From the NCBI RefSeq assembly GCF_000016745.1, contig NC_009483.1, forward strand, positions 1,650,001 through 1,682,000: 32,000 bases of DNA, given 5' to 3'. Under the pieces are notes generated by a model, which searched no databases, was not told the DNA's origin, and saw nothing but the letters and a program-made list of their open reading frames with translations. Position 1 is the stretch's first letter, and each line of letters begins with the position of its first letter. The stretch is from Geotalea uraniireducens Rf4. Its GTDB lineage: Bacteria > Desulfobacterota > Desulfuromonadia > Geobacterales > Geobacteraceae. This document shows positions 1 through 32,000 of this stretch, piece after piece. A program made the position numbers and the translations under genes.

Positions 1-77
1 TTCTCAGTGACGGAAGTCTCTTTTAATTTACCAATGCAAAGTGGGCACTGTTCACCATCTTTATATTCGCGTGCCAT
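1..77 (-). CDS. MqsA-type (zinc-ribbon) antitoxin, N-terminal fragment, continues beyond the window edge
   Basis: Hand translation from the ATG at 77 gives MAREYKDGEQCPLCIGKLKETSVTE. A CxxC lies near the N-terminus, as in the MqsA/YgiT zinc ribbon. The ORF starts 25 nt downstream of the MqsR-like toxin, with a GGAGG about 10 nt upstream. Confidence 0.55.
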   Translation of the reverse strand, partial: MAREYKDGEQCPLCIGKLKETSVTE

Positions 78-102
78 GGCCTTCTGCCTCCCCTCGTTCT
101 TG

Positions 103-432
103 CTATTTTCGTTTAAATGAAATTATAACTCCTGATTCTTCACGGATCTGGAGTTTTATATAAATCTTCGTCCCATCTGGTTCGATGGAGTTGTAGACAT
201 CCTGCCAATAGCCGGGCATGTCTTCCGACGGCATCTTTTTCTTGAATTCATCCAGGGTCACTTGCGACACCCGATCAACCATCTCGTCATCATCAGCGTA
301 CCCGAGTGCCGCTGCTTCCTGGCGGTCTCTTCGGGTGATAATCCGGGTATCTGAATTCCTGAGAAGCCTCTTTATCTTTTCAAGCGAATAATAAGGGGTA
401 TCTGTCATTAGTATGCTTTCCCTGCTAACCAT
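103..432 (-). CDS. MqsR-family toxin (mRNA interferase-like)
   Basis: 109-aa ORF with WQDVY, IYIKLQI and ISFKRK at the C-terminus. This resembles E. coli MqsR (WQDVY...YLKI...VSFKEK) and the second MqsR in this window. The toxin precedes the antitoxin, as in mqsRA. The start may instead be the internal Met at 408. Confidence 0.75.
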   Translation of the reverse strand: MVSRESILMTDTPYYSLEKIKRLLRNSDTRIITRRDRQEAAALGYADDDEMVDRVSQVTLDEFKKKMPSEDMPGYWQDVYNSIEPDGTKIYIKLQIREESGVIISFKRK

Positions 433-446
433 GTCAAGTCAAAAAA

Positions 447-461
447 GTATCATTATGATAC
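447..461. promoter_or_regulatory. Perfect 15-bp palindrome GTATCATTATGATAC just upstream of the mqsR-like gene, candidate operator
   Basis: Seen directly in the sequence, 15 nt upstream of the ORF start at 432. TA operons are usually autoregulated at promoter palindromes. Confidence 0.4.
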
Positions 462-756
462 CCGTAGAATAGCCGGATGCCACATCTTGTGGATGTTTTT
501 CCTTAGCCACCACATGCAGGGCTATCCTTTGAAATTATTTTCACAGCAGCGCATTTGCGTGCTTCTTTTGGGAACATCCGCACTTCGGAATACATAACAA
601 AAATCCAATTAAGGCCAACAAACTACCGCTAACGGCAGGAGAAGTCAAGGGCGCACAATGTTATCACCTGAATTCTGTAAACCTCGCCAGACACAGAGAA
701 AACCTTAAGCCTAAGCCGGACAAGCCGGAACCAAACAAGAAAGCAGAACCTCAATT

Positions 757-874
757 GGACGCAGAAAAGGCGGAAAAATCGGATAAAGGCAGATTAACCT
801 TAAAGCCACAACGAGCATGAAGCCATAAGTTTTTAAAATCCGCTTTGATCCGCCTTTTCAGATTTTCTGCGTCC
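757..874. repeat. Long imperfect palindromic intergenic element (arms GGACGCAGAAAAGGCGG ... CCGCCTTTTCAGATTTTCTGCGTCC)
   Basis: Inverted repeat read by eye. It shares the 10-11-mers AATCGGATAAA, GGCAGATT and TTTGATCCGC with the element at 29170-29329. Confidence 0.6.
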
Positions 875-905
875 CGTTTGTTTGTTTTGAGGTCTAAAAC
901 AGAGG

Positions 906-1631
906 TCAGCGCTGCAAGGCCTCTTTTGCCTGGCGCAGGCTGATTTTTCGCTTGGTGGCAATGGCGTGGCGGCGGATCTGCTCCAGGGCGTTCAGCAGGG
1001 ATGGGATATCGCGGCGGATATGGACGAGCAGGTGGGCGATTACGTCTTCGGGGAGCGCAACCTGCCGGTCTTCGGCCAGTTTTTGCAGGATCATGCGCAG
1101 GGAGTCGTCTCCGGAAATATCCAGTTTCGTCACAAGTCCCCATAAAAGGCGCGAGGTAAGGTGCCCGTCAAGATGGGGGAGTTCTTTGGGGGGATTGAGG
1201 CCGGTGATCGCAATCTTTTTCCCGGCGGTATAAAAATCGTTGAAGAGCTGCCAGAGTTCAACCCGGATGTTGTCGTTGTCCGGGATCAGGTGGATGTCGT
1301 CCACCAGAAGCGCCGGGGCATTGTTGAACCGTTCGGCGAGCTTTGACGGCTCTTCTGCCGGATAGTTTCCCCGGTACAATTCATCGATGTTTTTGAAGGA
1401 GATGGAGGGAATGGCATCCAGCCCGGCCTCGCGGCAAATGCTGTTTGCCATTGCCGTCAACAGGTGGGTTTTGCCAGAGCCGGTGGAGCCGTACAGGTAG
1501 AGCAGGTTTTCAGTGCCGTCCCCCTCTGCCAGTTGCCGGGCAAAGTGATAGGCGGTTTTGTTGCCTGCGCAGACCACAAAATTGTCGAAGCCGAATTTGG
1601 GATTTACCGGAAAATCGAAAATGAGTTGCAT
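906..1631 (-). CDS. hda: DnaA-family regulatory inactivator (Hda-like AAA+ protein)
   Basis: 241 aa. Starts MQLIFDF...FDNFVVCAGN, has Walker A GSTGSGKTHLL, then LLVDDIHLI. Length and layout are typical of Hda/DnaA-related proteins. Confidence 0.85.
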   Translation of the reverse strand: MQLIFDFPVNPKFGFDNFVVCAGNKTAYHFARQLAEGDGTENLLYLYGSTGSGKTHLLTAMANSICREAGLDAIPSISFKNIDELYRGNYPAEEPSKLAERFNNAPALLVDDIHLIPDNDNIRVELWQLFNDFYTAGKKIAITGLNPPKELPHLDGHLTSRLLWGLVTKLDISGDDSLRMILQKLAEDRQVALPEDVIAHLLVHIRRDIPSLLNALEQIRRHAIATKRKISLRQAKEALQR

Positions 1632-1633
1632 GG

Positions 1634-2650
1634 CTAAAAGAGTTTCCCTTGCGGCGGTTCCGGCACGATCCGTCCGAAATGCAGGTAGGCGGCCTTGGTG
1701 GCGACCCGGCCGCGCGGGGTGCGGTTCAGGAAGCCATTCTGGATCAGGAACGGTTCATAGACGTCCTCGATGGTGTCGCTCTCCTCGCTGATGGCTGCGG
1801 CGATGGTGTCGAGCCCTACCGGTCCGCCGCCGAACTTGTCGATGATGGTCAGAAGGATCATCCGGTCCATCTGGTCGAATCCCATTTCGTCGATTTCCAG
1901 GAGCGCCAGGGCGTCCTGCACTACCTTCATGGTAATGACGCCATCCGCCTTCACCTGGGCGAAGTCGCGGACCCTGCGCAGGAGCCGGTTGGCGATCCGG
2001 GGAGTGCCGCGGCTGCGGCGGGCCATTTCTGCCGCTCCGTCCGTCTTGATTTCCATGCCGAGGATGCGTGCCGATCGGGTGATGATGAAAGCCAGTTCCT
2101 CGTCGGTGTAGAATTCCAGGCGGGAGATGACGCCAAAACGGTCCCTGAGCGGCGATGACAGAAGCCCTGCCCGAGTGGTCGCCCCAACCAGGGTGAACTT
2201 GGGGAGATCGAGCTTGATGGTGCGGGCGCTCGGTCCCTGGCCGATGATGATGTCGAGCTGGAAATCCTCCATGGCCGGGTAGAGAATCTCTTCGACCACG
2301 TGGGAAAGACGGTGGATCTCATCGATGAAAAGCACGTCGTGGGCTTCCAGATTGGTGAGGATGGCGGCCAGGTCGCCAGGACGTTCGATGACCGGTCCCG
2401 AGGTGGACTTGATGTTTACTCCCATCTCGCAGGCGATGATATTGGCGAGGGTGGTCTTGCCCAGTCCCGGCGGGCCATAGAGGAGCACGTGGTCGAGGGC
2501 TTCGTCCCGTCCCCTGGCAGCGTCGATGAAGATTCGCAGGTTCCCCTTGGCCTTTTCCTGCCCCACATAGTCGTCGAGGGCTCTCGGCCGGAGCGTCGCC
2601 TCGATCAGGGCATCGTCGTCGGTTATACTTGGGGTTATGGTCCGGGTCAT
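1634..2650 (-). CDS. ruvB: Holliday junction branch migration helicase RuvB
   Basis: 338 aa with [34 protein letters not shown] and [14 protein letters not shown]. This is the unmistakable RuvB signature. It lies downstream of ruvA. Confidence 0.97.
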
Positions 2651-2714
2651 TTGGGTGTCCTGTAGCGCGCGGTTCGATGGAACGTGAATGGTGGGGCTCG
2701 CTCCGCACCAATGT

Positions 2715-3314
2715 TTACTTCATCAGCTTTTTCAGTGCCTGTTTGAGGATCGATTCCACCGAGGCGTCAGCCGGGATGTCGATTGCTTCCAGTGCCTTCT
2801 GCACCACGGCTTCCTTGTATCCGAGGTTGACCAGTGCGGAGATCACGTCATCCCTGATGTCCTGTCTGCCGGGGGAGGGGGGCGCATCCTCCCGGATGGA
2901 GAACGGTCCCATTTTCTTAACCTTCTCCCGTAATTCCAGTACCAGGCGCTCCGCAGTTTTTTTGCCGATCCCGGGGATGGCGGAGAGCCTTGCCAGATCA
3001 CCCCGGATCAAGGCGTCCGAGAGGTTTTCGGCCTCGATGTTGGAAAGGATGCCGTTCCCCAGCTTCGGTCCCACACCCGAGACGGAGATGAGGAGCTGAA
3101 ACATCTCCTTCTCTGCCATGGTTCGAAAACCATAGAGATTGATGGCATCTTCCTTGACGTGGGTGTAAATGTTGAGGGTGACTACGCCGCCTGCGTCCGG
3201 CAGTGCGTAATAGGTGGAAAATGGGATCTGCACCCGGTAACCTACGCCGCCTATGTCGAGAATGATGAAGTCGGGGGATTTGTGTGCCAGTTTTCCTGCC
3301 AGGAGCGCGATCAT
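2715..3314 (-). CDS. ruvA: Holliday junction DNA-binding protein RuvA
   Basis: Translation from the internal Met gives [28 protein letters not shown], the canonical RuvA N-terminus. The HhH motifs [11 protein letters not shown] are present. The 16 codons upstream in the track ORF overlap the ruvC end and are probably not translated. Confidence 0.93.
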
Positions 3315-3368
3315 GGGAAATCCGTGAATAGTGAACTGTAAAAGGCGAATGGTATTGAGCAAAAAACA

Positions 3369-3884
3369 CTAAGCATTTGTTTTCCCCACTTTGTCCATTA
3401 TCTTCAACATCCCGGACAGAACGGAAGAGTTTGCGTGGCAGACAGCCACAGCCAAGGCGTCCGAAGCGTCTTCCTGGGCGATCTCGGGCAGGTTGAGCAG
3501 CACTTTTATCATCTGCTGTACCTGCTGCTTGGCTGCCTTGCCGTTTCCCACCACGGCCTGCTTGACCTGAAGGGCGGTGTATTCAAAGACCGGCAGCCCC
3601 GCGATGACACCTGCGACAATGGCGGCGCCCCGTGCCTGACCGAGTTTGAGCGCACTTTGCACGTTATTGGAGAAAAAGATGTTTTCCACTGCCACGGCAT
3701 CCGGCCGGTACGTTTCGATGATCTCGGCGAGCCCCCGGTAGATGCGTTCCAGCCGCGCGGGGAAGTCTTTCGCCTTGTCGGTGAAAATCGCACCGTTGTC
3801 CACGTGGATGAGGCGGTTGCCTTCTTTCGAGATTACGCCGTAACCGGTGATGCGGGAACCCGGGTCGATGCCTAATATTTTCAT
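3369..3884 (-). CDS. ruvC: Crossover junction endodeoxyribonuclease RuvC
   Basis: 171 aa starting [18 protein letters not shown], with AVENIFF and KQVQQMI...[12 protein letters not shown], the RuvC catalytic motifs. Confidence 0.95.
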
Positions 3885-3909
3885 GTTTCCTTTGGATGCT
3901 GCCGAAACG

Positions 3910-3940
3910 TTTAGGGGCGGGTTTCAAACCCGCCCCTAAA
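3910..3940 (-). terminator. 31-nt perfect palindrome (TTTAGGGGCGGGTTT C AAACCCGCCCCTAAA) between yebC and ruvC
   Basis: Seen directly. It lies 3 nt after the yebC stop. The GC-rich stem has A/T flanks, so it may be a terminator or attenuator. ruvC follows, so read-through is possible. Confidence 0.5.
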
Positions 3941-3942
3941 AT

Positions 3943-4686
3943 TTACATCATTTTATCCATCTCTTCTTCAGAGATGTCGAAGTTGGCGTAGACGTTCTGG
4001 ACATCGTCATTGTCCTCCATCCGATCCATGAGTTTGAGCATGTTTTCAGCCTGCTTCCCTTCTAGCTTGACCATGGTCTGGGGAATCATGGTCACCTCGG
4101 CCGATTCCGGCTTGAACCCCGCTTTTTCCAGGGTGTCCCGTACTTCCATGAAGCTGACCGGGTCGGTCGTTACCTCTATCTGCTCTTCTTCATCTGAGAC
4201 ATCTTCGGCGCCCGCTTCGATGGCTGCTTCGAACAGTTTGTCGAAATCAACGGATTTGGGGAAAACCATCAGCCCCTTCTTGTCGAACATCCAGGAGACG
4301 CATCCTGATTCCCCCATGTTGCCGTTGCACTTGGTGAAAATGCTGCGGACATCGGAAACGGTGCGGTTGCGGTTGTCGGTCATTACCTCGACCAGTACGG
4401 CCGCGCCGCCCGGACCGTAGCCTTCGTAGGTGGTTTCCTCGTAGACGACGCCATCCATGCCGCCGGTTCCCTTTTTGATGGCGCGCTCGATGTTGTCCTT
4501 CGGCATGTTTTCGCCCTTGGCCTTGTCAATGGCGGTGCGCAGGCGGGGGTTGCCTTCCGGGTCACCTCCACCGAGCTTGGCGGCGACGGTGATTTCCTTG
4601 ATGAGCTTGGTGAAGATCTTGCCGCGCTTGGCGTCAGCGGCGCCCTTTTTGTGTTTGATGGTGCTCCACTTATTATGTCCTGACAT
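3943..4686 (-). CDS. yebC: YebC/PmpR family DNA-binding transcriptional regulator
   Basis: [28 protein letters not shown] is the conserved YebC N-terminus. The position upstream of ruvC is typical. I chose the ATG at 4686, not the TTG at 4695. Confidence 0.93.
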
Positions 4687-4914
4687 ATGAAACAAATCCT
4701 TTCACGTGTAGTAATCGGGGTAAAAAAACCCGCAAATAGTAACATGGAAAAAATGGGGTTGTAAAGAGGGAAAATGCGGCTAATATTGAACGAACTATGG
4801 TTGTCATGCACCGTCAAACCCAAACAAGGAGACTCTTCTTACATGTCTGTACCGGAAAACAATATGAAAATCGAAAACAGAGTGAAACGCAAGCATTGCC
4901 CTGGTGCAAGGGAT

Positions 4915-5280
4915 ATGTTTGGTCTCTTGCGGGCAGGGTGTCTGGCCGCATGTTGCGCAATTGTTTTTGTGGCTCTTCTGACTGGATGTGCCACAACGAA
5001 TTCGGGTGGCAGGGAACTCCCGCCGCTGCTTGCCCAGGATGAACTTCTGCGTCCTTATGTGAAGATGGCGGTGGTGGAAGTCAACCGGGAGCAATTCGGC
5101 GATGTGTACGAACTGAAAACGGAGGATTATGACTGGGCATACCAGGCGCTGCGCGAAGAGGCTGCAAAGATCGGCGCCGATGCCGTTATCCTTCCTGAAA
5201 TAAAGGTGGAAGCCACATCCTATATATTTTTCCCTTCCAGCAATGTAAATGGGCGGGGAACAGCAATCAAATTTCGTTGA
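4915..5280 (+). CDS. Uncharacterised lipoprotein
   Basis: MFGLLRAGCLAACCAIVFVALLTGCATTNSGG is a signal peptide with the lipobox LLTGC. An alternative start is the ATG at 4864. I recognise no family. Confidence 0.6.
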   Translation: MFGLLRAGCLAACCAIVFVALLTGCATTNSGGRELPPLLAQDELLRPYVKMAVVEVNREQFGDVYELKTEDYDWAYQALREEAAKIGADAVILPEIKVEATSYIFFPSSNVNGRGTAIKFR

Positions 5281-5284
5281 TCCG

Positions 5285-5458
5285 ATCTAAGGAGCCTGTC
5301 GGACTTAGGAATGAATCTACTGCGAGAACGGAAAATCGGTCCATATTCCCGGGAATTTTCGACAAATAGGTCCACTATTCGCTCTCAAATTTCCGGCAAT
5401 CTGTCCTCGATTTGCCATTCTCTCGTTACGATCCCCTAAGTCCGACGGGCTCCTAGAT
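5285..5458. repeat. About 174-bp long imperfect palindrome (MITE/REP-like hairpin element)
   Basis: Termini are ATCTAAGGAGCCTGTCGGACTTAGG and CCTAAGTCCGACGGGCTCCTAGAT. The interior halves also pair by eye (GAGAACGGAAAATCG / CGATTTGCCATTCTC, CCCGGGAATTT / AAATTTCCGG). Confidence 0.65.
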
Positions 5459-5812
5459 TTTCTTCCCTTAAATTTTCAGCATACCTCAATCCATTGTAAG
5501 TAAAACCATCTTTGTCCATTCAGGTGATTATGTAAAGCCTTCAAAAATAATGCTTTACGCAAATTGAGGGTAGACGTTTATACCTTTTGGCAATTAAATA
5601 AACCTATGTTTTACAATATATGTGATATATTACGGTATGTAATTGTATATCGGTTCAAAATTGCAAAACCTTGAAAATAGGGGTTTTACAACTTTTTAAA
5701 GAAATTAAAATAAAATACTCTTGACTGTAATAAAACGACGTGTTAAAAATTTAGAAAAATAATTACAATAATATTTAAAACGTACATTGAATAATGTGTA
5801 AACGGGAGCATT

Positions 5813-6577
5813 ATGGACCGTGAAAAAAGTTCATACGCTGTTCAAGCCGTTGAAAATGCACTCGACATCCTTGAGACGCTCGCCGAGGAAACTCCGGATG
5901 GGACGCTGCCGTATCTGGCAAAAAAACTGGGGATTAGCAGGAATAAAGCATTTCGATTATTAGCAACTTTAGAAAATAGGGGCCTGGTCGAAAAAGAAGA
6001 GTGGAGCGGGAACTACCGGCTTGGGCTTTCTACCGTAGAGCTGGCGCAACGATTCCTGAAAAACATAAGCCTGATCAAGCATGCCCATCCGGTCATGGAG
6101 GGGCTTGTCAGGAGGCATGACGAGGCTGTTTACATGACCGTGCTGCGTGGGAGCGAGGTGCTTTTCCTCGACATGGTCGATTGCGATCAGCAGATAAAGG
6201 CTGCGCCCCTGGTCGGGAAAAGGTTCCCTTTTTTCACCAATGCAGCGGGTAAGGCAATAAAAGCCCTGGAATCGAGGGATTTGCTGGAAAAGTTCTTCCA
6301 TCGCCGCAATAAGGACATTCCGGACCTGGCCGGGCTTGAGGTCGAACTGGACACCATTCGCGAAAAAGGGGTTGCCGTTGACAGCGGAGGTCTTGGCGAG
6401 GGGATTGTCAGTGTTGCCGTTGCTGTAAGGGATTATGCTGGAAAGGTTGTTGGCGCCCTTACCATGCTGGGCCCATCGTTTCGCATGGTCGCCAGCCGTC
6501 TTGAAAACGAAATTATCCCGTCGCTGTGCGATGGGGCTGAAATGCTTTCCATGAAATTCGGCTATGCCAGGATGTGA
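5813..6577 (+). CDS. IclR-family transcriptional regulator
   Basis: 254 aa. The N-terminal winged HTH is AVENALDILETLAEE...LAKKLGISRNKAFRLLATLE. A C-terminal IclR effector domain follows. Confidence 0.9.
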   Translation: MDREKSSYAVQAVENALDILETLAEETPDGTLPYLAKKLGISRNKAFRLLATLENRGLVEKEEWSGNYRLGLSTVELAQRFLKNISLIKHAHPVMEGLVRRHDEAVYMTVLRGSEVLFLDMVDCDQQIKAAPLVGKRFPFFTNAAGKAIKALESRDLLEKFFHRRNKDIPDLAGLEVELDTIREKGVAVDSGGLGEGIVSVAVAVRDYAGKVVGALTMLGPSFRMVASRLENEIIPSLCDGAEMLSMKFGYARM

Positions 6578-6697
6578 GTAGGAAACGTATCATGGATAAA
6601 AAAAATTACGAAAGGGGGGTGGCTTAGAAAATTCTTGTACATGAGGCGTGAAACGCTTCCTTCTAATGGTTATCTTACTATGAAAGGAGTAACTACC

Positions 6698-7006
6698 ATG
6701 GCAGAAAGACAGTATGACTGGGCGGCGATAGCCAAAAACCCAAAATTTGTAGAACTCCACCACAAAAAAACCGTATTTCTTTTCGGTTGGTGGATTTTTT
6801 CATCCGTATTTTATTTTCTCCTCCCAATCGGCGCGGCATATACGCCGGGACTCTTCAAGATCAAGATCATCAGCAACATTAACTTCGGTTATCTGTTCGC
6901 TCTCTCCCAGTTCTTTGTTTCCTGGGGGATTGCACTGTATTATTCACATGTGGCGAACAAGGATTTTGACCGGCTTACCCGCGAACTGGTAGACGAACTC
7001 AAGTAA
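6698..7006 (+). CDS. yjcH: DUF485 (YjcH-like) small inner-membrane protein
   Basis: MAERQYDWAAIAKNPKFVELHHKK followed by 2 TM segments. It sits immediately upstream of actP, as in the E. coli acs-yjcH-actP operon. AAAGGAG lies 8 nt upstream of the ATG at 6698. Confidence 0.85.
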   Translation: MAERQYDWAAIAKNPKFVELHHKKTVFLFGWWIFSSVFYFLLPIGAAYTPGLFKIKIISNINFGYLFALSQFFVSWGIALYYSHVANKDFDRLTRELVDELK

Positions 7007-7022
7007 AGGAGGACTAAAAAAC

Positions 7023-9002
7023 ATGAAAAAATTATTTGTTGCGTTGACTTTAGCCCTCTCATTGGGCACCATCGCCTACGCCGCAGAGCCGGCAAAGGCT
7101 CCTGCCGGTGCTCCGGCCGCTCCGGCCGCCACTGCGCCAACTACTACACAGGCTGCTCCTGCAGCCGCCACGGCAGCCTCTCCCACTGCCGCCCCGGTAG
7201 CAGCCAAGGCCGCAGCCCCAGCGCAGACGAAGATCAAGGCCAATAAAGCCATCACCATCGGCATGTTCGCTATCATTATTGCCGCTACCATGTGCGTCGT
7301 CGTCTGGGCTGCAAAGCAGACCAAGACGGCGGCCGATTTCTATGCAGCCGGCGGCGGGATCACCGGCACCCAAAACGGTTGGGCCATCGCCGGTGACTAC
7401 ATGTCGGCGGCCTCGTTCCTGGGTATTTCGGGCCTCATCTCCCTCTACGGCTATGACGGATTCATGTATTCGGTCGGCTGGCTGGTGGCCTACATCACCG
7501 TGCTGCTGATCGTTGCCGAGCCGTGCCGGAATGCGGGTAAATACACCCTTGGCGACATTCTTTCCTTCAGGACCGACCCGAAACCGGTGCGCGCCATAGC
7601 GGCAATTTCGACAGTTGCGGTTTCCACATTCTACCTCACCGCCCAGATGGTCGGTGCAGGCAAGCTCATGCAGCTGCTCCTTGAAATCCCCTATAAAACC
7701 GCCATCATCGGCGTCGGCTGTCTCATGGTCGTCTACGTAGTGTTCGGCGGCATGACCGCCACCACCTGGGTACAGATCATCAAGGCCGGTCTGCTCATGA
7801 GCGGCGCATTCCTCCTCTCCATTCTGGTCATGCTCAAGTCCGGGATGAACCCGTTTCAGTTTTTCCAGGATATCGTCAGCAGCACCAACATCCAGGACCA
7901 TGTACAGATCAACGTCCTGAAAGACGTGGTGAAAAAAGACGGGTTCGATTACGGCCAGCGGTTCCTCGAACCAGGCCTGTTTCTGAAGAATCCGCTCGAT
8001 CAGATATCACTCGGTATGGCGCTGGTGCTCGGTACTGCCGGCATGCCGCACATCCTCATGCGCTTCTTTACCGTCCCCACTGCCCAGGCAGCACGTAAGT
8101 CGGTCGTTATCGCCATGTTCATTATCGGCTCCTTCTATATTCTGACCACGCTGCTCGGCTTCGGCGCTGCAATCCATGTTACGCCGCAGAACATCATGGG
8201 CGTTGACAAGGGTGGCAACATGGCCGCCATGATGCTGGCGCAGAAACTGGGCGGCGATATCGCTCCGATAGTCGGCGACATTTTCCTCGCTTTCCTCTGC
8301 GCAGTTGCCTTCGCGACGATCCTTGCCGTTGTTTCCGGTCTGGTGCTTGCCGCGTCCGCGGCGATCGCCCATGACATCTATGTAAACGTCATCAAGGACG
8401 GCCATGCTGACCAGCACGAGCAGGTAATGGCTGCACGTATTACCTCGTTATGTGTCGGCGCAGTGGCCATCGTCATCGGTATCGCTGCAGAGAAGCAGAA
8501 CGTTGCCCACCTGGTGGCGCTGGCGTTCGCGGTTGCTTCCTCCGGCAACCTGCCGGTTGTTGTTCTTACCCTCTTCTGGAGGAAGTTCAATACCGCCGGT
8601 GTTATTTCCGGTCTGCTGGTCGGAACAATCGCTTCCATCGGCCTTGTTATGGTATCGCCCAACATGACCTACCCGAACAAGGTTGCCGATGACGCCAAGA
8701 AGGTTTATATGGCGCTGGAGAAGAAGGCCGCTGACGGCAAGGTTCTCAGTGAAAAAGACCTGAAGACCATTACCGACAAAAAGGTAGAAGAAGTCAAGAA
8801 CCGCGGCGGCAAATCGATCATGGGGCTGGATAAACCGCTCTTCGATCTGAAAAACCCCGGCATCATCTCCATACCGCTCGGCTTTATCGCTGCCATACTC
8901 GGTTGCCTGGCATTCCCGAGCAGGCGTTCCGAGGAGATGTTCGACGAACTCTATGTTCGGCAGAATACCGGTATCGGTATGGCCAAGGCCGTTGAACACT
9001 AA
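7023..9002 (+). CDS. actP: Cation/acetate symporter ActP (solute:sodium symporter family)
   Basis: Long blocks match E. coli ActP from memory: FYAAGGGITG.QNG.AIAGDYMSAASFLGISG, AQMVGAGKL, TWVQIIKA, GTAGMPHILMRFFTV and AVAFATILAVV. It has an extra Ala/Pro-rich N-terminal spacer. Confidence 0.93.
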   Translation: MKKLFVALTLALSLGTIAYAAEPAKAPAGAPAAPAATAPTTTQAAPAAATAASPTAAPVAAKAAAPAQTKIKANKAITIGMFAIIIAATMCVVVWAAKQTKTAADFYAAGGGITGTQNGWAIAGDYMSAASFLGISGLISLYGYDGFMYSVGWLVAYITVLLIVAEPCRNAGKYTLGDILSFRTDPKPVRAIAAISTVAVSTFYLTAQMVGAGKLMQLLLEIPYKTAIIGVGCLMVVYVVFGGMTATTWVQIIKAGLLMSGAFLLSILVMLKSGMNPFQFFQDIVSSTNIQDHVQINVLKDVVKKDGFDYGQRFLEPGLFLKNPLDQISLGMALVLGTAGMPHILMRFFTVPTAQAARKSVVIAMFIIGSFYILTTLLGFGAAIHVTPQNIMGVDKGGNMAAMMLAQKLGGDIAPIVGDIFLAFLCAVAFATILAVVSGLVLAASAAIAHDIYVNVIKDGHADQHEQVMAARITSLCVGAVAIVIGIAAEKQNVAHLVALAFAVASSGNLPVVVLTLFWRKFNTAGVISGLLVGTIASIGLVMVSPNMTYPNKVADDAKKVYMALEKKAADGKVLSEKDLKTITDKKVEEVKNRGGKSIMGLDKPLFDLKNPGIISIPLGFIAAILGCLAFPSRRSEEMFDELYVRQNTGIGMAKAVEH

Positions 9003-9028
9003 CAAGTGGTTGTATATGTGATAGAATT

Positions 9029-9057
9029 GGGGAAGGCTTGCCTTCCCCATTTTTTTA
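9029..9057 (+). terminator. Rho-independent terminator after actP
   Basis: GGGGAAGG cttg CCTTCCCC followed by ATTTTTTTA. It overlaps the track ORF start at 9038, which argues for the later start (9071) of the next gene. Confidence 0.8.
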
Positions 9058-9070
9058 TGGAAATAGAACG

Positions 9071-10300
9071 ATGCCCCATGGAAACATATTAGTGCAGGAA
9101 TCTTCTGCTGAGGTCCTGGACAACGTCATTGCGAGGGTGAGGGATTTTATGCCTCTGCTTGAGAGGGGGGAGACCCGGCGTTTGCTCCATTCTCTCATCG
9201 GTGGTCTGGACCGGGAGATGGTGTGGATGCAGACTTTGTCTGCACGGGAGACCGATCTTCGGCAACAGGTTGTCGTCGCCACAGAATACCACCTTTTGAA
9301 GGGGGTTCACGACGCGCTGAATGCCCTGGAGATGGAACGATTCCTGAAAACCCTCTCGGTTCCCGCCCTGCACAAAAACTGCACCGAATACCGGGATGTC
9401 CTGGCAGGCCGTGCGTTGGAGCTGGTTGCGCAAGAGATGGAATCTTCCGGCAAGGGCGCGCCGCCGCTTTCGTTTGCCCTTATCAGCATGGGGAGCGACG
9501 GTCGGGAAGAACAGACACTCATCACTGACCAGGATTACCTGGTCGTTTACGAAGATGGCGGTGGCGAGGCTGCTGACGACTATTTCCGCGAATTTTCCGA
9601 GCTTCTCGTGGAGAGGTTGGCGGAGGTCGGTTTCAAGAAATGCACAGGCGATATAATGCCGAGCAATCCCACCTGGCGCGGCTCTCTCTCCCAATGGAAG
9701 AAACGCCTCCTGGCGATTGTCCGTTACGAATTTGCGGATTACGCAAAAAACCTCATGGATCTCATCGTCCTTTCCGATGCCCGTTATGTTGCCGGTGACC
9801 GGGAACTGGCGTCCAACCTCGTAAGAAGCATCCGCAGCTTGCAGCAGGATTATTTCCACGTTCTGTGGGGAATGGCCAAGGCCGCCACCGAGATGAAAGT
9901 GGCGCTCGGCTTCCTGAAGAGGCTCTGGACCGAAGGAAGCGGGGAACACAAGGGGGAGTTCAATCTGAAGCTCCTCGCCTGGGCTCCGCTGGTCATGAAT
10001 GTCCGCATTCTTGCCATCAACCAGGCGGTTCCCGCGACCAGCACGCTGCAGCGCATAGAGCTTCTCGAAAAGGAGAAGAGCTTTTCCACTACCATGGCAG
10101 GCGGCCTCAAAGACGCCTACCACATCCTCACCCGGCACCGCATTCTGCTGCAGATCAAGGTAATAAAGGGAATCGCGAAGGACTCCTACCACCTGAACCC
10201 TTATCAGTTGCCCACTGCAGAGCGGGAACGCATCCGCCATGCCCTCCTTCGCATCGAAGAACTGCAGAAAACCATTCACGTCAATTTCTCCATCATGTAG
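9071..10300 (+). CDS. DUF294-type putative nucleotidyltransferase (GlnD-like NTase domain plus DUF294_C)
   Basis: SFALISMGSDGREEQTLITDQDYLVVYEDGG is the DUF294 NTase motif. The C-terminal half is helical. From memory, DUF294 proteins often neighbour actP/acs. This one lacks the usual cNMP/CBS sensor domains. Confidence 0.75.
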   Translation: MPHGNILVQESSAEVLDNVIARVRDFMPLLERGETRRLLHSLIGGLDREMVWMQTLSARETDLRQQVVVATEYHLLKGVHDALNALEMERFLKTLSVPALHKNCTEYRDVLAGRALELVAQEMESSGKGAPPLSFALISMGSDGREEQTLITDQDYLVVYEDGGGEAADDYFREFSELLVERLAEVGFKKCTGDIMPSNPTWRGSLSQWKKRLLAIVRYEFADYAKNLMDLIVLSDARYVAGDRELASNLVRSIRSLQQDYFHVLWGMAKAATEMKVALGFLKRLWTEGSGEHKGEFNLKLLAWAPLVMNVRILAINQAVPATSTLQRIELLEKEKSFSTTMAGGLKDAYHILTRHRILLQIKVIKGIAKDSYHLNPYQLPTAERERIRHALLRIEELQKTIHVNFSIM

Positions 10301-10375
10301 GTTCAGTCCCGCCAGGTGGTCATGGCTCATAACTTGCTGATTATTCGATTCCTGTTATAAACCCCAAAACGGCAG

Positions 10376-10510
10376 TTAGCCACGAATGACACGAATAAAC
10401 ACTAATGTTTTTAACCGCTTGTAAAGTCTTGAGTAGTCACCGATCTGGTGAGTGTCTTCTGCATCACAAGAGCTTGTATATTCGTGCAAATTCGTGAAAT
10501 TCGTGGTTAA
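10376..10510. repeat. About 135-bp palindromic element with CACGAAT/ATTCGTG repeat arms
   Basis: Left end TTAGCCACGAATGACACGAAT. Right end ATTCGTGCAAATTCGTGAAATTCGTGGTTAA, which is three 10-bp-phased direct repeats. The terminal 12-mers are reverse complements with one mismatch. Confidence 0.65.
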
Positions 10511-10593
10511 AATGCTTTTTATAGGATAAATGGCTGGATTTTTTTTGCGTGTATACATAATATGCTGTAATTCCCGTCGAATTAAGGCTTTTC

Positions 10594-12561
10594 ATGCACA
10601 GGTATCTGTTCAACTTCATGCTCAATCTGAAGCTCCGCTGGAAGCTGCTCGTGGTGGTGTTGCCGCTGGTTATCATTCCCATTTTCCTGGTTGGCGGTGT
10701 AATCGGCTACATATCGACCCAGCAGGCCTATCTCGGCATCACCCAGACGAGTAAGGCCGATCTGGAGCACATGTCGAGCTTTACCATCGATCTGATCAAC
10801 TCCCACCGCCAGCAGTTTCAGGTATACAAGAAGGACAAGGAACGGAGCTTCAATCTGGAGTTGGCGACCCTCACCAACCTGTCCTACAATCTGGTCGAAG
10901 CGGAGCAGCGCCAGTTCAGGAGCGGCCGCATAGATTTATTGACGGCCCGCCAGGAAGCGCGCAAAGCCCTGAAAAAGGTGAATGTCGGGGAAACCGGCTA
11001 TATCTACGCCATGTCAAGCAGGGGTGATCTCAAGGTCCACATCGCCCGTGAGGATGAGAACGTTTATAATGAGAAAGATGAAAACGGCCGCTACTTCATC
11101 CGCGAGATGTGCGAGAAGGCGCTCAAGTCGAAGCCGGGCGAGGTGCTATATATCGTTTACCCCTGGCGCAATGCGGTTTTGGGTGATAAATATCCCCGGA
11201 AAAAGGTGGTGGCGTACCGCTATTTCAAGGACTGGGACTGGATCATCGCCACCGGCGGTTATCTGGAGGAGACCTACGAGGATGTCGCCTTTGAAAAGCG
11301 TTCCTTTGCCGAACTGAAGGAGAAGATCAAGGGCAAGCAGGTCGGCAAGACCGGCTATATCTTCTGCATGGACAGCAAGGGGAACTTCACTGTCCATCCC
11401 GATGGGGAAGGGAAGAACTTTTATGGTGCGAAGGATAGCGACGGCAACCATTTCATTCGGGAGATGTGTCTCAATAAGAGCGGTTGGATTCGCTACCCCT
11501 GGAAAAACGCTGGTGAAAAAGCGCCGCGGATGAAGATCGTTAAATATGCGTATTTTCAGCCCTGGGACTGGATTGTGGCGGTCGGTTCCTACGAGGATGA
11601 ATTCTACCAGGAGGCCAAGGATATAAAGCGGCGCATCCTTGAAAGCATGGTGGTGCTGACCTTTTTTGTCTGCATGATTGCCGTGGCGCTGGTTTTTCTC
11701 GCTTCCAAGGTGCTGACCGATCCGATAAACCACATGATCGCCGTTATCCGCAAGGTCAAGCAGGGACGGCTCAGCGAGCGGATGGAAGTCGACACGAACG
11801 ACGAGCTGGGGGAGCTGGCACTGGCCTTCAATCGCATGACCCAGATCATAAAAAACAACAAGGAGATGGAGGCAAACCTGGCGCAACAGGGAAAAATGGC
11901 GTCTTTGGGGGTTCTTTCCTCCGGCGTGGCCCATGAAATCAATAATCCGCTCGGGGTGATACTCGGTTACGCCGGATACCTTGAAGGGAAGATGAGTGCC
12001 GACGATCCCAACTTCCGCTTCATTCACGAGATCAAACGCGAAAGCAAGCGCTGCAAGAAGATCGTCCAGGATCTCCTGAGTTACGCCCGGACGCCGAAGC
12101 CGACCCTGGAGGAGACCGACATCAACGAGCTTCTGGAGCAGATCGTCGACTTTGCCGCCAACCATACCGACATGCACCATGTTTCGGTGGTGAAGGAGTT
12201 TGCCAAGGATCTGCCGCGGATCATGGCGGACGGGGACCAGTTGCGCCAGGTGGCCATCAACCTGATTCTCAATGCTGGCGCCGCCATGCAGAGCGGCGGC
12301 ACGCTGGTCGTGCGCACCATGCTCGATGACGAGGGGTATATCCATCTGATCTTCAGCGACAACGGCGCTGGTATTTCCGCCGAGAACCTGGAAAAGATAT
12401 TCGAGCCGTTCTTTACCACCAAGACCAAGGGGACCGGCCTGGGGCTTGCGATCACCAGGCAGATCATCGATCAGCACCAGGGAAAAATCGCCATAGAGAG
12501 CGAGCCGGGGAAAGGGACGACGGTGACGGTAAAGCTGCCGGTGGAGAGGGAAGAGTTTTGA
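10594..12561 (+). CDS. Sensor histidine kinase with two tandem periplasmic Cache-like modules, HAMP, HisKA and HATPase
   Basis: 655 aa with TM1, then a duplicated block ([18 protein letters not shown]...YPWRN...[10 protein letters not shown] and [18 protein letters not shown]...YPWKN...[10 protein letters not shown]). TM2 and HAMP ([13 protein letters not shown]) follow. H-box is [12 protein letters not shown], then N, G1 and G2 boxes (DNGAGI, GTGLGL). Confidence 0.92.
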
Positions 12562-12631
12562 ATGCCGGAGATGAGGAAAGCTAATGGGATGTTGCGTGTG
12601 AGCGTCAACCCGTTTGCCTCAAAATGCGCAC

Positions 12632-12667
12632 TTGAATGAACCATATATTGTACGTTATAATGTACAA
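12632..12667 (+). promoter_or_regulatory. Candidate sigma-70 promoter with overlapping operator for phd-parE
   Basis: TTGAAT (12632-12637), an 18-nt spacer, then TATAAT (12656-12661). The inverted repeat TTGTAC-N8-GTACAA (12648-12667) brackets the -10 box. Confidence 0.5.
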
Positions 12668-12690
12668 AAAACAGTTATGCGAGGTGCCGT

Positions 12691-12972
12691 ATGCAAAGGT
12701 TGAAAATTGATCAGGATATCAGGCCGATGTCCGAGTTCAGGACGGGGATCGCTTCGTTTCTTAAGCAGGTGCATGACACCAAACGACCTATGATTATTAC
12801 CCAGCATGGTAAAGGCGTAGCCGTTTTACTTGATGTGAACGAATACGAATCCATGCAGGAAAAAATCGAACTTCTTCAGGATATACAAACGTCCGTCAGC
12901 CAGTTGGAAAGCGGCGCCGGCATGGAAAATAATGATGCAAAGGCAATGGTGCTGAAGCGAGCTGGAAAATGA
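12691..12972 (+). CDS. Phd/YefM-family antitoxin
   Basis: 93 aa. MSEFRTGIASFLKQVHDTKRPMIITQHGKGVAVLLDVNEYESMQE is a typical Phd/YefM fold signature. ATGA overlap with the following toxin gene. Confidence 0.85.
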   Translation: MQRLKIDQDIRPMSEFRTGIASFLKQVHDTKRPMIITQHGKGVAVLLDVNEYESMQEKIELLQDIQTSVSQLESGAGMENNDAKAMVLKRAGK

Positions 12973-13265
12973 GGATAGTCTGGTCCCCTCTCGCAGTAGA
13001 TAGGGCATCTGAAATAGCCGGATATATAGCCCAGGACAATCCAACCGCAGCAGAAAATTGGGTAAATGCAGTCTTTGCACAAGTTGGGCGGTTAAAGTCG
13101 TTTCCCGATAGGGGGCGCGTTGTGTCGGAAATCAATAACGATAGTTTTCGAGAACTGATTTACGGAAATTATAGAATTATTTACCGAATAGAAGAAAAAC
13201 AGGTCTCTATTCTTACGATTCGGCATGGAAAGCAGATTTTACCTGTGGATGAAATTCTTGGATAA
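12969..13265 (+). CDS. ParE/RelE-superfamily toxin
   Basis: 98 aa. WSPLAVDRASEIAGYIAQDNPTAAENW...FPDRGRVV...RELIYGNYRIIYRIEEKQVSILTIRHG is the ParE pattern. 4-nt overlap with the antitoxin. Confidence 0.85.
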   Translation: MRIVWSPLAVDRASEIAGYIAQDNPTAAENWVNAVFAQVGRLKSFPDRGRVVSEINNDSFRELIYGNYRIIYRIEEKQVSILTIRHGKQILPVDEILG

Positions 13266-13390
13266 ACAGGTCGCGGAGGAGTTTCTCCTTCAAAGTCGGC
13301 CGAAACTGACGTAGTCAGGGGAGCATTGAATAACCGGCAGGTGCAAAATGATCTGCTTCGTCGTATAACCTCTCCAAAAGGAGGCCCAGG

Positions 13391-13717
13391 ATGAAAAGAA
13401 AGTTCAATGGCAAACGGCAGGCAGCGAAAATGGTCCTGGGAGTTGCCTGGTACGAGCCGGAGCAATGGGAGAGGCTGTTGGATATTTCCACGGACCGCGA
13501 CGAGCTTGAAGCCACCCATGCCGAGTGGGAACGGAATGCCGTTCACTCCATGAAGAGCTTATCGCGTGGCGGGGTCTGGCTGGAAAAGGTGTCAGTAGAT
13601 CTGGAGGAGCTTGTGCAGTGGTGTCTCTCCCGGAACCTCCCTGTGGATGGCAAGTCGCGGGCTGCGTTTGCTTCGGAAAAGCTGCGGCAAGGGTCGGAAG
13701 AGCACAAGTTGGGTTGA
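13391..13717 (+). CDS. Hypothetical protein (108 aa)
   Basis: AAAGGAGG lies upstream of the ATG. The protein is a soluble helical type (WYEPEQWERLL...ELVQWC). I cannot name a family. Confidence 0.6.
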   Translation: MKRKFNGKRQAAKMVLGVAWYEPEQWERLLDISTDRDELEATHAEWERNAVHSMKSLSRGGVWLEKVSVDLEELVQWCLSRNLPVDGKSRAAFASEKLRQGSEEHKLG

Positions 13718-13804
13718 GGCGTGCTTGCCTGACCCCTACGGCTTTCCTCTGGATGTTGAGCAATAAAGAAATACTGAGATACATCAATTCCAATCGAGGT
13801 ACTT

Positions 13805-14305
13805 ATGAAGGCAGCAATATCTGGTTTGTTATTCCTATCTGTTTACCTTCCGTCGTTTTGCTTTGCTTCTGATCTATCCCAGCGAGCAGCTGCTGAGAAG
13901 TTGATGATGGAAACAAGGATAGACAAGATGTTAGAAAAATACACCCTAGAAACCGAAGAAAAACTGAAAAAGCAACTACTTGCAGTAGCTCCCAAGGACA
14001 CGGACAGGCAGATAGCAGAGAAGTATTTTGACAATATCAACAAAATTATTAACCGCGAATTGGGGTGGCAAAAAATCAAAGATGAAGTAGTTGCAGTGTA
14101 TGCTGATCTTTATACTAAGGATGAGCTTAATGAAATGAGTAAGTTCTTTTCTAGTCCTGCAGGCCAGAAATTTATTGCTAAAGCTTCTGAGTTGAATGAA
14201 AGGCTCATATCTGTACTGAGAGTTAAAATGCAAGGCTGTCTTCCTGAAGTCAAAAAACTTGCAGGAGATATGGAAAAAGAGATGGCAAACAAGAATATTC
14301 GGTAG
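13805..14305 (+). CDS. Secreted DUF2059-like protein
   Basis: Signal peptide MKAAISGLLFLSVYLPSFCFA, then YTKDELNEMSKFFSSPAGQKFIAK, which resembles the DUF2059 core motif from memory. The gene is visibly AT-rich. Confidence 0.65.
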   Translation: MKAAISGLLFLSVYLPSFCFASDLSQRAAAEKLMMETRIDKMLEKYTLETEEKLKKQLLAVAPKDTDRQIAEKYFDNINKIINRELGWQKIKDEVVAVYADLYTKDELNEMSKFFSSPAGQKFIAKASELNERLISVLRVKMQGCLPEVKKLAGDMEKEMANKNIR

Positions 14306-14428
14306 CTCAACCAGGAGGCGGCACGCGGGCTACGCTAACGCTTCGCCGGTGCGCCCCCGCACCGTTGGATGATAACCAGCAAAAAATGATGTACATTTTC
14401 GAAGCGGCATTAGGCAAGAGGGAGTGGA

Positions 14429-14629
14429 ATGAACAAATTGTTATGCTTCTGCTATGTCTTCATGCTTTCGCTGTGCTTAATGATCTCTGGGTGCAGTTGG
14501 AAAACCTGCAACCAGGATAACCCTGACGAGTACCACAAATATTGGGAAAACGAGGAGAACAGGAAGAATAGCATCCTCTACCCCATTACTGACGAATACG
14601 AGCAAGAGCGCAAAGGCTTAAAACGGTAA
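14429..14629 (+). CDS. Small putative lipoprotein (66 aa)
   Basis: MNKLLCFCYVFMLSLCLMISGCSW has the lipobox ISGC. GAGGGAG lies upstream. Otherwise unrecognised. Confidence 0.5.
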   Translation: MNKLLCFCYVFMLSLCLMISGCSWKTCNQDNPDEYHKYWENEENRKNSILYPITDEYEQERKGLKR

Positions 14630-14835
14630 CAGGCCTCAAATACATAGGTGTCAAGTCTCCAGTGACGATGAGAGCGTTTCCCCTCCAGATGCTGGGGCCA
14701 TTTTCATGGCACTGGCCGAGGATTGCCAAGTATTTTGACTGGCTCACAGCGGGCGTGTTCGCTTCACTGGGAGTCAGGCTGGCTGTGGCGCAAAGATGAA
14801 TCGTCTGTAATTGAGGGTTTTCTGAAAGCCCCCAT

Positions 14836-14943
14836 CTTGCACCCTCCCCCAGCCCCTCCCATCGAAGGGAGGGGGGCTTATAATTCCCTCTCCCCTGGTG
14901 GACCCAAATTGCGGGCCTAAAGGAGAGGGCCAGGGAGAGGGGC
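14836..14943 (+). repeat. Dispersed GC-rich repeat, copy A (inverted copy at 27914-28022)
   Basis: CTTGCACCCTCCCCCAGCCCCTCCCATCGAAGGGAGGGG...GGACCCAAATTGCGGGCCTAAAGGAGAGGGCCAGGGAGAGGGG aligns by eye, base for base at most positions, with the reverse complement of 27914-28022. Confidence 0.8.
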
Positions 14944-14974
14944 TTATCAACTAACTATTCACGAGGTTTGAGAA

Positions 14975-16357
14975 GTGTCCGACAAGAAACGAATCATGGT
15001 GATCGACAACGAGGAGGGGCTGTGCCGGATGATGGAGGCGGTCCTTCTCGATAACGGATATGCGGTAAAGGCTTTTCTCCGGTCGTTTGAGGCTGTTGAG
15101 GCATTTGTGGCCGGTCAATGGGACCTGGTGGTCACCGACATAAAGATGCCTGGCATGGATGGTCTTGAGGTGTTGCAGAAGATAAAGATCAAGGACCCCA
15201 CCATTCCGGTAATCATGGTGACCGCCTATGCCACGGTGGAGATGTCGATCCAGGCCCTGCGCCGGGGGGCCTACGATATGCTGACCAAGCCGTTCGAGCC
15301 GGAGGAGCTCCTCTACCGCGTGAAAAACGCCCTCAAGCATACCCAGCTCCTGGAGGAAAACCGGGAGCTGCGGGAAGAGCTGGTGGGTAAATTCCGTTTC
15401 GACAACATCATCGGCGCTTCGGACGGGCTGAAGGCCGTGCTGGAGCGGGTGGAAAAGGTGGCGATCCGCGACACCTCCGTCCTGATAACCGGGGAGTCCG
15501 GGACCGGCAAGGAGCTCATCGCCCAGGCGATCCACTACAATTCCCTGCGCAAGGAGAAAAAATTCGTCGCCATCAACTGCGGGGCGCTCCCCGAGTCGCT
15601 TCTGGAGAGTGAACTGTTCGGCTACAAGAAGGGGGCCTTTACCGGCGCCAAGGAGAACCGCCAGGGGCTTCTGGAGGCGGCCGATGGCGGCACCCTGTTC
15701 CTTGACGAGGTGGGGAATCTTCCCATGAACGTGCAGAAGACCCTGCTCCGCTTCCTGCAGGAGCAGGAATTCCATCGCATCGGCGATACCACGCCGACCA
15801 AGGTCGATGTGCGGATACTCTCCGCGACCAATTCCGACCTGAAGGCTGCGGTGAGAAGCGGAGAGTTCCGTGAAGACCTCTACTACCGGTTGAACGTGGT
15901 CAACATCCACTTGCCGCCGCTGCGGGAGCGGAAAGCGGACATCCCTCTCTTGGCTGCCCACTTCATTGCGTTGCAGAACAAGAAATTCGGCACCATGGTG
16001 CAAGGTCTTTCTCCCGAAGCCCTCGAAGCTGCCCTCGGCTATAGCTGGATGGGGAATATACGCCAGATGAAAAACGTCATCGAGGCTTCACTGGCCATGG
16101 AGAGCGGTGATTACATCAGCCTGCCGGTAATTTCCCAGTTTATTGAAGTTCCCCTGACAGAGGACGGAACCGGGATTGTTGCTGAAGAGGGTGAATATAC
16201 CAGGGCCTTGTCACGCTTTGAAATCGAATATCTGAAGGGATTATTGCGCAAAAACAACGGCAACATCGAGGCCGCTGCCCGCGAGGCGGGAATGAACATG
16301 GCCACCATTTACCGGAAGATAAAAAAATACAACATCAAGAAAGAGGATTATTCGTAA
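14975..16357 (+). CDS. Sigma-54-dependent response regulator (NtrC family: REC - AAA+ - Fis HTH)
   Basis: GTG start with GAGG 8 nt upstream. Receiver DLVVTDIKMPGMDG, Walker A GESGTGKE, sigma-54 contact loop GAFTGA, and C-terminal HTH NIEAAAREAGMNMATIYRKIKKY. Confidence 0.95.
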   Translation: MSDKKRIMVIDNEEGLCRMMEAVLLDNGYAVKAFLRSFEAVEAFVAGQWDLVVTDIKMPGMDGLEVLQKIKIKDPTIPVIMVTAYATVEMSIQALRRGAYDMLTKPFEPEELLYRVKNALKHTQLLEENRELREELVGKFRFDNIIGASDGLKAVLERVEKVAIRDTSVLITGESGTGKELIAQAIHYNSLRKEKKFVAINCGALPESLLESELFGYKKGAFTGAKENRQGLLEAADGGTLFLDEVGNLPMNVQKTLLRFLQEQEFHRIGDTTPTKVDVRILSATNSDLKAAVRSGEFREDLYYRLNVVNIHLPPLRERKADIPLLAAHFIALQNKKFGTMVQGLSPEALEAALGYSWMGNIRQMKNVIEASLAMESGDYISLPVISQFIEVPLTEDGTGIVAEEGEYTRALSRFEIEYLKGLLRKNNGNIEAAAREAGMNMATIYRKIKKYNIKKEDYS

Positions 16358-16399
16358 CCTTGACGCTTTACAGGATGATCCCGGCTGTGATGGGAGCAA

Positions 16400-16445
16400 T
16401 TCGCATTTGTGCAAAAAACATGAAAACCCTTCGCATCGCTGCAAA
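16400..16445 (+). promoter_or_regulatory. Two candidate enhancer (UAS) sites, TTCGCA-N4-TGCAAA, 30 bp apart
   Basis: TTCGCATTTGTGCAAA at 16400-16415 and TTCGCATCGCTGCAAA at 16430-16445. These are imperfect 16-bp palindromes about 270-300 bp upstream of the -24/-12 element. Confidence 0.5.
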
Positions 16446-16565
16446 ACCTATTTTTCCGTTTGTCCCCATTTCGTAACCCACTTAAATCACTGCTTTTTGT
16501 TGTACTGTGATTCAACAACGATAAAAAATTTCGTTTACACTAAAAAGTGGATTCCGCAAAACTTG

Positions 16566-16581
16566 TTTGCATTCTTGCAAA
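16566..16581 (+). promoter_or_regulatory. Third candidate enhancer site, perfect palindrome TTTGCA-N4-TGCAAA
   Basis: TTTGCATTCTTGCAAA, about 100 bp upstream of the -24/-12 element. Same motif as the two sites at 16400-16445. Confidence 0.5.
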
Positions 16582-16679
16582 AGCCCGCCTGCTCCCTTCT
16601 CTTTAATGTTTGTATTCACTGTATTGTAACATACTTAAATATAAGGGTAAATCCGTAGATATTCGCAATTTTACCGCTT

Positions 16680-16695
16680 TGGTACGGTGGTTGCT
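16680..16695 (+). promoter_or_regulatory. Sigma-54 (-24/-12) promoter
   Basis: TGGTACGGTGGTTGCT compared with the consensus TGGCAC-N5-TTGC. Spacing is correct, there is one mismatch (C to T), and GG and GC are in place. It lies 125 nt upstream of the ORF at 16821 and just downstream of an NtrC-family gene. Confidence 0.7.
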
Positions 16696-16727
16696 AATAG
16701 TGTATACAGTTACTCCTTCATTGTAGG

Positions 16728-16769
16728 GGATGATGCCGGAGAGGTTGGGAGGCTGATCCGGCGTCATCC
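16728..16769 (+). other. 5' leader hairpin (13-bp stem, 16-nt loop)
   Basis: GGATGATGCCGGA ... TCCGGCGTCATCC, with one G-U pair. It sits between the sigma-54 promoter and the first ORF. No U-tract follows, so it is not a canonical terminator. Confidence 0.5.
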
Positions 16770-16820
16770 TGTACGAAAAACAAAAAGGCCTGCGGGCTTT
16801 AGAAACCATATGAGGTCCCC

Positions 16821-17006
16821 ATGAAGGTTGAGACAGTCTGCCCCTTCTACGGAAAAAACGATGATTTTTGCGATGTCGGTTGTGGATATATTTCGCCGCA
16901 CGATGTCAATCAGATAATTAGGTTCTGTAGTTGCCGATACAAGGAGTGTTTTAAGTATCAGGAGCTGTCGGACCGTCTGCCCAAAGAGATTTTCGAACCA
17001 GCTTGA
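16821..17006 (+). CDS. Small Cys-rich protein (61 aa), unknown family
   Basis: GAGG lies 5 nt upstream. The protein has six Cys in the pattern C-x9-C-x3-C-x14-C-x-C-x4-C plus one His, suggesting a metal or Fe-S site. It is the first gene after the sigma-54 promoter. Confidence 0.65.
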   Translation: MKVETVCPFYGKNDDFCDVGCGYISPHDVNQIIRFCSCRYKECFKYQELSDRLPKEIFEPA

Positions 17007-17029
17007 TGCTGATTTACAAGGAGGATGCC

Positions 17030-17152
17030 ATGCTTTACAACCTGTGCCTTCATTTTAACGGAATGTATTTAACTGCAGCGATTACGTTGGCAGCAGCTTT
17101 TGTTCTTATTTCAATTATAAAGGAGAAAAAAGATGAGCGAAAAAGAGCTTGA
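17030..17152 (+). CDS. Unannotated 40-codon membrane mini-protein
   Basis: Not in the ORF track because it is under 60 aa. AAGGAGG lies 5 nt upstream of the ATG at 17030. Translation is MLYNLCLHFNGMYLTAAITLAAAFVLISIIKEKKDERKRA, one TM helix with a basic tail. Its end overlaps the next ORF by 20 nt. Confidence 0.45.
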   Translation: MLYNLCLHFNGMYLTAAITLAAAFVLISIIKEKKDERKRA

Positions 17153-17384
17153 ACTATTGGCAAGAATAGAAGATCTGGAGCGGCACACCTGGCGTAACAG
17201 CGCTATCCTGAGGGCCGTCGCAATGGTTGCTTTTACCGCTTTTTTCGGCATTATCATCGCCTCCGGCGTTGTCGGCGGCGGTCGCGGCAGCCACTGGTCG
17301 GGGCCGGCCTGGAACACCATGTGGCTCTATGGCCTCTTTGCTGCGAATGCGGTGTCGATGTTCTGGACCACGCATAAAGAGTAG
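17133..17384 (+). CDS. Small membrane protein (83 aa), unknown family
   Basis: AAAGGAG lies 7 nt upstream. An N-terminal charged helix is followed by two hydrophobic segments (AVAMVAFTAFFGIIIASGVV and MWLYGLFAANAVSMFW). Confidence 0.6.
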   Translation: MSEKELELLARIEDLERHTWRNSAILRAVAMVAFTAFFGIIIASGVVGGGRGSHWSGPAWNTMWLYGLFAANAVSMFWTTHKE

Positions 17385-17469
17385 GGGCCGGCCCAAGTGC
17401 CCGCCCGGATACCGGCATCCAGACAGTGATGCCCCCTACCGAATTGAACTTTAACTGGAGGATAGAACA

Positions 17470-18519
17470 ATGCCAATGAAATTTACAAATATAGTTCTGC
17501 TGCTGGTCGTGGTAACGCTCTGTGCCGCGTTTTCCATGCGCATTTTTCAGGGCCTGGACGAGATGATGGGGGACCAATACTGGGTTGTCGATACCACCCA
17601 GGGAGATCATGGCTGGTATGCCATGGGACTCCTTCCTCATGTGACGAAGGTGGCCAAGGATGTGGTCAAGGCCGCGAACACCGACCCCACAATTAAAGAA
17701 AAGTACATCATTTATGCACAGAGCGGCGACTTTGCCGGTAACTCCGTGTACGGCATCTGTTTCGGCATTCCGCTCATCATGTACCTGATCTGGTTCGCCT
17801 TCATCCTCGGCTTCCCCGACCGGGTCGATCCTTACCTGCTGCCGAGAAGGATCTTCACCATTGCCGCGGTCATCATCTGTTCGGTTCTGGTCAACCTCTT
17901 CCTGATGAGAATCGCTGCAGACTTTGCCCGCGACCCGATGGCCCGCATCGCCAATGTTGCAGGCAACCACTCATCGCTTCTTTTCCACAACGCAGGCATC
18001 TGGTTCGCCATTCTTTTCTCGGCTCTCGGCACTCATAACCACAGCGCCCAGGAATCCGCCGCACCCGATAGCCGCAACTGGCAGACCCAGGCCAACGAGA
18101 AGTTCTCCTGGATGTTTACCCTGCTGGCAGCAGTGACTGTGCTGGAAGTGGCTCTGGTGAGTAACAAGCTGGCTCTGCCGGACGCAGCCGTCGACTATTC
18201 CGTCTGGATCATCTGGGTGGTCATCTTCATGCGCATGTACGGCTTCTCTCCCAAATACTGGATGAAGCGTGGTCGCGGCATCGCCATCATGGTCGTCGGC
18301 ACCATCCTCACCCTCCCTGTTTTCTACCTGCTGGAGAGGGCAACCGGCACGCTCGGCGCCGGCTTTGCCTCACCGATCCTGACCAAGGCGCTTGGGCCCG
18401 AGAACGCCAATATCGGCCTCTCTCTCATGGTTTCCATCTACCTCATCTTCTGGATGGAGTTTGCCACGGCAATCAGGATGAACGGCCCGGCCAAGGCAGC
18501 GGCGGTGGAGAAGCATTGA
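17470..18519 (+). CDS. Polytopic membrane protein (349 aa, about 8 TM), unknown family
   Basis: GGAGGA lies upstream. There are multiple long hydrophobic segments and a roughly 75-aa loop after TM1. I recognise no motif. Confidence 0.8.
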   Translation: MPMKFTNIVLLLVVVTLCAAFSMRIFQGLDEMMGDQYWVVDTTQGDHGWYAMGLLPHVTKVAKDVVKAANTDPTIKEKYIIYAQSGDFAGNSVYGICFGIPLIMYLIWFAFILGFPDRVDPYLLPRRIFTIAAVIICSVLVNLFLMRIAADFARDPMARIANVAGNHSSLLFHNAGIWFAILFSALGTHNHSAQESAAPDSRNWQTQANEKFSWMFTLLAAVTVLEVALVSNKLALPDAAVDYSVWIIWVVIFMRMYGFSPKYWMKRGRGIAIMVVGTILTLPVFYLLERATGTLGAGFASPILTKALGPENANIGLSLMVSIYLIFWMEFATAIRMNGPAKAAAVEKH

Positions 18520-18524
18520 CGGCG

Positions 18525-18552
18525 GTCGATGGTCGATAGTCGATAGTCGATG
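18525..18552 (+). repeat. Four tandem 7-bp repeats GTCGAT(G/A)
   Basis: GTCGATG GTCGATA GTCGATA GTCGATG, starting 6 nt after the stop codon at 18517-18519. Confidence 0.8.
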
Positions 18553-18559
18553 GTAAAAA

Positions 18560-18590
18560 ACGGCAGCGAGAGATCGCTGTCGTTTTTTTT
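18560..18590 (+). terminator. Rho-independent terminator of the sigma-54 operon
   Basis: ACGGCAGCGA gaga TCGCTGTCGT followed by T8. An A6 run precedes the stem. Confidence 0.8.
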
Positions 18591-18652
18591 GTCTTGATTT
18601 GGATAGCTGAAAAATCTTGCCAGGGTTATGCTGCATCTGATATCACAGCAGC

Positions 18653-19426
18653 ATGAAGTCTCCCGAATTTATCGTCTCAGCATGGCTCTTTCCCGTCCTT
18701 TTCCTTACCGGCATGTTCGCCGGCCTGGTCGATTCCATTGCCGGCGGCGGAGGGCTCATTACCATCCCGGTATTGCTCGGTCTCGGCATGCCGCCACAGT
18801 ACGCCCTCGGCACCAACAAGCTGCAGTCAACCTTCGGCTCTGCCAGCGCCATGGCCCACTTTGCCCATGCGGGGGTCATCAGCCTGAAGGAAAGTCTGGC
18901 CGGCGTTGTCTGGACCGCCTGCGGCGCCGGTCTCGGCGCTTATACGGTGCAGCTCCTTGATCCCGGTTTCCTGCGACGGGTAATTCCCTATCTGCTGCTG
19001 GCCATAGCCCTCTATACCCTCCTTTCTCCCAGATTGGGGCATGAAGACGTTCATCCGCGCCTGGAGCGCAAGGTCTTTTACCTCTTTTTCGGCCTTCTGC
19101 TCGGTTTCTACGATGGGTTTCTCGGCCCGGGAACCGGCTCTTTCTGGGTTATCGCCCTGATGCTCGGTCTCGGCCACAACATGAAAAAGGCCACCGGCTA
19201 CACAAAGCTGATGAATTTCATCAGCAACATTGTTTCCCTGGTCGTGTTCGTTGCCGGGGGGCATGTCTATTACGGGGCAGGTCTTGCCATGGGGGTGGGG
19301 CAGGCTGTTGGGGCCAGGGTAGGATCAAGGCTGGTCCTGGCAAGGGGGGCTCGCTTTGTCCGGCCGATTTTTATAGCGGCGGTGTTTGCAGTAACTGCCA
19401 AGCTACTGTATGAGAACTACCGTTGA
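18653..19426 (+). CDS. TauE/SafE (DUF81) family anion/sulfite exporter-like permease
   Basis: 257 aa, hydrophobic throughout. VDSIAGGGGLITIPVLL and the repeated G-rich TM pattern are typical of TauE/SafE. Confidence 0.88.
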   Translation: MKSPEFIVSAWLFPVLFLTGMFAGLVDSIAGGGGLITIPVLLGLGMPPQYALGTNKLQSTFGSASAMAHFAHAGVISLKESLAGVVWTACGAGLGAYTVQLLDPGFLRRVIPYLLLAIALYTLLSPRLGHEDVHPRLERKVFYLFFGLLLGFYDGFLGPGTGSFWVIALMLGLGHNMKKATGYTKLMNFISNIVSLVVFVAGGHVYYGAGLAMGVGQAVGARVGSRLVLARGARFVRPIFIAAVFAVTAKLLYENYR

Positions 19427-19440
19427 ATAACTGCAACGCA

Positions 19441-19465
19441 AAAGGGGCCGTAAAAGGGCCCCTTT
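19441..19465. terminator. Bidirectional terminator hairpin between convergent genes
   Basis: AAAGGGGCC gtaaaag GGCCCCTTT, with T-rich sequence following on both strands. It lies between the TauE stop (19426) and the cytochrome stop (19492). Confidence 0.75.
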
Positions 19466-19491
19466 GTTCTGACCGTATGAGGTGATGATAT

Positions 19492-19812
19492 TCAGGGCTT
19501 GTGGTGGCAGCGGGTGCAGTTGTCCTTGATCTGGAAAGCCTTTTCTCCGTTGTGGCATCTGCCGCAATACTTGCCTGCATAGAGATCATTCATGGTTATC
19601 TTTACCCCCCCTTTTTTCATCTCCGGGAAGATGACGGGGTTATGGCAATCTTTGCAGGTCAGCCCGGCATTTTTGTGCGTTTGGCCATCGAAAACAACGG
19701 CCCCCATCGGGCTCCCGCTATATTCCAGTTTTTTGTCGGCTTGCACGGCAAGGGCAGCGCCGCTAAAAGAGAATGCCAGGATAACGCCAAACATGAATGT
19801 TTTCGTTTTCAT
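19492..19812 (-). CDS. Periplasmic trihaem c-type cytochrome (c7/c3-like)
   Basis: Signal peptide MKTKTFMFGVILAFSFSGAALA. Three CXXCH motifs (CKDCH, CGRCH, CTRCH) lie in about 84 mature residues. Confidence 0.9.
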   Translation of the reverse strand: MKTKTFMFGVILAFSFSGAALAVQADKKLEYSGSPMGAVVFDGQTHKNAGLTCKDCHNPVIFPEMKKGGVKITMNDLYAGKYCGRCHNGEKAFQIKDNCTRCHHKP

Positions 19813-19897
19813 CGTTCATTTCTCCTTTGCGTGAAGACGTTAGAGCAATGTAATATGTCTCAACTATGCCAGCATATCCGGCAATGTCAAGAACAGG

Positions 19898-20569
19898 TCA
19901 GGCATCGCCGTTTACCTCGCCCGGCTCTACTCGCGTTTCCAGTGCTTCCAGTTCCCCTTCCAGGTGGGAGATCAGGTTTACTACCTGTTCCCGGTAAGAG
20001 GAGGGCACATCCGGTACGCTGCGCAAAGCAGTATCCAATCGCCGGGCTGCGGCCAGGCTTGCCTTGACAGGGACCAGCGGGTCGGCTTTTTCCTCGCCAT
20101 GGGCGGCGGCAACTTCCTTGAACCGTTTCAATACCGTTGGGTGGCTCCGTTCCTCCTCCACCACGCTTTTGCGCAGTTCGGCGTACTCCTCATCGGAAAA
20201 CCGTTTCTCCTCCATGGCCTGGCGGAGCAGGTCCACGGAACGATAGTCAGGCAGCGGCTTCAGCTCGTCACGCCGCGCCAGCAGTTCCGGCTCCTGTTTC
20301 TCCATGTAGCGGTAGGCGAGGGTGAGCTTTTCCGCCGTCCCTTTCTTGATGCGGATCTCCTGCACGCAGTACTCTTCGAAACTCTGGTAGCCCCATTCCC
20401 GGAAGTGGCCGCGTGAGCTCACCTGCAACAGCTTGTCTCCCAGTTCCACCCAGGATGATTTGAAACGCTTTGCGGTGTCGAGCACCTGGTAGCGCTCCGA
20501 GTCCGGCTCAAGCTGCTCCATGATCTTCTCGATATGTCGTTCGCCGCTGGATTGTGGTGTGTCGGTCAT
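19898..20569 (-). CDS. Conserved hypothetical protein (223 aa)
   Basis: I chose the start MTDTPQSSGERH at 20569, because the upstream 66 codons of the track ORF overlap the divergent promoter region. The protein is acidic and helical (FREWGYQSFEEYCVQEIRIKKGTAEKL, possibly HTH-like). I cannot name a family. Confidence 0.65.
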   Translation of the reverse strand: MTDTPQSSGERHIEKIMEQLEPDSERYQVLDTAKRFKSSWVELGDKLLQVSSRGHFREWGYQSFEEYCVQEIRIKKGTAEKLTLAYRYMEKQEPELLARRDELKPLPDYRSVDLLRQAMEEKRFSDEEYAELRKSVVEEERSHPTVLKRFKEVAAAHGEEKADPLVPVKASLAAARRLDTALRSVPDVPSSYREQVVNLISHLEGELEALETRVEPGEVNGDA

Positions 20570-20703
20570 GGTCTGCACTCTCCTCGTATTGTCTAGAAGG
20601 CAACTTATCAGAATGAAGCATGTTTTTGAAGTTTTTTTCACTTGGCTGGGTGAACGGTTCGGAGTACTATTCATAGCCGAATTGCGGTTTGAAAGGATAT
20701 GGC

Positions 20704-21909
20704 ATGCAGCAGGAACAAAGGACGGTCGGCTCGGAAACGGTGCGGATGATTGAATTGGGTCATCCATGGATCATCGCCGATAACCATACCAGGAAATGGC
20801 CGGCAGGCAAGGCCGGTGATGTTGTAGAACTGGCCGATGGCAACGGGCGTTTTATCGCCACTGCGCTTCTTGACCCCGATGATCGGATCGTGGCGCGGGT
20901 GCTCTCACGGGAACGGATGCGTCCGGACAGGACATGGCTTTCAAGACGCCTGCAAACGGCCATTCAGCTGCGCCGGAGCCATGCCGATCTGGCAGATACG
21001 AGCGCCTACCGCCTGGTCAATGGCGAGGGGGATGGTCTTCCCGGCCTGACGGTGGACTGCTATGGCGAGTATCTCATGGTGCAGCTCTACAGCGTGGGCT
21101 GGCGTCCTCATCTGAAGGCCGTGACCCAGGTTTTGCAGGAACTGCTGCACCCTGCGGGGATCTACGAGAAGTCCCGGCCGCAGAAGACCAGGGAGCTTGA
21201 GGCGGTGAGCGATACGAAAAGCTATGGACGCTTGCTGGCAGGCGCCCCTGCGCAGCAACCCCTGCAAGTGCAGGAAAACGGCCTGAACTTCCTGGTCAGC
21301 TTGGAGCAGGGGCTGAACACCGGCCTGTTTCTGGACCAGCGCAAGAACCGCCGCGACCTGATGGCCCGCGTTCATGGAAAACGGGTGCTCAACCTGTTCG
21401 CCTACACCGCCGCTTTTTCCGTGGCGGCAGCGGCGGCAGGGGCAAGCCTCGTCACCAGTGTCGACGCCTCGTCCAGCTACCTGGAGTGGGGCAAGGCGAA
21501 CTTCGGCGCCAACCGGCTCAATCCAAAACGCCACGAATTCATCGTCGGCGACTGTCTGAACGTGATGCAGGAGCTGGCAAGGCAAGGAAAGGTCTACGAC
21601 ATCATTATCATGGACCCGCCGTCGTTTTCCACCACCGCCAGGAGCCGATTCACCACCCGCGGCGGCACAGCGGACCTGGTGGCAGCGGCGCTTCCCCTGT
21701 TGCAGGCGGGAGGCCTGTTGATCACCTCTTCCAACCACCAGAAGATCGATGTGGCCGATTACCTCAAGGAGCTGCGCCGCGGCGCCCTCCAGGCGGGGAA
21801 CGAGCTGCGCGTCATCTCCCTTGCCGGCCAGCCGGAGGATTTCCCCTATCCGGTCACGTTTCCCGAGGGGCGCTACCTGAAGTACGCGGTGAGTGTTAAA
21901 GCAGAGTGA
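20704..21909 (+). CDS. rlmI: PUA-domain class I SAM-dependent rRNA methyltransferase (RlmI-like)
   Basis: GHPWI...GDVVEL at the N-terminus is PUA-like. GLFLDQRKNR, VLNLFAYTAAFSVAAA and IIMDPPSF are the RlmI/YccW-type methyltransferase motifs. AAAGGA lies upstream of the ATG at 20704. Confidence 0.82.
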   Translation: MQQEQRTVGSETVRMIELGHPWIIADNHTRKWPAGKAGDVVELADGNGRFIATALLDPDDRIVARVLSRERMRPDRTWLSRRLQTAIQLRRSHADLADTSAYRLVNGEGDGLPGLTVDCYGEYLMVQLYSVGWRPHLKAVTQVLQELLHPAGIYEKSRPQKTRELEAVSDTKSYGRLLAGAPAQQPLQVQENGLNFLVSLEQGLNTGLFLDQRKNRRDLMARVHGKRVLNLFAYTAAFSVAAAAAGASLVTSVDASSSYLEWGKANFGANRLNPKRHEFIVGDCLNVMQELARQGKVYDIIIMDPPSFSTTARSRFTTRGGTADLVAAALPLLQAGGLLITSSNHQKIDVADYLKELRRGALQAGNELRVISLAGQPEDFPYPVTFPEGRYLKYAVSVKAE

Positions 21910-21936
21910 AGAGTCAAAGTAAGGAAGGAGTTTAGT

Positions 21937-22140
21937 ATGGAAACACGTCTGACCGATATGGAAACCCTCCTGATGCACCAGGAGAATACCATCCAGCAGC
22001 TCAATGAAGTGGTAAGGGAACAGCAGCGGATGATCGACGGCCTGCGCGCCGAGGTACAGCAGATCAAGGAGCATCTACAGGCCCTTTCTCCGTCTGTCAA
22101 CAGACTTCCGTCGGAAGAGGAGCCGCCGCCACATTACTGA
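21937..22140 (+). CDS. slyX: SlyX family protein
   Basis: 67 aa coiled coil: RLTDMETLLMHQENTIQQLNEVV..QQ..I..L, ending in PPPHY as in SlyX. A strong SD (AAGGAAGGAG) is present. Confidence 0.85.
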   Translation: METRLTDMETLLMHQENTIQQLNEVVREQQRMIDGLRAEVQQIKEHLQALSPSVNRLPSEEEPPPHY

Positions 22141-22176
22141 GTAGGTTCAAGGCACAAACCAAGGAATAAAACCATC

Positions 22177-22480
22177 GAACCGCAAAGCCGCCAAGTACGC
22201 AAAGTAAAATCAACAAAGGTTCTTTTGTAACAAAGCTGAATCTTTGCAAACCCTATTGAATCAAACCCTGATCCATAACGCAGAGACGCCGAGCCGCAGA
22301 GAAAAAAAGCTCTAAAAAACAAGCCGTTGATCTTCTTTGCGGCTCTGCGTCTCTGCGTTAAATTTATGTTTTCTGGACTTTCAACTTAAATACGATTGAA
22401 CCTAAGCAAAGCGTGTAATTGTGCGGAAACAAACCATGCAAAGTAATGTTTTCTTCGCGCTCTTTGCGCCTTTGCGGTTC
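22177..22480. repeat. Nested palindromic CAAAG/CTTTG-rich repeat region
   Basis: Outer arms are GAACCGCAAAGCCGCC (22177-) and GCGCCTTTGCGGTTC (-22480). The inner hairpin at 22278-22359 pairs AACGCAGAGACGCCGAGCCGCAGAGAA with TTCTTTGCGGCTCTGCGTCTCTGCGTT. Confidence 0.6.
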
Positions 22481-22499
22481 AAAGATTAAAGGAGGCTTT

Positions 22500-23450
22500 A
22501 TGAAGAAGGTAACACTCGGCAATACCGGCTTGAGCATAAATCCGCTCGTTTTCGGCACCCTGCCGCTCGGACCGCTCCAGGCGGGCTTGACCCCGGAAGA
22601 AGGGGGGAGGCTGATCCGTTACGCCCTGGAGCAGGGGGTGAACATGCTGGACACGGCCGAGCTCTATCAGACCTATCCCCACATCCGCGCAGCCCTGAAC
22701 GGTTATAAGGGGGAGGTGCACATCGTCAGCAAGACCCATGCGCCGGACGTGGCGCAGGCACGGGCCCACGTGGAACGCGGCCTCAGGGAGCTGGGGATAG
22801 AGCGCTTCGATATTGTCCACCTCCATGGCGCGCGGATAGCCGATCCATTCGTTGAGCGGAAAGAGGTGCTGGATGAACTGCTCCGGATGAAGGAGGAAGG
22901 AAAGATCGCCCATGTGGGGCTCTCTTCCCACTACATCTCAGCCATGCGCAAGGCCGTCTCCCACCCGGAGATAGAGGTCGTCCATCCTCTCATCAACCGG
23001 ACCGGGATGGGGATACTGGACGGGACTGCTCTGGAAATGGCGGAGGCCATCGCGGCCAACGGCCGGAGCGGCAAGGGGGTCTACGCCATGAAGGCCCTGG
23101 CGGGAGGCAATCTCATCTCCGAGGCGCGCGCCAGCATCCGTTATGTGCTCGGCTTGGCCGGGGTTGACGGGGTGGCGATCGGCATGCTGTCCGAGGCGGA
23201 GATCGATGCCAACCTGGCGCTCTTCTGTGACGGAGTGGCGGATGAAACGGTCTGGACGGGGCTTGAGAGCAAGCGGCGCAAGCTCAGGATCATGACCCGG
23301 TTCTGCAAGGGGTGCGGTAAGTGTCTTGATGCCTGTGCCAGCAGCGCCCTCTCGGTGGTGGACGGCCATGCGCAGGTGGATGAGGAGGCCTGCATCCTCT
23401 GCGGCTACTGCGCCGCTTCCTGCCCTGAGTTTATTATCAGGGTGGTGTAA
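22500..23450 (+). CDS. Aldo/keto reductase fused to a C-terminal 2x[4Fe-4S] ferredoxin domain
   Basis: AAAGGAGG lies upstream of the ATG at 22500. MKKVTLGNTGLSINPLVFGT...DTAELY is the AKR N-terminus. The C-terminus has CKGCGKCLDAC and CILCGYCAASCP. Confidence 0.9.
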   Translation: MKKVTLGNTGLSINPLVFGTLPLGPLQAGLTPEEGGRLIRYALEQGVNMLDTAELYQTYPHIRAALNGYKGEVHIVSKTHAPDVAQARAHVERGLRELGIERFDIVHLHGARIADPFVERKEVLDELLRMKEEGKIAHVGLSSHYISAMRKAVSHPEIEVVHPLINRTGMGILDGTALEMAEAIAANGRSGKGVYAMKALAGGNLISEARASIRYVLGLAGVDGVAIGMLSEAEIDANLALFCDGVADETVWTGLESKRRKLRIMTRFCKGCGKCLDACASSALSVVDGHAQVDEEACILCGYCAASCPEFIIRVV

Positions 23451-23530
23451 GGGGGAAACGACCCCTAATCCCTTTGTCTCAAGATTTCCGTTTCTTCAGT
23501 TTCACAGACTGCCATTGAACAGGCCGGTAG

Positions 23531-23623
23531 CGACTATCTGAATTGCATCAGGAAGAGCTACTGGCCGACTGGAAGCTCGTGATGAACGGAGAAGAACCAT
23601 TCAAGATTCAACCTCTTCAGTAA
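23531..23623 (+). pseudogene. 3' remnant of a DUF4160-family gene (N-terminus missing)
   Basis: Hand translation gives RLSELHQEELLADWKLVMNGEEPFKIQPLQ*. From memory this matches the conserved C-terminal tail of DUF4160 proteins (..H.EEL...W......G.....I.PL). It is preceded in frame by TAG and TGA, with no start codon. Its stop overlaps the SD of the DUF2442 gene, the usual partner. Confidence 0.5.
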
Positions 23624-23634
23624 GGAGTGAGACC

Positions 23635-23880
23635 ATGTATCCTTCGGTAAAAGAAGTTGTTCCCGGCGATGACTATATCATTTCCGTTGTGTTCGATAAT
23701 GGTGAGTGCGGCACTCTTGACATGAAACCACTCCTTGATTTTGGTGTATTTCAGTGGATCAAGGACTATGATGCTTTCAAACGGGTTCGTGTTGCGTTCG
23801 ATACCATCGAATGGGATTGCAGGGTTGATCTTGACCCTGAGTATGTCTATGCAAGATGCAAGGCGGGTAAAGCCGCATAA
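23635..23880 (+). CDS. DUF2442 domain protein
   Basis: 81 aa. VKEVVPGDDYIISVVFDNGECGTLDMKPLL...FDTIEW..RVDLDPEYVY is the typical DUF2442 pattern. AAGGAG SD upstream. Confidence 0.8.
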   Translation: MYPSVKEVVPGDDYIISVVFDNGECGTLDMKPLLDFGVFQWIKDYDAFKRVRVAFDTIEWDCRVDLDPEYVYARCKAGKAA

Positions 23881-23959
23881 CGAGCGAATAAACGCTGACT
23901 TCGCTGCGTTTCGCAGGTTATCCGCCGCACCGTTTGCAGATTTATATACAGGAGGAAAC

Positions 23960-24556
23960 ATGAAATTTTTACAAAGATTTGGGATGTTTTGCTCTATCTT
24001 GATTATTACTTCCTGTGCCTCTTTGCAACCGCATTTGCCAGAGGTTCAAATCCCCCCGGAACGGATATCGCAGAAGGGCTATTCGCTTGTGCCATTAAAT
24101 GAAAAAGGGTGGCTGATTGCTGGTCGCAATGCGTACCAATTAGCTCTTGTAAAGCGAGGCGAGAATCCGGATGAAACATTTGCTATTCAGGCGATACCTT
24201 TTAGGTTGCCCACGTTCAAAACGCACGAAGAATTTGTCCGCCTAATTGAGGAGGGTCAATCTAAAGATACTGATCCACAGCGTTTCAATATAGTGAAGCA
24301 AGAAGTTACTGGCTACCTGATGAAAGGGACTGACTGCGTTAAGTCTCATATGATAACCGAGGACCTCGCAGCTGTTAAGATTTCAGGCAAGTCCGGAAAT
24401 ATGCTACTTGAGGCGCTGACGCTTACATGCGCACATCCCAAGGACAACAGCGTTGGAATCAGCGTTATATATTCACAGCGGTATTATCCAGGGCAGAGGG
24501 ATACGGCATTTGTTGAAAAGGCAATGAGTGTCCTTAATCAAAGTCGAGCTTACTGA
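23960..24556 (+). CDS. Uncharacterised lipoprotein (198 aa)
   Basis: AGGAGGAAAC then ATG. MKFLQRFGMFCSILIITSCASL has the lipobox ITSC. The upstream 75 codons of the track ORF overlap the DUF2442 gene and are unlikely to be translated. Confidence 0.65.
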   Translation: MKFLQRFGMFCSILIITSCASLQPHLPEVQIPPERISQKGYSLVPLNEKGWLIAGRNAYQLALVKRGENPDETFAIQAIPFRLPTFKTHEEFVRLIEEGQSKDTDPQRFNIVKQEVTGYLMKGTDCVKSHMITEDLAAVKISGKSGNMLLEALTLTCAHPKDNSVGISVIYSQRYYPGQRDTAFVEKAMSVLNQSRAY

Positions 24557-24694
24557 TTTCTAGGCCGATATGGCATACCCAGGGCGTAGTGCCGGGGCCG
24601 CAAACAACGCGGCCTTGCACACTCCCTAGACTGTTCGCTAAGACGCAATTGACAATTGTCAGTTGAGTGCCCCCCTCAGATGACCTTCATGTGC

Positions 24695-25108
24695 TTAAGC
24701 AGCTTTACTGTGAGCCTTGAGCACCGACAACGCCTCCGGGTCATGATCCAGCAAAACAAGAGCGCTGCTGACAGCACGGCTAGGCAATAAATCACCACTT
24801 TCGTATTTCTGGAAAGCCCGCGGGCCACCGCCGATCAAGAGGCCTGCCGCTTCCTGCGAGAGATGAAGTTTCTTACGGATACGACGAATTTCCTCCGGCT
24901 CAAGCAGCCCTTCGCTTCGGGCCTTGAGGAGATTCAACATCCGGTCGGAAACCTTCATATCCTCACCGGTATGTATACTCTCCTCTGATTGGTCACAATA
25001 CCAACCAGGCATATCGAAAGTAATGCTCTTCCCTTTGTAGGTAAGAGTCATGGGGCGCACCCCGCGATACATTGGCGCCCCCGTTTCCGGACAAACGGGA
25101 TTAGTCAT
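24695..25108 (-). CDS. mqsA: MqsA antitoxin (N-terminal zinc ribbon plus XRE-type HTH)
   Basis: CPETG...YCDQSEE is a zinc-ribbon-like N-terminus. IRRIRKKLHLSQEAAGLLIGGGPRAFQKYESGDLLPSRAVSSALVLLDHDPE parallels the E. coli MqsA HTH region. 8-nt overlap with the upstream toxin. Confidence 0.88.
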   Translation of the reverse strand: MTNPVCPETGAPMYRGVRPMTLTYKGKSITFDMPGWYCDQSEESIHTGEDMKVSDRMLNLLKARSEGLLEPEEIRRIRKKLHLSQEAAGLLIGGGPRAFQKYESGDLLPSRAVSSALVLLDHDPEALSVLKAHSKAA

Positions 25109-25418
25109 TGTCTTTCTCCTTGAACGACAGCAGCAAAAACTCGGTTATGGCATCGGCGGTAAACTTCACGTACAGCACACCCGCTTGAGACGGGACATGA
25201 TACACGTCCTGCCATAACCGGGAATCGGCATAAGCCGTCATAGATTTATAGAAATGGCCTCGCTGCATCGTCTGGATCGTGTCCACAATCTCTGCGCGTC
25301 CGTATCCAAGCGCGGCTGCACTACGAAGCGCCGTGCCTGTGACGGCAAGCTTTTCGATACTGGCAAAAGTGGCTTTAAACGCATCAAGATCGTATGTGGG
25401 TTTCCGTTTTTCGGCCAT
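25101..25418 (-). CDS. mqsR: MqsR toxin (GCU-specific mRNA interferase family)
   Basis: MAEKRKPTYDLDAFK...FYKSMTAYADSRLWQDVYHV...VLYVKF...LLSFKEK closely parallels E. coli MqsR (FYKSMTTYSDHTIWQDVYRP...VYLKI...IVSFKEK). I chose the start at 25418. Confidence 0.88.
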   Translation of the reverse strand: MAEKRKPTYDLDAFKATFASIEKLAVTGTALRSAAALGYGRAEIVDTIQTMQRGHFYKSMTAYADSRLWQDVYHVPSQAGVLYVKFTADAITEFLLLSFKEKDND

Positions 25419-25423
25419 AACCA

Positions 25424-25450
25424 CCTTATACACCATAATGGTGTGTAAGG
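25424..25450. promoter_or_regulatory. 27-nt near-perfect palindrome overlapping the mqsR SD
   Basis: CCTTATACACCA TAA TGGTGTGTAAGG, 12-bp arms with one mismatch. It lies 6 nt upstream of the mqsR start and contains the AAGGTGG SD on the minus strand. It may be an operator or a translational hairpin. Confidence 0.45.
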
Positions 25451-25595
25451 CAATTATTTCGATTTTTTTGTTAAGGGGGCGGCCCTTGAAAAGGGAATAA
25501 CGAGATAAAAACTCTGTGAAAAACGAAGTTGCCAACCATAGGGCACAGGCCAAAAGCAAGTCGATCAGCCAAAGCCCCGTTCGCAGGGAAACAAC

Positions 25596-25634
25596 TTGAC
25601 AACGAGCCGCTACTAACGTACGATTTTACGTACG
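25596..25634 (+). promoter_or_regulatory. Candidate yefM-yoeB promoter with two CGTACG operator palindromes
   Basis: TTGACA (25596-25601), 17 nt, then TACGAT (25619-25624). CGTACG lies at 25617-25622 and 25629-25634, 12 bp centre to centre. This recalls the tandem short palindromes of the E. coli yefM-yoeB operator. Confidence 0.5.
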
Positions 25635-25650
25635 AAAAGGGGGGGCAAGA

Positions 25651-25893
25651 ATGACGACACTTTCAGCAACTGAAGCGAGAAAATGCCTGTATAGCCTCGT
25701 TGATGATGTGGCAGAATCTCATCATCCGGTTCAGATCGTGGGCAAGAGGCACTCAGCGGTCCTTATCTCGGAAGAAGACTGGCGGGCAATCCAGGAAACG
25801 TTGTATCTCACATCTATACCAGGTATGCGTGAATCCATCCAGGATGGGATCAAGAAGCCGATAGAGGAGTGTGATGAGGAACTTGAATGGTGA
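25651..25893 (+). CDS. yefM: YefM antitoxin
   Basis: 80 aa. LSATEARKCLYSLVDDVAESHHPVQIVGKRHSAVLISEEDWRAIQETLYL is canonical YefM. It overlaps yoeB by 7 nt. Confidence 0.88.
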   Translation: MTTLSATEARKCLYSLVDDVAESHHPVQIVGKRHSAVLISEEDWRAIQETLYLTSIPGMRESIQDGIKKPIEECDEELEW

Positions 25894-26153
25894 CCTGGCG
25901 ACTGGTCTTTACCAAGCAAGCTCAAAAAGATGCAAAAAAGATCGCACACTCCGGCCTTAAACCCCAAGCCGAGCGACTGCTCGAAATCCTCAAAGAAAAT
26001 CCCTACAAAAATCCACCGCCATACGAAAAACTCCTGGGCGATCTGTCCGGCGCATGTTCCCGAAGAATTAATATCCAGCATCGACTGGTTTACCAGATTT
26101 TGGATGAAATCAAGACAGTGAAAGTCATCCGCATGTGGACACACTATGAGTAA
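25887..26153 (+). CDS. yoeB: YoeB (Txe) toxin
   Basis: 88 aa. W.LVFTKQAQKDAKKI...NPYKNPPPYEKLLGDLSGACSRRINIQHRLVYQI...VKVIRMWTHYE is a very typical YoeB sequence. Confidence 0.9.
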   Translation: MVTWRLVFTKQAQKDAKKIAHSGLKPQAERLLEILKENPYKNPPPYEKLLGDLSGACSRRINIQHRLVYQILDEIKTVKVIRMWTHYE

Positions 26154-26235
26154 CGGCGGATGATCAGCGAACCAACGGGGATCAGGGTTTCTGCTGTTCG
26201 GGAAAGGGCATGGGCGGCCATCATGCTTTAAGTAG

Positions 26236-26377
26236 CGGAGGAAGGCTAACTCCTCCTGTCCTCCCCTTACTTAAGGGGAGGGACGTGAAAGAGTGAGAAT
26301 GGCGGTATTTGATAATCTGATGTTGATTTTGACTTTGCATTTAGCTCCCCCTCGTAAAATAAGAGGGGGGGGGGGGA
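26236..26377. repeat. GC-rich hairpin repeats including a G11 homopolymer
   Basis: Hairpins are CCTCCCCTT actt AAGGGGAGG (26259-26280) and CCCCCTC gtaaaataa GAGGGGG (26347-26369), and an 11-G run spans 26365-26375. The style resembles the 14836 and 27914 repeats, but homology is uncertain. Confidence 0.45.
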
Positions 26378-26406
26378 GTTATGAGCTTCTGCCGGAACTT
26401 CCGGCA

Positions 26407-26943
26407 TCACTGTTTCTGCTGCTCGTCTTCCCCTGTCTTGCGGCAGTTCTCTTCAAGAAAGGCGATGAAGTCGATGTGGCTGTTGATGAACGTCAGGTTG
26501 TACCTGCTCTCGTAAAGGAGGAGGGCGCTGGCGGCGAAGAGGAACAGCCCGCCCAGAAGGGCGATTGCGGTGGGTATCCAGCTGGTTTCGGGCCCGCCGA
26601 AGGCGACATTGAAGGCTATCGCGAGGCTTGAGGCGACGAAGAGCGCCGTTGCGGTATAGAGCGCCGCCAGGGCCCGCTGGATGAGGATGGTGCGGATGCG
26701 CTGCCGCCACAGCTGGGCCCTTATGTATGCCAGCCGTTCTTCGTGAAAGGTGAAATGACCCGCCAGTATCCCCTCCACCTCGCTCTTCATGGAGTTGACC
26801 CGGTCAAAGAGCCGCCCAAGCCGGCCGGAGGTGGAAAAGATGAGGGTGCCGCAGGCGGAGATGAGCACCGCGGGGGTGATCATCGAGGTGAGGATGCGGG
26901 TGCTGGACAGGGCATCGAGGAGTTCTTTTTCGTGTAATGGCAT
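26407..26943 (-). CDS. DUF2721 family membrane protein
   Basis: 178 aa. ILTSMITPAVLISACGTLIFSTSGRLGRLFDRVNSM is the DUF2721 N-terminal signature from memory. Two C-terminal TM segments follow. Confidence 0.78.
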   Translation of the reverse strand: MPLHEKELLDALSSTRILTSMITPAVLISACGTLIFSTSGRLGRLFDRVNSMKSEVEGILAGHFTFHEERLAYIRAQLWRQRIRTILIQRALAALYTATALFVASSLAIAFNVAFGGPETSWIPTAIALLGGLFLFAASALLLYESRYNLTFINSHIDFIAFLEENCRKTGEDEQQKQ

Positions 26944-26962
26944 AATCGAAACCTCTTGATTA

Positions 26963-27847
26963 TCAGTCCCGGTAACGCTTCAGCAGGTCCCCGTAGGCGT
27001 CGATGCGCCGGTCGCGGAGAAACGGCCAGATGCGACGGACGTCCTCGCTCCTTTTCCCATCGATCTCCACCACTAGCACCTCTTCCCGGCCATTGCTTCC
27101 CTCCGACAGAAATTCCCCCTGTGGCCCGGCAACAAAGCTGTTTCCCCAGAAATCTATCCCTGCGCCCGCACCGCTCGGATCGGCTTCGAAACCGACCCGG
27201 TTGACGCTTACGAGCGGAATGCCGTTGGCCACTGCGTGGCTGCGCTGGATGGTTATCCAGGCGTCGAGCTGCCGTTTTTTTTCGGCGTCCGTGTCGTTCG
27301 GGTCCCAGCCGATGGCGGTCGGGTAGATGAGGAGTTCGGCCCCGGCCAGGGCCAGGAGCCGGGCCGCCTCGGGATACCACTGGTCCCAGCAGACCAGCAC
27401 GCCGAGCTTCCCGACCGAGGTCTGGATCGGCTCGAAACCCAGGTCGCCGGGGGTGAAGTAGAATTTCTCGTAGAATGCCGGATCGTCCGGGATGTGCATC
27501 TTCCGGTACTTGCCGGCAATGGAGCCGTCCTTTTCCAGCACCACCGCCGTGTTATGGTAGAGACCCGGTGCACGCCGCTCGAACAGCGAGGTGACGATCA
27601 CCACCCCCAGTTCCCGTGCCAGCGCCCCGAACTGCTCCGTTGCCGGACCGGGGATCGGCTCAGCCCGGTCGAAGCAACTGGTATCCTCGGTCTGGCAGAA
27701 ATAGGGGCCGCAATGGAGTTCCTGCAGGACCACCAGCTCCGTCCCTTTTGCTGCGGCTGTTCTGATCCCCGCCATGCTCTTCTCGATGGTTGCATTTCTG
27801 TCCGCTGTGCAGCTCTGCTGCACGAGTCCGACGGTCAGGTTTTTCAT
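26963..27847 (-). CDS. aguB: N-carbamoylputrescine amidase (CN-hydrolase family)
   Basis: I chose the start MKNLTVGLVQQSC. ELVVLQELH, GKYRKMHIPD and LGVLVCWDQWYPE give the Glu-Lys-Cys triad context typical of AguB. It lies next to aguA. Confidence 0.92.
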   Translation of the reverse strand: MKNLTVGLVQQSCTADRNATIEKSMAGIRTAAAKGTELVVLQELHCGPYFCQTEDTSCFDRAEPIPGPATEQFGALARELGVVIVTSLFERRAPGLYHNTAVVLEKDGSIAGKYRKMHIPDDPAFYEKFYFTPGDLGFEPIQTSVGKLGVLVCWDQWYPEAARLLALAGAELLIYPTAIGWDPNDTDAEKKRQLDAWITIQRSHAVANGIPLVSVNRVGFEADPSGAGAGIDFWGNSFVAGPQGEFLSEGSNGREEVLVVEIDGKRSEDVRRIWPFLRDRRIDAYGDLLKRYRD

Positions 27848-27913
27848 AATTATACCCCTGTAATTCACATATTTTCTCAGCACTGTTCGGTTAAGTTTTC
27901 GCAAAACCGCACT

Positions 27914-28022
27914 TCCCCCCTCACCCTAGCCCTCTCCTTTAGGCCCGATGTTTGGGTCCACAAGGGGCGAGGGGACTTTAAAGCTCCCCTCCCTTGATGG
28001 GAGGGGTTGGGGGAGGGTGCAA
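27914..28022 (-). repeat. Dispersed GC-rich repeat, copy B (inverted relative to 14836-14943)
   Basis: The reverse complement reads TTGCACCCTCCCCCAACCCCTCCCATCAAGGGAGGGG...GGACCCAAACATCGGGCCTAAAGGAGAGGGCTAGGGTGAGGGG. It lies in the aguA-aguB spacer. Confidence 0.8.
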
Positions 28023-28096
28023 TGTGCTGGTTTTCATGGCTTGGAGTGTCAGTGCAATTTTCTCCGGACATTACTGATATTTTCCAAGACCCGCCC

Positions 28097-29125
28097 CTAC
28101 GGTTTCAAAATCCCCTTCGGCAGCTGCATGGTGACGCAGTGCAGCGAGCCGTGCTGGAGGATCAGGGGGAGGCAATCGATGCCGATGATCTCCCGGTCGG
28201 GAAAGGCTTTGGCGATGGCCGCAAGCGCTGCTGCGTCGTTTTTGTCCCGGTAGGTGGGGACGAGCACTGCCCTGTTGATGATGAGGAAGTTGGCGTAGGT
28301 TGCCGGGAGGCGGTCACCCTCCTCGTCGTATCTCACTTCCGGCCAGGGAAGCGGGATCAGCCGGTAGGGGCGGCCGTTGGTTGTCCTGAAGGCCTTCAGC
28401 TCCCTTTCCATGGCAGAAAGTGCCTGGTAATGCTCGTCATCTGGATCGTCGCATGTCACGTAAGCGATGGTGTCGTTCGGACAGAGCCTGGCGAGCGTGT
28501 CCACGTGGGAGTCGGTGTCGTCTCCTGCCAGGTAGCCGTTTTCCAGCCAGAGGAAGTGCCCGGCTCCGCAGAGTTCCTTCAGCGCATCCTCCACTTCGGT
28601 TCTGCTCAGGTGCGGGTTGCGGTTCCCGTTCAGCAGGCATTCGGCGGTGGTCAGGATGGTGCCGTGACCGTCGCTCTCGATGCTCCCCCCTTCCATGATC
28701 AGTCCGATGGTCTTGAGCGGCGTGGCGCCGAACGCCCCCAATTTATGGAGACGGCGGGTGATCTGGTTGTCCTGGTCTGCGGCGAATTTCAACCCCCAGC
28801 CGTTGAAGCCGAAATCGAGGATGAGCGGCCGGCCGTCCTCAAGTACGGTGATAGGACCGAAATCCCTGGACCAGGTGTCATTGATATCCATCTCAAAGAG
28901 CCTTATCCGCTCAAGAGCCGCGCCGCTTTCCTGCAATTTTTTTCTCATCGGCGCCGTATCGGGGGCCACGACTACTACCTGCTCGATGAGGCTTATCTGT
29001 CTGACTATTTCAACGAAAACCGGCTCCACTGCGTCAAGCCATGGGCGCCAGTCGCTTCCTTCGTGGGGCCAGGCGAGGAGGACGCCGTCCTGTTCCTCCC
29101 ACTCGGCGGGTAATCTGCGCAGCAT
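28097..29125 (-). CDS. aguA: Agmatine deiminase
   Basis: MLRRLPAEWEEQDGVLLAWPH, DTWSRDFGP, EGGSIESDG.GT..TTE, DTDSHVD and the C-terminal GSLHCVTMQ are the agmatine deiminase (PAD_porph) hallmarks. The start could be 29125 or 29134. Confidence 0.92.
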   Translation of the reverse strand: MLRRLPAEWEEQDGVLLAWPHEGSDWRPWLDAVEPVFVEIVRQISLIEQVVVVAPDTAPMRKKLQESGAALERIRLFEMDINDTWSRDFGPITVLEDGRPLILDFGFNGWGLKFAADQDNQITRRLHKLGAFGATPLKTIGLIMEGGSIESDGHGTILTTAECLLNGNRNPHLSRTEVEDALKELCGAGHFLWLENGYLAGDDTDSHVDTLARLCPNDTIAYVTCDDPDDEHYQALSAMERELKAFRTTNGRPYRLIPLPWPEVRYDEEGDRLPATYANFLIINRAVLVPTYRDKNDAAALAAIAKAFPDREIIGIDCLPLILQHGSLHCVTMQLPKGILKP

Positions 29126-29169
29126 ATATTCCATCCCGGATCGAAAGATTATCGGAACTATAACCAATA

Positions 29170-29329
29170 CAAAGGTAACAAGTCAAAAGCATTGCACGCG
29201 GATAACTTCTGATCGAATCGGATAAAATCGGATTAAAGGCAACTCTAAGGGTTTAGAACAAAAGTCTTTAAATCTGCCCTTATCAGAAGTTATCCGATTT
29301 GATCCGCGTGCAATGAATTCTGCCTTTGT
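29170..29329. repeat. About 160-bp imperfect palindromic element in the aguA / MAT divergent spacer
   Basis: Arms are ACAAAGG...CATTGCACGCGGATAACTTCTGAT and ATCAGAAGTTATCCGATTTGATCCGCGTGCAATG...CCTTTGT. It shares 10-11-mers with the element at 757-874. Confidence 0.6.
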
Positions 29330-29542
29330 TTGGAGGATAATTCCGAAGATTAATGCAAAAAGGGAAGTTTATAGAAAAGAAGGGGAAAATGCAATTGTGA
29401 AGAGAACGGCCATGGCTGCGGGTGACTGTCGATGCAACCGGATGCGGGAAAGAGACGCTGCCATCGGTGAGATCGAGCTGATGAGCGGCCGTGCTTCTCC
29501 TTTTTTGTTCGTGCGATTTCTAGTCAAAATAATCGTGGTAAA

Positions 29543-30754
29543 ATGATAATCATGATAGTCGTCGAGACCTACAAGGGAAAATCGATTACCGAGCACCGGG
29601 TGGAGATCGTCGAGCGGAAGGGAACGGGGCATCCCGACCAGATCTGCGACTCGATCATGGACGCCATATCCGTGGCCCTGTCCCAGGAGTACCTCCGTGA
29701 ATTCGGCACGATCCTCCACCACAACATCGACAAGAGCCTCCTTGCCGCCGGCAGGGTCGAGAAATTTTTCGGCGGAGGTCATGTGGTGCAGCCGATGGAG
29801 CTGATCATCGGCGATCGGGCCACCTTCCGGGCCGCCGGGCGGGAGATCCCGGTCGCAGAGATCGCCGTGGCCGCCGCCAGGAAATGGCTCGGGGCAAACA
29901 TGCGCTTCGTCGATCCGGATCGGCACCTGAACTACAGGATCGTGCTCGCCCCCGGTTCGGAGGAGCTGACCGACATCTTCGCCCGGCCCGGCGAGGTCCG
30001 GGTGGCGAACGACACCTCGGCCGCCGTCGGCTATTACCCGTTGAGTCCGACGGAACGGGCCGTGCTGGATCTGGAGCGGCATCTCAACTCGGCCGCGTTC
30101 AAGGGGCGCTATCCGGAGACCGGCGAGGACGTGAAGGTCATGGGGCTGAGAAGGGTGAACGTCCTGGAACTGACGGTGGCCATGCCGCTCCTTGCGACTT
30201 TTATCCGGTCGGAAGAGGAGTATTTCGCCCGCAAGGAGGCGATACTCAAGGAAATGCAGGGATTTCTCGGCGACTATACCGGCTTCAGGAGGCGAGAGGT
30301 CCATTTCAACGGCCTCGATGCGCCCGGCCGGGGACTCGGCGGCGTCTACCTGAGCCTGCTCGGCACATCGGCCGAGGATGCGGATTCGGGCCAGGTGGGG
30401 CGCGGCAACCGGGTGAACGGCCTCATCTCCATGAACCGGCCGATGGGGACCGAAGCTGCTGCCGGAAAAAACCCGGTGAGCCACGTGGGGAAGATTTACA
30501 ACGTCCTCGCCCACAAGATCGCCCGGGAAATCTTTGAAACCATTGACGGCATAAAGGAGGTCTACGTGCTGCTCCTCAACAGGATCGGCACCCCCATCGA
30601 TCAGCCGCAGATGGCCACCGCCCAGCTTCTCCTTGAGCGGGGACGGAAGATCGACGAGATAGCAAAGACCGTGGAAGACATCTTCGAACGGGAATTTGCC
30701 GGGATAAACGCCTTCTGCACGGCGCTTGCCCGGGGGGAGTATCCGGTCTGCTGA
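29543..30754 (+). CDS. Archaeal-type S-adenosylmethionine synthetase (methionine adenosyltransferase, PF01941-like)
   Basis: VEIVERKGTGHPDQICD, GTILHHNIDK, ANDTSAAVGY.PLS.TER, EDVKVMGLR, LGTSAE.ADSGQVGRGNRVNGLI, and GKNPVSHVGKIYNVLA all parallel Methanocaldococcus-type MAT as I remember it. It is unlike bacterial MetK. Confidence 0.9.
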   Translation: MIIMIVVETYKGKSITEHRVEIVERKGTGHPDQICDSIMDAISVALSQEYLREFGTILHHNIDKSLLAAGRVEKFFGGGHVVQPMELIIGDRATFRAAGREIPVAEIAVAAARKWLGANMRFVDPDRHLNYRIVLAPGSEELTDIFARPGEVRVANDTSAAVGYYPLSPTERAVLDLERHLNSAAFKGRYPETGEDVKVMGLRRVNVLELTVAMPLLATFIRSEEEYFARKEAILKEMQGFLGDYTGFRRREVHFNGLDAPGRGLGGVYLSLLGTSAEDADSGQVGRGNRVNGLISMNRPMGTEAAAGKNPVSHVGKIYNVLAHKIAREIFETIDGIKEVYVLLLNRIGTPIDQPQMATAQLLLERGRKIDEIAKTVEDIFEREFAGINAFCTALARGEYPVC

Positions 30755-30765
30755 AGTGATCCGCA

Positions 30766-32000
30766 TTACAGCTCCAAAACCGCCTTCCGCGCCTTCTCGA
30801 CGATCTCACCGGGGGATTCCCCGCTGAATCGGAGCGGTTCGCCGAAGGTGACCGTTACCCGCCCCCTTCGCGGCCAATGCGCGCCGCGGGGAAACACCTT
30901 TTCCAGACCTGCGATCTTTACCGGCACGACCGGTATCCCCAATTCCCTAACCATTATGCCGAGTCCTTGCTGAAAAGGGAGGAGGCTGCCGTCCTCTGAC
31001 CTTTCCCCTTCCGGGAAGAGGAGGATGTTGATCCGGTGGTCGGCGAGCTTCCCCATGAACTGCAATGAGCGGCGGAATACCCCCGATTGTGGGAGGGGGA
31101 AGAGGTTGAGGGCTACGGTTCCGTACTCGTAGGTGAAGCGCTTCCAGATGCGCTGGCCGCTGTTTTTGAAGTTTTTGAAGAAGAATTCCTCCTAGGCGGC
31201 AGTGGCGGTGCGATAGCGCCACTGCCGCGGCATGGAGAACATGATTGCGGGCTGGTCGAAATAACTCAGGTGGTTGGCGATAAACATGACCGGCGCATCC
31301 GCCTTGGCCAGATTTTCCACCCCGGCCGTCTCAAGCTTGACGAAACAGCGCAGGAGGGGGTAATGGAGGAGGGTGTCGCAGAGCCGCCTTATGCCGCGCA
31401 CCGGAAGACTGTTCGACCAGAACCGCAGCCGCCGACCTCTGCCGGATTTTTTTCGTGCTGCGATTATCCGCCGCAGGTCGGAAACCTTTGTCATCTGGTC
31501 GATGGCCGAGTCTTCCAGGTCGAGCCTGTATTCCTGTTCGATCTGGTTGATCAGCTCCAGTCGGCCGATGGAGGTGAGTCCCAGGGATGTGACCAGGAAA
31601 GAATCCTCGCGGATATCGCGGCCGTTCACGCCGGTGATGCGGGCTAGAAGGTTCAGCAATGAGTCCGCAGAAATCCCTGCTTCACTTTCCCGGCCTTCCC
31701 TGATCCGCTGTTTCACCTTGAACTTCTGGATTTTCATGGTGGTGGTTTTGGGAAAGTCGGTCTCGGGCCAGAGGGAAAAACCGGTGATCCTGTGCAGTTC
31801 GTCAAGGCGGCTATTGGCGTCCGCAACTATTTCTTCGGCGTTCCTGCCGCGTCCGTCAAGGATGAGCACGGCATGAACCTCTTCTCCTGCTCCCATGTCC
31901 AGGCCGATAACACATGATTCCTTGACCCCGGGCGTCCTGTCGAGGATGTTTTCGATCTCGTCGGGGTAGACGTTGATCCCGGCGCCGGTGACGATCAACT
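30766..32000 (-). pseudogene. Acyl-CoA/AMP ligase C-terminus - acyl carrier (PP-binding) - lysophospholipid acyltransferase fusion, interrupted by one in-frame TAG, 5' end outside the window
   Basis: The upstream part has the AMP-ligase tail (GINVYPDEIE...KTTTMKIQK), an ACP-like LGLTSIGRLEL, and the acyltransferase HX4D motif ANHLSYFD. TAG lies at 31192-31194. The same frame continues without another stop through EEFFFKNF... to FPEGERSEDG (acyltransferase block III) and ends at 30766. Confidence 0.75.

Follow-up and report, generated by a model that had tools for sequence, protein, structure and literature searches.

In sediments, at bioremediation sites and in bioelectrochemical systems, Geobacter-type bacteria rely on acetate as their main electron donor. 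So far, acetate uptake by these bacteria has been ascribed only to ActP-like Apl symporters (PMC7894505). The acetate assimilation operon of E. coli has the gene order acs-yjcH-actP (PMC6498577). Short-chain fatty-acid catabolism in E. coli is controlled by AtoS/AtoC, a sigma-54-dependent system composed of a kinase and an NtrC-family activator.

Here, an operon of Geotalea uraniireducens Rf4 (Gura_1429-1431 together with a 40-aa gene) is described, which has its own control region upstream and is located in a stretch of 32,000 nucleotides, hereafter called the window. A literature search returned no publication that mentions these operon genes. On balance, the locus probably connects a carboxylate sensor through sigma-54 to a new membrane complex linked to the uptake of acetate or another monocarboxylate.

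Organisation of the operon

The original prediction had listed four ORFs, each preceded by a Shine-Dalgarno sequence (SD), and a strong terminator behind them. All of these were found at their coordinates:

16821-17006, + strand: small Cys-rich ORF, 61 aa (Gura_1429), SD GAGG
17030-17152, + strand: single-pass membrane peptide ORF, 40 aa (RefSeq WP_268741740.1), SD AGGAGG
17133-17384, + strand: putative small core membrane subunit ORF, 83 aa, SD AGGAG
17470-18519, + strand: putative large core membrane subunit ORF, 349 aa, SD GGAGG
18555-18590, + strand: intrinsic terminator ending the operon, 15-bp stem (18555-18588), 4-nt loop and T-run

The 40-aa gene and the 83-aa gene overlap by 20 nt. 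In the terminator, the 15 pairs at 18555-18588 are followed by TTTTTTTT, which is the form of an intrinsic (Rho-independent) terminator. A c7 cytochrome gene was also noticed nearby in the window. In a comparative set of 80 Geobacterales genomes, the cassette was found in every locus with enough upstream sequence (79/79).

The 83-aa protein is predicted to consist of an N-terminal cytoplasmic helix and two TM helices, and the 349-aa protein of one N-terminal TM helix, a small periplasmic domain and then about seven TM helices. Identity was 82-100% across Geobacterales for the former and 79-95% across Geobacterales genera for the latter. The 349-aa family is very small: a search of 1.84 billion representative proteins gave no more than five diverged full-length clusters. 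A homologous gene of about 82 aa was located directly upstream of each distant 349-aa homologue. The lineages outside Geobacterales in which the pair occurs are few and very distant, some of them with archaeal marker genes. By sequence comparison, the conserved core of the cassette is only the pair of 83-aa and 349-aa proteins.

The six-Cys pattern previously described for the 61-aa protein was recovered, but only five of the six (C7, C17, C21, C36 and C43) are invariant, whereas C38 varies. Its homologues were detected in Geobacterales only, where every one is annotated as hypothetical, and the distant homologues of the core pair have no such gene next to them. The protein is soluble and probably metal-binding. 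The 40-aa ORF, with the pattern M[LF]Y...TM...KEKRDERKRA, is kept in about 60 of the 79 loci and is missing from the Geomonas/Citrifermentans clade. Both are proposed to be Geobacterales additions to an older core pair.

The claim that none of the four products belongs to a known family withstood profile and structure searches. No match was obtained in Pfam, NCBIfam or PDB for any of the four, including the 61-aa protein in the profile searches, and no Pfam match was obtained for any of 37 members of the 349-aa family at E values up to 0.1. The AlphaFold model of the 349-aa protein (pLDDT 80.5, pTM 0.81) gave no Foldseek match in PDB. An identity as an ActP/SSF symporter was rejected, there being no SSF domain (PF00474) in the 37 family members, as was membership of the GPR1/FUN34/YaaH family (no PF01184; hhalign probability 0.15% against a Geobacterales SatP-type member). 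The top Foldseek matches were MFS proteins, but with E 0.8-3, TM-scores of 0.14-0.16 and no Pfam MFS match, so this assignment was discarded too. The 83-aa protein is not a DUF485 (YjcH) protein, as judged from the lack of PF04341 and an hhalign probability of 0.1% against the DUF485 protein of the window. Residues N142, R147, K211 and D242 of the 349-aa protein are invariant throughout the family and are predicted to be in or next to TM helices, where they would be compatible with a carboxylate site. The family alignment displayed no His or Cys that is invariant in all members and could serve a haem, quinone or metal site.

The control region

The elements between the activator gene and the first ORF, together with the two regulatory genes, are the following:

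10594-12561, + strand: sensor histidine kinase with periplasmic double Cache, HAMP, HisKA and HATPase (Pfam)
14975-16357, + strand: NtrC-family sigma-54 enhancer-binding response regulator with REC, AAA+ with GAFTGA, and Fis-type HTH
16400-16415, no strand: candidate enhancer palindrome 1, TTCGCATTTGTGCAAA (pattern match; orthologous sites in other loci)
16430-16445, no strand: candidate enhancer palindrome 2, TTCGCATCGCTGCAAA, 30 bp after site 1
16566-16581, no strand: candidate enhancer palindrome 3, TTTGCATTCTTGCAAA, 114 bp upstream of the -24 element
16582-16679, no strand: AT-rich spacer between enhancer and promoter, presumed looping region
16680-16695, + strand: putative sigma-54 (-24/-12) promoter, TGGTACGGTGGTTGCT (consensus match and conservation)
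16706-16820, + strand: putative 5' leader with motif GTTACTCCTT (16709-16718), long hairpin (16721-16776) and small hairpin (16785-16800)

Each regulatory element of the original prediction, namely three TTYGCA-N4-TGCAAA palindromes, an AT-rich spacer, a -24/-12 promoter and a leader hairpin, was present. A search of the 32-kb window with TTYGCA-N4-TGCRAA returned only these three palindromes, even when one mismatch was allowed; the chance expectation is 0.48 matches per window, and three matches were reached in 2 of 100 shuffles. Palindromes were found upstream of the cassette in 72 of the 79 Geobacterales loci and are nearly exclusive to that position, which accounts for 140 of the 170 sites detected in 1.35 Mb. 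The spacing of the first two (29-33 bp) recurs in other loci, and where three sites are kept, a third one recurs 90-116 bp upstream of the promoter. The three palindromes span 99-295 bp upstream of the -24 element, inside the range of about 80-300 bp used as the criterion for activator sites, and are candidate binding sites of the adjacent NtrC-type activator. A single palindrome precedes the kinase gene in 23 of 35 loci. None was found upstream of ActP-like genes, either in the window or in the 1.35 Mb of loci.

TGGTACGGTGGTTGCT agrees with the sigma-54 consensus TGGCACG-N4-TTGCW in 11 of 12 specified positions. Such a match is not significant in one window (3.5 are expected with one mismatch); its conservation across nearly all of the 79 loci is. 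Of 78 loci scored, 76 have an element of at least 9/12 in front of the orthologous gene. In nearly all of the 79 loci, a comparable element is separated from the first gene by 27-60 or 66-141 nt. No sigma-70-like promoter was found on the + strand. The G+C content is 35.5% over 16500-16699, the composition-profile window which spans the spacer, and no significant IHF consensus was found. The regulation is well supported, with the dependence of transcription on sigma-54 inferred.

Folded as a 121-nt sequence with the hairpin at 16721-16776, the leader gave -48 kcal/mol with z = -4.35, and none of 200 shuffles was equally stable. Of the 25 loci in the long-leader class, 23 have the GTTACTCCTT motif and a long hairpin with varying stem sequence. 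Among them is a lineage in which the large protein has only 55% identity and which displays the same layout of three sites, sigma-54 promoter and leader. No Rfam family matched the leader.

The activator and the sensor kinase

The activator matched Response_reg (7.8e-28), Sigma54_activat (PF00158, 1.8e-73) and HTH_8 (4.4e-07) in Pfam, and the GAFTGA loop ascribed to it earlier is read in its translation, which gives it the domains of an enhancer-binding protein. Linkage of the cassette to the activator, a check set beforehand and run across Geobacterales, was conserved: an orthologous activator is located directly upstream of the cassette in 29 of 68 loci. Among 45 fully flanked loci it lies within 10 kb in 30 and is absent from the 10 kb in 15.

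The kinase matched dCache_2 (6.7e-60), HAMP, HisKA and HATPase_c. Its gene is directly upstream of the activator gene in most related loci, and it is the probable partner of the activator at 14975-16357. In this genome, the two genes are separated by approximately 2.4 kb of lower-GC DNA with a Phd/ParE toxin-antitoxin pair. The links of the signal path that had been proposed as self-contained are supported by the comparative data, but the system is not strictly self-contained here because this insertion separates kinase from activator.

The second Cache module of the kinase aligned to four sCache_2 chemoreceptor sensor domains in PDB (E 1.8e-08 to 2.6e-11), among them 4EXO, in which pyruvate was modelled, and the acetate-bound 4K08 (Adeh_3718). 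Of the six residues that contact acetate in Adeh_3718, the kinase keeps five, namely Y, H, Y, W and K, and has F in place of the other W. The acetate in 4K08 is a possible crystallisation artefact according to the authors of that structure. In the proposed reading, the ligand of the kinase is most likely a small periplasmic carboxylate, acetate or a close C2/C3 acid.

Gene neighbourhoods of the core pair

A DUF485 and ActP-like gene pair is located approximately 8 kb upstream of the operon in the window, the ActP-like gene (7023-9002) matching the SSF domain at 1.4e-99, and such clusters neighbour the cassette in many loci. In 18 loci, an SfMCT-type monocarboxylate MFS gene starts a median of 27 nt after the cassette, and in the most distant clade an SfMCT-type gene is directly upstream of the core pair. 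The gene for a GPR1/FUN34/YaaH (SatP/AceTr) acetate channel has the same palindromes and a sigma-54 promoter upstream in loci L013 and L072.

Thirteen loci of one non-Geobacterales clade displayed the order acetate--CoA ligase, small protein, large protein inside a Wood-Ljungdahl cluster; the ligase scored 844.7 bits with NCBIfam NF003313 (cut-off 729). A further clade had an acs fragment upstream of the pair and an ADP-forming acetyl-CoA synthetase alpha gene downstream. The acs-linked loci come from only two lineages, and the independent linkage events are therefore few. Genes resembling Hdr, FlpD and formate dehydrogenase near distant loci form a unit of their own on the opposite strand; the partner on the strand of the pair is acs.

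Discussion

The neighbourhoods of the pair everywhere suggest uptake of acetate or monocarboxylates, and its function is therefore no longer fully open. The membrane proteins, of no known family, adjoin genes for acetate or lactate uptake or activation in distant microbes, and so they probably form a new short-chain carboxylate uptake machine. The 349-aa protein has no likeness in sequence, profile or fold to any transporter family, and it is by its context that the core pair is a putative transport system.

The proposed course of events may be depicted as follows: The double-Cache kinase would sense a small periplasmic carboxylate and phosphorylate the NtrC-type activator, which would bind the three palindromes, loop over the AT-rich spacer and open the sigma-54 promoter. 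The transcript would start near 16706, carry the structured leader of 115 nt and end at the terminator. The products would assemble into a complex in the inner membrane around the ancient core of the two-TM and the eight-TM protein. This core would be a new permease for acetate or monocarboxylates or the obligatory membrane partner of one, a functional analogue of YjcH-ActP feeding activation enzymes. Against this reading count the lack of palindromes before ActP-like genes, the non-adjacent kinase in this genome, the 15 loci with no activator inside 10 kb, the small number of acs-linked lineages, the missing IHF consensus and the doubt about the acetate in 4K08. A more far-reaching version is put forward tentatively, as somewhat short of an even chance: that the pair represents a novel permease family for acetate or monocarboxylates with a membrane fold of its own, which takes the place of YjcH-ActP without being homologous to it. 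Besides Geobacterales, this family would occur in a few uncultured lineages, some with archaeal marker genes and some with the pair inside a Wood-Ljungdahl cluster, and to the pair Geobacterales would have added a metal-binding subunit, a micro-peptide and control by an acetate-sensing Cache kinase, sigma-54 and the leader.

Carriers of the ActP-like, SfMCT and SatP types adjoin the cassette or share its enhancer motif, so an extra carrier may be redundant, and the pair could instead assist or regulate carboxylate assimilation as a membrane partner, be it as a co-sensor that informs the kinase about flux, a scaffold that keeps acetyl-CoA synthetase at the membrane or a device against the proton or anion load from weak-acid uptake. 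The lack of fold or sequence likeness between the 349-aa protein and any transporter also speaks for this, and the Cys-rich protein, found in Geobacterales only, might serve as a regulatory subunit. Bacteria, however, often have a cluster of several carriers for the same substrate, and the loci with acs, small and large gene show no other carrier in the operon, so that the pair holds the permease's place in acs-yjcH-actP. An eight-TM protein with invariant polar or charged residues predicted in or near its TM helices also appears more like a translocator than a scaffold, and an accessory role is considered unlikely, with an appreciable chance nevertheless. Distinctly less is to be said for a small redox or metal module, a Cys-rich Fe-S or zinc protein on a membrane anchor that is induced with carboxylate oxidation and does not act on the carboxylate. 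The five invariant Cys of the 61-aa protein, the Hdr/FlpD/formate-dehydrogenase-like genes adjoining distant loci and the c7 cytochrome gene in the window are in line with such a module; the absence of the Cys-rich gene wherever the pair occurs outside Geobacterales, the opposite strand and separate unit of the Hdr/Fdh genes as against acs on the same strand, and the 349-aa family without family-wide invariant His or Cys make it improbable.

The direction of transport is not readable from context, and a complex that exports carboxylates or protects from weak-acid stress would agree with the ADP-forming acetyl-CoA synthetase, an enzyme able to form acetate, directly downstream in one clade, and with the Wood-Ljungdahl context, which can also mean acetogenesis. 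Geobacterales are acetate oxidisers, though, and the co-regulated or neighbouring genes encode uptake-type carriers and AMP-forming acs, an assimilation enzyme, which leaves export very improbable. There is hardly any room for a chance resemblance in the sigma-54 module, with the operon transcribed from another promoter and independently of the neighbouring activator. It is true that chance predicts one -24/-12-like match per window and that the activator is non-adjacent in over half of the loci, but the element keeps its position in nearly all loci amid diverging flanks, the palindromes are almost confined to the region upstream of the cassette, and the + strand has no sigma-70-like site.

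Under the preferred reading, in which sensor and sigma-54 module control an uptake-linked complex, proteins that are 79-95% identical across genera and yet unnamed are wired to a dedicated putative carboxylate sensor. If the complex is an additional uptake system, a component is missing from the models that describe how acetate is scavenged and competed for in anoxic environments. The pair also follows acs in archaea-like contigs and in uncultured Wood-Ljungdahl organisms, which would widen the point to acetogens or to syntrophs that oxidise acetate. As the confident model has no solved structural relative, it would also mean a new membrane-protein fold. With the three-site enhancer, a clean regulon motif is available for testing an uncharacterised activator of Geobacterales.

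Comparison with known systems

The sCache_2 sensors 4K08 and 4EXO share the Y..H..Y.W..K ligand-contact pattern with the second Cache module of the kinase; in contrast to these chemoreceptors, the module here is the second half of a histidine kinase double Cache and has F in place of W96. AtoS and AtoC were the best NCBIfam matches of kinase and activator, and the two systems have the same kinase and REC-AAA+-HTH make-up and, as proposed here, the theme of short-chain carboxylates. An identity with AtoS/AtoC was nevertheless rejected, both scores being below the equivalog cut-offs (257.3 versus 646 bits for the kinase, 446 versus 714 bits for the activator). In the present system, sensing would be by a periplasmic double Cache, atoDAEB is not the target, and the putative operator consists of three 16-bp TTTGCA-N4-TGCAAA palindromes.

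SatP-type channel genes have palindromes and sigma-54 promoter in common with the cassette in some Geobacterales, and in two lineages that are very distant the core pair is adjoined by SfMCT-type carrier genes; neither type is related to the 349-aa protein. As in acs-yjcH-actP of E. coli, the distant homologues show a small two-TM gene and then a large polytopic gene after the acetate--CoA ligase gene on the same strand. The core pair has, however, no similarity in sequence, profile or PDB fold to YjcH (DUF485) and ActP (an acetate permease of the sodium:solute symporter family). SSS-family carriers such as ActP have roughly 13-14 helices, whereas about eight are predicted for the 349-aa protein, and Geobacterales add the Cys-rich protein and the 40-aa peptide.

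The operon and its control region

The four genes of the cassette encode a Cys-rich protein of 61 aa (16821-17006), a peptide of 40 aa (17030-17152) and two membrane proteins, a small one of 83 aa (17133-17384) and a large one of 349 aa (17470-18519), and all four products are annotated as hypothetical. The 61-aa, 83-aa and 349-aa products were identical to ABQ25630 (Gura_1429), ABQ25631 and ABQ25632, respectively, and the 40-aa product is RefSeq WP_268741740.1. The original prediction placed these genes behind an NtrC-type activator (14975-16357) and a sigma-54 control module, and the analysis found each of the listed elements in place. The activator, with its GAFTGA loop, consists of a REC domain, an AAA+ sigma-54 interaction domain and a Fis-type HTH. 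The three predicted palindromes were found at 16400-16415, 16430-16445 and 16566-16581, and a search of the 32 kb for TTYGCA-N4-TGCRAA, allowing one mismatch, gave no further matches (chance expectation 0.48). The promoter TGGTACGGTGGTTGCT (16680-16695) agrees with 11 of the 12 specified consensus positions, and the AT-rich spacer was evident from a G+C content of 35.5% in the composition window 16500-16699, which includes it. The fold of the leader, for which a hairpin had been proposed, was much more stable than those of shuffled sequences (z = -4.35). The ORFs are close-packed, each with a good Shine-Dalgarno sequence, and the operon ends in a terminator with a 15-bp stem (18555-18588). A sigma-70-like site was not detected on the + strand of the region, and a scan of the spacer with the IHF consensus gave nothing above chance. 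The stop codon of the large gene is followed, before the terminator stem, by 4.4 tandem copies of the heptamer GGTCGAT (18524-18554).

Conservation across Geobacterales

A sample of 80 Geobacterales genome loci encoding the 349-aa protein was compared (loci are numbered with the prefix L below). The Cys-rich, small and large genes were present in all 79 loci with sufficient upstream sequence. The 40-aa ORF was kept in about 60 of these 79, always as M[LF]Y-TM-KEKRDERKRA and with a 20-nt overlap with the next gene, and was absent from the Geomonas/Citrifermentans clade. The small and large genes are separated by only about 13 nt in most other loci, compared with an 85-nt G+C-rich spacer in the window (17385-17469), in which the short palindromes GGGCCGGCCC and CCGGATACCGG were seen.

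TTTGCA-N4-TGCAAA palindromes preceded the first gene in 72 of 79 loci, and of the 170 palindrome sites in the 1.35 Mb compared, 140 were no more than 500 nt upstream of it. Loci with three sites shared one layout, in which the first two are 29-33 bp apart, the third follows about 125-137 bp on and the promoter 90-116 bp later. The -24/-12 element matched at least 9 of 12 positions in 76 of 78 scored loci. In 29 of 68 loci the orthologous activator gene immediately precedes the cassette on its strand, and in 30 of the 45 fully flanked ones it is within 10 kb. Even the lineage in which the large protein is only 55% identical, which is devoid of the Cys-rich and 40-aa genes, shares the C-terminus of the activator and the leader motif and has three palindrome-like sites and a -24/-12 element. 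Since these elements are conserved across loci, the regulatory reading is well supported, and a circuit running from the Cache kinase (10594-12561) through the NtrC-type activator and the palindromes to the sigma-54 promoter is very probable. The control module is of the ordinary NtrC/sigma-54 kind, with a new operator motif.

Two classes of leader RNA

Two promoter and leader classes, short and long, were identified among the loci. In the short-leader class the element reads TGGCAC..TGCT, and the start codon follows after about 27-60 nt. The long-leader class, to which the window belongs (leader 16706-16820), has TGGTAY..GGTTGCT followed by GTTACTCCTT at the RNA 5′-end and then by a long hairpin; motif and hairpin were both found in 23 of 25 long-leader loci. 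A hexamer GTATAC follows the promoter in many short-leader loci and was seen at the equivalent position in some long-leader loci, the window among them (16700-16705, just 3′ of the -12 element and near the expected transcription start).

The stem sequences of the hairpin vary widely between loci, and the apical loop is either GGTGACGA or TTGGGAGG, the latter in the window. By inspection, each of the loop types has a complement within the 5′ motif (GUGAC to GUUAC, and GGGAG to CUCCU), which hints at a possible pseudoknot between the loop and the 5′ motif. Because of the unequal stem lengths, RNAalifold yielded only a weak consensus from the MAFFT-aligned leaders, and single-sequence folds told more. 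An Rfam scan of the region identified no family, and the leader may represent a new RNA element, cis-regulatory or stabilising.

The kinase and a putative wider regulon

In 23 of the 35 loci with a visible kinase start (for example L016 at 5490 and L039 at 5514), the kinase gene is preceded at 58-197 nt by a single palindrome, with no sigma-54 promoter accompanying it, which suggests autoregulation. The window itself has no canonical palindrome 5′ of the kinase gene, only TTCGTG-rich repeats at about 10480-10510. In loci L013 (7264-7545) and L072 (7269-7562), palindromes and a TGGTAT-N5-TTGCT sigma-54 promoter precede a gene for a GPR1/FUN34/YaaH (SatP/AceTr) acetate channel, and the regulon of the activator would therefore be wider than the cassette. 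A sigma-54 promoter was also seen before the SatP/AceTr gene in L038 (1-125), where the sequence starts too late for the palindromes to be included. Palindromes upstream of ActP-like genes were looked for and were absent.

The second Cache module of the double-Cache kinase aligned to four sCache_2 chemoreceptor sensor domains in the PDB. Relative to the acetate-bound sensor Adeh_3718 (4K08), five of the six described acetate contacts are kept and the sixth is changed from W to F; the acetate in 4K08 may, according to the authors of that structure, be a crystallisation artefact.

Kinase and activator genes abut in most related genomes. In the window a lower-GC stretch of about 2.4 kb intervenes (for much of 12600-14650 the G+C content is 36-49%), which harbours small ORFs and the following genes:

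12691-12972, Phd/YefM antitoxin
12969-13265, ParE toxin
13805-14305, DUF2059 protein

Because the regulator genes abut in most relatives, the two-component operon seems to have been split by insertion of this segment.

The kinase gene is closely preceded by an acetate-permease-type cluster (5813-10300), whose products are an IclR regulator, a DUF485 protein, a 659-aa sodium:solute symporter of the ActP/MctC-like type and a DUF294 nucleotidyltransferase. The IclR - DUF485 - ActP-like symporter - DUF294 cluster adjoins the kinase in many other loci as well, and in the window neither a palindrome nor a sigma-54 site was found before it. Beyond the terminator of the cassette are a gene for a TauE/SafE-family membrane protein (18653-19426) and, on the opposite strand, one for a 106-aa c7-type multihaem cytochrome (19492-19812). 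Among the 80 related loci the TauE gene adjoined the cassette in none and the cytochrome gene in only a few.

A protein family without known relatives

Pfam and NCBIfam scans found no family for any of the four proteins, a Pfam scan of 37 members of the large-protein family gave no match, and PDB sequence and profile searches with the large, small and Cys-rich proteins returned nothing meaningful. Two marginal hits were rejected, FeoB_associated for the 40-aa peptide (E 0.04, covering the TM segment only) and MSL2_3 for the large protein (E 0.025, 30 residues). A literature search, which covered papers on the RpoN regulon, the genome and transcriptomes, found no paper on the genes or on a G. 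sulfurreducens orthologue and no expression data; GSU1063-1066, beside the apl genes, are pilus genes. The 61-aa protein is restricted to Geobacterales and has five invariant cysteines, with C38 variable.

Across the genera Geobacter, Geotalea, Geomonas, Citrifermentans, Oryzomonas, Trichlorobacter, Geoanaerobacter and Pelotalea, the large protein shows 79-95% identity, a degree of conservation that is uncommon among membrane proteins. When 1.84 billion representative proteins were searched exhaustively with HMMER, only 21 matched it, and five of these were diverged full-length clusters (55, 39, 37, 34 and 32% identity); a further profile search recovered the close Geobacterales proteins again and no new ids. 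With the five distant homologues in the alignment, the AlphaFold model reached pLDDT 80.5 and pTM 0.81, whereas close homologues only gave an unusable model (pLDDT 47.9). The model predicts a TM helix at the N-terminus, a small periplasmic domain of mixed alpha/beta type and then about seven TM helices, and Foldseek found no match for it in the PDB (best E 0.84, TM-scores ≤0.24). Residues invariant throughout the family include D30, D87, N142, R147, S169, K211 and D242. An internal repeat between the N and C halves was not significant, and a weak 'W...GF.P' echo was seen between TM2 and TM6. The products constitute a very small, highly conserved protein family that has no sequence, profile or solved-fold relative.

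Genomic company of the core pair

Every distant homologue of the large protein is immediately preceded by a homologue of the small one, in many cases with overlap, and none had a Cys-rich or 40-aa gene beside it; the ancient unit is therefore the pair of small and large proteins. In the 34%-identity clade, an acetate--CoA ligase, the small and the large gene always followed each other in this order on one strand (13 loci with visible upstream sequence), and with 844.7 bits the ligase is above its NCBIfam equivalog cut-off of 729. This unit lies inside a cluster (L099, 1289-5582 and 9100-16955) with formate-THF ligase, FolD, a pterin-binding methyltransferase, DUF3786 and HdrA/FlpD/formate-dehydrogenase-like genes. 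By gene content it is a Wood-Ljungdahl cluster of the tetrahydrofolate type, which suggests that its bearer is an acetogen or oxidises acetate syntrophically. The 37% clade carries a C-terminal acs fragment upstream and the alpha subunit of an ADP-forming acetyl-CoA synthetase downstream, on a contig with an archaeal Hjc. No informative neighbour was found in the 39% clade, where the context includes archaeal Cbf5 and EMC3/DUF106.

In the most distant clade (32%; L088, 1228-2493) the gene directly upstream encodes an SfMCT-type L-lactate/monocarboxylate MFS carrier (432 bits against a cut-off of 320). The same type of gene follows the large gene in 18 Geobacterales loci at a median of 27 nt (in L080, from 94 nt after it). 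SfMCT-type gene and pair thus recur together in unrelated lineages, downstream in Geobacterales and upstream in the most distant clade.

Proposed function and relation to known systems

The operon may be pictured to work as follows: The double-Cache kinase would read a small periplasmic carboxylate, most likely acetate, the phosphorylated activator would bind the three palindromes and open the sigma-54 promoter, and the operon would yield a membrane complex acting in carboxylate uptake. The context evidence comes from few independent lineages, and a role tied to acetate or monocarboxylate assimilation is probable. That the pair itself is the permease, as its gene order would have it, falls a little short of an even chance, and only tentatively do we propose that the operon defines a new permease family and fold.

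The main rival is an accessory or regulatory membrane role of the pair, which the frequency of known carriers among its neighbours makes plausible. Less likely are a redox module, an exporter and a promoter that matches the sigma-54 consensus by chance. As we read it, the cassette is a carboxylate-responsive uptake operon built from hitherto undescribed parts, and its products are the novel portion.

AtoS and AtoC are the closest named relatives of kinase and activator, both well below the family cut-offs. The order acs-small-large is the same as that of acs-yjcH-actP, the acetate assimilation operon of E. coli (PMC6498577), and the pair is therefore read as a non-homologous analogue of YjcH-ActP, a protein family organised like the known acetate permease system but unrelated to it.
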